Shown here: positions 1 through 64,000 of the stretch, piece after piece
Layout: each line of letters starts with the position of its first letter
Numbering within the stretch: position 1 is the first letter of the stretch
Assembly (NCBI GenBank): GCA_965237905.1
Contig: OZ250172.1
Location: 2,848,001-2,912,000, forward strand
Direction of reading: 5' to 3'
Source of the DNA: Nitrospinaceae bacterium
Lineage (GTDB): Bacteria > Nitrospinota > Nitrospinia > Nitrospinales > Nitrospinaceae
Length of the DNA stretch: 64,000 bases
Made by a program: the position numbers and the translations under genes
Notes under the pieces: model-generated
Seen by the model: the letters and a program-made list of their open reading frames with translations, nothing else
Told to the model about the DNA's origin: nothing
Databases searched by the model: none

Positions 1-172
1 AGAACGGGAATCTAAAATATATTAAAAACAAAAGCTTGCCCGCGGGCCAGATATACTTGGAATAAGTAGATTTAGGTATTATTGAGTAATAAAACTACAC
101 TAATAGAGATAATAAATATACATAAATCCATCGTGTGCCTCATAATTCCTTTAAAATTGAGGGATTACTGGT

Positions 173-189
173 TTGGCACACCATTTGCT
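173..189 (+). promoter_or_regulatory. sigma54 (-24/-12) promoter of gltBD
   Basis: TTGGCAC-ACCAT-TTGCT is a perfect match to TGGCAC-N5-TTGC, ~100 bp upstream of the gltB ATG. Confidence 0.8.
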
Positions 190-289
190 CTATATTATCC
201 CTCGAGGGAAAAATTAGACTGATCTTGATTTTGGCCGAAATCTCTATAGAATTTCAAGATTCCGCAATTATCCAATAGATAATAGACAT

Positions 290-4824
<4,535 letters not shown>

Positions 4825-4825
<1 letters not shown>

Positions 4826-6294
4826 TGGGTGCGGTTAAGGGTTTTATGGAATTTCAGAGAGAGACCCCGAAGCCCCGGCCGGTCAGTGACCGGTTGAAGG
4901 ATAAGAACGAGGTCTATGAACCGTTCCCGCTGGAAAAATATCAGGAGCAGGGGGCGCGTTGTATGGACTGCGGGGTGCCGTTCTGCCAGAGCAATACCGG
5001 GTGCCCGCTGGGCAACGCCATCCCCGACTGGAATGATATGGTGTACCGCGATCAGTGGGAAGAGGCGCTATCCCTGCTTCTCAATACCAATAATTTTCCC
5101 GAGTTCACCGGGCGCATCTGCCCCGCTCCCTGCGAGGGCGCCTGTGTGCTGGCCATCAACGAACCGGCGGTGACCATCCGCAACATTGAGGAGATCATCG
5201 CGGAAAAGGGATTCGAAAACGGTTGGATGCAGCCGAATCCGCCGAAAAAGAGAACGGGAAAAAAGGTAGCGATCGTCGGGTCGGGTCCGGCCGGACTGGC
5301 CGCCGCGGATCAGTTGAACCAGGTCGGGCATACAGTGACGGTTTTCGAAAAGGCGGATCGCATCGGCGGGCTTTTGATGTACGGTATCCCCAACTTCAAA
5401 CTGGAAAAGAGAATCGTAAAACGCCGGACTGATTTGATGGAGGCGGAAGGGGTGGTGTTCAAACCCAATTCGCATGTGGGTGTGAACCTGCCCGGCAAAG
5501 AACTGTTGGAGAATTTTGATGCGGTCATCCTGTGTTGCGGGTCCGAGAAGCCGCGAGACTTGCCGGTGCCGGGGCGGGAGCTGGACGGCATTCATTTTGC
5601 GATGGACTTTCTTCCCCAACAGAACAAGCGCAACGAGGGTGATACCATTCCCGAGGATATTGCTATCATCGCCAAAGACAAAAACGTGCTGATCATCGGT
5701 GGCGGTGATACCGGGTCGGACTGTCTGGGGACCTCTCTGAGGCAGGGCGCCAAAAAAGTGTATCTGTTTGAATTGCTGGACGAACCGCCCGAGGAAAGAA
5801 GCCCGGACAATCCCTGGCCGCAATGGCCCGCCACCATGTATATCAGTTCGTCTCATGAAGAAGCACAGGAGCGGATTACTAAATACAATATCTCGACTAA
5901 AAAATTTACAGGCGAAAACGGTCAAGTCAAACAGGTCCATGCCGTTAAAATCCAATTTGGCGATCCCGATCCTGAAACCGGTCGCCGTCCCCTGGAAGAG
6001 GTTCCCGATTCAGAGTTTACTCTGGACGTTGATCTGGTCCTGCTGGCGATGGGGTTTGTGCATCCCGTGCATGAGGGATTGGTCAAGGAATTTGGATTGA
6101 AGCTGGATGGACGCGGCAACGTGGCCTGCGACCCGAAGAAGATGACCAGTGTGGACGGTGTGTTTGTGGCCGGTGATATGACGCGGGGTCAGTCGTTGGT
6201 TGTCTGGGCGATTGCCGAAGGCCGCGAAGCCGCACGCTCTGTGGACGAACACCTGATGGGTTTTACCTTCCTGCCCCACAGCGAATTTCTATAA
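4825..6294 (+). CDS. gltD: Glutamate synthase small subunit
   Basis: Start at ATG 4825 overlapping the gltB stop (TGATG); RCMDCGVPFC, GRICPAPCE, GSGPAG and GGGDTG motifs. Confidence 0.97.
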
Positions 6295-6370
6295 AAACCT
6301 GCCCAAGTTAAGCAGGTTCTATTCAAAATCGTATTTAAAATTCTTAAAAAATCAGGAATGGAAAGTTACG

Positions 6371-6976
6371 TTACTTTCCCAGGGAAACGATGAGTTCCAC
6401 GCGTTTGTGAATGCCCAGTTTCTTGAAGATGCGTTTCAGGTGAAACTTGACGGTGAAGGCACTGATGGCAAGCATTTTTGCGATTTCATCATCGTTGTAA
6501 CCCTGCGCGGCGAGCTGGACCACTTCTTTTTCCCGCCGGGTAAGCCCGGCTTCTTCCAGTTTTATTATTTGCGCAAAATTGGGTTTGGGATTGGTTGGGT
6601 GGAAATTGCTCTTTTTTTCCAAACACTGATCGATTTTTTGCAATAAATCGTTCTGATTCACAGGCTTCAAAATATAATCGTCCAGTTCCAGGCGTAGAGC
6701 TTCAATCGCAGTTTCCATGGACGCGTAACCCGTTAAAATCATAACCGGAGTTTCCGGATTCAGTTCTTTGACTTTCCGCGATACTTCCAAACCGTCCATG
6801 TTCTCCATCTTTAAATCAATGATCACAAGATCGTGCTGAAGCATTTTGAAACTTCTCAGACCCTCTTCACCGGATTCCGCCGTGGTGACCTCGTACCCGT
6901 TCTCTTTAAGGTCATCGCTGACTGTTTCCAAAAGAACTTTTTCGTCGTCTATAAGTAGAATGGAATTTCCGGCCAT
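6371..6976 (-). CDS. Response regulator, REC plus LuxR-type HTH
   Basis: ILLIDDE...DLKME...KP receiver and LTRREKEV...TVKFHLKRIFKKLG HTH; likely start 6976 (ORF extends to 7036). Confidence 0.92.
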   Translation of the reverse strand: MAGNSILLIDDEKVLLETVSDDLKENGYEVTTAESGEEGLRSFKMLQHDLVIIDLKMENMDGLEVSRKVKELNPETPVMILTGYASMETAIEALRLELDDYILKPVNQNDLLQKIDQCLEKKSNFHPTNPKPNFAQIIKLEEAGLTRREKEVVQLAAQGYNDDEIAKMLAISAFTVKFHLKRIFKKLGIHKRVELIVSLGK

Positions 6977-7181
6977 TTTGATGTTTTGACTCCCTAAAAT
7001 CTCGGTAAACATTGAAATCCGATGTAAGTGGGACATAGTATCAAAATCATTTTGATGAAATCTATTGAAAAGAAAGAACTATTCAAAATAATTGGTAAAC
7101 CGAACTTTAAATGGGGAAGTTTTTCTCTATAAATTAATTTTTTTCGGGTGAGTTCACCTTAAATAGGGTGATTAAGAGAAA

Positions 7182-8261
7182 CTAAAATTTCAGGCGCTGA
7201 AAGATCCCTTTCAGTTTCTCTTTGACGGGCTTGCCGTCGATTTCGGCGAGTTCGTGAAGCAGCTCTTTTTGTCTCTTATTTAATTTTTTGGGAGTTTCAA
7301 CAATCAGTTGGATGATCTGATCTCCCCGGCCGCGTCCTCTGATTTGCGGGATACCGGCTCTCTGGATGCGGTAGCGGTCTCCGGATTGAGTTCCCGGGGT
7401 GATGGAGATTACTTTAGTTTTGTTGTCGAGTAAGGGCACCTCAATATCCGCTCCCAATGCGGCTTGGGAATAAGAGATATTCAGTTGGCAGTAGAGGTCC
7501 AAACCTTCACGGTGAAAAAACTCATGGGTCTGGACATGGACAAAAACATAAAGGTCGCCGGCAGGCATTCCCGGCGCCGCTTCACCTTCGTTGCGCAGGC
7601 GAAGTCGCGAGCCATCGTCTACCCCTGCAGGGATGTTGACCGAAATTTCTTTTTTGTCGATTTCCACGCCTTCCCCATGGCAGGTAAGGCAGGGATCCTT
7701 GATGATTTGTCCGGTGCCATGGCAGTGAGGGCAGGGGCTTTGCAAACTGAAAAATCCCTGGGAACGCACCACCTGGCCGGTTCCGCGGCAGGTACCGCAA
7801 TGAACGGGCGAGGTGCCGGGTTTGCATCGGGAACCTTTACAGGTTCGGCAGGGTACGTGTTTGCGGACTTCTACGGGTTGTTCTGCTCCAAAGGCGGCCT
7901 GTTCGAAGGAGATAGTGATATCGGCGCGCAGGTCTGCGCCGGTTCTTTGGCCACCCCCGCCGCCAAAGAAATCACCGAAGATGTCTCCGAAGGCGGAAAA
8001 GATGTCCTCAAATCCGCCGAACCCGCCTGCTCCTTTTCCTTTTAAGCCTTCGTGCCCAAACTGATTGTAGATATTTCTTTTTTCCGGATCGCGCAGGACT
8101 TCGTAAGCTTCTGCGGCTTCCTTGAATTTTTCTTCGGCCTCTTTATTGTCTGGGTTTTTATCCGGATGGTACTTGAGTGCCATTTGGCGGTAGGATTTTT
8201 TTAAATCGGATTCGGAAGCATTGCGGTCAACACTCAAGATTTCATAATAATCTCGCTTCAC
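7182..8261 (-). CDS. dnaJ: Chaperone DnaJ
   Basis: J-domain HPD, G/F region, four CxxCxGxG-type repeats; GTG start. Confidence 0.97.
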
Positions 8262-8270
8262 TCAAGCTCC

Positions 8271-8885
8271 TTACTGTTTCAGTCTTGCCACTTTAACTTT
8301 GGCGGGTTTAAGTAATCTGCCTTTAAAAAGGTAACCCGGTTCCAGTTCTTCCACAATCTCATTATCTTTATCCGGGTCGGTGGTGTCCTCGGTCATGAAC
8401 GCTTCATCCGTCTGGGGGTTGAATTTGCGTCCTGACGCGGAAATGGTTTCAACTCCGCTCTCTTTGAGTGTGCCGAGCAGTTGCGAATAGGTCATTTCGA
8501 TTCCCTGTTTCAGACTTTCATAGTCGGCAGAGGATTGAGCGGAATCGATCGCTCTTTTAAAATTGTCCATAATGGGAATCAGCTTTTTGAAAAAATCGGT
8601 TTTGATCTGTTCGAGCCGATTTTCGTTTTCCTTTTGAAGGCGAACGCGGATTTCATCGGTTTCTGCCGTTTTGGATTTGTAGGCGGCAATATATTCCCGT
8701 AGCTGTTGGTCTTTTGCTTCGGTCTGTTGTTTCAACTGTTCGACATAGGAGGGAAGGCGTTCGGCAGGTTCGCCGGCTGGGTTTTCTCCATCATCTTCGA
8801 GGGCCCAATGACGCCGGTCACTGACGGTGAACCGGGACGTTTCCTGGTTCTCCGTTTGACTGTCCTTGCTTTTTGGCTCGTTCAT
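8271..8885 (-). CDS. grpE: Nucleotide exchange factor GrpE
   Basis: Coiled coil then LIPIMDNF...FNPQTDEA...GYLFKGRLLKPAKVKV; lies between dnaK and dnaJ. Confidence 0.93.
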   Translation of the reverse strand: MNEPKSKDSQTENQETSRFTVSDRRHWALEDDGENPAGEPAERLPSYVEQLKQQTEAKDQQLREYIAAYKSKTAETDEIRVRLQKENENRLEQIKTDFFKKLIPIMDNFKRAIDSAQSSADYESLKQGIEMTYSQLLGTLKESGVETISASGRKFNPQTDEAFMTEDTTDPDKDNEIVEELEPGYLFKGRLLKPAKVKVARLKQ

Positions 8886-8913
8886 AAACGCACCGCATGC
8901 CTGATAAATTATA

Positions 8914-8999
8914 AGCGGGGAAGCCAGGAAACCAGCTTCCCCGCTCGGGAGAGAGTAAAACCCTCCAAGGGAGGTGAGAAACCGGGCACGCCCGGTTTC
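8914..8999 (-). other. Two GC-rich hairpins in the dnaK-grpE spacer (attenuator or mRNA-stabilising elements)
   Basis: AGCGGGGAAGC...GCTTCCCCGCT (8914-8945) and GAAACCGGG-CACG-CCCGGTTTC (8978-8999). Confidence 0.6.
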
Positions 9000-9047
9000 C
9001 CGATACTAGCCGGAGCGATGTTCTAAGACACCCACCAGCCTTGGCAC

Positions 9048-11006
9048 TTACTTTTTATTGCTGACGTCTTCAAACTCCGCATCGACGACATCCTCATCGG
9101 ATTTATCAGAGCCATTTTCGCCGCCGCCTTCACCCGATTCGGGGCCGCCTTCAGGACCGCCCTCCGGACCGTCCTCTGGTCCGCCTTCGCCGCCGGAAGC
9201 ATCGGTTTGTGCGTACATCTTTTGAGCCAAGTTATGGGACGCTTGGGTCAGGGCTTCGACCTGGCTTTTGATTTGCTCGGCATCGGGCTCTTCACCTTCC
9301 AATACCTTTTTGGCCTCGGCAACGGCTTCTTCCGCGGCTTTGATGTCTTCTTCACCCAGCTTCTCTTTATTGTCCCTGATGGTTTTTTCAGTGTTGTAGA
9401 TCAGGGAATCGAGTTCGTTGCGGGCGTCGATCGCTTCACGCCGTTGCTTGTCGGTTTCGGCGTTGGTTTCGGCATCCTTCACCATGTTTTCGATTTCACT
9501 GTCACTGAGACCGGTGTTGTCGGTAATGGTGATCTTCTGTTCCTTGCCGGTGCCCTTGTCCTTCGCGGACACGTGGAGGATACCGTTGGCGTCGATGTCA
9601 AAGGTGACTTCGACCTGCGGTACGCCCCGGGGCGCAGCGGGAATCCCGTCGAGGTGAAATTTACCCAGCGAGCGGTTGTCTTTCGCCATTTCCCGTTCCC
9701 CTTGAAGCACGTTGACCTCGACGCTCGGCTGGTTGTCCGATGCGGTGGAAAACGTTTCACTTTTGCGGGTCGGAATCGTGGTGTTGCGTTCGATCAGCCG
9801 GGTGGTCACGCCGCCCAGGGTTTCGATTCCCAGGGAAAGGGGAGTGACATCCAGCAACAGGATATCTTTCACATCACCGGAAAGAACGCCGGCTTGTACG
9901 GCGGCGCCCAGTGCTACGACTTCGTCTGGATTAACGCCGCGGTGAGGTTCCTTTCCGAACAGGTTTTTGACGATTTCCTGGACCTTTGGAACCCGTGTAG
10001 AACCACCCACCAGAATCGCTTCATGAATCTTGCTGGAATCCAGCTCGGCATCTTTGAGGGCTTTTTTGCAGGGCGCTTTGGTGCGCTCCAGCAAATCGTC
10101 CACCAATGACTCGAACTTGGCGCGAGACAGCTTCAGGTTGAGATGCTTGGGACCCGTTTGATCGGCGGTGATGAACGGGAGATTGATATCGGTTTCACTG
10201 GTAGAGGAAAGCTCCATCTTGGCTTTCTCCGCCCCTTCTTTCAGTCTCTGCAGAGCCATGCTGTCGTTGGACAGATCGATTCCACTGTCTTTTTTGAATT
10301 CAGTCACCAGCCAGTCGATGACGCGTTGATCGAGGTTGTCGCCGCCGAGATGGGTATCCCCGTTGGTGGCTTTGACCTCGACGACGTTGTCGCCAACTTC
10401 AAGAATGGAGACGTCGAACGTTCCGCCGCCAAAGTCATAGACGGCGATCATGTGATCTTTGTTTTTATCCAGACCGTAAGCGAGTGCAGAAGCGGTCGGC
10501 TCGTTGATGATTCGCTTGACGTCCAGGCCGGCAATTTTCCCGGCATCCTTGGTGGCCTGTCTCTGGGCATCATTAAAATAGGCGGGAACGGTGATCACCG
10601 CTTCCGTTACGGTTTCTCCCAAATAGGCTTCGGCTGATTTTTTCACCTTTTGCAGAATCATGGCGGAGATTTCCGGAGGGCTGTATTGTTTGCCCTGGAT
10701 TTCAATCCGTACGTCATTTTTAGGGCCCTTAATTACTTTATAAGGCACCATTTTCATTTCTTCGCTGACTTCGTCATAGGACCGCCCCATGAACCGTTTC
10801 ACGGAAAAAATAGTGTTTTCAGGGTTGGCAATGGCCTGCCGCTTAGCCACCTGACCCACCAGAATTTCGCCTTCTTTGGTGAACGCCACGACGGATGGAG
10901 TGGTCTGGTTGCCCTCCTCGTTGACTATGACTTTAGGCTCACTTCCTTCCATCACGGCGACCACGGAATTGGTGGTCCCCAAATCGATTCCAATGATCTT
11001 TCCCAT
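9048..11006 (-). CDS. dnaK: Chaperone DnaK (Hsp70)
   Basis: [30 protein letters not shown] tail; likely start MGKIIG at 11006. Confidence 0.99.
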
Positions 11007-11097
11007 GGGTGCAAATCCTTTCAAAGTATGCGATATTAATATTAAGTCTTATATTTAAAACAGTTATTGTTTTTTGGGTTATTTCGCGTTACTTGGT

Positions 11098-11126
11098 TAA
11101 ATAAAATCCCTTGGAGGCAGAGTCAA
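11098..11126 (-). promoter_or_regulatory. Candidate sigma70-type promoter of the dnaK operon
   Basis: Minus strand TTGACT-N17-TATTTA about 90 bp upstream of dnaK. Confidence 0.5.
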
Positions 11127-11254
11127 GCTGTGGGGTCTTAAATATTTTAAGTGGGGTAAAGGCCGGTTTTTAGGGGGATGTATGTGGGAAACTTTTAAAA
11201 ACAATGACTTAAATGAAATTAACCCTGGTTTCTGAGCCAAATCAAGCTTGAGAG

Positions 11255-11647
11255 GTGTCCGTGAATAATAAAATTACGGAAGATCACAGAGAATTTTCCC
11301 GGGTAGACGTCAAAATACTCGCCAAAGTGCAGGCCAAGGGCAAGGAGATGGTTTCCACAGGTGCGCATGATGTCAGTATGAAAGGTGTATTTGTGAGCGG
11401 CAAAACCGATTGGTCCATGGGGACTGAGTGTGAGATTCATTTGATTCTGGAGGGCCAGAATCCGCCGGTGGATATTAAAGTGAAGGGCAGGGTTCAGCGG
11501 ATCACTGAAGAGGGAATCGCGTTGTTGTTTACCGAGGTCAGTCTTGAGGCCTATGAACACCTCCACAATTTGGTTTTGTTAAATACTGATGACCCTGAAA
11601 AAGCAGAACGGGAATTTAAAAACCACCTGGGCCTGAAAAAGAAATAA
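11255..11647 (+). CDS. PilZ domain protein
   Basis: RxxxR (REFSR) and DxSxxG (DVSMKG) c-di-GMP-binding motifs. Confidence 0.88.
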   Translation: MSVNNKITEDHREFSRVDVKILAKVQAKGKEMVSTGAHDVSMKGVFVSGKTDWSMGTECEIHLILEGQNPPVDIKVKGRVQRITEEGIALLFTEVSLEAYEHLHNLVLLNTDDPEKAEREFKNHLGLKKK

Positions 11648-11669
11648 TCCCCCTGAAGCGGATCACTTC

Positions 11670-12119
11670 CTACTTTTCATGGAGCAGGACCACCAGAAAA
11701 GGCAGGCCCTCGCAATCAAAGTTTACCGCAGTTAACGTTTCGCTTCCTGGGTGATGGAGGTTGTAATCGGTTACGGCCACGCAAGGCAGAGATATGGAAC
11801 AAGGGGCAGGAAAAAGAGATTTGATATTACCCGCCAAGATATTAGTGATTTCCCCTATGACATCCTGAATCTGCTGGTTGTCAACTTCAGTCTCATCAAG
11901 ACCATACATTGTTGCGGCAACCTTTCTGCCGATTTCCTTGGGAGCATATAGAGTGACGGCCCCCTGCCATTCTCCTGTAATTTGGACGCATCCGGCCAGT
12001 GTATTGTCCTTGCCTCTGGGCTTAAAAGGTTTGTCGGTAGGAGAAGCCTTCATGCTCAAAAATGTAGACCAAATATCAGTAACAAATTGACTGATCTCTG
12101 CTTCGCATTCAAACGCCAT
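11670..12119 (-). CDS. cheX: CheX-family phosphatase
   Basis: VQITGEWQG and DVIGEITNILAGN motif followed by SLP. Confidence 0.88.
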   Translation of the reverse strand: MAFECEAEISQFVTDIWSTFLSMKASPTDKPFKPRGKDNTLAGCVQITGEWQGAVTLYAPKEIGRKVAATMYGLDETEVDNQQIQDVIGEITNILAGNIKSLFPAPCSISLPCVAVTDYNLHHPGSETLTAVNFDCEGLPFLVVLLHEK

Positions 12120-12125
12120 AGTTTT

Positions 12126-12947
12126 TTACCTTTTCAAACGATAGCAACCTGAGTGCTTATAGTCCACCCGCTCAAAAGCATTATCCAGGTTGATGGTGGA
12201 TTCCGCCGCGCCCAAAAATAGAAATCCATCGGGTTGAAGTATAGATCTCAGTTGTTCTAGAATTTTCTTTTTCGTTTCAATATCAAAATAGATCAAAACA
12301 TTCCGCATGAAAATGATGTCCATTGGGGGAAGGTAGGGCAATTCCCTGGACAGGTTGATATGTTGAAAGTGGATCATTTCCTGAAGTTGTTTTTTGATGG
12401 ACCACGTCGTTCCGTTCTTCTCAAAGTATTTGACCAAAAATGAGGCAGGAAGACCGCGGTTCACTTCGAGCTGGCTGAACTTCCCGGATCGGCACCGGTC
12501 CAGCATTTTCTCGGAGATATCACTTGCGATAAAATTTATTTTCCAATCGAGGAGTGCCGGAAAGCTTTCCCGGATAAGCATGGCTATCGAATAAGGTTCC
12601 TGACCGCTGGAACTGGCGGCGCACCAGATATTCAGTTTTTCGGTGCTTGTACGGCTTTCAAGTAATTCAGGCAGGACTGCGTCCTTAAGAGTTTCAAAGG
12701 GATGGATATCCCGGAAAAAGGATGTTTCATTGGTGGTCAACGCTTCGATTACTTTAGACTGAAGACCATTGTCGGAATTCTTACGAAGGGCCTCGACCAG
12801 TTGATCGATCGTATCGAAACCTTCGGTTTCGACTACCTGCCCGATACGTGACTCGACCAAATATTCTTTGCCGTCTTCAAGGACAATGGCGGAACGCTCC
12901 AAAACCAATTCCCGAATATAATTAAAATCGCTCTCAGAAACCGACAT
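12126..12947 (-). CDS. cheR: Chemotaxis methyltransferase
   Basis: TTNETSFFRD, IWCAASSSGQEPYS, FMRNVLIYFD, LFLGAAE. Confidence 0.96.
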   Translation of the reverse strand: MSVSESDFNYIRELVLERSAIVLEDGKEYLVESRIGQVVETEGFDTIDQLVEALRKNSDNGLQSKVIEALTTNETSFFRDIHPFETLKDAVLPELLESRTSTEKLNIWCAASSSGQEPYSIAMLIRESFPALLDWKINFIASDISEKMLDRCRSGKFSQLEVNRGLPASFLVKYFEKNGTTWSIKKQLQEMIHFQHINLSRELPYLPPMDIIFMRNVLIYFDIETKKKILEQLRSILQPDGFLFLGAAESTINLDNAFERVDYKHSGCYRLKR

Positions 12948-13059
12948 AATTTTATAGTAATGCTTTCCCAGATAAGTAGGGTTTGACAGCCTGTTTGCAT
13001 TTTAAAGGGAGGCGGTACTATCGGACCTCGACAACCGCTTCCGCCTTGTCAATGGGATT

Positions 13060-13440
13060 TTACTTGGGTGTGTTGGAGATATTCATACCCATCAGGGCCA
13101 ACTTTTCAACAATCATTTCGTTGGTAAACGGCTTCATGATGTATTCATCTGCTCCCGCCTTCAAAGCCTCCGCCACCTTGTCTATTGCCGTTTCAGTGGT
13201 CACCATCATCATCCGCATATCTTTGTAGGCATTGTCTTTGCGGACCTCCTGAATAAACTCGCAACCGTTCATATCCGGCATGTTCCAATCGACAAGAGCC
13301 AAGTCTACTTTTTCTTTTTTGATCAAATCCATTGCCTCCAAACCATTGGCGGCTTCCTCAACCGTAAATCCTACCCCTACGAGGATTCCAGTCAAAATTG
13401 AGCGTATGGATTTGGAGTCGTCAATGACTAAGGCGCGCAC
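13060..13440 (-). CDS. cheY: CheY-like single-domain response regulator
   Basis: LVIDDS...DWNMPDMNG...MVTTE...YIMKPF; adjacent to cheR. Confidence 0.85.
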   Translation of the reverse strand: MRALVIDDSKSIRSILTGILVGVGFTVEEAANGLEAMDLIKKEKVDLALVDWNMPDMNGCEFIQEVRKDNAYKDMRMMMVTTETAIDKVAEALKAGADEYIMKPFTNEMIVEKLALMGMNISNTPK

Positions 13441-13728
13441 TCATTATCTCCTGCGGCATGGATCTCCGTCTGGATCTGGAAACCCTTTAAACATAATGGC
13501 TTATAAGACTAAAATTGCAACTGTTTGAATTTAGACTAAGGGGTAAACCAGGGTCTGTCAATTGAAAAAGAATGGATTGGGAGGGGTTGATAGAACTGAA
13601 AGAATCTTCGTAAACTATTATTTTTATAGGAAAAATGAAACAGGGATGAATGTCTGGAGAGTGCGCTTGAGGCCTTGGTACAGGGTCGGCAATTTTTAAG
13701 AATGATAATTCAGGGAAGGGTGACTGGG

Positions 13729-13754
13729 AAAAAACAGGCCCGCCAAAGCGGGCC
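13729..13754 (-). terminator. Intrinsic terminator after the PorD/ForD-like gene
   Basis: GGCCCGC-CAAA-GCGGGCC stem followed on the minus strand by TGTTTTTT. Confidence 0.75.
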
Positions 13755-13761
13755 GCAAACT

Positions 13762-14478
13762 TTATTCCTGGTTTTCGTCGAGGCCTTGGTGGAGCTCTCC
13801 CATAAACAGGGTCGCATTCTCCTTGGAGTCCGCTTTAAGCCTTTCCTTATTTGCCCGGATTTCTTCCAGTTCTTCTATGCCTTCGGAAGTTAAAGCCCAG
13901 GGAGTAATGGATTTTTTGGCCTTTTTAATGGCCTCGGTAATTTTGATCAACTTGTCCGAATCCAAATCCCTAATGGACAGCAGGGCATCCTCATGGCCAT
14001 CATAGGCACACCAAGCCATGGTATAGCAGTTGGTATTCGCCCGGATCATTTTCAGGGTGATGTTGGCAAAATGGCAGTGAACCCCGATTAAGGCGCATAC
14101 ATGAATCTTATTATGCTGGATGGTTAGATTGGGGTGACAGGGATTGATCACCGCTTCAGGATCAATTTTGGGGTAGATGGGTCGATAATCCGGCATAGGA
14201 ATGATATTCATTCCGGGAACTTCTTTAGCCAGATCGAGAGCCAGCTTGGCTTTATGTCGGGTTTCCTCGGTCCATCCCCACACAATCATGGGTCCGGGAA
14301 ACAAGGTTGGGTTTCTACGAGTCAGCATTTCGTGGGCAGCAGTTTCGATGGCTTTCTCTGTGGGCACGTGTTCCCCTTCCACCAATTCCATATTTGACCC
14401 TTCTTCGGGCTGGAAAATTCCCATCGACGCGGCCGAAGGGGGTAGAAACCCCGCAGGACCCAGTTCTAATTTCGGCAT
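13762..14478 (-). CDS. Delta subunit (PorD/ForD-like, CO_dh beta family) of five-subunit 2-oxoacid:ferredoxin oxidoreductase
   Basis: PTLFPGP, MPDYRPIYPKIDPEAVINPCHPNLTIQHNKI, GVHCHFAN, HEDA resemble delta subunits of Aquificae/Nitrospira POR/OGOR (recognised from memory). Confidence 0.75.
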   Translation of the reverse strand: MPKLELGPAGFLPPSAASMGIFQPEEGSNMELVEGEHVPTEKAIETAAHEMLTRRNPTLFPGPMIVWGWTEETRHKAKLALDLAKEVPGMNIIPMPDYRPIYPKIDPEAVINPCHPNLTIQHNKIHVCALIGVHCHFANITLKMIRANTNCYTMAWCAYDGHEDALLSIRDLDSDKLIKITEAIKKAKKSITPWALTSEGIEELEEIRANKERLKADSKENATLFMGELHQGLDENQE

Positions 14479-14699
14479 TCTAATAAACCTCCAAATATCA
14501 ATTATTTACGATAAACCCGTAAGGGGGCTAAACTATATTATTTCTGCCCTTGGGGTCGTTATCAGGAAAGAAATCACTGAAACGGGCAGGTATAGACCTC
14601 TCAAGCATAAGAGTGGAATATTATTATCAAATACGAAAACTGTCAATGAATTAATGGGATAAATTTGGCGGATGCTAAGGGGCATTTCAGGTGAATTCG

Positions 14700-15341
14700 T
14701 CAAAATCCCTGTAGTTTTCCCCATTCAAAGGGATTTTGCATCCAAGTGTCCACCACCTGTTTTTCCTCTGGCGCGATATATCCTTCTTTCATCGCAAATT
14801 GGAGGAGGGAGTCCAGGTTTAAGAGGGTATGGAGCCGGCATTGAGACTTTTCAAACCGCTCCTTCGCCTCAGGAAAACCGTAGCTGAAAATTCCCAGACA
14901 ATGTTCGACCACTCCGCCGGCTTCCCGTATGGCCTCGACCGCTTTGACAGCGCTTCCGCCGGTAGAAATCAAATCTTCTACCAGGACCACTGCCTGTCCG
15001 GGTTTCAGTATGCCTTCCACCTGGTTTTTCATCCCGTGCTCTTTGGGAGAGGAGCGGACATAAATTAAAGGCAATTTGATCAGGTTGGCCAGGGAGGTGG
15101 CGTGGGGAATGCCCGCGGTGGCGACCCCGGCAACCGTGTCGACACGTACGCCTTCTTTTTCGATGACTGCCTTCATGCCCTCAGCAATCAGAGTCCGGTG
15201 ATCGGCATGGCCCAAGAGCATTCGGTTGTCATTGTATAAGGGCATCCGGTATCCCGAAGCCCACGTGAATGGATTTTTGGAGTTAATTTTAATCGCCCCG
15301 ATTTCGAGACTGATTTTTGCCAGTTGCTGTGCAAAGTTCAT
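14700..15341 (-). CDS. pyrE: Orotate phosphoribosyltransferase
   Basis: FTWASG, YVR..KEHG, VEDLISTGGS PRPP-binding motif. Confidence 0.95.
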   Translation of the reverse strand: MNFAQQLAKISLEIGAIKINSKNPFTWASGYRMPLYNDNRMLLGHADHRTLIAEGMKAVIEKEGVRVDTVAGVATAGIPHATSLANLIKLPLIYVRSSPKEHGMKNQVEGILKPGQAVVLVEDLISTGGSAVKAVEAIREAGGVVEHCLGIFSYGFPEAKERFEKSQCRLHTLLNLDSLLQFAMKEGYIAPEEKQVVDTWMQNPFEWGKLQGF

Positions 15342-15367
15342 TTTAGATAAATTCCATTTCGGTTTTG

Positions 15368-17563
15368 CTAGAAGGTGCGATGGAGAAAAGATTCTCCTCG
15401 GGATCCGTCAAAATTGCCCAAGCCTTTTAGAGAAATACTGAACAGAAACCGGGTATCATTCGTTTTTCCCGTTCCGTTGAAAATATTGCGGTCGATGTAA
15501 TCGATGCTAAATCCCCAGCACATACATTTGTCATTATATGTCAGGCGGGTGTTATGTTCCAAAAGCTCATCGGTAAATTCATCATACCGGATGCTGTACT
15601 TTGCGTTCCATCCTTTAGGCAAGGTGACGTCCAGGGTACCCAGGATGCTGGCCGTCTGATTATTCGGATCGTCTCTCTCCCGGCGCTCAAAAATCAGCAT
15701 TAACCACTTGTTCAGTTTGATGCCGGCATCAATGTTCCAGGTTTCCAGAGCATCACTGTAGACGTTGTAAGTGAAGTCAGTATTCAGGAAAAAGTTATCG
15801 GAGAGTTTGCTGTCCAGATCGAAACGAATGGGAGAAAAGGGGCGGCGGGGATTTCCCGGAATCACCTGACCTCGGGCCTCGTCCAAATCGTAACTCTGGC
15901 TGATTTCCAACCGGGCAATTTGCCTCACTTCCGTGTCTTTGTCGCTAGCTGATCCTTTGCGGAGCAGACGCTGGACCAGGAATAAACTGAGTTGGTTCAC
16001 GTTTTCAACCGCATCAATGCCGTCCACCAGGCGTATTTTGGCCCGGTCGCTGCGGTCGATATCCGGTATGTAATCATACTGCAAGCGCGGTTCGATGACA
16101 TGTTTGAAACTGGAGCCTTCCGGATCGTCAGATAGAAATATCCGGTTGAACTTGGGGCCTTCCAGCAAAACGTTCACATCCACCATTTCCCGTGAAAAAC
16201 TATCCCCCTCGGCGACGCCGGGGCTGGCTGGGATTTCCTTATTGTAGAACGTTTCCCGGAAGCCCACACGGGGAGTCAATTGCAACCACGGGGCAATATT
16301 GATGGGCAAGGCCAGGCTGGGGTGGTAGTCAAACCGCTGGCTGGTTTCAGTCAGATCCGAGGTACTGCTGGTATCCAGGTCAAATAAAAAGTGTGTGTAG
16401 CTGACTTCCTGATCGAAATACGCACTTAAAAATTTGATTTCCACGGGCTGTGTTTTGTAGGTGACTGTGGGCAGAAGTCCAAACGTTTCGTCCAGATCGA
16501 ACTGCTCGCTTTCCCGGAACCGGGCCAGGACATCAAAAGAATGGTTATCCCACTTTCGGAATAAACTCGCGTAAGAGTCCGAACTCCGGCGCGTTCTCAA
16601 CTCAGTCTGATTACGAAAGGTTTGATTGAAATTGGCCTTGGACGTTTGGTCGATCTTGGCATTCAGTTTGAATCCCAGGGGCAGTTGTTGCCGATGCGTT
16701 GCATCGAGTTTCCAGAACGTGCTTTGAGTCAAATTGTCATCCAGAAACACGAAGTTGACCTGTCCGGATGTGGTTTTGTTGGGGGTGTACCGGAACTCTG
16801 TCCGTGAACGGATGCCCCGCCTTTCAACATAATCGACACCGATCGTGGCATCGGACCACTGATTGATGGCCCAGAAATAGGCCATCGCTACCGTTTCCCC
16901 TTCCACACTGCTGGTCGAAACTCTGGGAGCGAGTAATCCGGACTTTCTTTTGGTTAATATCGGGACATAGCCCACGGGAATATAAAGGATGGGAATATTT
17001 TTGATACGAAACACGCCTCCCGCAAACCAGGCCCGGTCGTCGAGAATCACATCCGCATCGGCAACGTCGATTTGCCAATCGGGAATCTCCCCTGTGCAGG
17101 TGGTGAGCGTCGAATTCTGGGCGGTGTAATGATTTTCCGATAATTTGGTGACCTCATCCCCAGTGATGTAATACAGATCGCCCAGTTTACCCGCTACCTT
17201 GAACAACCGCCCCTTTTCGGCTTTTATGTTGAATTGCGCCTTCTCTGCCTGGAATTTTGTTCCCTGTTCCGCGGTCATGACCACATTTCCCTTGGCCTGT
17301 CCCTTACCGGTCTCGGTGTTGATGATGATCTCGTCTGCGCTGACGGTCCGCGCGCCGTAAGTGACCACGACATGTCCCTCGGCTTTGACCAGGTTTTTTT
17401 CAACCAGATGAAGCATTCGGTCGGCCGTCAAATTTACAGGGTCCGTGTTCTCGTTGGAAGGGGTCTCCGGCTGGGCCCAGGAATCCAGAAAAAACATCCC
17501 GGTTGCCAGGGGCAAAAGAAAGGAGATAATAAATATCTTACGAATTATAGGTTTGATTATCAA
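15368..17563 (-). CDS. lptD: LPS-assembly protein LptD-like outer-membrane protein
   Basis: Signal peptide, OstA-like N-domain with TTC...PDW, RKSGLLAP, KHVIEP, C-terminal CW...F.ISLKGLG; start uncertain (TTG). Confidence 0.88.
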   Translation of the reverse strand: MIIKPIIRKIFIISFLLPLATGMFFLDSWAQPETPSNENTDPVNLTADRMLHLVEKNLVKAEGHVVVTYGARTVSADEIIINTETGKGQAKGNVVMTAEQGTKFQAEKAQFNIKAEKGRLFKVAGKLGDLYYITGDEVTKLSENHYTAQNSTLTTCTGEIPDWQIDVADADVILDDRAWFAGGVFRIKNIPILYIPVGYVPILTKRKSGLLAPRVSTSSVEGETVAMAYFWAINQWSDATIGVDYVERRGIRSRTEFRYTPNKTTSGQVNFVFLDDNLTQSTFWKLDATHRQQLPLGFKLNAKIDQTSKANFNQTFRNQTELRTRRSSDSYASLFRKWDNHSFDVLARFRESEQFDLDETFGLLPTVTYKTQPVEIKFLSAYFDQEVSYTHFLFDLDTSSTSDLTETSQRFDYHPSLALPINIAPWLQLTPRVGFRETFYNKEIPASPGVAEGDSFSREMVDVNVLLEGPKFNRIFLSDDPEGSSFKHVIEPRLQYDYIPDIDRSDRAKIRLVDGIDAVENVNQLSLFLVQRLLRKGSASDKDTEVRQIARLEISQSYDLDEARGQVIPGNPRRPFSPIRFDLDSKLSDNFFLNTDFTYNVYSDALETWNIDAGIKLNKWLMLIFERRERDDPNNQTASILGTLDVTLPKGWNAKYSIRYDEFTDELLEHNTRLTYNDKCMCWGFSIDYIDRNIFNGTGKTNDTRFLFSISLKGLGNFDGSRGESFLHRTF

Positions 17564-18824
17564 TAACCTGCTTAGCCTCAGCTACCGTGAATAGAGAACC
17601 TGTGACAACGATCAGATCGTCAGGGTCGGCCACTTGATAGGCGCGATCCAACGCCAACGGAATTTCATCCACCAGATCGATGGGCTGGGTGAAGTTCGTA
17701 AATGCTTTCCGGACTTGTTCCGGAGGAGTACTTCTATCGTTTTTCGGCTGGGTCACTACTATATAATCGGCATAATCTGAAATTAATTCAGTGATTTCTG
17801 CCAGGGGTTTATCCTTCATGATTCCGAAAACCCAGATTTTTCTTTTGTGGGGAAACAATTCGGAAAGGGATGCCGTCAACTTTTTAAAGCTATCGAAATT
17901 ATGGGCACCATCCAAAATAAGAGAAGGATTCGTGCCGCACATCTCCAGGCGGCCGGACCAGTCCGCTGATTTCAAACCTTGCCTGATGGTCGGCTCGGTG
18001 ACGGAAGGATCGGCCAGGGCCGTACAGGCCGCCACTGCCAACCCGGCATTGACCGACTGGTGCCTGCCCGCCAAAGAAATTTCCAGACCTTTATACCAAA
18101 TTTCCGGACCATTAAAATCAAAAACCTGACCCTGCAGAGAGTGGGATTGAATATCGACTTGAAAATCCTGTCCCAATTGAAGCAGAGAGGCCTTGTGACC
18201 CCGGCTCTGGTCCTGAATCACCTGAATAACCTCTTTTTCCTGTGAGCCGCAGACCACCGTGCAGGGATGCTTGATAATCGCGGCCTTTTCCCGCGCGATT
18301 TGGCTCAAGTCAGTCCCCAGGCTCGATTCATGGTCACGGGATATGGGGGTTATAATGCAGACTCGGCCCTGGCACAGGTTGGTGGAGTCCAGGCGGCCTC
18401 CCATACCGACTTCCACGACGTTCCAGTCGGTTTCCTGCCGGTCGAAATGCAGGAGCGCCATGATGGTACCGAATTCGAAAAAAGTGGGGGATAACTTTAA
18501 ATCTTCCGAAGCTTGTTTGAGGGTGGCGACCCAATAAATTGTTTCCTCAGGTGCAATGAGTTGGCGGTTGATTTGAATACGTTCCCGAAAATCCAGAATG
18601 TGAGGCGAGGTATAAAGCCCCACACGGTAACCCGAAGCGCGTAGAATGGATTCCACAAAAGCCGCTGTGGAACCTTTACCGTTGGTGCCGGCAATATGGA
18701 CTACCGGAGTTTTTAGTTGGGGGTTGCCGAAATAATCAAGCAACCGCGTTGTGTTATCCAATCCCAGTTTGATTCCCAGCCGGGCCAGGCTGTAAAGATA
18801 ATCCAGGGATTCCTGATAGTTCAT
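17538..18824 (-). CDS. folC: Folylpolyglutamate synthase/dihydrofolate synthase
   Basis: HIAGTNGKGST, YTSPH, EVGMGGRLDSTN, LDGAHN, TGSL. Confidence 0.97.
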   Translation of the reverse strand: MNYQESLDYLYSLARLGIKLGLDNTTRLLDYFGNPQLKTPVVHIAGTNGKGSTAAFVESILRASGYRVGLYTSPHILDFRERIQINRQLIAPEETIYWVATLKQASEDLKLSPTFFEFGTIMALLHFDRQETDWNVVEVGMGGRLDSTNLCQGRVCIITPISRDHESSLGTDLSQIAREKAAIIKHPCTVVCGSQEKEVIQVIQDQSRGHKASLLQLGQDFQVDIQSHSLQGQVFDFNGPEIWYKGLEISLAGRHQSVNAGLAVAACTALADPSVTEPTIRQGLKSADWSGRLEMCGTNPSLILDGAHNFDSFKKLTASLSELFPHKRKIWVFGIMKDKPLAEITELISDYADYIVVTQPKNDRSTPPEQVRKAFTNFTQPIDLVDEIPLALDRAYQVADPDDLIVVTGSLFTVAEAKQVIDNQTYNS

Positions 18825-18982
18825 AAGATGGAGGCTCCCTGTTTGCCTGGAAGCGTTAAATTTTTATTGGACGCCAGTGAATAAGAAAAGTCAGGCGGTC
18901 GTTAAGGGGATTATATTTTCTCATTTGCGCTTTGTGTGAGTAAAATGCTTAAAAATTAAATATTTTTAATAATAGAGGGAGT

Positions 18983-19537
18983 ATGACCAGTCAACCCACA
19001 CCAATTCGAATTCCATTAATGGAGATTTCAGGAAAGGTGGGGCAAGAAGGACAGGCGGAGGAGTTGCCGCCGGGCCTGAAGCGGCTTTCTGAGGTCGAAA
19101 TCTCCGTGTCCCAGGGTTTGCCGGAGCAATGCTATGCTCTGGAACTAACCGATATCATTAAGAAATCTCTAGAATCGGGAAAGTCTCTGGGAATATTCGG
19201 ATCCGGAAAGGGTGGTGCGGCGCTGAATGATATTTATGCTCTGGGTCTTACGGGGCGGGAACCTCTCGTCTGCAAAGTGATCAAAAACGATGCGCGTCCC
19301 GGTTCTTCCAATCGGGAGAAACCAGCCGTTTCCCCTGCGAAGAATCGCAGAAAAAGTTTCATGACCCCCACACCCCTGCATATCCCGGAAAGCCGGGTGT
19401 CGCCCATTCCCGATTCCGCCCATGAGATGATTTATCTGAAAGATTTGAACGAAAGCGAAGCTTTAAAGGTGGTTCCCTTGCGGGATGTGGTGTGGATGCA
19501 TCCCTTGATTTCCGTGATGGAAAATCCTCAGGGATAA
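18983..19537 (+). CDS. Hypothetical protein
   Basis: 184-aa ORF with GAGGGAG RBS filling the gap divergent from folC. Confidence 0.65.
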   Translation: MTSQPTPIRIPLMEISGKVGQEGQAEELPPGLKRLSEVEISVSQGLPEQCYALELTDIIKKSLESGKSLGIFGSGKGGAALNDIYALGLTGREPLVCKVIKNDARPGSSNREKPAVSPAKNRRKSFMTPTPLHIPESRVSPIPDSAHEMIYLKDLNESEALKVVPLRDVVWMHPLISVMENPQG

Positions 19538-19548
19538 TCGTTGGATGA

Positions 19549-20181
19549 TTATTCCAAAACCAAGTGAACCAGATCGCGAAAGGCTTGGACGCCTGTCTGT
19601 GCCCAGTTGAGTTCTGGGAAGGATTCTTCCGATACCGGAAAAAGTCTCATCAGTTTGAGGTATTGGAGACGATCGGCGATCTCTTGAATTTCGTTTTTGG
19701 AAAGTTTGGACACTTTTGCAAAATGGTTTTCACTGAATTCCCACTCCCAGGGACTGGTGTGTTGGGAAAGATAAACATTTTCGCAAGCGGCATCCTGTCG
19801 GTATTCTTTCAGCCGGCTTAAGTAGGTATCCAATTCAGGACCTTTCAATATGAGAGCAAACCCAAGGTAATGCCCCCACCAGAAAAGCGTGCGATAAGTA
19901 AAGAATTCCGTTTTTGAGAATTTCTGCGGGATGTCGAGCGAAAGAAAAGGGAATCCTTTATGATTTTCTCCCCGGGCGATTTGGCCTTTAGTCAGGTCCG
20001 TATCCGGCGGATAGGGTTTGGGATGGGCCTTCAATTCAGCCGCCAGAGCAGAGCGCAACTCCTCAAGATAACTTTCCGCCTTTTTCAAGATGGCGGGTTT
20101 GTGCTTGAAGATTTCCGTTATGTTGATCAGATCCCATTCGTGGTGAGACCAATGCGTATGGTTTTCCTGGCTAGTTTTCAT
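19549..20181 (-). CDS. Conserved hypothetical protein
   Basis: 210 aa, ARGENHKGFPFLSLDIP...RTLFWWG motif-like segment; follows the mot operon. Confidence 0.75.
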   Translation of the reverse strand: MKTSQENHTHWSHHEWDLINITEIFKHKPAILKKAESYLEELRSALAAELKAHPKPYPPDTDLTKGQIARGENHKGFPFLSLDIPQKFSKTEFFTYRTLFWWGHYLGFALILKGPELDTYLSRLKEYRQDAACENVYLSQHTSPWEWEFSENHFAKVSKLSKNEIQEIADRLQYLKLMRLFPVSEESFPELNWAQTGVQAFRDLVHLVLE

Positions 20182-20208
20182 GGGACCCGAAGCTGACTTT
20201 TAAAAAAA

Positions 20209-20583
20209 TCAGGGATTTTGGGATCGAAGGTCGTCCTTTTGACGCACCAGAACGTAGCGGTGAAGGGAATCTTCGGATTCGACACCCAGATCAATGAAAC
20301 TACACCGGCAAACATCTTCTTCATCGATGCGCAAAATTTTTATCTGGGTTTTTATAATGCCTCCCGTAGGCAAGACAAAGTCTACCATATGCGAGGAATC
20401 TTCTTTGAGCCCCTGATTTTTAAATGCCAGTCCACCGGAACTGATTTCCACGATTTCCAGCGAATTCCCGTCCAGATTAAGAAACAGAGGGTTTTCCGGA
20501 TCCGGGGCGATTCGGTAGGCCTGGCGCGCTTCCTCCGGTGCTTTTAATTTCTTTTCCTGTTTATTTTTCTTTTTCCAGAACAA
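20209..20583 (-). CDS. PilZ domain protein
   Basis: RQAYR and EISSGG motifs; TTG start overlapping the motB end. Confidence 0.8.
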   Translation of the reverse strand: MFWKKKNKQEKKLKAPEEARQAYRIAPDPENPLFLNLDGNSLEIVEISSGGLAFKNQGLKEDSSHMVDFVLPTGGIIKTQIKILRIDEEDVCRCSFIDLGVESEDSLHRYVLVRQKDDLRSQNP

Positions 20584-22042
20584 ATTCGACTCTCCTATTG
20601 GTGGATTGCCCTAATTCCGAATTATTAGAAGCGATAGGAAATATATCGGCATATCCGGTGGCGGTCAACCGTTTAGGGTCAATATTCTTATCGATGAAAT
20701 ACCTCAAAACCGCGGTAGCGCGGGCTGAAGACAATTCCCAGTTGGATGGAAACCGGTCGGTAGAAATGGGGGAATCGTCGGTATGCCCTTGAATGCTTAT
20801 CCGGTAACGAGGATAGGTATTCAGAAGGCGGACGATCTCGTCCAGAACCGGCTTGCTCTTTTGCAGGTCCAGATTAGCATTCCCGGGTTCGAACAACGAA
20901 CCTCCAGGGATGCGAACAACGATTTTGGTGCGGTCCGTGGAAATATCCATGATTTCATTCATGGCTTCCCGGTCGGCGACGTGCTGAATATCCGATAGTA
21001 TATTATCGCTTTTGAGCCCGGTCAGCACTTCAATCGTTTCCTTCCTTTCGACGGAGTCCATAAGCTCGAGCAGTCCGATGCTGGCGGATTCTGTTCCCAG
21101 AATAGCCTCCTTGAATTTATTGTTCGCGATGGAGGACAATGAATAATATAAGATGAAAAATGTTAAAAGGAGAATAGCCATGTCGGCATAGGTGGTCATC
21201 CACAAGGGTGAAGATTTTTCCTCCATCGCTTCATCCATAAACTCGGCCAGCTTTTTTCTTGTGAATCGAGACCGTTTCAGCTTTTTCGCGGCACTTTCTT
21301 CTGCTCTTTTAACCTCATAATCCAACTCGGATTTGAATTTTTTCTTTTGTAGAACGAGTTCTCTTTCCAGTTCATCCTTTTCCGATGTTAGTGCGGTTAA
21401 TTCCTTGCGCACTTGTTTGACGATTTCCGCTGGAAACTGAGACTCATCCCCTTCCTCGAAATCACCATCGAGAAGTTTTTCGTAGGTCTTGATCAGATCT
21501 TCTTTCTCTTTAATCAGCTGTTCGAAGCGTTTCCGCGATTCGTCATCCCGTTTGTCCACTTGGCCGGCTTCAGTTTTCAGGGAGGCGGCGGGTTTAGGCT
21601 CTTTTTGAAGACGCCGAATTTCCCTGGCCATCACCCCTTTTTCATCGTTCAGCCGATCTTTGGCCTTGCGTTCCTCCTCAATTTTTTGGGCCAGGCGGGA
21701 GTTCTTTTCACGCAGTTCTTTCAGCAGTGGGTTGGTTTTTTCCGCCACCTGCAATTCCGGAGTTCCTCCCGGAGCCGATTCTTTGATCGTGGACGGCGAG
21801 CTTTTTTTGCCGCCCGAACTTGTTGCCGTGGATCGTTGGTAGGAAATGGATTTTTGTAAGCGGATTTGCTCTTTTTTTTCATTCAACTGTTGTTGGAGGG
21901 TATTGATTTTCTTGCCGGTTATCGCCAGCAAATGCTTGATCTTCACTTCTTGCTGGTTCTTTTCAGCATTCGTTTTTTTCAGCTCGACATTTTTAATTCT
22001 GAGCTGTTCTTTGACTTGTTCCATGTTTTCTCTGTTTGCCAT
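20561..22042 (-). CDS. motB: MotB/PomB-like stator subunit with long N-terminal coiled coil and OmpA-like peptidoglycan-binding domain
   Basis: WMTTYADMAILLLTFF TM helix at ~aa 281; GHTDD...SNWELSSARA...NRRVE. Confidence 0.88.
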   Translation of the reverse strand: MANRENMEQVKEQLRIKNVELKKTNAEKNQQEVKIKHLLAITGKKINTLQQQLNEKKEQIRLQKSISYQRSTATSSGGKKSSPSTIKESAPGGTPELQVAEKTNPLLKELREKNSRLAQKIEEERKAKDRLNDEKGVMAREIRRLQKEPKPAASLKTEAGQVDKRDDESRKRFEQLIKEKEDLIKTYEKLLDGDFEEGDESQFPAEIVKQVRKELTALTSEKDELERELVLQKKKFKSELDYEVKRAEESAAKKLKRSRFTRKKLAEFMDEAMEEKSSPLWMTTYADMAILLLTFFILYYSLSSIANNKFKEAILGTESASIGLLELMDSVERKETIEVLTGLKSDNILSDIQHVADREAMNEIMDISTDRTKIVVRIPGGSLFEPGNANLDLQKSKPVLDEIVRLLNTYPRYRISIQGHTDDSPISTDRFPSNWELSSARATAVLRYFIDKNIDPKRLTATGYADIFPIASNNSELGQSTNRRVEFVLEKEK

Positions 22043-22063
22043 AATGACGCTCGATTTACCCGG

Positions 22064-22837
22064 TTATTTTCTTACGAAGAAAGGTCGGCGCGGTCTCCGC
22101 TTCTTCGCAGGAATATAAGACGATAATTTTTCGTAAACGAAAATCGGATTGTTATCTTCAAGAATGGATATGGCTCCCTCAAATATGATCTCAAGCTTGA
22201 TTACTTCTACCAGCGTCCGATCTTTCAGCTTTCCGGCGATAGGAAGAAAAAACAAGGTCGCTAACAACATTCCGTAAAAAGTGGTCAGTAACGCTACCGC
22301 CATGGCCGGCCCAATGGTTTCGGGATTGGAGAGCTGACCCAACATCTGTACCAGCCCGATCAGGGTTCCCATCATCCCAAAGGAAGGAGCGTAGATCGCC
22401 ATTTTTCTGAAAACGTCCTGAACAATAAAATGCCGCTGTTTCATAGACTCAATTTCAATGTGAAGCGTGTCGCGGATCAGATCTTCCTTGGACCCGTCCG
22501 CAATCAGGTTGCAGGCTTTTCTGAGTAAATCGTCCTCAATACTCATACGGCTCAATGCGATCAATCCCTGACGGCGGCTGATGGTGCACAACTCGATCAT
22601 GGTTTCCACCATGTCGTTGGGATCCTGCTGTTTTTCTGAAAACACAAAAAAGGCCGCTTTAAAAGCGGAGATCACATCTTTCAGCTGGAAGGTGATTAGA
22701 GTGGCGGCGATCGTTCCCCCGAAGACAATCATGAAACCCGGCAAATTAAAGAAATTATCCAGTTGGCCATCAATGAAAATGGCACCCACGATGAGAGAGA
22801 TCCCTAATATGATTCCTACAAGGGAAGCAGCGTCCAC
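22064..22837 (-). CDS. motA: MotA/PomA-like stator subunit
   Basis: APSFGMMGTLIGLVQML and GPAMAVALLTTFYG; RRQGLIAL; GTG start. Confidence 0.93.
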   Translation of the reverse strand: MDAASLVGIILGISLIVGAIFIDGQLDNFFNLPGFMIVFGGTIAATLITFQLKDVISAFKAAFFVFSEKQQDPNDMVETMIELCTISRRQGLIALSRMSIEDDLLRKACNLIADGSKEDLIRDTLHIEIESMKQRHFIVQDVFRKMAIYAPSFGMMGTLIGLVQMLGQLSNPETIGPAMAVALLTTFYGMLLATLFFLPIAGKLKDRTLVEVIKLEIIFEGAISILEDNNPIFVYEKLSSYIPAKKRRPRRPFFVRK

Positions 22838-23018
22838 TAAATACGGTCCTTTTTATTAATATTGAAAAAATGGAATATTCTTTAAAGTTAACATGTCAAC
22901 GCTGTTTCTGCAATTTTTTCATGGGTTTAGGGGTAGAAATCATCAGCTTTCTCTGTCAAGGATTTGATGGATGTGGGGTCGTCAATCGGGATTAGGGGGT
23001 CGGCTCGTATTGAAGCAT

Positions 23019-25136
23019 TCAGTCGGATTCGGGTGATGGAGGGCCTGTTCGGAGGAACTGAGTCATGTCGTCAGGGGAAAGGACCGGACTCAGCATGATT
23101 CCCTGCGCCAGGTCGCAACCGGTTTTTTTGAGGAACGCCAATTGGTTTTCTGTTTCCACCCCTTCTGCGATCGTTTGCAGTTCCAGGTTTTGGGCCAGCG
23201 AAACTATGGCTTGGATAATGGCGCTACTGGTTTTCAATTGGTATTCATGGACGAAGGTTTGGTCGATTTTCAAGCTGTGGATAGGCATATCCTTTAAATA
23301 CTTCAGGGAGGAGAAGCCGGTACCAAAATCATCGATTGATAATCGAAGTCCAAATTCGCTCAAAGTCTTCAAGCGGGAAATGGCGCTATCGGAATTTTCC
23401 ATAAGAATGGTTTCGGTCAACTCCAGCTCCAGAAGTCTTGGATCGATTCCTGATTGAACCACCTGTTTTTCAACTTTTTGGGCCAGGTCGTCCTGGTTGA
23501 ACTGGTGGCCCGAAAGGTTGACTGCCACGTTGATCGGATCCAATCCCATAGACTGCCATTTCTTGATCTGTTGGCAGGCGGTCTCAAGAACCCATTCTCC
23601 AATGGGTATGATCAAACGGTTTTCTTCCGCCGCCAGGATAAACTCCAAAGTGGGGACCCAGCCCTTTTCCGGATGACACCAACGTATCAACGACTCCATG
23701 CCGGCCAATTGGCCGGTTGCCAGGTTAAACTTGGGCTGGTAATGCAGTTCGAATTCTTCACGTTCCAACGCTTTCCGCAAATCCGTTTCCATGTCGACTT
23801 TCTTGGCCGATTGGAACAGGAACGCCGGATTGTAATATTGAAAAGAATGCTTATCCTTTTCCTTGGCGGACCACAATGCGGCTTGCGCATTTTTAACCAG
23901 AGAGTGCGGATCCTTGCCGTCATGGGGGTAAAGAGAGATTCCCATAGTGGATCGTATGCTGACGTCATGATTGTTGATCGTGAACATGGGTTCGAGAGTT
24001 TGTAGAATTTTTTGAGCCATCAGAGTGATAAACCGTTGGTGGCTGGCCCCACTCAAGATCAGGAGAAAGTCCTCACCCTCCAGTCGGGCCACCGTATCCT
24101 CTTTTCGCAGGCATCCTTCCAGGCGTTTTCCAATATCCTTAAGTAAAAGTTCCCCCACATGGGGATCGAGAGAGTGGTTTATGGATTTGTAATTAACAAT
24201 GCTTACTATGGCCACCGCAATTAATTTTTCATTTCGATCAGCTTGGGAAATAGCGACACTCAATCGGTCCTTGGCTAAAGACATATTGGGTAGACTGGTT
24301 ACAGGGTCGAAATAAGCCAGGGTCTCCAGGCGCTCCTCCATTAACAACCGCTCGGTTTTATCTACAGCCATTGCAATATAAAGTGGGTTCGTGTCTTTCT
24401 GTAAAAGCTTAAAGCGGATTTCAGAGTTGTATTGTGTGCCGTCTTTTCTCTGGTGGATGCCTTGAAACGTGGCAAAAGAGTTCCCGTTGTTGCGAAGAGG
24501 CCGTGACAAATTGTTGAATGTATCGGGTGTCAGGTTCTTGATGACATCGAAAATGGTGCGCTTGGTAATTTGATCTTTGTCATAACCTAAATTATTCAGC
24601 GCCAGTGAGTTGCCGCGAACAAAGTGATGATCGGAGGAATCGATGATATAAATCTCATTGGGAGAATCGTCCAGGATGCGAAGCAAATGAACTGAGATTT
24701 TTTCCTGGGCTTCTTTTTTCTTGTAACCCATGGCCAAATCGCTGATGTTGCCCCGGGACCGGTACGACAAGGTGGTTAACAAGGAAAACAGAAATTGGTC
24801 ATTGGACGCCACGAGGGAATCAAATTGAGGTTTGGTGATTTCCATTAAAGTGGTTTGAGTAGCTGCCTGGACTATTGCGGAACGGTTTTTGGATTCGATG
24901 ATGGCCATTTCTCCAAAAACCTGCCCGTTGTTGATTTGGGATATTTCCTGGCCTTCTTTGAAAATAGTAAGACGCCCACCCAAGACCACATACATGTGGT
25001 GGCCGGGGTCACCGTCTTTGAACAAAGTTTCTCCCGGTTGCAAAACAACAGTTTGGCACTGTCCCGAGAGCTCGCTCAAAGTGGAGCCGGGTAAAGATTT
25101 GAATAGCTCGACGTCTTTTAATTGAACCAAATCCAT
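23019..25136 (-). CDS. cNMP-binding/PAS/GGDEF(degenerate)/EAL protein, probable c-di-GMP phosphodiesterase
   Basis: FGEMAII...RSA cNMP motif, PAS-PAC, RKED...EGEDF, ESLIRW, DDFGTGFSS, AEGVE. Confidence 0.92.
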   Translation of the reverse strand: MDLVQLKDVELFKSLPGSTLSELSGQCQTVVLQPGETLFKDGDPGHHMYVVLGGRLTIFKEGQEISQINNGQVFGEMAIIESKNRSAIVQAATQTTLMEITKPQFDSLVASNDQFLFSLLTTLSYRSRGNISDLAMGYKKKEAQEKISVHLLRILDDSPNEIYIIDSSDHHFVRGNSLALNNLGYDKDQITKRTIFDVIKNLTPDTFNNLSRPLRNNGNSFATFQGIHQRKDGTQYNSEIRFKLLQKDTNPLYIAMAVDKTERLLMEERLETLAYFDPVTSLPNMSLAKDRLSVAISQADRNEKLIAVAIVSIVNYKSINHSLDPHVGELLLKDIGKRLEGCLRKEDTVARLEGEDFLLILSGASHQRFITLMAQKILQTLEPMFTINNHDVSIRSTMGISLYPHDGKDPHSLVKNAQAALWSAKEKDKHSFQYYNPAFLFQSAKKVDMETDLRKALEREEFELHYQPKFNLATGQLAGMESLIRWCHPEKGWVPTLEFILAAEENRLIIPIGEWVLETACQQIKKWQSMGLDPINVAVNLSGHQFNQDDLAQKVEKQVVQSGIDPRLLELELTETILMENSDSAISRLKTLSEFGLRLSIDDFGTGFSSLKYLKDMPIHSLKIDQTFVHEYQLKTSSAIIQAIVSLAQNLELQTIAEGVETENQLAFLKKTGCDLAQGIMLSPVLSPDDMTQFLRTGPPSPESD

Positions 25137-25376
25137 ACAGTATTGTTTCTGCGTGTTCGTTTTTTAAGGGTATAAAATTTAGTATAAGGGGAGTTTAAGA
25201 AGTCTGTTTGGAAATTATCCATAAATTATGAATAAATAAGAGGTTTTGATGTAAATGTAATTTAAGAATGGAAGGTTGGTTGTAGCGAAAGGTATTGATT
25301 TTATTTAATAAAAATAGAGCTTTGTGGGAAGAGCGGAATCGCGATTTAAATTTATCCGAGAAGGATAAGGGACCGG

Positions 25377-26351
25377 TCAGGCGGGATCGTTGTAGAGATG
25401 GCAGTCCACGGTATGTCCGGGGCTCAATTGAATGGTACGGGGGACTTCCGTTTTGCAGTGGTCCATCACTTTGGGGCACCGGGGATGGAAGTGGCATCCG
25501 GAGGGAGGGTTCATGGGGGAGGGCACATCGCCACCCAGAATAATACGTTGGTTCTTTTCCTTCGGGTTCAGCGAGGGTTTGGAAGCCAGCAGAGCCTGAG
25601 TATAAGGATGAGCGGCTTCGCGATTGAGAACATCCGTCGGCGCGGTTTCCACAATTTTTCCGAGGTACATCACCGCTGTTCGCTGAGACAGGTGCTTGAC
25701 CACGTTCAGGTCATGCGAAATGAACAGCATGGATATGTCGCTTTCCTCCTGTAGTTGTTGCAGGAGGTTGATGATCTGCGCCTGAATGGAAACGTCGAGC
25801 GCAGAGACCGGCTCATCGCACACGATGTATTTCGGGTTCAATGCCAAGGCCCGGGCAATGCCGATTCTCTGCCGCTGGCCGCCGGAAAATTCGTGGGGAT
25901 ACCGACGTGAATATTTTGGAGAAAGCCCCACTTTGTCCATAATCGCTTCAACTTTTTGTTTGAGTGTCGGGCGGTCGGCCATTTTATGGATGATCAACGC
26001 TTCGCCGATGATCCGCTCCACCGTGAACCGGGGGTTGAGTGAGCTGTAAGGATCCTGAAAGATGATCTGCATTTTTGGACGCAGGCGAGTCAACTCTGCC
26101 GAATCGAGATCAAAAATATTTTGTTCCTCGAAGTAAACCTTTCCTTCGGTGGGCTCCAGAAGGCGGATGCTCAACCGACCCACCGTGGTCTTGCCACAAC
26201 CGGACTCGCCGACAAGACCCAGTGTCTCTCCCGGTCCGATTTCCAGTGAAACGTCGTCGACGGCTTTTACTTGGTTTACGGTTTTGCCGAGTACGCCGCC
26301 CGTTACGGGAAAATATTTTTTGAGGGAATCGATTTTGACGACTGCGCTCAT
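25377..26351 (-). CDS. Oligopeptide/dipeptide ABC transporter ATPase (OppF/DppF-like)
   Basis: [26 protein letters not shown]-terminal GCHFHPRC; start 26351 overlaps the upstream stop (ATGA). Confidence 0.95.
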
Positions 26352-27337
26352 GAGGAAGAAGCCTGTTTGGAGTCGCGGTACAACCAGCAGGCGACTTGCT
26401 GTTGGGATTGTTCGGTTTGGAACTTCGGCGGAATTTCCTGACGGCACTCGGGCATAACGTCCTTGCAACGAGGATGAAAGGCGCACCCGTCGGGGAGAAA
26501 CACCGGATTGGGAACCGTTCCTGGAATGGATTCCAGGGCCTCTCCCGGTTCGCCCCGGGGCAGAGAATTCAGGAGCCCCTGTGTGTAAGGGTGAGCGGGC
26601 GATTCAAACAACACTTCCACCGGCGCTTCTTCTACAATCTTCCCGGAATACATCACCGCCACCCGGTCGGCGTATTGGGCGACAATGCCCAGGTTGTGAG
26701 TGATCAGCAGAATCGCCATATCCGTATCGCGCCGCAATTGATCCATCAATTCGAGAATCTGCGCTTCAATCGTGACATCGAGTGCGGTGGTCGGTTCGTC
26801 CGCGATCAAAAGCGCCGGCTGGCAGGCAATGGCCATGGCGATCATCACGCGCTGTTTCATGCCGCCGGACAGTTCGTGCGGATATTGGTCGATCCGGCGT
26901 TCGGGGGAAGGGATCGCGACCTTACGCAACAGCTCCAGGGTGATCTCCCGCGCTTCTGCCTTGGTTTTCTTCTGGTGTAGGATGATGGATTCTGCAATCT
27001 GGTCGCCGATGGTGAAAATAGGATTGAGCGAAGTCATCGGTTCCTGAAAGATCATGCTGATATCGTTACCCCGCAACCGCTCCATCTGCTTTTCTGTTTG
27101 GGAGAAGATGTCTTTGCCGTCGAAAAGGATGTTGCCGGTTTCAAATTTTCCCGGCGGGGTGGGGACGAGTCTGAGGATGCTGAGGGCAGTGACCGATTTG
27201 CCGCAACCGGATTCCCCGACCAGCGCCAGGGTTTCTCCCCGGCGGATCTTTAAATCCACGTTGCGGACGGATTGGACGACGCCCTCTTCAATGTAAAAAA
27301 ACGTGCTGAGGTTCTGGATTTCGAGGAGAGAACTCAT
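26348..27337 (-). CDS. Oligopeptide/dipeptide ABC transporter ATPase (OppD/DppD-like)
   Basis: [33 protein letters not shown]. Confidence 0.95.
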
Positions 27338-27363
27338 TCGATGACCGGGGCCTCGGCAGTGGG

Positions 27364-28239
27364 TTATTGGGGGTCGTCGAAAATGTCCTCGTAACGGTAG
27401 TCTTCATCCTCTGAGTCAATATCGTAACGGGCCAGATGGGTGTTGACTTTTTCCGACCAGGCATCGATGCCGCCTTCGAGACATTTGACGTCGGTGAAGC
27501 CGCGCTCACCCAGCCACTTTTGAAAACTCGGCGCGCGGTCGCCTTTCCAGTCGATCAACACAACCTCCCGGTCTTTCGGAGTGGTATTCAGAACATTTTC
27601 GCAGTTGTCGCGGGTGATCAACGTTGCGCCTTCGATTTTGGCGATGTCGTGCTCCCACTTTTCCCGGATGTCGAGCAGAACCAGGTCGGTGCGCCCGGAT
27701 TCGATTTGCGATTTCAATTCTTCCGGGGTGATGGAGGGCGAAAGTTTGCCTCCCGCTTCCTGATTCAACAGAGACAGTACCTCACCAATTTTTTTGTCGT
27801 GTTTTTCGCAGACCGTGAAAATGGTCTCGTCCGGTTTGTATCCGGAAACGGGCATGCCGATGTGGAACTTTTTGAACAACAGGGTATGCACTTCCGGCAG
27901 TACCTTGTTGACCTCCGTCATCGAAGTGTCCGGATTGAATACGATGGGTTCCGCGCTTTCCTCCACCCGGACTTCGGTGATTTTTATAATATGGTAGCCG
28001 TAAGGGGTGTGCAGAGGGCCTAAGACGGCTCCCTGGCTGACTTCGGAAAGATCCCCCATGAGAGCTCCGGCGCTATCCTCGGGCATCCATCCCAGATCGC
28101 CGCCGTTTTTCTTGGACGGGCAGGTGCTATATTTTTCAACCACCTCGGTGAAAGGCGTTCCGGCGTCCAACTGCTTTTTGGCCGCCACCGCATCGTCGAT
28201 TTCATTGGTAAAAACCTGGCTGGCACGTACACTGATCAT
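27364..28239 (-). CDS. Parvulin-type PPIase fused to a small helical domain and a rhodanese-like domain
   Basis: YSTCPSKKNGGDLGW...TPYGYHII (parvulin); LLDIREKWE...LEGGIDAW (rhodanese). Confidence 0.88.
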   Translation of the reverse strand: MISVRASQVFTNEIDDAVAAKKQLDAGTPFTEVVEKYSTCPSKKNGGDLGWMPEDSAGALMGDLSEVSQGAVLGPLHTPYGYHIIKITEVRVEESAEPIVFNPDTSMTEVNKVLPEVHTLLFKKFHIGMPVSGYKPDETIFTVCEKHDKKIGEVLSLLNQEAGGKLSPSITPEELKSQIESGRTDLVLLDIREKWEHDIAKIEGATLITRDNCENVLNTTPKDREVVLIDWKGDRAPSFQKWLGERGFTDVKCLEGGIDAWSEKVNTHLARYDIDSEDEDYRYEDIFDDPQ

Positions 28240-28488
28240 GACTGTCTGACTCCTTTGGTTAAAGCTGCGAATGGCAACATCATATAATGACTGGGTTTAG
28301 GATTCAATAGATTAGGTGAAGATTCCCAGTTTTAGTCCGCCGGGCCACACACACCCAGCCAGCGCAACGCTGGGCATATATTCCCTCTCCCTTCATAGGG
28401 AGAGAGGGGGGGAACGGTGGATTTGTTCTGGTTTCGTTGAAGAGATTTGGGAGAAGTGCTATATAAGGTAAGGAGTGTCGAAGAATAA

Positions 28489-28565
28489 GCCCCCGTAGCT
28501 CAGCTGGATAGAGCATCGGATTCCTAATCCGGGGGTCGTGCGTTCGAATCGCGCCGGGGGCACCA
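28489..28565 (+). tRNA. tRNA-Arg (anticodon CCT)
   Basis: 77 nt GCCCCCG...CGGGGGC-ACCA; D-arm GCTCAGCTGGATAGAGC; anticodon arm TCGGA-TTCCTAA-TCCGG; T-loop GTTCGAATC. Confidence 0.97.
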
Positions 28566-28682
28566 TATAAACTTTGGAGGATCTACCGCAGCATTGTTCC
28601 AGGCAAGCGCCGGGGAGGGTGGAATTAGAACACAGCGATTGTAACCGGGAATAACTTCCATCTATAGAGACGGGTCAAGATT

Positions 28683-29042
28683 TTAGCTGATACTACCACT
28701 CGCGTTTATAACGTATGAATTGCCCGAGTCAGCATGAGAGGCGGTACCACTAAAGGCAATTTCTCCACCTGCGGCCACAATAGTGATCTTGCTGGATTGT
28801 ATATATCCATAGGTTGTGGTACCGGCGATGGGCACCGTACAAGCGTTGAAAGAACCTTCATCTGACCAATAGCTTTTACAAGCTAAAAAGACGTTGTGTA
28901 AGTTGGATTTGGTATCGGCATCATAGGCACGACCTTTATATTGTGTATAAACGGGGAGAGCAATAGCTGCCAAAATCCCAATGATAGCTATAACGATTAA
29001 TAGCTCTATGAGAGTAAATCCCTTTTTATTCTCTAATGTCAT
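28683..29042 (-). CDS. Type IVa pilin
   Basis: [25 protein letters not shown] prepilin motif with E5; start MTLENKK at 29042. Confidence 0.95.
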
Positions 29043-29080
29043 TTCAGTCTCCGTTAACGTTGCCCAACCTGTGATAAACA

Positions 29081-29097
29081 AGCAAATGCTGTGCCTA
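29081..29097 (-). promoter_or_regulatory. sigma54 promoter of the pilin gene
   Basis: Minus strand TAGGCAC-AGCAT-TTGCT about 40 bp before the ATG; pilA genes are often RpoN-dependent. Confidence 0.75.
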
Positions 29098-29447
29098 ATT
29101 GGTGTCTAAATAGTTGAAATATATAGAGCCCTAGTGAATGTAACTGTATGAGAGTACTTCAGCATTGAAAAATAGACATCTGCTCGTGTGCCGCGTTGAA
29201 ACTTTATTTTTGAAATAAAGCAGCAAGTTTTTTAGATAGCGCACTGCTTCATTTAAAATCAAAAAAAGGATGATTTTTGATACAAACAGTGTCGCTTATT
29301 TCATACAAAATAATCAGACCAAAAGGTCTGAAGATGGTTCGGTTAGGGGATACACTAGAGGGCAGGAATTAGATAGTGGAGCGCTAAAATGGAAAGTGAT
29401 ACAACAACCGGGGGCGGACCTCACAATTCATCAACGAATGGAAAATT

Positions 29448-29585
29448 ATGGACGACACTGGCAAAGAGGAACCGAGAGAACCGCGCAGGGAAAACCCGAT
29501 CTTTACCATCTGGGTGCATACTGGCTACGCCGTCCTGATCCTTTCCATGATCGCGTGGATGGTCTACATGGAATTTTTTATGTGA
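29448..29585 (+). CDS. Small 45-aa single-pass membrane protein (not in the ORF track)
   Basis: MDDTGKEEPREPRRENPIFTIWVHTGYAVLILSMIAWMVYMEFFM*: charged N-terminus then a hydrophobic helix. Confidence 0.55.
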   Translation: MDDTGKEEPREPRRENPIFTIWVHTGYAVLILSMIAWMVYMEFFM

Positions 29586-29626
29586 AGGCTGTTAAAAAGG
29601 GGAGCAGAATCCTCATCGGTGGTTAA

Positions 29627-31468
29627 TTATAAATTAGAATTGTGAGGCAATGCTAAATTTAGATATTTGCCGCGTTCGCCGTACACCAGGCGCTGGTCTT
29701 CCAGGTCTTTTAAGATGGTTTCCAGCTCGGTGGCCTTGATGGGTTGGCCCTGTTCTTTCAGGTGCGCCTGTATCTGATCTAAATTCCGGGGCGCCTCGTT
29801 GCAGAACGCGAAGGCTTTTCCCGCCGCACCTTCCAGCCGCAGTTTCACCGGATGCTCCGCCGACCGCTCGTCGTACACGGTGACAAAATCCATCGACTTG
29901 GTGAACATAAGATAGGGAAGGTTCTCGGATTGGTGTCGTTCTTTCCAATGGCCTACGGTCTGGTGGAGTTCCTCGACGAGGGCCGGGTCGATTTTCAGGT
30001 CCGACTCGAATTCAAAATCGTACGCCACTTTCATGAGGTCGATCGTATCGCCGTCATACACATAAGGGTACGCCACGCCGGGACCGGTGATGCGGATGCC
30101 GTACTGGTCGGGCCGCGTGAAGTAGGGGCTGAACCGTTCCAGCCAGATGTCACCGACAGAGATCGGCGGTTGCAGGTGGGTGAGTGATTTGATCAGGTCG
30201 ATCTGCTGGCGGTAGTCCGCATCCGTCTCCAGCGGGAAGCCGGTCAGTATGCTCCAGGTGACTTCCATGCCGTAATACATTGCCCACTTCAGGCAGAACA
30301 CATTTTGTAAGGGGCGCACGCCCTTGTCCATTTCCTGCAGTTGGTTGGTGCTGAAACTTTCGATGCCGGGCTGGATCACGTTGACACCGCCGTGGGCCAG
30401 ATTCTTGATTTGCGCTTTGGTGAGGTTGCTCTTCACCTCGATGAAAAATTGCAGATCGTAATTGTTCTGCGCGAACTCCCCGAACACGCCGTCGATATAT
30501 TTCATTTCCAGGATGTTGTCCACCAGCCGGAAGCGGTAGCTGTTGTAGCGTTTGGACAGGTCGGCCAGATCGGCGTGGACCTGTTCCATGGACCGCGCCC
30601 GGAACTCCATGGTCGAGGCGTTGAGGCCACAAAAAGTACAGTGATGCTTCTCCCCCCACCAGCAACCCCGCGCGGTTTCGTAGAGGATGATCGGATTCTC
30701 CAGCAGGGGGGAATGCGGATCGATCTCCTTGATCTGTTCCATATAATCATCATAATCCGGCGGGCCGTACTTCTTGAAGTCGGTGAAATTCTCCTGGCTC
30801 TCCTCGAAACGGATGTCACCGTCCACCCGGTGAATCACGCCTTGGGGAATCGGACCGCCCGACTCCAGCGCTTCCATCAATGCCGGGAGAGAGTCCTCCG
30901 CTTCGCCGGAGATAACGTAATCGATCCACTCGAACACGCGGAAATATTCGAGACCCATTTCCGAGTCGAAGTTGGACCCGCCGAACAGGATCTTAATGGA
31001 AGGGTATTTTTCCTTGATCAATTTCGCCAGGGTGACGCTGGCGATGTTCTGATTGAAGGTTGAGGTGAAGCCGACCGCCCCGTATTCCCCCCAATTTACA
31101 GACTCCAGGGCCCACTGGAGAAATTCCGGAACCATTTGGGTTTTGACGTCGTGTAGGAATGACTCCGGCCGGTTGATGGTGTGGCTGATGCTTTGGAGAT
31201 GGGATTTGAAATGCTCCGCGTACTCCTGGTTCTTCCGGGATTCGCCGAACAGCGTGTGGGAGAACAGCCATTCGCCGATCAGAAACCGCTCCTCGCACAA
31301 TTTGTTGTAGACCTCCATATCGATCTGGTGGGCGAAGTGGAGGTTCAGGTAAAAGCTTTTCACCTCGTGGCCGTGCGTTTTCAGCAGGGTCGAAAGCGTC
31401 CCTAACTGAATGGACGGATACACATGAAAGCCGAACGGCATGTTGACTAATGCGACTTTAGAAGGCAT
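29627..31468 (-). CDS. Cobalamin-dependent radical SAM RiPP-maturation methyltransferase (TIGR03975/PoyC-like)
   Basis: N-terminal B12-binding domain (GFTSTFNQN, FGGSN, SGEAE); ETARGCWWGEKHHCTFCGLN CX7CX2C; QPGIESFS; ERFSP. Confidence 0.9.
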   Translation of the reverse strand: MPSKVALVNMPFGFHVYPSIQLGTLSTLLKTHGHEVKSFYLNLHFAHQIDMEVYNKLCEERFLIGEWLFSHTLFGESRKNQEYAEHFKSHLQSISHTINRPESFLHDVKTQMVPEFLQWALESVNWGEYGAVGFTSTFNQNIASVTLAKLIKEKYPSIKILFGGSNFDSEMGLEYFRVFEWIDYVISGEAEDSLPALMEALESGGPIPQGVIHRVDGDIRFEESQENFTDFKKYGPPDYDDYMEQIKEIDPHSPLLENPIILYETARGCWWGEKHHCTFCGLNASTMEFRARSMEQVHADLADLSKRYNSYRFRLVDNILEMKYIDGVFGEFAQNNYDLQFFIEVKSNLTKAQIKNLAHGGVNVIQPGIESFSTNQLQEMDKGVRPLQNVFCLKWAMYYGMEVTWSILTGFPLETDADYRQQIDLIKSLTHLQPPISVGDIWLERFSPYFTRPDQYGIRITGPGVAYPYVYDGDTIDLMKVAYDFEFESDLKIDPALVEELHQTVGHWKERHQSENLPYLMFTKSMDFVTVYDERSAEHPVKLRLEGAAGKAFAFCNEAPRNLDQIQAHLKEQGQPIKATELETILKDLEDQRLVYGERGKYLNLALPHNSNL

Positions 31469-31676
31469 GGCGCCATCTTATCAATTCATATAGGGCAATT
31501 CACCCGAAAAGTGGGTAGAGCCAGCTTTGTGGTGGGCGGGTCTGAGGCCTCACCAGCAAGTTTGGGCCGGTCAGAGATCGGGAGGAGGGGGGACTTTTCT
31601 TTACAAAGGGTAGGGCGCACTCTAAAATAATAATAAGAACGGCCTATACAGGCAGTCGAACTGACGGGAGGTAATC

Positions 31677-32072
31677 ATGAATAAGCAAAGATATTGCGTT
31701 TCTGTATTAGTAGCGTTTGCTTTTGTGTTTTTATATGAGTTTCTCGTTCACGGTTTTCTGTTAAAGGATCTCTATACGCAAACAAAGGAAATGTGGCGCC
31801 CTGAAGGAGAAGGCAATATGCTCTTCTTGTTCGCGAGTCAGCTGGGTTTCGCTGCTGTTGCAGCATATATTTTTACCCTGCATTACGAGGGCAAGGGTAT
31901 CGGGGAAGGGGTTCGCTTTGGTTTATATATAGGGATGCTCATTGGATCAATCGAAATAGGGACCTATTGTTATATGCCTATCCCCATGGTGCTGATGCTC
32001 AGCTGGGTATTGGCTTCTCTGTTGAAAGGTCTGGGTACCGGAATAGTTTTGTCGTTAATCTACAAGCGATGA
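31677..32072 (+). CDS. Small multi-pass membrane protein (DUF1761-like)
   Basis: Four hydrophobic segments; strong GGGAGGT RBS. Confidence 0.75.
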   Translation: MNKQRYCVSVLVAFAFVFLYEFLVHGFLLKDLYTQTKEMWRPEGEGNMLFLFASQLGFAAVAAYIFTLHYEGKGIGEGVRFGLYIGMLIGSIEIGTYCYMPIPMVLMLSWVLASLLKGLGTGIVLSLIYKR

Positions 32073-32139
32073 TTCGTTATAACTCAGGTTAGCGGACTCG
32101 ATCATAAACTTGCATTTTTGAAACCAATGGGGACAATTT

Positions 32140-32514
32140 ATGAAAAAGTTATTCGCCTGTATTGCGGCAATGTTGTTTTTGGCGGCCTGCGATTCCTCTT
32201 CGCAAAGAGAGACGGTTGTCTTTTCCGAACCTCTGCCGGACTCGGAAGGTGAGCAGTTGTATCTGGATATGAAATGCCCCACCTGCCACGGGTATCAGGG
32301 AGCCGGGGACGGATTTCTATCGGTCGGCCTGCAGCCGAGACCCGTGGACTTTTCTTCTGCTGAGGTCATGGCCACCCTTTCCGATGACCAATTGAAGGAA
32401 GCGATTTACACAGGCAAAAATACAGGTATGCCGGGCTACCCTCAGTTCACCGACCATCAGATTACGGAATTGGTCCAGTATATCCGTTCCCTGTCGCAAC
32501 CCCCTTCTAATTAG
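32140..32514 (+). CDS. Monoheme cytochrome c lipoprotein
   Basis: Lipobox LAAC, CPTCH heme motif, GxGDG...PRPVDF, distal MP. Confidence 0.92.
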   Translation: MKKLFACIAAMLFLAACDSSSQRETVVFSEPLPDSEGEQLYLDMKCPTCHGYQGAGDGFLSVGLQPRPVDFSSAEVMATLSDDQLKEAIYTGKNTGMPGYPQFTDHQITELVQYIRSLSQPPSN

Positions 32515-32520
32515 GACACG

Positions 32521-32551
32521 GTGTCGTACTTCGACAGGCTCAGTATGACAC
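32521..32551. repeat. REP-like palindromic element
   Basis: GTGTCGTACT-TCGACAGGCTC-AGTATGACAC imperfect inverted repeat containing CTTCGACAGGCTCAG. Confidence 0.45.
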
Positions 32552-32717
32552 CGGAGGTATAGCCGGGAAAGCCGAATTCCCTCCGGGCGTGGTCCGGGCG
32601 GTTTTTTCTTTGGATTTGCGGTACAATGAAGTATAATCAACGGTTTTTGTTGAATCCTCTCCTTGGCTTCTCCAAAGCACACCGACACATTTATTTATCG
32701 AGGAATACCCCACAATT

Positions 32718-34541
32718 ATGAGTAGTGAATTGATTCGTAACATTGGCATCATTGCGCATGTCGACCACGGCAAGACCACACTGGTGGACTGTCTTCTCAA
32801 ACAGGGCGGTACGTTCCGCGACGACAAGGTGATGGAGACCTGCGTGATGGACAGCAACGATTTGGAACGCGAGCGCGGCATTACCATCTTTTCCAAAAAC
32901 GCCTCCATCCATTATCAAAAATATAAAATCAATATCGTGGATACCCCGGGCCATGCCGATTTCGGCGGCGAAGTGGAACGTATCCTGAAAATGGTCAATG
33001 GCGTTCTGCTGATCGTCGATGCCGCCGAAGGACCGATGCCGCAGACCCGGTTCGTCCTCAAAAAATCGCTCGACCTGGGACTCAAGCCCATCGTGGTGAT
33101 CAACAAAATTGACCGCCCTGGTGCCGATCCTGTGAAAGCACTCAATGAGGTATTCGATCTGTTTGTGAACCTGGGCGCGAGCGACGAGCAATTGGATTTT
33201 TCTACCATTTATACTTCTGCCAAGCAGGGGTTCTGCCGTTTGGAGCCGGAAGGTGAGAATCAGGACATGAAGCCTCTGCTCGATCTCATTGTCCAAAAAG
33301 TGGAGCCGCATGCCGGCGACCCGGAAGGCGCGTTTCAAATGCTGGTGTCTTCCATCGATTACAGCGATTACGTGGGGCGTATCGCCATCGGCAAAATTCA
33401 ACGCGGTACTTACAATTCGAAGAAGCAATACACGCTGATCAACCGGGCGGGCGACATGCAGGAATTCAAGATTACCAAACTGTTTACCTACGAGGGGCTG
33501 GAGCAGGTGGAGGCGGAAGTCGCATCGACCGGCGATATCATCGGCGTTGCCGGGATGAAAGAGGTGGACATCGGTGAGACCATTGCCGACAGCGAATATC
33601 CCGAAGCTCTACCGGTGATCGAAATTGACGAACCGACGTTGTCTATCAATTTTATCGTGAACGATTCTCCATTCGCGGGCCGGGAGGGGAAGTTTGTCAC
33701 CTCACGACAATTGCGTGACCGGCTGTTCAAGGAAATCAAAAAAAATGTTGCCCTCCGGGTCGAGGAGACCGGCGGCGGGGACGCGTTCAAGGTTTCCGGG
33801 CGGGGTGAGCTTCATCTGGGTATCCTGATCGAAACCATGCGCCGGGAGGGCTATGAGTTTGCCGTGTCTCGACCGGAAGTGGTGATGAAGGAAGTCGATG
33901 GTAAAACCCTGGAGCCCGAGGAGTTCGTTATCATTGACGTGGACGAAGCTTATATGGGACCGGTGATGGAGGCAATGGGACAACGCAAAGGCACTATGAA
34001 GAATATGCTGCACTCCGGATCCGATATGGTTCGTCTGGAATTTGTGATTCCTACCCGGGGACTGTTCGGTTTCCGTTCGCAATTGTTGACTCTGACCAAG
34101 GGAACCGGGACGTTGAATAGCAGTTTCCACAACTACATCCCTTATTGCGGTGCCTTGGCGCGTCGTATCAATGGAGTTCTGATTTCCCTCGAAGGCGGGA
34201 AAACCACCGGCTATTCCATCTACAACCTGGAAGACCGGGGGACGATGTTCATGGGGCCGGGGGAAGAGGTCTACACGGGAATGATTATCGGAGAGAATAA
34301 AAAAGACAGCGATCTGGTGGTCAATGTTTGCAAGGGCAAAAAGCTGACCAACATGAGGACCTCCGGTTCCGACGACACCATCAGCCTTACGCCACCGCGC
34401 CGAATGAGCCTGGAGCAGATTCTGGGTTATCTGAATCATGACGAGTTGGCCGAAATCACCCCTGCCAGTATTCGCCTGCGCAAAAAACTGCTGGATGAAA
34501 ACGCCCGAAAACGAGATTCTAAAAAGCAGAGTGTTTCCTGA
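32718..34541 (+). CDS. typA: Translational GTPase TypA/BipA
   Basis: [47 protein letters not shown]. Confidence 0.98.
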
Positions 34542-34565
34542 CTTTTAGTTCCCGCTTACCTGCGC

Positions 34566-35042
34566 CTAATTAAGATTTTCCGAATACTGGGCAGGAACCG
34601 AGAACATATTAGAAGGACTCTCATAAAACGTCTCGTTGCCATTGACCCCGTCCTCGTTCGCGTCTTTATACATCAAATCCCAGGTGCCGTCTTCGTTGAC
34701 GTCAAACGCGTAAAATAAGGCTTTCTCGGAAATCACGTAGATCTGATTGGCCGGTCCGTAATTGACATAGAAAACCGGTGCACCTTTGTAAAGACCAGGC
34801 AATTGCTTCAGCGGTTCGCTGGTCAAATAGGTTTTGACAACAAAATGGACGGTATGGTAATCGGCCCGGCCGTTGTGGTCGAGGTCGAAGCTGATATAGA
34901 GTAGTCCATTGCCTTTTAAGTTCCAGGCAGTTTTGTTTTCCAGCGGGGGATCAACGAGAGGAAGATTAGGGAATCCCATTCCCAGACTCGGGAGCAGTAA
35001 AAGAATTGCCAGCAGGACGGCTTTGGTGATCAGGTGTTTCAT
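34566..35042 (-). CDS. Secreted hypothetical protein with DxDxDG-type Ca-binding loops
   Basis: Signal peptide; DLDHNGRAD, DVNEDGTWD, DANEDG; AGAGGAGG RBS; start 35042 or 35051. Confidence 0.75.
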   Translation of the reverse strand: MKHLITKAVLLAILLLLPSLGMGFPNLPLVDPPLENKTAWNLKGNGLLYISFDLDHNGRADYHTVHFVVKTYLTSEPLKQLPGLYKGAPVFYVNYGPANQIYVISEKALFYAFDVNEDGTWDLMYKDANEDGVNGNETFYESPSNMFSVPAQYSENLN

Positions 35043-35189
35043 GACGAACACCTCCTCTTTTTTTGCGGCAATCAGTCCAAGAAGATTTGCCGCTTATCCG
35101 GACTCGCTGTTGCCAGCCCCTCGGTCCGGATTCAATGAAGAATTCAGTCTCATTCGAGTTGAATTCAAATGTACCCTCAACCTGATACA

Positions 35190-35331
35190 TTCAAGTCCTG
35201 TGCCATTTTAAGCCTCAAAAATACAAAGCCTTTGTTTTGAATAAGTTATTAGATTTACCTTAAAATAACGGGCTTTCTGAATGTGCCAATTTTGAGCCAT
35301 TTAGGTCGAATTTTGTCCATTTCTTGGACAA
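35190..35331 (-). promoter_or_regulatory. Candidate sigma54 promoter plus enhancer palindrome
   Basis: Minus strand TGGCAC-AGGAC-TTGA at 35191-35205; perfect TTGTCCA-N5-TGGACAA at 35313-35331. Confidence 0.55.
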
Positions 35332-35374
35332 GAATTACAGAAGAATTCCCACTTTTATAATGATTTTGGGAGGC

Positions 35375-37339
35375 TTAAAGCGTGGGGACATTGAGGGTTT
35401 TTTGAATCATATCCAACAGCAGGTTCAAGTCCATGGGTTTGGTCATGTAATTTTTGAAACCTGAATCGAGGGCGTTTTTAATATCGTGCTCCATAGCGTT
35501 GGCACTCACTGCAATGACAGGAATGGATTTTGTTTCGTTCCAGCCCTGGAGTTTTTTGAAGGCGGTTATTCCATCCATCTCCGGAAGATTGATATCCATT
35601 AAAATCAAAGAGGGCTGATGTTGGCGTGCCAAATCCAGGCCGTCAACCGCGTTTTGGCTGGACATAAAGTTAAAGGACGTAAATTCCTGAAGGTATTTTT
35701 GCACCAGCATCAGGTTGGAATTATTGTCCTCTATATAAAGGATGGTTTGTTGGTTTTGATTTTCTTCCTTAGTTTTTTTTGGGACTATTTTTCCCAGGGG
35801 ATGTTCTTTTGGAACCTGCCCCGAGTGATCTCCCGCCGGGAGTTCAATGGTAAACCGGCTTCCTTTCCCCTTTTCGCTTTCCAGGGAAATAGTCCCATCC
35901 ATTAAACCCATCAGCTTTTTGGTTATGGTCAACCCGATACCGGTTCCCTCGATTCCTGAATCCTCCGCCCCCAGGCGTTCAAAGGGTTCAAATAATAATT
36001 TCTGCTTGTCGGCTTCAATTCCAGGTCCAGTATCGATGACATGTATTTTTACCCGGTTCGCATCCGTTATTTCGCTTTTAAGGAAAACTTCTCCTCCCTC
36101 CCGATTATATTTGATCGCATTAGCCACCAGATTGATAAGGGCTTGTTTCAGACGAGTGGAATCTGCAAACACATATAGGGCGGATTCCGATATGTGATCC
36201 CTTATTTTGATCCTCCTTTTGTTTGCTATGGGTTCAACCACCGGTAACAGTTTTTTCAGAAGGCGGGAGACGTCTGTGTTTTCATTGAAGACTTTCAGCG
36301 ACCCGGTTTCGATCTGGGTCAGGTCCAACACTTCACTAATGAGTTCCAGTAAATGATTTCCTGCGGTTCGAATTTGTCCAACGTTTTCATTTTCTTTGGA
36401 GTCCAGATGACCTTTTTTATTCAGTTCGAGAAGTTGCGCGAAACCGAGGATGGCATTGAGCGGAGTTCTCAGTTCATGGCTCATGTGAGAGAGAAATTCA
36501 GATTTGGCGCGGCTGGCTTGTTCGGCTTCTTCCTGCGCTTTTCGTAACAAAGCTTCGGTTTCTTTGCGCTGAGTTACATCTCTCTTTAACGCCTCATTGA
36601 TTTTGACGAGATCGGAGGTACGCTCTTCCACTCGTTTTTCCAGTTCGGCCTGTGAAACTTTAAGGGCGATCTCCGTTAGTTTTTTCTGGGTGATGTCGGT
36701 AGCGACACCGGCGATACGGTAATTTTCACCCAACTCATTTTTAATAGGAAATCCCTTGGCGTGGATCCATCGTAGGGAGTTATCCGGGCGCTTTATCCGG
36801 TATTCAACATCGAACAACCCTCGAACCAGGCTTTCTTGGTTGAACACCGCGATTACTTTCGACTGATCTTCAGGAAGAATAAAGCTGATCCAGATTTTTG
36901 GGTCCTTATATAAATCAGCCGATTTTCTCTGAAAGATAGTTTCGTAAGCCGGGCTGACATAAATAATCTCTCCACCATCAATGCTGGTCATCCAGAATAT
37001 TTCTTCCAGGTTTTCAGTCAGCTGGCGAAAGTACTCTTCATTTTCTCTCAGGCTTTTCTCCGTTTTTTTGGGGGCGGTCAGTATTTGTTCCAGAAAAAAA
37101 ATGGAAAGGAAAGCCATGATGCTGACCATGAGGCCGGGCAACTCGGATGAGGCCAGGGTGAAATCGGTGAGATTGGAAGCCGGTGTGTTCCACAGCGTCA
37201 GTAATTGATGCAACGCCATCAATGCGAACATCAGGGTTAGAAAACCGATTCGCCAATCGCGCGTACGGCGAAGCAAAAGAACTGACCAGACAACAGCCAG
37301 AATACGGATGGCGATGGAGGTTCCTATGATTGCAATCAT
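35375..37339 (-). CDS. Membrane-bound hybrid PAS histidine kinase with C-terminal receiver
   Basis: Three N-terminal TM helices, PAS/PAC, SHELRTPLN, NAIKYN, DTGPG, GTGIGL, REC (IED...DINLP...KP). Confidence 0.95.
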   Translation of the reverse strand: MIAIIGTSIAIRILAVVWSVLLLRRTRDWRIGFLTLMFALMALHQLLTLWNTPASNLTDFTLASSELPGLMVSIMAFLSIFFLEQILTAPKKTEKSLRENEEYFRQLTENLEEIFWMTSIDGGEIIYVSPAYETIFQRKSADLYKDPKIWISFILPEDQSKVIAVFNQESLVRGLFDVEYRIKRPDNSLRWIHAKGFPIKNELGENYRIAGVATDITQKKLTEIALKVSQAELEKRVEERTSDLVKINEALKRDVTQRKETEALLRKAQEEAEQASRAKSEFLSHMSHELRTPLNAILGFAQLLELNKKGHLDSKENENVGQIRTAGNHLLELISEVLDLTQIETGSLKVFNENTDVSRLLKKLLPVVEPIANKRRIKIRDHISESALYVFADSTRLKQALINLVANAIKYNREGGEVFLKSEITDANRVKIHVIDTGPGIEADKQKLLFEPFERLGAEDSGIEGTGIGLTITKKLMGLMDGTISLESEKGKGSRFTIELPAGDHSGQVPKEHPLGKIVPKKTKEENQNQQTILYIEDNNSNLMLVQKYLQEFTSFNFMSSQNAVDGLDLARQHQPSLILMDINLPEMDGITAFKKLQGWNETKSIPVIAVSANAMEHDIKNALDSGFKNYMTKPMDLNLLLDMIQKTLNVPTL

Positions 37340-37466
37340 AGTGATCGGGTCTAAATGTTTGTTGATATGAGAGGCACGAATTGTTCAGCAGGGAAAACAA
37401 TTGTGATGAGCCCCAAGCTTTATGGTATGGATTTTGGGGTGGCAGGGCAAGGATAATATGAGTGCT

Positions 37467-38585
37467 CTATCTGAGGGGAATTTCAAACCAGAAGGTCGCT
37501 CCGGAACCCAGTTGGCTGGTCACATTCAGGTGGCCTTCATGAGCCTGAACCATTTTTTTGGAAATGGCCAGTCCCAGACCCGAACTGGATTCCCCGGCGG
37601 TGGGGCGAGCGGATAGTTTCTGAAAATGCTGAAAAAGTTTTTCCTGGTCTTCATCAGAAATCCCCGGCCCTTCATCCTTGACGCTAAAAACCAGTTTTCC
37701 TTCGCGTTCTTCCAAGCTGATAAAAATGGTTGTCCCGGATTCAGAAAATTTAATGGCATTGCTGATCAGGTTATCAATCACCTGGCCCATTTTGTTGGCA
37801 TCGATTCGGCACTTGGGAATGTTCGGCAGCTCGGATTGAATACGGATATTTTTTTTGTCGGCAAAAAACTGGTTGATCATGATGTGATGGTTGATCAGGC
37901 TTTCGAACGATTCGGGTTGAAGATCCAACTGTAGTTTTCCGCTTTCAATGACCGAGACGTCCAGCAGTTCATTGACCATCTGCAACAGATTCTCACTGCT
38001 TTTAAAGATAAAGTCGAGAAATTGGTCTTTGGTTTCCTCAGGCAATTCCTTTTTGTCATCCTTCAGAATCTGGGAGTAACCTTTGATCGCGCTCAGACCG
38101 TTTCTCATATCGTGAGACGCCATTCCCAGGAACTTATTTTTGAGTTCATTAAGCTCGTTCAATTGATCGTTTTTCAATTCCAACTGTTTTATCAATTGCT
38201 GAACTTTCAGGTGGGTTTGGACCCGCGCGAGCACTTCACTGTGGTTAAAGGGTTTGGTGATGTAATCGACCCCTCCCTCTTTGAAACCCTGTATAACGTC
38301 CTCCGGCTCGGCTCGGGCGGTAATGAAAATTACGGGCAGATTGCGCGTGCCTTCCTGGGTTTTCAGCTGGCGGCAGGTTTCAAATCCGTCGATACCCGGC
38401 ATGTTGACATCGAGGAGAATCAGGTCCGGCGCAAACTTCTCTGTGATAGTCAGGGCCTGTGCACCGCTTTGGGCAATAGATATAAGATAGTCCTCTTCCA
38501 GGATTTCTTCCAGGATTCTCAAATTCGTAGGGGTATCATCTACGATTAAGACTTTTGGCTTGTCGGCAGGGCTCGAGTCGTTCAT
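37467..38585 (-). CDS. REC-histidine kinase hybrid
   Basis: IVDD...DVNMP...KPF then SHDMRN, NAIKFS, DEGPG, SGLGL. Confidence 0.95.
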   Translation of the reverse strand: MNDSSPADKPKVLIVDDTPTNLRILEEILEEDYLISIAQSGAQALTITEKFAPDLILLDVNMPGIDGFETCRQLKTQEGTRNLPVIFITARAEPEDVIQGFKEGGVDYITKPFNHSEVLARVQTHLKVQQLIKQLELKNDQLNELNELKNKFLGMASHDMRNGLSAIKGYSQILKDDKKELPEETKDQFLDFIFKSSENLLQMVNELLDVSVIESGKLQLDLQPESFESLINHHIMINQFFADKKNIRIQSELPNIPKCRIDANKMGQVIDNLISNAIKFSESGTTIFISLEEREGKLVFSVKDEGPGISDEDQEKLFQHFQKLSARPTAGESSSGLGLAISKKMVQAHEGHLNVTSQLGSGATFWFEIPLR

Positions 38586-38758
38586 GCTCTATGTGGGTTT
38601 GGCGCCATTAAAAAATGATCTTCTATCCGGGATTGCCAAAAAAAATAAATTAGCTTACCCTTATGGAGCAAGAAGTCACACTGTTTTTTGCTCCATGCTT
38701 TTTGAGTTCACTTGGCCTGACGAAATATTGTAGTTGTCTTTTTCGGAATAATCAAATT

Positions 38759-40195
38759 ATGGCGAAACCTTTAATATTTGTGGTGGACGACGAACCTGAA
38801 TCCGGCGGCCTGCTCGCCTATTATCTGGAGAAAGCCGGTTATGAGGTGGCGCAGTTTTCCAATGGGCCGGACTGTCTGAAGGCGTTGGACCGCAACCCCA
38901 GCCTCGTTTGTCTGGATATGCAAATGCCGGAGATGGACGGATTGGAGGTTCTCAAACGGATCAAAGCCCAGAACTCCAAATTGGGAGCCATCATGGTTAC
39001 CTCGAATAATGAGGTCGACACGGCAGTTCAGGCGTTGAAACTAGGCGCGGCAGACTACATCATCAAACCCGCGGATCGGGAAAGATTCCTGACGACGGTG
39101 GAGGATACTTTGGATCAGACTCAGTTGGTGGGCCAGATCCGCAATATGGAAAAGGACATGGAAAGCGCTTTCGCCTACAAAAATATTGTGGGAGAGAGCC
39201 AGGCCATCAAGAAGGTGTTCACCCAAATTGAGCAGGTCAAAGACAGCAACGTCAATGTGTATATCAATGGCGAAAGCGGGACGGGTAAGGAACTGGTGGC
39301 GCGCGCCATCCATTTCAGCGGACCGGAGGAGAACCGGCCATTTATCGATATCAATTGTAGCGCGCTGGCCGAAGGACTGTTGGAAACCGAAATGTTTGGA
39401 CATGAAAAGGGGGCGTTTACCGGAGCCATAGGGACCCACCGCGGCAAGCTGGAGTTGGCCGACGGCGGAACTCTGTTTTTCGATGAAATAGCCGACATGA
39501 GCCTCAAGCTTCAGGTCAAGCTTCTCAGGTTTCTGGAGGAGAAAAGTTTTGAAAGGGTGGGGGGCACCAAAAAAATCAAGGTCAACGTAAGAGTGGTTTC
39601 AGCGACCAATAAGGATTTGCAGAAAGAAGTCGAAAAAGGAAATTTTCGCGAGGATTTATATTACCGCCTGGTGGTTTTTACCATTCATGTGCCGCCGCTG
39701 AGAGAAAGAAAGAACGATATTCCGCTTTTGTGTGGCTACCTCCTGAATAAATTTAAAGATGAGCTGAATAAAGAGATTTCCCATATTTCACCCGGCGCCA
39801 TGGATATTCTCAATCATTACCGTTGGCCCGGAAACGTCCGGCAACTGCAGAATGTGATATTGCAATCGATGTTGATGTCGCAGACCAGTACGATTGAAAT
39901 CGAGAATCTTCCCCAGGAAATCCAGAAAGCAGGGGAGGAGGGGGCTACTGCCTCGGTCAAAGGAGAACCTGCTTTGTCTGAGGAAGTGAGAGCATCAGAT
40001 GGAATGGAAACGTCGGAAAACGATCAGGCCGGTTCCAATAGGATTTCCCTGGATGAAGGTGAAAAACAGACTCTCATGAGCGCTCTTAAAATGACCAACT
40101 GGAATATCTCCGAAGCTTCCAACCTTTTAGGTATTAGTCGAACTACCTTTTACCGGAAACTCAAAAAGCATGGGTTGAGCCAGACCCGGGGCTAA
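38759..40195 (+). CDS. sigma54-dependent NtrC-family response regulator (REC-AAA+-Fis HTH)
   Basis: GESGTGKE, intact GAFTGA, FFDEI, WPGNVRQL, LGISRTTFYRKLKK; likely start 38759. Confidence 0.97.
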   Translation: MAKPLIFVVDDEPESGGLLAYYLEKAGYEVAQFSNGPDCLKALDRNPSLVCLDMQMPEMDGLEVLKRIKAQNSKLGAIMVTSNNEVDTAVQALKLGAADYIIKPADRERFLTTVEDTLDQTQLVGQIRNMEKDMESAFAYKNIVGESQAIKKVFTQIEQVKDSNVNVYINGESGTGKELVARAIHFSGPEENRPFIDINCSALAEGLLETEMFGHEKGAFTGAIGTHRGKLELADGGTLFFDEIADMSLKLQVKLLRFLEEKSFERVGGTKKIKVNVRVVSATNKDLQKEVEKGNFREDLYYRLVVFTIHVPPLRERKNDIPLLCGYLLNKFKDELNKEISHISPGAMDILNHYRWPGNVRQLQNVILQSMLMSQTSTIEIENLPQEIQKAGEEGATASVKGEPALSEEVRASDGMETSENDQAGSNRISLDEGEKQTLMSALKMTNWNISEASNLLGISRTTFYRKLKKHGLSQTRG

Positions 40196-40305
40196 CTGCT
40201 GTCAGAACCCCGGTTTCCAGGGATTAGGGAATCTCCCCAAGACCAACTATCACCTGATCCTTGGTCCGGTTTGAATCCTGAGTTAACCCCTAACGGGTAA
40301 ATCCC

Positions 40306-40341
40306 AAAAAAAAACGCCCGACGGTCAAACCGTCAGGCGTT
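40306..40341 (-). terminator. Intrinsic terminator, unit 1
   Basis: AACGCCCGACGGT-CAA-ACCGTCAGGCGTT stem with A-run (U-tract on minus strand). Confidence 0.85.
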
Positions 40342-40359
40342 GGAAGTGCATTGTGCAGA

Positions 40360-40632
40360 TTAGAAACAGTTAGGATACTCACCTATTAAGCCTAAGTCCG
40401 CGCATGTAGGATCCGTATCGGGCTCTTCCACAACCTTCCATTCGGCCTTACCACTCTCAAGGTTAGCCTTTTCCAACCGCATCTCTTCACCATGCGTCAT
40501 GTCATCATCAGCCGTGGTAACCTTCGCGGCTTTTGCAGCTTTGTCAGGACCTGCCAAAGCTGGAGAACCCAGAACCAAACTTACGATAGCTACCATTGCA
40601 ATTTGGAACATCCAAAATTTAGCTTTTTTCAT
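40360..40632 (-). CDS. Secreted small protein, array member 1 (GPDKA subtype)
   Basis: Signal peptide ending PALA; C-terminus PTCADLGLIGEYPNCF; AGAGAGGT RBS. Confidence 0.9.
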   Translation of the reverse strand: MKKAKFWMFQIAMVAIVSLVLGSPALAGPDKAAKAAKVTTADDDMTHGEEMRLEKANLESGKAEWKVVEEPDTDPTCADLGLIGEYPNCF

Positions 40633-40707
40633 CTTTGTTACCTCTCTCTTAATTAATGACTATAGATCTATATATACCCCAATAAGAGTATTAACTGCTA
40701 TTAATAT

Positions 40708-40724
40708 AGCAGGATGCATGCCAA
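40708..40724 (-). promoter_or_regulatory. sigma54 promoter, unit 1
   Basis: Minus strand TTGGCAT-GCATC-CTGCT with correct GG/GC spacing, conserved in all five units. Confidence 0.8.
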
Positions 40725-41229
40725 CGGATCCCCTAAATATTCAATTTTATTCTACTAATTGAATTTAAACGGATTATTCAGGCATTTTTATTGTTCATAT
40801 GGAATCCTAGTATAGTTTTGAACATATCTAAGGGGATTTTCCGCCAAATTTGGGCTCTGGTTGGACATTATTTGGATATTTTCATGTAGATAATTGATTT
40901 TATTACTTTTAGATCAATAATAGGAATTATCCAAAATTGCTCACTTTAACTCTTTATAATCAAAAGGCTTGTAATTTGGACGGTCAAATGGGTGGGGAGG
41001 GCTCCAGGTAAAAGAGTTGCGGCCTTCGCAGCCACTCCAAAGGGAACACAGGGGGTTTTACTACCATGCAGGGTTTGAACAATGAGCAGAGAGACGGTAA
41101 AAGGGGGTGCCCTATAAGTCTCCCCCAGGCGGGCTCCAAATAACATTTCTCTGGATGAAGGTAAGAAGTAGCCTTCTCTTGAGCGCTCTAAAAATGACCC
41201 GCTGGAATATCCTCTAATGGGTGAATCCC

Positions 41230-41265
41230 AAAAAAAAACGCCTAACGGCTCAGCCGTCAGGCGTT
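41230..41265 (-). terminator. Intrinsic terminator, unit 2
   Basis: AACGCCTAACGGC-TCA-GCCGTCAGGCGTT plus A-run. Confidence 0.85.
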
Positions 41266-41283
41266 AAAAGTACATTGTGCAGA

Positions 41284-41592
41284 TTAGAAACAATGGGGCC
41301 AAGTACCCAATAGTCCTAAGTCCGCGCATGTAGGATCTGGATCGGGATCAGGATCAGGCTCATCTGCGTGATGTTCAGCGTTGTGCTCGGCCAGTTGTTG
41401 GTCGTGCTGCGCTTGCCAGTGGTCAAGTTTTTCGGGGTGCATGGCAATTTTTTTGTCGAACATTTTTTGATGCTGTTCGTGCCATTTCTCGTCATCAAAT
41501 CCATGACCCTCTGCAAAAACCGGGGATCCAAAAACCAAACTTATGATGGCTACCATTGCGATTTGAGCTAACCAGAATTTAACGTTTTTCAT
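41284..41592 (-). CDS. Secreted small protein, array member 2 (His-rich subtype)
   Basis: Signal peptide ending PVFA; His-rich core; PD-repeat linker; PTCADLGLLGTWPHCF. Confidence 0.9.
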   Translation of the reverse strand: MKNVKFWLAQIAMVAIISLVFGSPVFAEGHGFDDEKWHEQHQKMFDKKIAMHPEKLDHWQAQHDQQLAEHNAEHHADEPDPDPDPDPTCADLGLLGTWPHCF

Positions 41593-41667
41593 TTTTTTTA
41601 CCTCACCTCTTATTAATAACTATAGATTCACACATACCCCGATAGAAGTATTGCTTGCCCTTGATAT

Positions 41668-41684
41668 AGCAGGATACATGCCAA
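41668..41684 (-). promoter_or_regulatory. sigma54 promoter, unit 2
   Basis: Minus strand TTGGCAT-GTATC-CTGCT. Confidence 0.8.
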
Positions 41685-42128
41685 GCAAGTACCTAAATGG
41701 GCGATTTTAATCTGCTAATTGAATTGAAGGGGATTATTCAAGGGGTTTTTATTCACATGGAATTTTAATGTAGTTTTTCAGAATATCGGGAACGATATTT
41801 TGGCTAAATTTGTACTCTAATTGGTTTGTTATTTAGACACCCTAATATAAGTGGTTGGCTTGATTTGACTTGGTTGATTGTTAAAGAGGGTACAAAGTTA
41901 TTCACTTTAGCCCTTTATAATCAAAAGCTTGTAATTTGGACAGTTAAATGGGTGAGATGGTTCAAGAAAAATAGAATTGAGGGGTTCTCAGTCACTCGGG
42001 AGAATAAAGGATGCCCTGGCTTGCCATGTTCCAGGAGGCGGGTTCAATAGCATTTCTTTGGGTGAAGGTGAGAAGCAGACTCAACCTGAACGCTTTTAGA
42101 ATGACCACTGAAAAGAAAGGATAACCCC

Positions 42129-42164
42129 AAAAAAAAACACCTGACGGCTCAGCCGTCAGGCGTT
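42129..42164 (-). terminator. Intrinsic terminator, unit 3
   Basis: AACACCTGACGGC-TCA-GCCGTCAGGCGTT plus A-run. Confidence 0.85.
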
Positions 42165-42182
42165 AGAAGTGCATTGTGCTCA

Positions 42183-42479
42183 TTAAAAACAATTGGGCCA
42201 AGTACCCATTAAGTCGAAGTCCTCGCATGTAGGATCCGGATTGGGATCATCTGGGTGAAATTCAGCATTGTGCTCGGCAAGTTTGCTGTCGAATACTTCT
42301 TGCCAGTGGGCAGATTTTTCGGGTTGACCAGTAACTTTTTTGTCTAACCATGCATCAAGATTCTCGTGCCATTTTGTGTCATCGAAGTTTTCATCGTCTG
42401 CGAAAACCGGGGACCCAAAGGCTAAACTTACGATGGCTACCATTGCAATTTGAGCTAACCAGAATTTAGCTTTTTTCAT
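42183..42479 (-). CDS. Secreted small protein, array member 3 (FDDxxWH subtype)
   Basis: Signal peptide ending PVFA; PTCEDFDLMGTWPNCF. Confidence 0.9.
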   Translation of the reverse strand: MKKAKFWLAQIAMVAIVSLAFGSPVFADDENFDDTKWHENLDAWLDKKVTGQPEKSAHWQEVFDSKLAEHNAEFHPDDPNPDPTCEDFDLMGTWPNCF

Positions 42480-42554
42480 TTTTTTACCTCTCTTCTCTCT
42501 TATGAATGACTATGGATCTATATATACCCCAAGTGGCGTATATATATTAAGTAA

Positions 42555-42571
42555 AGCAGGATGCATGCCAA
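42555..42571 (-). promoter_or_regulatory. sigma54 promoter, unit 3
   Basis: Minus strand TTGGCAT-GCATC-CTGCT. Confidence 0.8.
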
Positions 42572-43013
42572 TTGAGCACCTGAATGGGCGATTTTAATCT
42601 GGTAATTGAATTTAAAAGGATTATTCAGGCACTCTTTTATCACATGGAATTCCAATGTAGCTTTGAGATATATAGGAGGGGAGCTACTGCCAAACTTGGG
42701 CTCTATTTGGTTGATTATTCAGACACTCTCCGGTAAGTAATTAGTTTTATTAGCTTTAGCTGAATAATGGAAATTGCACAAAATCGCTCACTTTAGCCCT
42801 TTATAATCAAAAGACTTAAAATTTGGGCGGTTAAATGGGTGGGGTGGCTAAAGGAAAAACAGGGTTGTGGGGTTTTCAGTCACCCGTGAGAGTGAAAGAT
42901 GCCCTGGCTTGCCCTAGTCCCAGGCGGGTTCAATAGCATTTTTTTGGGTGAAGGTGAGAAGCAGACTCAACCTGAACGCTTTTAGAATGACCACTGAAGA
43001 GAAAGGATAACCC

Positions 43014-43049
43014 AAAAAAAAACACCTGACGGCTCAGCCGTCAGGTGTT
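43014..43049 (-). terminator. Intrinsic terminator, unit 4
   Basis: AACACCTGACGGC-TCA-GCCGTCAGGTGTT perfect stem plus A-run. Confidence 0.88.
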
Positions 43050-43067
43050 GGGATTACATTTTACAGA

Positions 43068-43319
43068 TTAGAAACAGTGGGGATAATCACCCACTAAGCC
43101 AAAGTCCTCGCATGTAGGCTCCGGATCGGGAACATCCGCTTGCTTCCATTTGGCATTACCTTCACCAAGATTAGCCTTTTCCAATCGCATCTCCTCACCA
43201 ACGGAAACCTTCGCGGCTTTTTCGGCTTTGTCAGGGCCTGCGAATACAGGGGACCCAAAAGCCAAGCTTACGACAGCTACCATTATAATTTGAACCAACC
43301 AAAAATTAATTTTCTTCAT
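43068..43319 (-). CDS. Secreted small protein, array member 4 (GPDKA subtype)
   Basis: Signal peptide ending PVFA; PTCEDFGLVGDYPHCF. Confidence 0.9.
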   Translation of the reverse strand: MKKINFWLVQIIMVAVVSLAFGSPVFAGPDKAEKAAKVSVGEEMRLEKANLGEGNAKWKQADVPDPEPTCEDFGLVGDYPHCF

Positions 43320-43412
43320 ATTTTTACCTCTCTCTTATTATAGATCTATATATACCCTTTTAGGGATATTATATTATATACCCCAAATAGAGTATCTATA
43401 TGCCATAAATAA

Positions 43413-43429
43413 AGCAGGATGCATGCCAA
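43413..43429 (-). promoter_or_regulatory. sigma54 promoter, unit 4
   Basis: Minus strand TTGGCAT-GCATC-CTGCT. Confidence 0.8.
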
Positions 43430-43853
43430 CCTGGGTCACGAATAGGTTACATTAGTCAACTATTTGAATTTTAAAGGGTTATCCAGGTATTTTCTTATTC
43501 ATATGGGATTCCAGTATAGCTTTGGAGTGCATCAGAAGGGATTTTTTGCCAAATTTGGGTACTGGTTGGACATTATTTAGACATCCTCCTATAAGTAGCT
43601 AATTTTATTAAGTTTAACTTATTGATAGGAATTGCAAAAATTGTTCACTTTGGCTCCTTATAATCAAAAGACTTAAAGTTTGGGCGCTAAATTTGGGTAA
43701 GGATGGCTAAGGTAAAACAGGGTTGTTGTCTTCGAAGTGACTCGAAGTCCCAGACGGGTTCCAGTAGTATTTCGCTGGATGAAGGCGAGAAGCAGACTCT
43801 CCGGAGGTTTTTAAAATGACCCACTGTGGAATATCCCCTAACGAGCAAATCCC

Positions 43854-43891
43854 AAAAAAAAACGCCTGACGGCTCTCAGCCGTCAGGCGTT
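43854..43891 (-). terminator. Intrinsic terminator, unit 5
   Basis: AACGCCTGACGGCT-CTC-AGCCGTCAGGCGTT perfect stem plus A-run. Confidence 0.88.
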
Positions 43892-43909
43892 GGAAGTGCA
43901 TTGTGCGGA

Positions 43910-44281
43910 TTAGAAACAATTGGGGTAAGTACCGATTAAGTCAAAGTCCGCGCATGTAAGAACCGGATCGGAAACGGTTGCATCTACATGGTATTTAGCG
44001 TTGTGCTTTTCCTTTTTTGCTTCGTGCTTTGCTTCCCATTTCGAAAATTTTTCCAATTCCTTAGTTTCCTTTTTCATCAGTTTATCGCCATCGTACTTCG
44101 CACGAATTTTTTCAAGCTTTGCTTTGTGCTTATCTTCTTTTTTATCCTTTTTTACTTGCCACTTATCGTGCCATGCGTTGTCATCGAAGTTATGATCTGC
44201 CAATACGGGAGAACCCCCCATAACCAGGCCTACGATAGCTACCATTGCAATTTGAAGCATCCAAAATTTAGCTTTTTTCAT
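43910..44281 (-). CDS. Secreted small protein, array member 5 (FDDxxWH subtype with Lys/Glu-rich insertion)
   Basis: Signal peptide ending PVLA; K/E-rich helix; LTCADFDLIGTYPNCF. Confidence 0.9.
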   Translation of the reverse strand: MKKAKFWMLQIAMVAIVGLVMGGSPVLADHNFDDNAWHDKWQVKKDKKEDKHKAKLEKIRAKYDGDKLMKKETKELEKFSKWEAKHEAKKEKHNAKYHVDATVSDPVLTCADFDLIGTYPNCF

Positions 44282-44352
44282 CTTGTCACCTCTCTTGTGA
44301 ATGACTATAGATCTATATATACCCCTAAAAGGGTATTAATTATCATAAATGA

Positions 44353-44369
44353 AGCAGGATGCATGCCAA
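44353..44369 (-). promoter_or_regulatory. sigma54 promoter, unit 5
   Basis: Minus strand TTGGCAT-GCATC-CTGCT. Confidence 0.8.
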
Positions 44370-44698
44370 TTGAGTAGCTAAATGATCAATTTTAATAGGG
44401 TATCTGAATTTAAAGAGATTATTCGGACATTTTTTTGTTCACATGGAGTTCTAGTGGACACATCGGAGGGGATTTTCTGCCATATTTAAGCTTGGTTGAT
44501 TGATTATTTAGACAGCCTCATGTAGGCAATTGGTTTTATTATTTTTAACTCAGTGATGGGAATTGCAAAAATTGTTCACTTTGGCTCCTTATAATCAAAA
44601 GGCCTGTAATTTGGGAGGGTAAATTTGGGTAAGGATGCTTGAGTTAAAACAGAGTCGTGGTCTTCGCAGTCACTCAAAGGGAACATAGGGGTGTACGG

Positions 44699-46705
44699 CT
44701 ATATCATGGGCAGAGAGACGGTAAAGGAGGTGCCTTTTCCACATTGGGAATCCACTTCGATGATTCCTCCGTGAGTTTGAACGATGCCATGGGTGACCCA
44801 TAGTCCCAGGCCGGTTCCCTCCGCCTTGGATTTGGTGGTAAAAAAGGGCTCAAAGATATTCTTTCGGATTTTTTCTGTCATTCCGATTCCATTATCCTGA
44901 ACCGTGAAATATAAATGGGAGTTCTGATGGTGCGTGCTCAAGCTGATTTCTCCCCCCGTTTCGGGAATGGCATCCATCGCATTTTGAAACAGATTCAGGG
45001 CGACTTGCCTGATCTGGTCCGGAAACGCCGATACTTCCGGAAGCACGTCGCTGTAATGGGTTTTGAGGTGGATGTTTCGGTCCGCCAATTCCTTCTGAGC
45101 CAATAAAACAATTTCCTCCAGGACGTGATTGATCTGTACCGGTTCTTTATTTTCCCGGGTGGGACTGAAGAAGTTATTGAGCCGGCGAGTCAGTTTAGCG
45201 ATCCGGTCGGTTTCGCTGATGGCCATGTCTATAAAACGTTCATCCGCTTCCTTCAGAGGAACACACATTTTAGTTCGTTCCAGAACGTTACGGATACCAA
45301 AGAGAGGATTGTTGATTTCATGGGCAATCGAGGCAGAGAGTTTGCCGATAGAAGACAGCTTTTCCGCATGTAACAGTTGTTCCTGATAGATTTTCAGTTT
45401 CTCCTCGGCCTGTTTTCTCTCCGTTATATCTTGAACAATTCCTCTTAATTTCTGTGGCTTTCCTTGTTCGTTATAGAAAGTTTTGCATTCTTGATGGACT
45501 GTTCGAAGGGTTCCATCGGGCAACACGATTCGATGATCTATGCTGTAGTTCTCTTTATTTTCCAGGATTTCTTTGTTGGTGTTATCGACGAATTCGCGGT
45601 CTTCCGGATGAACCGTATTTAAAAATGCCTGGTAGGAGGCATTGAATTCTTTGGGGCGAAGGCCGAAGATCCGGTAGACTTCATCGGACCACCATAATTC
45701 GTCTGTTTCAATATCGTAAACCCAGTTCCCCATTTTCCCGATTCTCTGTGCGATGGAAAGTTCGCGTTCGCTGTGTCTTAATGCTTCCTCTACTGTTTTG
45801 CGTTCGGTGATGTCCTGGACAATTCCGCGGGCTTTCAGGGGGTTGTCCAGGTCATCCAGAAAGACTCTCGATTCTTCATAAATGATTCTCTCCGTGTCGT
45901 CGGGTAATGGAATCCGGTATTCAACCTGGTGTCCTCTACCGGTGCGGAAGGATTCCTGATGAGACGCATCCACTCTCTGGCGATCGTCGGGATGGATTAA
46001 TTTTAGAAAAGCCTTATAGGTTCCTTGAAATGTTTGTGGACTGGTTTCGAAAATCTGATGCGTTTCATTGGACATTCTGATTTCATGGGTGCTCATGTTA
46101 TAAACCCAGCTGCCCAACCGCGCTATTTTCTGGGCCAGCGCCATATCCCATTCGCTTTGAATGAGTTCCTTTTCGACCATTTTTTGCTGGGTGATATCTC
46201 TCCCGGACAATAGAATTCCCTTGGTCGAACCTTCCGTGTTCTTTAAAGCGAGACCTTCCCATTCGATGAGGTGTTCTTCCTCTTTTTTATTGATGGTGGG
46301 TATGACGATGTAACCGATAGAGTCTTCCTCTCCGGAAAACAATTTTTGGAGTGATTGCAAGGCGCTCGTCCGCATGGAAGGGGTCACAAAACGTTCGAAC
46401 CAGTTTTCTCCGATTATTTTTTTATGAGGATATCCTAAAGCTTTGCAACCGGCTTTGTTGATGGTTTGGATTTTATGATCTTTCCCCAGGCTGATAATAA
46501 TATCGTTAGAGAGATGAATGATGTTTTCAATGTTGGTGCCTGTGAAATCCCGGGTAATTATCTTCAGAGGAGAAATGATCTGCGAGGAGATTTCAGCCGT
46601 TGTTTTACTTTTCTTTGCGGGTTCCGAGGAATTGTTTTTGGACGGGGAATGAGTGGCGGTGCCACGTTTGGACGGTTTTTGTCTTTTGGTAGCAGGCTTT
46701 TTCAT
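44699..46705 (-). CDS. Cytoplasmic multi-PAS histidine kinase (NtrB-like)
   Basis: Three PAS/PAC domains, AHEINNPL, NAMDA, DNGIG, FEPFFTTK, GTGLGL; start 46705 or 46729. Confidence 0.95.
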   Translation of the reverse strand: MKKPATKRQKPSKRGTATHSPSKNNSSEPAKKSKTTAEISSQIISPLKIITRDFTGTNIENIIHLSNDIIISLGKDHKIQTINKAGCKALGYPHKKIIGENWFERFVTPSMRTSALQSLQKLFSGEEDSIGYIVIPTINKKEEEHLIEWEGLALKNTEGSTKGILLSGRDITQQKMVEKELIQSEWDMALAQKIARLGSWVYNMSTHEIRMSNETHQIFETSPQTFQGTYKAFLKLIHPDDRQRVDASHQESFRTGRGHQVEYRIPLPDDTERIIYEESRVFLDDLDNPLKARGIVQDITERKTVEEALRHSERELSIAQRIGKMGNWVYDIETDELWWSDEVYRIFGLRPKEFNASYQAFLNTVHPEDREFVDNTNKEILENKENYSIDHRIVLPDGTLRTVHQECKTFYNEQGKPQKLRGIVQDITERKQAEEKLKIYQEQLLHAEKLSSIGKLSASIAHEINNPLFGIRNVLERTKMCVPLKEADERFIDMAISETDRIAKLTRRLNNFFSPTRENKEPVQINHVLEEIVLLAQKELADRNIHLKTHYSDVLPEVSAFPDQIRQVALNLFQNAMDAIPETGGEISLSTHHQNSHLYFTVQDNGIGMTEKIRKNIFEPFFTTKSKAEGTGLGLWVTHGIVQTHGGIIEVDSQCGKGTSFTVSLPMI

Positions 46706-46867
46706 AGAGGTGGAAACCGGTTTTACCAAAAGGGTTGAAGCGGGCCATTAGGTTTCCGCTCAAACACCTGATTTTAAGAATTTTAGGGCTTTTTATTATT
46801 ATGCCTCTCTTATCCCGTTCGGACAATAATTTTTAGCGAACGAATGTCTCTCAAGAGTGTATATCCC

Positions 46868-47686
46868 TCATTTCTTTAACAAAAAACTGAATCCCAGGAT
46901 TGCTATAAATGTGATACCGAAAGCACACACCAGGGTTGAACCTGTCGGCAAATCAAAAATAAAGGAAAGACCCAATCCGGCCCAACTGACCAGGATAGCC
47001 ATGAGAGTCCCTACCCAGAGTTGTTTTCCCAGGGAATCATACAATTGGATGGCACAGGCGGCGGGGATGATCAGCAGAGTGAAAATGAGGAAAATACCCG
47101 CTGTTTGAATGCACGCCACAATAGCCAGCCCCAACATCAGATAAAAAACGAAATCCCAAAGCCCTCTTTTTTGGGTATAAGGCTCCGGCGAGTTCGCCTG
47201 ATCCGTGCATTGGATAAACGGTTTTCGGATCGCCCACAGGAAACCTGCGAGGATGGTAAAGGCTGTCAAGAGTTGCAGGACCCCTCCCCATGAAATCCAT
47301 AAAATGGATCCATTCAAAGTATGTTGGATATGTTCGGCCGCACGGGGAGAGCGGTCGGCAATGATCACGGCCAATGAGGCGGCGACCACGTAAACGATGC
47401 CAATCACCCCTTCCTGAGATATCCGGGGTGCCATAAATCGTACAAGGGTGAAGAATGAGGCTCCTATGAAAACAAACCCAATGGAAACCAGAATTGTTCC
47501 GAAAGAATGCTCCTCCAGGTTCAGGGCGAAAGCCACCGTGGTGCCCAGTGCGGCCAGTTGCGCCATGGACAGATCGATAAAAACTATGCCGCGTTTCAGA
47601 ACGTGGATGCCGAAGTAGGTGAAGATGAATGACATCACCATGCATCCCAGCGCCGGAGCGGCCATGAATGTTATAAAATCACTCAT
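46868..47686 (-). CDS. Metal ABC transporter permease (ZnuB/MntB family)
   Basis: GIHVLKRGIVFIDLSMAQLAALG; EGVIG; LIIPA; multiple TM helices; start MSDF at 47686. Confidence 0.88.
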   Translation of the reverse strand: MSDFITFMAAPALGCMVMSFIFTYFGIHVLKRGIVFIDLSMAQLAALGTTVAFALNLEEHSFGTILVSIGFVFIGASFFTLVRFMAPRISQEGVIGIVYVVAASLAVIIADRSPRAAEHIQHTLNGSILWISWGGVLQLLTAFTILAGFLWAIRKPFIQCTDQANSPEPYTQKRGLWDFVFYLMLGLAIVACIQTAGIFLIFTLLIIPAACAIQLYDSLGKQLWVGTLMAILVSWAGLGLSFIFDLPTGSTLVCAFGITFIAILGFSFLLKK

Positions 47687-48629
47687 TCTCTGAAAGTGCC
47701 TCAGTGATTTGATTGACGAGGGTATCAAACAGCCCAATGGTATCGTGGGCTTCGGGTACGCCACCGACGCCCGGAGGCAAGGTCAGGACCCGTGCGCCGG
47801 TTTTGCCGGCCAGCAGATTGGAGAATTTATCCTGATAGTAATTGGCTTGCAGAATCAGGCTGACATTTTTCTGCCTCATCCTTTGCGCCAGGCCGGACAG
47901 ATGGCTGGGGGAGGGTTGAATGCCGGGTTTCGGTTCCACCGTCCCAATGCGGGTCAATTGGAAGTACCGGAGAAAATAGCTCCAGGTGCGGTGATACGTC
48001 ACCACCGGAGTGTTGGCAAACGGCTCCATTTGCTTTTTCCATTCATTTAATTTTAATTCATATTTTTTCAAAAACTGTTTTCTGTTGGCTTTGATCTGTG
48101 ACGAGTGCGCCGGCAACATTTTGGAAAGATGATCGGCGATTAAATAGACAATCGGTTTTATATTGCCCGGATCCAATGTGTAATGCGGGTTGCCGAAGGG
48201 ATGCACGTCACCCATGGAACGGTCCAGTTTGCCCTGCGGAATTTCGATCGGGTCGATCGCCAAAGAGAGATCGAGATGCCCCGGTTTGCCCAACTGAATG
48301 TCCGGATTGCGCGCGCCTCGCAGTAATAGGGGAAGCCAACCCACCTCCAGTTCCAATCCTTGATAGATAAGGAGGTTGGCTTGGTGCATCTTCAGCATCA
48401 GGCTCGGTTTGGCCTGCACAAAATGCGTGTCCTGATAACCCCGCGTCAGGCTTTCCACTTCGACCAGGTCCTGGCCCACCGCTTGGACGAGCGAGGCAAT
48501 ATCCTGCGTGGTGGTGACAACTTTGAGTTGGGCGTTGGCTTCGCCCTTGAAGGTCAGGAGTAACAGCAGGGCTGAGAGCCAGAGGAACGTTGGCTTTATT
48601 TTCTGATTCCAAAATTCCATCGTCATCAA
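47679..48629 (-). CDS. Metal ABC transporter substrate-binding protein (ZnuA family)
   Basis: VVTT...QDTHF, GDVHPFGNPHY, TYH, EPKPGIQPSPSHL. Confidence 0.93.
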   Translation of the reverse strand: MMTMEFWNQKIKPTFLWLSALLLLLTFKGEANAQLKVVTTTQDIASLVQAVGQDLVEVESLTRGYQDTHFVQAKPSLMLKMHQANLLIYQGLELEVGWLPLLLRGARNPDIQLGKPGHLDLSLAIDPIEIPQGKLDRSMGDVHPFGNPHYTLDPGNIKPIVYLIADHLSKMLPAHSSQIKANRKQFLKKYELKLNEWKKQMEPFANTPVVTYHRTWSYFLRYFQLTRIGTVEPKPGIQPSPSHLSGLAQRMRQKNVSLILQANYYQDKFSNLLAGKTGARVLTLPPGVGGVPEAHDTIGLFDTLVNQITEALSENE

Positions 48630-49924
48630 TACCGGTGCGCGGGATGCGATCCCAGCGAGAAGTTCAATTGAAGCAGGACCTGATGCTCGTTGGAGATGTC
48701 TTCGTCAATATAATTGTATTGGAGCCGAATGGCTGAAAATTCGCTGGGCACATATCCCAGCAATGCGGTGTATCTTTGTTGATCGTTGGCGGCATCCGGC
48801 TGGTGGAATCCGAAATAACCATAGCGGGCCTGCACCCACCATTGCTCGGCGAATTGATATTGAACATAGGAATACATGCCGCCTTTGTTGTCGTCGGGAT
48901 TGTCCAGTCCCGATAAGGCATTGACCCCGGTTTCTTTCCATGCCCCGATATATTCCGACTGCCAGACCAATGTTTTGTAGCGGGCCTGCCGGGCCGGTTT
49001 CCATTTCAGGGTGAGGTTGGCCCCGGCGACTTGGGTGGTTCGGTTGCGATTTCCCAAAGCGGATCCCGTGCCGTTTCTACCCGTTGAAAAAGATCCTCCA
49101 ACTTCCAGGGTGGTGTCCTCATTCAGGTCCCACAGATTGCGCGAATGAAAGATGTAGGCGAAGTCATCATTGAGCGGCGCGTCGAACAGATTGACATTGT
49201 CGCCTTCCACAAATTCAAAAATCCATTCCGAATACCAGGGCAGGGGCATCAGGTAACTGAAGCCTGCGCCAACTTCCAAGAATGCTTCCTTGCCAAAAAT
49301 TTCTTTGTTGACCAACGGGACATCAATAAAAGGAAATTGATGAGTGTGCAGAAGATTGTGCTTTCCCAAATGGGTGTAGAACTGGCCGGCTCTTAAGGCG
49401 AGGCGGTCGAACAGTAACAGGTCGACAAAGCTTTCCTCAATTTCCACTTCGTCATCTTCAAACGAAATACGAAAATTGGCGCGGAGGTAGGTATCCACAT
49501 TGGCGGTAAACTGCACCTCCATTTCCTGGATGTCCAGCCCCGTTTTGACGTCGGCGTTGGGATTATTGTTTTCAATCGAACGATAGGTACCGAGAAACAG
49601 TCCATTGACACTGATCGCCGGGTTGAATGTCCGACTGAGACCCGTGGAAGTAGCAAACGCCGAATCGGCCGAGCTTCCCGTGACGCGGGGCATGCGCGGA
49701 AAAGGAACCGAAACCGGCCCCTCTTTCTTCATGGGATCGGAAGCGGATTCGGACTCCGGCGCTGTGGGTACGCTCTGCCCCTTCTCTATCCTTTGTATTC
49801 TTCTTTCCAGGCGCTTGATCTGCTCCTGGAGCTCATAAATGTCCTCTTTGGCCTCCTGCGCGCAGGTATGGGTTGCGCTTGCAAGGCATACCAAAATGAA
49901 AAGGACAATGCCAGACCATTTCAT
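48626..49924 (-). CDS. Outer-membrane beta-barrel associated with metal uptake
   Basis: Signal peptide, coiled coil, FNPAISVNG, HNLLHTHQFPFID, PSEFSAIRLQY, C-terminal LGSHPAHRY. Confidence 0.82.
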   Translation of the reverse strand: MKWSGIVLFILVCLASATHTCAQEAKEDIYELQEQIKRLERRIQRIEKGQSVPTAPESESASDPMKKEGPVSVPFPRMPRVTGSSADSAFATSTGLSRTFNPAISVNGLFLGTYRSIENNNPNADVKTGLDIQEMEVQFTANVDTYLRANFRISFEDDEVEIEESFVDLLLFDRLALRAGQFYTHLGKHNLLHTHQFPFIDVPLVNKEIFGKEAFLEVGAGFSYLMPLPWYSEWIFEFVEGDNVNLFDAPLNDDFAYIFHSRNLWDLNEDTTLEVGGSFSTGRNGTGSALGNRNRTTQVAGANLTLKWKPARQARYKTLVWQSEYIGAWKETGVNALSGLDNPDDNKGGMYSYVQYQFAEQWWVQARYGYFGFHQPDAANDQQRYTALLGYVPSEFSAIRLQYNYIDEDISNEHQVLLQLNFSLGSHPAHRY

Positions 49925-50078
49925 GGGTCCTCCAGACAAAATTGGTTTCAATATTTAATTGAAGTTATTTGAATTTGTGAATTCGAGTAACGAAATTCAC
50001 AGCAAATTTAATATCTTCCTCTGGTTATTGAAAATGTGGGTACCATTAGCCAGGGGAAAATTTTGAAATTCAAATGAG

Positions 50079-50381
50079 TTAACTGGAAAGAGAGGGAGGA
50101 CTGCGTCCAAAATAGGGCGAAATGATTTTTTGAAAGGTGATGCGTTCCGATACAGGCGGAGAGACGACCGTCAGCCATGATTCGACGGTCAAGTCCGGCA
50201 CATCCATATCGAGGCTGACTGAAGTTTGGGTCCAGTGGCAGGGGGCGCAATCTTCGTCGGTCGTAAAATGATCGAACTCGTGGTCGTGCAGGAAGGTAGA
50301 AAACGCAGCCATAATGCTGAAGCTGATTAATATGAAACCAGCGAAAGTGAAGCGGCGCTTTTTATTTTTAAACAAACTCAT
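50079..50381 (-). CDS. DUF2946/CruR-like leader protein (TM, His-rich, CxxC, RSPP)
   Basis: N-terminal TM helix, HDHEFDH, CAPCH, C-terminal GRSPP; first gene of the metal-uptake operon. Confidence 0.75.
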   Translation of the reverse strand: MSLFKNKKRRFTFAGFILISFSIMAAFSTFLHDHEFDHFTTDEDCAPCHWTQTSVSLDMDVPDLTVESWLTVVSPPVSERITFQKIISPYFGRSPPSLSS

Positions 50382-50618
50382 ATCAGGTTTAATGAGAAAC
50401 AGGTCGGATGGCTGTCTGGAGAATCCCAAACCGCCGTTAATATCAGCTTTAGATGGTATGAGATTATTTAGGATTTGTAAATGTAGAAGATTTTTTGGAA
50501 GAAGGAGAAGAGGGTAGGAGCCTCCTCCCTAAAAGGGAGGAGGATTGACTGGCTTATCCCAGAGGGGAGGTGAAGATCCGTCCTTGGCCAGGGGCTTCAG
50601 AAGAGGAGGTAAATAGAT

Positions 50619-50819
50619 CTAATCTTCGGAAAAATTGTTATCGTCCAATTCCCACCCCAATTTTTGTCGATCCTTTTTTGAGAGGCCTGGAACTGTGATT
50701 TGAATATTTTTACGAGCCGGGTCGAAAACCTTACTCCAGTAGTTTTGACTCAAAGATTTTGAAGTGATTTCTTTTTTTAATTTGCCTCTTTTATTGAATA
50801 TACGTACTGGGTAAAACAT
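50619..50819 (-). CDS. Small hypothetical protein
   Basis: 66 aa; GGGAGGG RBS; YPVRIFNKRGKLKKEI N-terminus. Confidence 0.6.
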   Translation of the reverse strand: MFYPVRIFNKRGKLKKEITSKSLSQNYWSKVFDPARKNIQITVPGLSKKDRQKLGWELDDNNFSED

Positions 50820-51545
50820 GATGCCCTCCCTTCTGGTTCCGTTAGGGGGAATGGGGAAATCTGATTCATAGTTACCAAAGCGACTGCCTGAACTTGAGAA
50901 ACCAGCTTAACGAGCCAGGGTTGTCCAGCCTGAGTTGGAAGCAGTATAGAGGGGCCGAATTAACGGAAAATTAAATGGAAATTAAAAAATTTTAATCATT
51001 TGCTGACAATTTTCTGGAACCACAAACCATAAATATCGTATTATTTGAGAAAAAAGGAAGGGGGTCGTCTGACTCAGAGGGGTTCAAATAGCCTGAAGGC
51101 ACCCTTGGGCAGGGGTTTTTTGGGGTATAAGGGACATTTTTTAAAAACTCAACGGGCGTTTTTGAATCTAATTTGTTTAAGATAGGGAGATCTCGTGGAT
51201 AGAATATCTAAGAAGGACCAGCCAAATAGCTTATCTCACAAGGATGCCCTGGCCCAACCCTTGAAATTAAAGGAATCTCTCAAGATTCGCGATGGTTTGG
51301 GGGCGCATGATCCGCGTCCGGCTCAATGGCCCCAGTTTGAGGCTGTCCGGTTAACGATCCCTGATTTGGGTTACTTTTGGTTCAGCAATAACTAGATCAA
51401 TTGTGAAAGTATTTCCTGCCGCTTAAATCACAACCTGTTTTAAATCCATAACCATCTAGAATATAAAGGATTATAAAGAACCCATTTATTGGCTATAGTT
51501 TTCGCTTTATTTTCGCTATAATGGATCTTTTTAAAGGAGGGTTCA

Positions 51546-51728
51546 ATGGTCACGCATTCAGTTGATAGTATCAAAGAAGAAATCTATCCGGAGGTGGAGC
51601 TTCTGAATCAGGCTTGTCTGGATTTGGTGGCTCAAATTGAGCAACTTAAAAAAGAGAATGCCCGGTTGAAAGAAAAGGCAAAAGAGGAAGCTGGGTCAGG
51701 CAAGAGGTTAGGATCGAGGGAACTCTAG
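51546..51728 (+). CDS. Small coiled-coil protein
   Basis: 60 aa; AAAGGAGG RBS; TATAAT upstream; heptad LVAQIEQLKKENARLKEK. Confidence 0.65.
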   Translation: MVTHSVDSIKEEIYPEVELLNQACLDLVAQIEQLKKENARLKEKAKEEAGSGKRLGSREL

Positions 51729-51739
51729 GTGAGTCCCTT

Positions 51740-54700
51740 TTAAGAGCCCCCATTTTGGTTCAAGGGCTGTTTGAGAGGGAGAGTGACGGTGAAGGTGGTG
51801 CCTTCACCCGGCGTGCTGTGGACGTCAATTTCCCCTTTATGGTTTTTAACGATGCCTAGTGATGCCAGCAAGCCCAGTCCGGGCCTATGGATGGCAGATT
51901 TAGTGGTGAAAAAGGGATCAAAAATTCGATCCATATCGGCCTCTGTAATCCCGCATCCGGTATCTTGAATATGGATTTTTACGTTTGACCCTTCCTGCTC
52001 GGTGGAAATAATTATTTTGCCTTCGTCCTCGCTTAAAGACTCCTCGGCATTTTTGACAATATTATCGATTGCCTGGCGAATTTGCGGGGTGACACCGTCA
52101 ACGGCAGGCAGACCCTTCGCGTAATTTCTTTCCAGGGTGATCGTGTGATCCTTGGCGATATCCTTATTATTCTGGATGACCTCGTCGAGAATCTGATGGA
52201 CGTCCAATGATTCCAGGTTTTCCTTAGTCGGAGGCTGAAAACCTTTCAGTCTGCTGATCAGGTCTGCGACTCTCCGGCACTCGTTCACGGCAACGGTAAT
52301 CAGTCCTTTGTGAATATCCGCCATTTCGGCCTGTTTCTTGACCTGTTTCAGAATATTTTCAATCCCCTGAATGGGATTGTTGACCAGGTCAACTACGGAA
52401 GAGGTGATATGGTCCACCATATTTAATTTTTCCTCGCGAAGAGCCATCTTTTGTCCCTCGCTCTGTTTTAAAACATCCTTGAACTGGTATTGTTTCTCAT
52501 TCAGGGTTTTTTCAAATTGCTCCTGACTTTCCTTTTCTTTTTCCTCAAGCAGGACCGCCTTGTCCACAATTGAATTCAATAAATATTCGCTTTCACGTGA
52601 TTTGTTTTGGGCGTTTCGCAAATCGGTAATATCCTGGCCTACGGCTAAAAATCCCCGAACCGTTTCATCTTCTGGGTCGATTTCCTTGGCGAGGCTCCAT
52701 AAAAAAGAATGCTTGATCTCGTCACTCAGCATGGTTTGTGTTTCCAAATCCGCGGAGTCCTGGGTATTCATGCGTTTCTGAATATCCGAGGACACTGCTT
52801 GCCAGTTTTCTTGGGGTAAAATTGTCTCAAAGAAATGTTTTTCCAGAGTGTCTTCCCGGTTCCATTGGAAAGTGGATTCGGCTTTTTCACTCATATCGAA
52901 AATAAGGTAGTCCGGAGAAAGAGTGACCAGGATTAACCCAGAATTGCCCAGCAAAGTGGCGAACTGCTTTTTGATGGATTTGATTTCATCCTCATTTTTC
53001 ACATCAGAAAGGTTGGTCAAATAACCCAGAGTGGTGACGATACCATTTCTGTTCTTGAAAGACGCCATGCTTATTAGAGCTTTAAACACTTCTCCATCGG
53101 ATTTCCTGATTGGGATTTCGAGCCGATGCTTGAAATTCTTCTTGAGGGGAGCCAGAAATTCATTTTCAAAATCGAAGGAGTCCCTTTCGGCAAATATGAA
53201 TGAAATGGATTGATTCAGTGCCAGTTCAGAAATATGTCCTGTGAGAGATTCGGCTGTTTGGTTCCACGACAATATGGTTCCATCTTGATCCAAGGTAAAT
53301 AATGGAAGGTCCATTTGCTCGTAGTGAACGGCTTTTTCTTTGGATTCTTCGATGAGGTAACTCTTTTCCTTGATATCCGACATTAATTGCTCGTTGGCAA
53401 TTCCCAAGCTTTCTAATTCCTGTTGGGTATCCTCGAGTTGGATGCTGTGAGTAAAAAATTCTTCCTGGACTTTTCTGAGCTCTTCCAATTCTGCCAGCAT
53501 GACTTGATTTGCCGTTTCCAGAACTTCTATATCTTTCTTATGTTTGGTGATGGACTCCTGAACTTCATTTAAATTCTTCTGCAGTTGAGTTTTAGCGGAT
53601 TTTTCCTCTTCAAAGCTTTTTCGAAAAGATTTGATCTCGTCATCCTTCTTGGAGATTTCGGTTTTGAACTTTTCGCTTTCTGCAGTCGTTAATTCCCCGG
53701 TCCTGGATTTAAGTTGGGAACGCAGGGTAGTCAGTTCGGTTTCTTTTTTCTGAAGCGCATTACGCATTTCTTCGAGTTCTTTTGCCTGCGCAGGTGTTGG
53801 AGAGCCTGGCTGGCCGCCAAGTAAAGGTTTCTTTTGATTAGCTTTCGTGTCGGGTTTGTCTTTGCTTCCTCCGCCTGCCTTTGCCAGGAGTTTTTCCAAT
53901 TCAAGGGACTTTTCTTTCAATTCAGACGTCAATTGGGATTGAGTCCGTTCCATACTCTTGATCTTCTGCTGGAACTCCCTTTCAAAGGACTCCCTTACTT
54001 TTACCAATTCCTTATCAATGGAAGGTTTAGTTTCTTGTGCAGGAACTTTGGAAACTTTAGGTTTCTCCGAGGTTTTTTCGAGAGAGGGTTGGGGGAGGTC
54101 TGTTTCAGGCTGGATTCCCGTGATCTTCTCTAAAGAGTGGGCGATTTCCGCTCCAAACTGAGGTTCTAATGAAGAGGGTGGATTTGTTATCGATGATATC
54201 AAGCGGGCCATAACTTTGATAATGCTGATCTCGTCATTGTCCCATTTTTTTTCTTTTTGATTCGATTCGAATCCAATGTAACCCACAGCAGAATCATTGT
54301 GGATGATAGGTACGTTGATCAGCGATTTGACTCCCTGAGAAAGGTACATCTCTTTTTCAGAGGAAGCGTCCTTAGGCATCGCGTCTATTTTAGGGACGTG
54401 TATGATCTCTTTTTTTTGAATATTTTTTTTGAACCATGGAAAATTGTCCAGGGAGATTTCTTCCTCACGGTCAGGTTCCAGCATCGGTTCACCGGAAACC
54501 CACAGATGAGTGTTGATCATGTGCGACCTGGACGGGGTGAATTTAAATATATAGCCGTGCTCGATATTTGAAAGTTCGCCAAATAATTCCAGTGCTTTTT
54601 GAATTCGGTTTTTAATGTCTTCCGGATTTTTTATTTGCTCTGGTGATAAACCCATTAGAGTGTTTTCCAGCTCAAACCAGAATTTAAACCGTGACCTGGC

Positions 54701-55444
54701 GTTTGCGCTTTTGATCGCTTCGCTATGATATTTCTTTTTGTTGAAGCTTAATGCGGCGGTCAGCTTTTTGATATAGGGCCCATACTTCCCTTTAAATTGT
54801 GAAAGTTCCCCTCTTAAGCGAATGGGTTCTGAAATATCCTGCCCCGAATTGATGGACCCATATATTTTGCCATTTTCATCCCGCAGCGGTGAACATTGCC
54901 AGTCGATCATTTTTTCGGTACCGTCTTTTGCGTTTACGGCGGCGGTAAAGCGGATAAAGTTTTGATTTTTGTCTTTAACGAATTGCTGGTATTGGTTTTT
55001 CAGTCCCTCGCGGCTTTTTTCCTCAATCAATAGCGAAATCCAATCCTCCCCTAACATTTCGTCTTCCTTGAAGCCTAAAAGGTAAGAAGCCTTTTTATTG
55101 ATTTGCATGATTTTGTTGGAATTATTGATAATCAGGATGATTGAGTTGTCTACTGAGAAAAAGACTTTAGAGAGGGCCTGCTCGCCGTGCAATGCGGTTT
55201 TCAACGATTTTATTTCATCCAAAATGTTCTTCATGCTTTTTAAAGGAAGAATCAAGGATAAACACACAATGGAGAGACACGACACGATAAGAGTCCACCG
55301 ATCCAGGGAGTTTTTGTGGACTTCAATTTCAAGGTAGTTGACGAATAGCAGTTCTTCCAGCCAGAACTCCCATAGGATTAAAAACCCGAGAGTGAGAAAT
55401 AATGTAAGGGCCACCAAGGATCCGGGATTATTTTTTGATTTCAT
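51740..55444 (-). CDS. Large TM-PAS-GAF-coiled coil-PAS histidine kinase-like protein lacking the phospho-His
   Basis: Two TM helices, PAS, GAF, long coiled coil, two PAS, VVDLVNNPI (H-box without His), DTGCGI, FDPFFTTK, PGLGL. Confidence 0.9.
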   Translation of the reverse strand: MKSKNNPGSLVALTLFLTLGFLILWEFWLEELLFVNYLEIEVHKNSLDRWTLIVSCLSIVCLSLILPLKSMKNILDEIKSLKTALHGEQALSKVFFSVDNSIILIINNSNKIMQINKKASYLLGFKEDEMLGEDWISLLIEEKSREGLKNQYQQFVKDKNQNFIRFTAAVNAKDGTEKMIDWQCSPLRDENGKIYGSINSGQDISEPIRLRGELSQFKGKYGPYIKKLTAALSFNKKKYHSEAIKSANARSRFKFWFELENTLMGLSPEQIKNPEDIKNRIQKALELFGELSNIEHGYIFKFTPSRSHMINTHLWVSGEPMLEPDREEEISLDNFPWFKKNIQKKEIIHVPKIDAMPKDASSEKEMYLSQGVKSLINVPIIHNDSAVGYIGFESNQKEKKWDNDEISIIKVMARLISSITNPPSSLEPQFGAEIAHSLEKITGIQPETDLPQPSLEKTSEKPKVSKVPAQETKPSIDKELVKVRESFEREFQQKIKSMERTQSQLTSELKEKSLELEKLLAKAGGGSKDKPDTKANQKKPLLGGQPGSPTPAQAKELEEMRNALQKKETELTTLRSQLKSRTGELTTAESEKFKTEISKKDDEIKSFRKSFEEEKSAKTQLQKNLNEVQESITKHKKDIEVLETANQVMLAELEELRKVQEEFFTHSIQLEDTQQELESLGIANEQLMSDIKEKSYLIEESKEKAVHYEQMDLPLFTLDQDGTILSWNQTAESLTGHISELALNQSISFIFAERDSFDFENEFLAPLKKNFKHRLEIPIRKSDGEVFKALISMASFKNRNGIVTTLGYLTNLSDVKNEDEIKSIKKQFATLLGNSGLILVTLSPDYLIFDMSEKAESTFQWNREDTLEKHFFETILPQENWQAVSSDIQKRMNTQDSADLETQTMLSDEIKHSFLWSLAKEIDPEDETVRGFLAVGQDITDLRNAQNKSRESEYLLNSIVDKAVLLEEKEKESQEQFEKTLNEKQYQFKDVLKQSEGQKMALREEKLNMVDHITSSVVDLVNNPIQGIENILKQVKKQAEMADIHKGLITVAVNECRRVADLISRLKGFQPPTKENLESLDVHQILDEVIQNNKDIAKDHTITLERNYAKGLPAVDGVTPQIRQAIDNIVKNAEESLSEDEGKIIISTEQEGSNVKIHIQDTGCGITEADMDRIFDPFFTTKSAIHRPGLGLLASLGIVKNHKGEIDVHSTPGEGTTFTVTLPLKQPLNQNGGS

Positions 55445-55985
55445 TTGCGTGACCCTTTTGAGGAAGGAGTGTTTTGACCGTAGTTTTGTTGCGGGATAAA
55501 ATACATCATATGCCTTTTACGTCAGAGGGCGGCTAAACGCCTGAGCATTTTTAAGTTGAATTGGCGGCCCATTTGCGGGGATATTTGTAGTCACCCCAAG
55601 GAGAGGATTTTTCCTCGAAAAGCCATTTTATTCGACAGACAAACAGGAGCGCCAATAGAGTTTAATTGTGTTTCGATGTAAAAAGTATAACCAGTAACAC
55701 CTTGAAAAGCAACCGATTAGGACCGGCTTTTGGATAGCGCAGGCTGGACCCGAATGCAATGTAAATGTATTGCGGTACAATTGACTTTCTGGCGGGCGGA
55801 GAAAGCGGAAGCATTTCGGTAGCCATGAAAATGCAAAGCTTGAGTGACAGCCCAGAAGTGTGGCTCGATTTCCAAATCCTGAAAATACAGGGTTAAAACC
55901 TTAGTTTTAATTGGCCTTGTATTTCGAAAAGACAGGCTTTAATCTAATTTTATAACTCATTGTAAATGTATTCCTAATCGCGGTC

Positions 55986-58925
55986 ATGTCCTTGTTTAAA
56001 AAACCAAAAGAAGAAACTTCCAGCAAAGGAGTCTCCAACGACGCAGGTGTTCGTGGAGCTTCGTTTTCTCCCCATAAATCAGTGACTCAAAGCGCAAGTG
56101 AACTGAGAAACAAAGGTGGTGGAAGAAGAGTATCAGACCGTCTCAAGCCTCTTTTAGCTAAAGTGGTTTCTGTCGTCTCCTCCGACAGTATCAATGAAGC
56201 TTTTTTCAATCTGACGGATGATATGAAAGAGTTCTTCGAATGCGAAGCACTTGTCATCTATTCTGTTAATCCGGATAAAACCCAACTGTTTTCCATAAAT
56301 TATATTTCCGATGACATTGTGGAAAAACGTATTAATATTTCCAAAACCAGTCTGCCAGGATATGTATTTGAAGTAGGAACTTCGCTCAATATTAGTGATG
56401 TCTATAGCAAAAAGGAATTAGCGCAATATCCCGGTTTGGCGCACGACTCCTTTTGGGATAAAAAAGTTGGAATTAAATCCTGTTCAGTTCTTGCGGTTCC
56501 TATTTTTCATAAATCCAAAACCATTGGTGTGCTTGAAATTATCAATAACTTGGATTCAGCTCCGTTTTCTGAGCAAGTGCTGAAGCTGGCTGAAAATCTG
56601 TCAGAATCCCTGGGCAGTGCCCTTGAGAAGCTGGCGCACGAAGAGGATAAAGAAAAGCTTCAAGCGATTGGATTGGCAATTCAGGAAGCCACTGTAATGG
56701 AGGATATCTTATTTGATACCACTAAGCCGATGCTTGACTTATTCGATGCTGATGTTGTGAATATTTTTGCGTTGGATAAAAAACGAAACGAAATTTATTC
56801 GAAAACGAAAACTCCCAAAGGGACTTTGGTGTGGAGAGTTCCTATTGGCCCCTCTAGTGTCGTTGGGTGGGTTGCGTTGGAAAGGAGAATGGTCAATATT
56901 GACGATGTGCATTCATCCGAATCGCTGGCCAAGTACCATCCGGATCTCGCGTATGATAAAACCTGGGATAAGGAGATGGGCATAGAAATAAAGTCAATGT
57001 TATGTTGCCCCATGATTCATGAGAATAAACTCATGGGTATCCTGCAAGTCATCAATACCCGGGTGGCCGAACCGTTCCATTCAAATCATGAAAAAAATAT
57101 CATTGCTGTCGCTCAGATGCTGGCAATTGCTTTTCACAACAATTCCAAATTTGCTCAGGCCAAACCCCATAGATTCAGTTATCTGATTAACCATGGGATC
57201 CTGTCTCCTAAAGAGCTGGAGTCTTGCATGCTCAAGGCCAGAAATGCAAAGGCAGACTTGGAGTCGGTGCTTTTAGAGGAGCAGGAGATCAAGCGCTCAG
57301 ACCTGGGTAAATCCCTGGAAAGTTATTATGGGGTTCCCTATTTCGGATATAGCGATTCGACGCTCCTTCCGAGAAGTTACTTCGATGGCCTGAATAAAAA
57401 TCACTTGATTAAAAACCACTGGGTTCCCATTCATAACGATGATGGCCTGGTCATTGTTTTGCTCGACGATCCCTCCGATATGGATAAGGTTCGAAGCATC
57501 AAGATGACATTCCCTAAAAGGGAAATCCAGTTTAAGGTTGGCTTGAGAGCCGATATCTCCGATTATCTGCTTGGAACGCCTGCGGAAGATGACCTTGGGA
57601 GAGGCGAGCACCCTAAAGAAACGGAAAACGTATCCGCGCTCCTGGAATCTTTGATCAGTGAAACCGAAGCGGTCGGCGCTGAAAGGGCTGAAGAAGAGGA
57701 AGAAGAAGAAAACGCTCTTTCAGAGACGGACAGCTCTATCGTACGCCTAGTCAACAAAATTATTGTTGATGCCTATGTCAGGGGGATTTCTGATATCCAT
57801 GTCGAACCCGGGATAGGTAAAGAGGACATGTTGGTCCGGTATCGCAAAGAAGGTGAATGCGAGATCGCTCAGAAAATTCCCAATGTGTATAAAAAGGCTT
57901 TCATTTCGCGCATCAAGGTTATGGCAAAACTGGATATTGCAGAAAGGCGCATGCCGCAGGACGGTAAGATCAAAATGAAATACGGTAAAAGAATAATCGA
58001 GCTTCGTATCGCCACCTGCCCCACAGTCGGTGGGAACGAGGATGTGGTCATGCGAATTCTGCCAGCCGGTCAAGCGCTGCCTCTCGAAAAAATGGGTTTT
58101 TCCAAACGAAACGAAAAATTGGTGAAAGCCAGTGTACGTAGGCCGCATGGACTCATCCTGGTTGTGGGCCCGACCGGATCCGGAAAAACGACCACTCTTC
58201 ACTCCGCACTGGGTTATATCAATACTCCCAAAAAGAAAATATGGACGGTCGAAGATCCCGTGGAGATTACCCAGAGGGGACTCCGGCAGGTGCAAATGCA
58301 CAGTAAAATTGGTTTGAATTTTGCTCGTGCCTTGCGCTCGTTTTTGAGAGGCGACCCCGATGTCATCATGGTGGGGAAAATACGTGATGTCGAGACCTGT
58401 TCCATTTGTTTAGAAGCTTCCCTGACCGGGCACCTGATTTTCAGTACCCTGCATACCAATTCGGCTCCTGAAACGGTCATACGGCTGATCGACATGGGAA
58501 TGAGCCCCATCAATTTTGCCGATGCCCTGATCCTGATCGCCGCCCAACGTTTGGTAAAAACTCTGTGTAGACATTGCAAGATAAACTATCATCCTTCACG
58601 GGAGGAATTCGACCTGTTAGTACAGGAATATGGCCCAGCGCAATTTCCGAACCTTGGTGTGGAATACACCGATGACTTCATGTTGAAACGTCCGGTGGGG
58701 TGTCCCAAATGTGATCAAAGTGGTTATTCGGGACGTATGGGTTTGCATGAATTACTCGAAGGGACTCCGGCGATCAGGCGGTTGATCATACAGAGGGCCT
58801 CAATGGAGGAAATTCAGGAACAAGCCATTCAAGACGGCATGAGGACTTTGAAACAGGATGGCATCCAAAAGATCCTTGAAGGAGAATGTGATTATAAACA
58901 GGTTTCAGCAGTGTGCATGGTGTAA
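55986..58925 (+). CDS. GAF-GAF-PilB/GspE family ATPase
   Basis: Two GAF domains; SDIHVEP, LDIAERRMPQDG, GPTGSGKT, EDPVE, TGHLIFSTLHTN, CRHC/CPKC. Confidence 0.95.
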   Translation: MSLFKKPKEETSSKGVSNDAGVRGASFSPHKSVTQSASELRNKGGGRRVSDRLKPLLAKVVSVVSSDSINEAFFNLTDDMKEFFECEALVIYSVNPDKTQLFSINYISDDIVEKRINISKTSLPGYVFEVGTSLNISDVYSKKELAQYPGLAHDSFWDKKVGIKSCSVLAVPIFHKSKTIGVLEIINNLDSAPFSEQVLKLAENLSESLGSALEKLAHEEDKEKLQAIGLAIQEATVMEDILFDTTKPMLDLFDADVVNIFALDKKRNEIYSKTKTPKGTLVWRVPIGPSSVVGWVALERRMVNIDDVHSSESLAKYHPDLAYDKTWDKEMGIEIKSMLCCPMIHENKLMGILQVINTRVAEPFHSNHEKNIIAVAQMLAIAFHNNSKFAQAKPHRFSYLINHGILSPKELESCMLKARNAKADLESVLLEEQEIKRSDLGKSLESYYGVPYFGYSDSTLLPRSYFDGLNKNHLIKNHWVPIHNDDGLVIVLLDDPSDMDKVRSIKMTFPKREIQFKVGLRADISDYLLGTPAEDDLGRGEHPKETENVSALLESLISETEAVGAERAEEEEEEENALSETDSSIVRLVNKIIVDAYVRGISDIHVEPGIGKEDMLVRYRKEGECEIAQKIPNVYKKAFISRIKVMAKLDIAERRMPQDGKIKMKYGKRIIELRIATCPTVGGNEDVVMRILPAGQALPLEKMGFSKRNEKLVKASVRRPHGLILVVGPTGSGKTTTLHSALGYINTPKKKIWTVEDPVEITQRGLRQVQMHSKIGLNFARALRSFLRGDPDVIMVGKIRDVETCSICLEASLTGHLIFSTLHTNSAPETVIRLIDMGMSPINFADALILIAAQRLVKTLCRHCKINYHPSREEFDLLVQEYGPAQFPNLGVEYTDDFMLKRPVGCPKCDQSGYSGRMGLHELLEGTPAIRRLIIQRASMEEIQEQAIQDGMRTLKQDGIQKILEGECDYKQVSAVCMV

Positions 58926-58937
58926 GTTTCTGGCAGA

Positions 58938-60041
58938 TTGTCTTTAAGGCCAGCTTATCTTTTTCATCTCGAATACCGATTAAAAATCAAATTGAATCAG
59001 GCCAAAGAAAAGACAAAGTACAAGATTCTGGTGGTCGATGATGAAAAAAAAGTTCTAATCGTCGCCCGCAAGATTTTGCGATCCGCAGGATATGATGTGG
59101 AAGTTTGCCTCAGCCCCGAAGAAGCGGCCGAAATTGTGGCCAACCGGGGGCCCGTGGCGGTTTTGTTTACAGATGACCGAATGCCAGGCATGCGCGGTAC
59201 CGAATTGTTGGAACATGTGAAGCGGGTTTCCCCATTGACTGTCAGGGTTTTGACCACTGCTTATTACGATCAACAGCTTATTGAGGATATCGTCAACAAG
59301 GGAGAAGCGTTCCGCTTTGTCAAAAAGCCGTTAGACTTCAATAAAGTTCTCAAGATTATTCGAGAATGTGTGGAGCAATATGAGGTCAATCGGAAGTCCC
59401 AGGGACTGCAGGATTCCATTAAAAATCTCACCCAGGATAACCAGGTACTGAAGGGGGAGATGGAGGGTCTGTCCCAAAAAATCAGCAAACTGAAGAAAAA
59501 GATCACGGTGGTTGCTGCCCTGGCCATCCTGATTATTGGCGTTGCGGCGGCTTTTAATTTTTACGGGGAATTCCAACGCCAAGAGATTCTCAAAGAAACC
59601 AGTGTTACTTTGGGGGATTGGATTGTCTACGATAATGATACCGCTTTGGATTCGGTAAACCGTCTGATGTGGATGACTCAGGATTTTCGGATCATTGAGA
59701 GAAGATATCCCGCTTCCTGGGAGGAAGCCCGGGATTGGATTCAATTAATGAATGCCAAACGGTTTGGTGGATATCGTGACTGGAGAGTGCCCACCATCGA
59801 CGAGTACAAGCTGACCTTTGATCCCGGTCGGACACGGTTGGCCTTCGATCAAAATAAGGATTATCCCGTCGGTTACCCAAAAGCGTTTCAGGAGGGGGGA
59901 GGCTATGGGTTCTGGGCCATTGATGAAGTAGGGGGGGATTCCGCAAAATATTTCTTTTTTGCTGGTGGGTACGATAAGACGGCACCCAAGGATTATAACA
60001 GTCCGACCATGAGTGTCCGTCTGGTTCGAACCGTCAAGTAG
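58938..60041 (+). CDS. REC-coiled coil-TM-DUF1566(Lcl-like) fusion protein
   Basis: VVDDE...DDRMPGMRG...KKP; TM helix; D...LMW...WEEA...GGYRDWRVPTIDE...VRLVR; start uncertain. Confidence 0.82.
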   Translation: MSLRPAYLFHLEYRLKIKLNQAKEKTKYKILVVDDEKKVLIVARKILRSAGYDVEVCLSPEEAAEIVANRGPVAVLFTDDRMPGMRGTELLEHVKRVSPLTVRVLTTAYYDQQLIEDIVNKGEAFRFVKKPLDFNKVLKIIRECVEQYEVNRKSQGLQDSIKNLTQDNQVLKGEMEGLSQKISKLKKKITVVAALAILIIGVAAAFNFYGEFQRQEILKETSVTLGDWIVYDNDTALDSVNRLMWMTQDFRIIERRYPASWEEARDWIQLMNAKRFGGYRDWRVPTIDEYKLTFDPGRTRLAFDQNKDYPVGYPKAFQEGGGYGFWAIDEVGGDSAKYFFFAGGYDKTAPKDYNSPTMSVRLVRTVK

Positions 60042-60819
60042 TCTTTTCTCTGGTTTTCAGGTGTGCTTTGATCAAGGACGCAAGATGGCCGCCTTCCACC
60101 ATTTCCTTAACTTTGCAAGTCGCTTCCGGTGTGAAATCCTTTTTTAGGAAAAGTTTTCCATTCCGCTCTAAAGGCAAAGGCGCCCAATTTCCCTTGAACC
60201 ACTGGTGAATGACTTGTACCGTCAAGTCCAGTCCCAGGATCAGCGATTTTCCCATCAGGCTTTGCTCTGTGTCCCCCTCTTCAATCTCAATGGTTTGCTG
60301 AGCCAATATTTCACCGGTGTCAATGCCGGCATTGATGCTCAAGAGAGTCGCCCCCAGGCAATCCAGCCGCCTATCATAAATCGGCCAGAAATTGCAGGAC
60401 GAGCCCCGGTACTGTCCTGATAGTCCGACGTGCAGGTTTATTATTTGGTTGGGGAAACGGTCCATAATATCCCGGCCGATCAAACTGGATCCAAACAGAA
60501 TGATCATATCCGGTTGCCGGGCTTGCAGGGTTTTTAGAGTATCCGTGGAGTTTAACTGGCCCGTGGCAATGGGGATGACCCGGGGCTGATTTTTTGGTGT
60601 CCATGATTCGGAGTCTGCGAAGGTATTTTTTTCATATTCCTCTCGCCGCCGGAAAAACCATTCCCAGGCTTCCCGGTGTTTGGGAGAATCAGCGGTGAAA
60701 TTTGGATAAGTCACCTCTTCAATGAACACGCATTCAATAGGGAATTCCCGGTTCAGCCGATTGACAAAATATCGGTGATTCAAGCCAGGTCCGGTGATGA
60801 GCGCGATTTTGGATTTCAT
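60034..60819 (-). CDS. Formyltransferase-family protein
   Basis: INLHVGLSGQYRGSS, GIDTGEILAQ. Confidence 0.85.
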   Translation of the reverse strand: MKSKIALITGPGLNHRYFVNRLNREFPIECVFIEEVTYPNFTADSPKHREAWEWFFRRREEYEKNTFADSESWTPKNQPRVIPIATGQLNSTDTLKTLQARQPDMIILFGSSLIGRDIMDRFPNQIINLHVGLSGQYRGSSCNFWPIYDRRLDCLGATLLSINAGIDTGEILAQQTIEIEEGDTEQSLMGKSLILGLDLTVQVIHQWFKGNWAPLPLERNGKLFLKKDFTPEATCKVKEMVEGGHLASLIKAHLKTREKTT

Positions 60820-60839
60820 AATGAAACCTTTGAGTCGTG

Positions 60840-61385
60840 TTATTCCAACGCACTGACAATAGTACGCGCGAATTCCGTGGCGGCTTCCGGTCCCGACGCG
60901 GTAATGACTTTCCCGTCTTGAACGACCGGGGAGTGGGCGCGTGTCAGGCCGGCTTCCTCTAACTCCGATAGAAACTTTTCGTCCTCCGGCCCTGCCGCTT
61001 CGTAGGATAAAAGAGAAGCCCGGGCCAGAACGGCTACGCCTGATCCAATGGCGCCGACCACCCGCTCCGCACGAAAATGATCCGTCAGGATTTGAGGAAG
61101 AATATCGTCATCCCACAGGGATTTCGGGGCGCCTTTGCCTCCCATGACAATGACAGCATCATATTTCCCGAAAACGCCTTGCTGTTTGTCCCAATCAACC
61201 AGCACACCGTCGGGCGTGAACCGGGTTTTATTCATTCCCACTGCCTCTTGACCTGATTTGGACAGAACAAGAATTCGCGGACCGGCGGCCTTCAACACCT
61301 CAAGCGTATCAAACAACTCCTGCTCCTGAAACTGGCTTTTAGGAATAACGATCAGAATGTTTTTTGATTTGAGGTCCACGATCAA
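60840..61385 (-). CDS. DJ-1/PfpI family protein
   Basis: FQEQE, YDAVIVMGGKG, GAIGSG, VVQDGKVITASGP. Confidence 0.88.
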   Translation of the reverse strand: MIVDLKSKNILIVIPKSQFQEQELFDTLEVLKAAGPRILVLSKSGQEAVGMNKTRFTPDGVLVDWDKQQGVFGKYDAVIVMGGKGAPKSLWDDDILPQILTDHFRAERVVGAIGSGVAVLARASLLSYEAAGPEDEKFLSELEEAGLTRAHSPVVQDGKVITASGPEAATEFARTIVSALE

Positions 61386-61400
61386 TGGTTGGGGAGGGTT

Positions 61401-61715
61401 TTATTGTTCGGAAGGATAATTCTGTTGCCAGGCTTCGTATCCGCCCATCATGCTGTGAACGTCTTTGAAACCTTTGGACATCAAGTATCCCGCGGCTCCC
61501 TGGCTGGAGATGCCGTGGTAGCAACACACTACCAGAGTTTTTTGTTTGTCCAGTTGGTCGATCATCTGCTCTACGTTTTGCTCGTTCAGGGAGAGGGCGG
61601 TCGGGATATGGCCCATCGCGAACGAAGCCGGGTCCCGAATATCGACAATCGTTGCCGACTCCTCGGTAAGAAATTCATTCACTTGGTGGATATCGATCTG
61701 GCTGATATTAGGCAT
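61401..61715 (-). CDS. glpE: Thiosulfate sulfurtransferase GlpE
   Basis: VDIRDPASF..GHI, CYHGISS active-site loop, GGYEAW. Confidence 0.92.
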   Translation of the reverse strand: MPNISQIDIHQVNEFLTEESATIVDIRDPASFAMGHIPTALSLNEQNVEQMIDQLDKQKTLVVCCYHGISSQGAAGYLMSKGFKDVHSMMGGYEAWQQNYPSEQ

Positions 61716-61952
61716 AGAAACGTCTCCGTGCTCCGGAATTCGGGTTTGTCCGCTGTTTTTTAGATGATCCGGGTCCGGAAAAGGTCCCGGAAAAGCAGAA
61801 TAAATTGAAGAAATGGCAAATTCAAAGCTCTATGGATATCAAATTTTGATATGATTGGAAACCTCAATCTGAATTTTTTATTTAAAACAAATCAAAAATA
61901 GCCGATGCGTTAAGGACGACCCGGTGACCATAGATCAAGGAGAAAGAGAGTA

Positions 61953-62471
61953 ATGGCAAACGAACAACATGTGGAGTTGATAAAAAAAGGTCCGGAAGCC
62001 TGGAACCAATGGCGCGAACAAAATCCGGATGAAGCGATCGATCTTTCCGAAGCCGATCTCCGGGGGACGGCGCTCAACAAGGCCAACCTCAAAGGAGCCA
62101 ATCTCAAACAGGCCAAGCTTCAGTTTTCCAATCTGGCCGGGGCTTCGTTGGAAGGCGCCAACCTGGAACAGGCACGATTGCAGGAGGTGAACCTGCAAGG
62201 CGCGCAACTGGAAAGCGCCAACCTTAAAAAATGTAATCTCATGGAGTCCAACCTGCAAAGCACCAACCTGCAGAATGCGGATATCCAGTCGGCTCAGTTT
62301 AATGAGGACGTGATGTTCGGGCAAACCAATCTGAGAGGCGCCAATCTGCTGGACGCTTCGGGATTGAGTGTGATGCAGATTCAAACCTCCCTGGTCGATA
62401 AAGATACCAAGCTCCCCGAGTACCTCAGCGATGATATGGAGGACGAAGATTTCATCAATAGTATGATTTGA
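61953..62471 (+). CDS. Pentapeptide repeat protein
   Basis: WNQWR lead followed by tandem A[DN]Lxx repeats. Confidence 0.93.
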   Translation: MANEQHVELIKKGPEAWNQWREQNPDEAIDLSEADLRGTALNKANLKGANLKQAKLQFSNLAGASLEGANLEQARLQEVNLQGAQLESANLKKCNLMESNLQSTNLQNADIQSAQFNEDVMFGQTNLRGANLLDASGLSVMQIQTSLVDKDTKLPEYLSDDMEDEDFINSMI

Positions 62472-62629
62472 TCGGGTCCCGCCGTTTCTAATGCCGCCTT
62501 TCTGAATAATTTTCCCCGTCCAGGACGCCCGGTTTTGTAAAATTCCGGGTGAAATCCCAATTTAACCCTTTATACTTGAATGAACGGGGGCTTCCCCTTT
62601 TCAACGTAACGTTACAGGGAGACAGAATT

Positions 62630-63109
62630 ATGGGTTACATCCACAAAAGTTTACTGGAAGGCGAGAAAGTCATTTATATGACCCGGCGCCATAAAATTAT
62701 TTTCACGTATCCGGTGATCTGGTTGCTGGTATCGGCCATTCTTTTCGCGGTCAAGTGGGTATTTGTATTCAAGCCGGAAATAAATTTTGCCCTCTCGATT
62801 TTCAGCGGAATCTGTCTGGGGGTGGCCCTCATCCATGCCCTGGTGATATGGATCAATTATCTTTGTGCCGAGTTTGGGATCACCAACCAGCGCGTGATCG
62901 TCAAGGAAGGTTTCCTGAAACGGAAAACCATTGAAGTCTTTTTGAAAAGTGTGGAAAGCGTACAGGTGGACCAAAGCATTTGGGGCCGCATGTTAAATTT
63001 TGGCACCGTCATCGTCTCTGGCACCGGAGGCGTCACCGATCCCCTCAATATGATCCGCAAGCCGTTGGACTTTAAAAAACAAGTCCAGCAACGCCTCGCC
63101 GGAATTTGA
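62630..63109 (+). CDS. Membrane protein with bacterial PH (bPH_2) domain
   Basis: LLEGEKVIY, two TM helices, ITNQRVI..GFL...VESVQVDQSIWGRMLNFGTV; start MGYI at 62630. Confidence 0.88.
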   Translation: MGYIHKSLLEGEKVIYMTRRHKIIFTYPVIWLLVSAILFAVKWVFVFKPEINFALSIFSGICLGVALIHALVIWINYLCAEFGITNQRVIVKEGFLKRKTIEVFLKSVESVQVDQSIWGRMLNFGTVIVSGTGGVTDPLNMIRKPLDFKKQVQQRLAGI

Positions 63110-63176
63110 CCCACCATTAGTAGGGGAAGGTCGGGAGAGGGCAACCTCGATCTAGAATACTATACGAGGTGCACTC

Positions 63177-63212
63177 AAAGAAAAAGGGCTCGACCAAATG
63201 GCCAAGCCCTTT
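63177..63212 (-). terminator. Intrinsic terminator downstream of csp
   Basis: AAAGGGCT...AGCCCTTT stem with adjacent A-rich run. Confidence 0.65.
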
Positions 63213-63273
63213 GACTTAAATAGGGTACTGAGGAGACTCCGGCGGAGTCAACGTTCTGCCGGATGATGGGTTC

Positions 63274-63471
63274 TTATTTGGGTACCACCTTGGTGGCTTG
63301 CGGACCTTTCTGGCCCATACCTTCCTCGAACTCGACCGTTTGGCCCTCTGTGAGAGTCTTAAAACCGTCCCCTTGAATTTCTGAGAAATGAACAAAGAGA
63401 TCTTTGCCGTCGGATTCAATGAATCCATAACCCTTGCTTTCGTTAAACCATTTTACTGTTCCTACTGCCAT
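63274..63471 (-). CDS. Cold-shock protein (CspA family)
   Basis: [15 protein letters not shown] (RNP1), LFVHFSEI (RNP2), GQKGPQA; start MAVG at 63471 with AGGAG RBS. Confidence 0.96.
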
Positions 63472-63809
63472 AATAAATACTCTCCTGCATTGAGCGGGGA
63501 AGACACTTCCAGAAAACCCGGATAATGTCTTCCTGTTTTTAAATTGGGTTTGATCGATGCAAGAATTTTTAGAGAACCACTTCAAGAAAAAGCCCAGCTT
63601 CTTTTGGTCTGGCCGAGAAACTACTAGAAGGAATTACCTCACACTGCAACTGAACAACCCTTGTTTACTCGATCAAAATAACATAAATATCAGAAATATC
63701 TTAATTTAAAAAGAACCGCCGTCGCAATTATTCTTTGATGGGTTTTCTCAGCAAATGCCCTACGAGGCGCTACACAAACGAACAATGGGCTACTAGGAAA
63801 ACCCATAAC

Positions 63810-64000
63810 CTATTGATTTAATTGATCAGAAGACTGGCGATTTTCAGCCGGCTTTAAGTTTTTCTCTAGCAGCCATTTGTTAAGTCCGATCCTGGCCAGT
63901 AATAACAAGCCACCAAAAAACAATGCCGGTAACCATACCCATATGAATTCAGACTGAAGAACACTGATCCCACGTTCGCCTATAAAATAAGAGACCCCTA
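63810..64000 (-). CDS. Partial CDS (C-terminus), probable YbcI/YdjM-like membrane metal-dependent hydrolase
   Basis: Open frame entering from the window edge: GVSYFIGERGISVLQSEFIWVWLP...NQ*. Confidence 0.65.
   Translation of the reverse strand, partial: GVSYFIGERGISVLQSEFIWVWLPALFFGGLLLLARIGLNKWLLEKNLKPAENRQSSDQLNQ

Follow-up and report, generated by a model that had tools for sequence, protein, structure and literature searches.

What could five short, similar and probably exported proteins, encoded in a row between a histidine kinase and a sigma-54 activator, be doing in a member of the Nitrospinaceae, which are major marine nitrite oxidisers whose envelope biology is little known? The window analysed here is a 64,000-nucleotide stretch of contig OZ250172.1 (assembly GCA_965237905.1, positions 2,848,001 to 2,912,000 of the forward strand), and coordinates below count from its first letter. 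The original prediction, made from these letters alone, had placed in it a tandem family of five paralogous secreted mini-proteins, and the array was confirmed: five paralogous open reading frames of 83-123 aa lie on the minus strand, flanked as follows.

38663..40195, plus strand: NtrC-type sigma-54 activator (REC-AAA-HTH, GAFTGA), convergent with the array
40360..40632, minus strand: family gene 1, P0001, 90 aa; signal, GEEMR-class core, linker and Cys-pair cap
41284..41592, minus strand: family gene 2, P0002, 102 aa; signal, His-bearing helical-hairpin (KWH) core, (PD)n linker and cap
42183..42479, minus strand: family gene 3, P0003, 98 aa; KWH core and cap
43068..43319, minus strand: family gene 4, P0004, 83 aa; GEEMR core and cap
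43910..44281, minus strand: family gene 5, P0005, 123 aa; long Lys-rich KWH core and cap
44699..46729, minus strand: three-PAS histidine kinase without a predicted membrane segment, directly upstream of the array

Contigs from two runs of one sample tiled the array without joints and without one differing letter, and the one tiling gap (43 nt, 42973-43015) falls inside a near-identical repeat, so an assembly artefact is unlikely. The rest of the 3.09 Mb genome held no additional family copies, and an Rfam search returned tRNA only. The stretch 29354-29425 might be the decayed remnant of a sixth copy (tblastn E 0.25; 1/10 DNA alignments barely above the shuffle maximum, 90.5 vs 88.5), but it is not claimed as one.

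The proposal that these are separate transcription units, each with its own promoter, ribosome-binding site and terminator, agrees with what surrounds the genes: all five have a -24/-12 motif (TGGCAT[G]YATCCTGC) 72-94 nt 5' of the ATG, a GAGAGGT-type ribosome-binding site and their own stem-loop plus T-run.

40709..40723, minus strand: sigma-54-type -24/-12 motif, gene 1
41669..41683, minus strand: sigma-54-type -24/-12 motif, gene 2
42556..42570, minus strand: sigma-54-type -24/-12 motif, gene 3
43414..43428, minus strand: sigma-54-type -24/-12 motif, gene 4
44354..44368, minus strand: sigma-54-type -24/-12 motif, gene 5
40313..40341, minus strand: intrinsic-terminator-like stem, gene 1
41237..41265, minus strand: terminator-like stem, gene 2
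42136..42164, minus strand: terminator-like stem, gene 3
43021..43049, minus strand: terminator-like stem, gene 4
43861..43891, minus strand: terminator-like stem, gene 5
40844..40942, minus strand: conserved upstream boxes A, B and C (shown for gene 1), at about -219, -155 and -134 from the -24 motif

The pattern TGGCA[CT]N6TGC has 58 sites in the 3.09 Mb genome (approximately 0.001 per 100 nt of one strand) and lies no more than 120 nt upstream in 26/26 family genes examined in DNA; rpoN is present in the genome. The same pattern stands before two pilin-like ORFs. Boxes B and C occur in 5/5 units and box A in 2/5 (at up to 4 mismatches), at a fixed distance from the -24 motif, and we infer that all three are candidate activator sites; box A resembles an NtrC site listed in the available part of PMC4987338.

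The NtrC-type activator is likely to be the regulator of the array genes and the three-PAS kinase is its likely partner, so that the flanking pair would control the family. The expected tie to both regulators held: a PAS kinase is linked in 12/12 loci with a visible non-family upstream gene and the activator in 7/10 loci long enough downstream, the other 3/10 having no activator there. Orthologue-level matches of the activator are confined to the genus; family and activator orthologue have the same genus-limited range and conserved synteny, a co-distribution that counts as one lineage event. About ten other sigma-54 activators are encoded in the genome. An attempt to assign a ligand to the kinase's PAS domains yielded none. 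TIGR02915 (389 bits vs a cut-off of 502.6) and TIGR02916 (108 vs 300), used as a test for the PrsR/PrsK-type regulators of PEP-CTERM systems, both scored below their cut-offs. A 161-aa secreted neighbour, considered as a dedicated partner, has matches in 39/41 genomes and hence is not family-specific.

The family set comprises 119 distinct mature sequences; the family was found in 6/10 genomes of the same genus and in 0/50 other genomes, at 1-5 copies, and most of its loci have a PAS kinase on one side and an NtrC-type activator on the other. The view that it is undescribed proved correct within Pfam, NCBIfam, PHROGs and the PDB: the five proteins gave nothing over any cut-off in the first three, Pfam gave compositional matches only on 32 relatives, and no PDB family fits the five proteins. 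A match to cytochrome b562 (PDB sequence, E 0.0014) was rejected, its basis being the signal peptide. Foldseek gave no match at E 0.001, the best VIA score (Z 5.3) was to generic hairpins, and the best ESM Atlas leads (0.79 and 0.77) are unnamed; searches of the openly accessible literature, including term searches in PMC13768755 and PMC11995701, turned up no account of the family. A GTDB match titled Gammaproteobacteria (L054, 2.3 kb) is likely a mis-binned contig, and another match (G010:C24, L039) was dropped as a thioredoxin-like protein alike in signal only. Among viral contigs, 124 pattern matches yielded 0 confirmed members, and a search for longer proteins with A2 gave none among the 7999 scored, which is weak evidence. 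One carrier MAG (L050) stems, according to the accessible portion of PMC11995701, from a biofilm study.

All five genes share a signal peptide, a Pro/Asp linker and the C-terminal motif TCxD[LF]xLxGx[YW]PxCF. Signal conservation is high at K5 (88/90), W7 (87/90), Q10 (88/90), G22 (87/90) and A27 (87/90); a twin-arginine RRxF was seen in 0/98 signals, and a test of the five signals for lipoprotein or Tat export found neither a lipobox Cys nor a twin-arginine motif. The mature proteins have 56-95 residues. The 'fixed ends' of the original prediction hold only in part: what is fixed is the signal peptide and, outside the protein, the regulatory frame, but the C-terminal motif is constant only in this genome: the 13-residue terminal form is exact in 5/119 mature sequences and a looser C..Gx[YWF]PxC is found in 16/119. 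Instead there are about six Cys-paired cap types in many combinations with cores, filling 30/48 cells of a core by cap table in which both classes were assigned by our own regular expressions. The swapping of cores proposed earlier is upheld, and the caps prove just as interchangeable. The number of Cys residues is even in 107/112 sequences, with the last Cys no more than 5 residues from the end in 103; 7/119 have no Cys, some of these being truncated.

Nor are the cores merely divergent and charged, as had been supposed, since several conserved classes were found: KWH, a His-bearing predicted helical hairpin (3/5 genes here); GEEMR, a poorly folded motif; KAN/NAS; RQGxQ; and others. AF2 gave the hairpin a pLDDT of 87-96 and the cap 84-87, and low confidence (pLDDT 59) for P0001, which has a GEEMR core.

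The repeated unit exceeds the gene array, extending over about 40025-44734 and taking in a degraded fragment of the activator gene, copies of which were located between the family genes.

41126..41211, plus strand: duplication scar 1, decayed copy of the activator gene 3' part (40025-40108); score 102 vs shuffle maximum 30
42036..42113, plus strand: duplication scar 2; score 87 vs 30
42921..42996, plus strand: duplication scar 3; score 83 vs 31
43751..43841, plus strand: duplication scar 4; score 106 vs 37

Scars 2 and 3 are 97% identical over 101 nt. As relics of the activator 3' end are found in 4/4 spacers, the array grew by tandem duplication, and as the two core classes predate those duplications, recombination is implied. 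All five coding copies are intact, whereas the non-coding scars carry indels. Crude dN/dS (0.28-0.29 for the signal, 0.47 for the cap) indicates purifying selection on both conserved ends, where values near 1 were not seen; in cores the same crude measure ranges from 0.14 to 1.0 and is never clearly above 1, some core pairs lying near 0.8-1.0.

A cap-like motif, CxxxGxxGx[YW]PxC, recurs 2-11 times per protein in 19 larger proteins of other microbes, most with a signal-like N-terminus and some with DUF11, PKD or FecR domains, and in none of the other proteins of this genome. Large secreted repeat proteins (P0051, P0054, P0069, P0071; with DUF11, P0062 and P0079) share with the array proteins the same 13-residue Cys-closed motif, often after PT; they differ in having 290-2300 aa and 2-11 tandem copies, whereas the array proteins have a single terminal copy. 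Neither Pfam nor NCBIfam has a model for the motif in either group, and the present work defines an unnamed 13-residue disulfide repeat present in many large secreted proteins. The E-values of the repeat proteins come from summed repeats; single units, in the seven proteins tested, scored 15-32 bits in four, up to 25 in one and below 10 in two. Given these single-unit scores, and the selection of the repeat matches with this same profile, convergence is possible. In L036 a family member stands before a DUF11/DUF7507 secreted protein.

The reading we prefer, at somewhat less than an even chance, is that the array encodes binding proteins made of two modules, which are switched on through sigma-54 and exported to act in the envelope or at the surface. 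Each gene is a separate unit with a -24/-12 motif, ribosome-binding site, signal peptide and terminator. The kinase, predicted to be cytoplasmic, would phosphorylate the NtrC-type activator, which would act from the conserved upstream boxes on all copies at once. Sec export and cleavage behind the PxxA motif would be followed by oxidation of the two Cys, closing a small cap with a disulfide. By its sequence, the mature protein has a core belonging to one of the classes, then a spacer that is acidic and rich in Pro, and then the cap; core and cap may each bind something (matrix, surface or an envelope protein), with the spacer joining them, and the His-class core perhaps binds metal. Tandem duplication, recorded in the scars, expands the locus, and recombination would reassort cores and caps into a set of the lineage's own. 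No dedicated outer-membrane route is evident in the genome, where the only secretin stands among pilus-type genes, and the peptidase and barrel of the L048 locus, used as queries, were not found in 21 family genomes; the default destination is therefore the periplasm.

Sec export by itself leads to the periplasm, and the proteins might accordingly be soluble and serve to buffer metals or as stress chaperones, governed by a sigma-54 two-component system in the manner of ZraP, their cap merely stabilising or protecting the C-terminus; we regard this as possible, if on the unlikely side. The best conserved core residues of the KWH class are His38 (26/28), His70 (28/28) and His75 (27/28), which by register would sit where the predicted hairpin opens; on the far side of the kinase there is a ZnuA/ABC-3 operon, in this genome as in L031, L033 and L048; and a precedent exists in ZraP, which the accessible text of PMC4987338 describes as a sigma-54-dependent periplasmic zinc chaperone beside its regulators. 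However, GEEMR, KAN/NAS and RQGxQ cores mostly have 0-2 His and single-copy loci carry any core class, so that metal binding is not the common property; Pfam and NCBIfam gave no ZraP/Spy/CpxP profile match to the five proteins, and strain-variable caps are not needed by such a buffer. Those caps are compact, aromatic and Cys-closed, are shared by the genes of several arrays and differ from genome to genome, even among close relatives, as might befit precursors from which a strain-specific signal or antimicrobial is cut at the linker, the core being a pro-region, and one relative's protein (P0106, in L048) carries a GG leader and is encoded next to a C39 peptidase. We consider this improbable, as that leader occurs in none of the five proteins and 1/119 of the family; the array is flanked by the kinase and activator, and not by the immunity gene, peptidase-exporter or modifying enzyme of a RiPP system; across the loci, no adjacent gene for a protease, an exporter, a membrane receptor, immunity or a modifying enzyme is conserved; and a radical SAM gene (TIGR03975 enzyme) is 9 kb off, beyond typA, with housekeeping genes between. 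Invariant core residues, moreover, are unlike a disposable pro-region, and some members have no Cys at all. Little support was thus obtained for the RiPP and signal readings of the original prediction, given the even Cys counts, the solitary GG leader and a kinase without a predicted membrane segment.

A copy number of 1-5, wide variation in length and composition, and the core pairs with dN/dS approaching 1 would also suit a recombination-prone locus of little consequence, its export frame kept and its payload near neutral, yet the five intact copies beside indel-bearing scars, the 26/26 promoter motifs, core residues invariant across species and the low signal dN/dS make this very improbable. 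More improbable still is a cap acting as a PEP-CTERM-like sorting tag that anchors variable cargo to the envelope: sigma-54 promoters, a Pro-rich PEP/PDP stretch before the tail and two exosortases (PF09721, unlinked) in the genome are in keeping with it, but the PEP-CTERM pattern is found in 0/119 sequences with no model match, the five mature proteins have no membrane segment (hydropathy maxima -0.03 to 1.22), the cap is on no other protein of the genome, and caps differ between close relatives. Beyond the preferred reading of exported two-module binding proteins lies a bolder one, which we think doubtful: within a fixed sigma-54 and export frame, ancient cores and disulfide caps drawn from large surface-protein repeats might be shuffled between lineages as strain-own recognition badges, displayed or released, for kin adhesion or for evasion of phages or predators. 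With one regulator pair and five short targets, this hypervariable locus of a single genus lends itself to direct testing. It is also a compact example of how modules are shuffled within a bacterial gene family.

Conotoxin-type and polymorphic-toxin-type families likewise combine a conserved export signal with a variable mature part, through duplication and exchange. The present family differs in its two independently variable modules and in having a sigma-54 unit for each gene; among polymorphic-toxin features, neither a co-transcribed immunity gene (each gene has its own terminator) nor a toxin domain match was detected. Fap export (FapD/FapF), as far as the available part of PMC5557850 describes it, is resembled by the L048 locus only, where a FapD-like C39 peptidase and a FapF-like barrel, both below NCBIfam cut-offs (92.6 vs 330 and 50.7 vs 700 bits), accompany the GG-leader cargo P0106 behind a family signal; FapD and FapF are absent at the array locus, and the five proteins lack the NQQxN amyloid repeats given in the same source. 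Elsewhere the genome has two PF13557 barrels, which are unlinked, and a single weak C39, and its CsgG-like matches belong to an unrelated cluster. Bd0108 of the Bdellovibrio hit locus shares several features described in the accessible part of PMC4267844 (approximately 100 aa, a Sec signal, a largely disordered chain, a short conserved binding stretch and a Cys pair); it has a CXXC and a neighbouring RHS partner, whereas the array proteins have a terminal C-x11-C, regulator neighbours and several core classes. The portion of PMC3162934 available links sigma-54 with functions of the envelope and exterior, and the array resembles ZraP with ZraS/ZraR (PMC4987338, in part) in its small, predicted exported product, sigma-54-type promoter motif, and adjoining kinase and enhancer-binding response regulator. 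It is unlike ZraP, as that source presents it, in sequence, in a kinase that is predicted to be cytoplasmic, and in genes that are multicopy, hypervariable and Cys-capped.

On sequence grounds, we consider the five tandem genes to belong to a real, undescribed, genus-limited modular family whose regulatory frame is clear and whose function is a proposal. The locus and its neighbours are arranged as follows:

38663-40195, + strand: NtrC-type sigma-54 activator
40360-44281, - strand: five ORFs for small, predicted exported proteins (P0001-P0005, 83-123 aa)
44699-46729, - strand: three-PAS histidine kinase
46868-50429, - strand: metal ABC permease, ZnuA-like binding protein, 441-aa protein and small His/Cys protein

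As the original prediction held, the ORFs share a signal peptide, linker and terminal motif, and each has its own -24/-12-type motif, ribosome-binding site and terminator (a stem-loop with T-run 3' of the ORF). The array DNA showed zero differing letters against contigs from two runs of one sample, likely the source sample, a comparison that checks the array's assembly and not its occurrence elsewhere; no further copy was found in the genome (3.09 Mb, single contig). The Pfam/NCBIfam coverage check proposed with the prediction was run, and no model in Pfam, NCBIfam or PHROGs fits the family. Three protein searches and DNA scans collected 138 proteins (including near-duplicates), among them 119 distinct mature sequences bearing the family signal. 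Whole-genome searches found the family in 6/10 same-genus genomes (the four others being 70–89% complete) and in 0/50 genomes of 18 other genera; a broader profile left this outcome unchanged within the Nitrospinaceae. When 185,579 species genomes were scanned with a strict pattern, 5 loci matched; the titles of four name Nitrospinaceae or Nitrospina, and the lineage assignment depends on those titles.

Within the 27-residue signal, K5, W7, Q10, G22 and A27 are near-invariant (90 sequences), a conservation partly biased because the sequences were searched by signal. The predicted contrast of fixed ends and variable cores was upheld for the signal (dN/dS 0.28–0.29); core values ranged from about 0.14 to 1.0 in six pairs and gave no clear evidence that the cores of those pairs are under positive selection. 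The KWH core (P0002, P0003, P0005) is a predicted helical hairpin (pLDDT 87–96) with three near-invariant His, the GEEMR core (P0001, P0004) has no confident fold (pLDDT 59) with G, R, A, N, A and W invariant (18 sequences), and the remaining classes are Asn/Ala/Gly-rich. There are about six types of C-terminal cap, and a regular-expression table of 98 sequences, whose filter missed six family members, filled 30/48 core-by-cap cells. The Cys count is even in 107/112 proteins and the last Cys lies at most 5 residues from the end in 103, pointing to terminal disulfides. Four caps have a DxxGxG stretch, which we take to be EF-loop-like. Elsewhere in the window, a 161-aa secreted protein (34566-35051, - strand) with DxDxDG-like loops and no family model has relatives in 39/41 genomes searched, up to four per genome.

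The window genome's cap, for which Pfam and NCBIfam hold no model, is repeated 2–11 times in 19 larger proteins (293–2294 aa) and its motif occurs across several unrelated architectures; the E-values are inflated by summed repeats, single units scoring under 10 to 32 bits. This unnamed tandem repeat, CxxxGxxGx[YW]PxC, occurs in the large secreted proteins P0051, P0054, P0062, P0069, P0071, P0079 and 13 others, acidic in some and Lys/Arg-rich in DUF11 proteins.

All four internal spacers join a decayed activator 3' part to kinase-side flank (scores 83–106 vs shuffle maxima of 30–37); the duplicated unit thus spanned one family gene, with one end within the activator gene and the other within the kinase gene. 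The activator piece was found in 0/5 spacers of the relatives G008, L044 and L048. Synonymous divergence between array copies (0.43–0.60) roughly equals that from the array to its nearest relatives (0.39–0.63). Both core classes nevertheless exist in more distant lineages, at about 1.07–1.08 (GEEMR in L044, KWH in G001). This leaves two routes, both of which need recombination: cores moved into a frame that had already duplicated, or old cores persisted while the frames around them became homogenised. Informative sites supporting the same split lie clustered, adjacent matches numbering 30 where 16.3 were expected (p 0.0004); the excess persisted when the core (20 vs 11.1, p 0.004) or both core and scar (16 vs 9.9, p 0.03) were left out, and two spacers share 97% identity over 101 nt. 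One cap type sits on differing cores in the window array, L040, L044 and, pairwise, G008, and not in L048. A non-coding stretch (29354-29425, + strand) has weak peptide-level likeness to the GEEMR core (E 0.25); its DNA alignment was unconvincing, and we do not claim it as a relic.

The predicted linkage to both regulators stood throughout for the kinase, upstream in 12/12 loci with a visible non-family upstream gene, and in part for the convergent activator, downstream in 7/10 loci of sufficient length (exceptions L036, L043, L045), several loci in these counts being close kin. Copies number one in G001, G002 and G005, four in G008, five in the window genome and at least two in L040, L044, L047 and L048. 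Close activator matches occur in 7/10 same-genus genomes; its best match in five other-genus genomes is 35–48% identical. The kinase likely senses an internal cue, since sequence checks revealed no hydrophobic segment. Beyond it, the 441-aa protein has no Pfam match and an outer-membrane-protein-like C-terminus; in L030 a TonB receptor replaces this metal-transport group.

TGGCA[CT]N6TGC lies upstream of 26/26 family genes examined (five in the window and 21 in other loci, with two truncated genes set aside), has 58 sites genome-wide, and also precedes two pilin-like ORFs and one further ORF, presumably FlgB-like. The genome encodes rpoN. We hold modular architecture and sigma-54 dependence to be highly probable. 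The genome encodes about ten sigma-54 activators, and from synteny we infer that the flanking one acts on the array. Conserved boxes A, B and C stand at constant distances upstream, and box A in reverse resembles the NtrC site given in PMC4987338. The upstream-region profile strongly matches only the five array copies in the genome, so the regulon it defines looks confined to them. The B+C pair (4 genome matches) also occurs at 29102-29131, ahead of a solitary gene for a type IV pilin-like protein (28683-29081) that adjoins a tRNA, where no sigma-54 motif was found downstream of the pair. A conserved short inverted repeat, TAC...GGGGTA, lies near the predicted transcript start (40670-40692 and equivalents) and is duplicated in the gene 4 leader; its consensus hairpin is weak (-2.6 kcal/mol), with two-sided change in 2/5 pairs. 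Two related 72–73 aa ORFs (MFYxVRI...; G000:C1:2059016 and 2422087, + strand) each follow a sigma-54-type motif in AT-rich DNA. Away from the usual locus, a family gene in L036 (L036:298-5044) has a sigma-54 motif to itself and precedes large secreted proteins, one of which carries DUF11/DUF7507.

By standard reasoning, the proteins would be exported by Sec and then form disulfides. Our tentative preference is for proteins that act as variable binders at the cell envelope or surface. The reasons are that residues in both modules are conserved and look exposed, that the caps are like repeats found in large secreted proteins, that the locus is hypervariable, and that in L048 the frame carries cargo with a GG leader next to FapD-like and FapF-like genes. 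PMC3162934 ties sigma-54 to exterior functions in general. That the proteins are instead periplasmic metal buffers seems unlikely to us; in favour of this reading, no dedicated route past the periplasm was evident in genome and family-genome searches, and the KWH His triad and the neighbouring ZnuA/ABC-3 operon also speak for it. In L048 (L048:5170-7560), kinase and family genes are separated by a stand-alone C39 peptidase gene and one for a FapF/FilC-like barrel, with P0106 (family signal, GG leader, short Cys-pair cargo) next; the group may be a small export unit resembling Fap/Fil that the locus has captured.

The window also encodes a RiPP-type radical SAM C-methyltransferase (TIGR03975, 619 bits; 29627-31468, - strand) with no obvious precursor adjoining; in L031 this enzyme likewise adjoins cytochrome c and typA genes. 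No published description of the family was found in the openly accessible literature searched. The family does not show the full defining features of PEP-CTERM proteins, RiPPs or polymorphic toxins, nor those of Fap as described in PMC5557850. The systems that it most resembles in working are ZraP, by regulatory layout, and Bd0108, which PMC4267844 presents as also small, exported and partly disordered; it does not show the full defining features of either.
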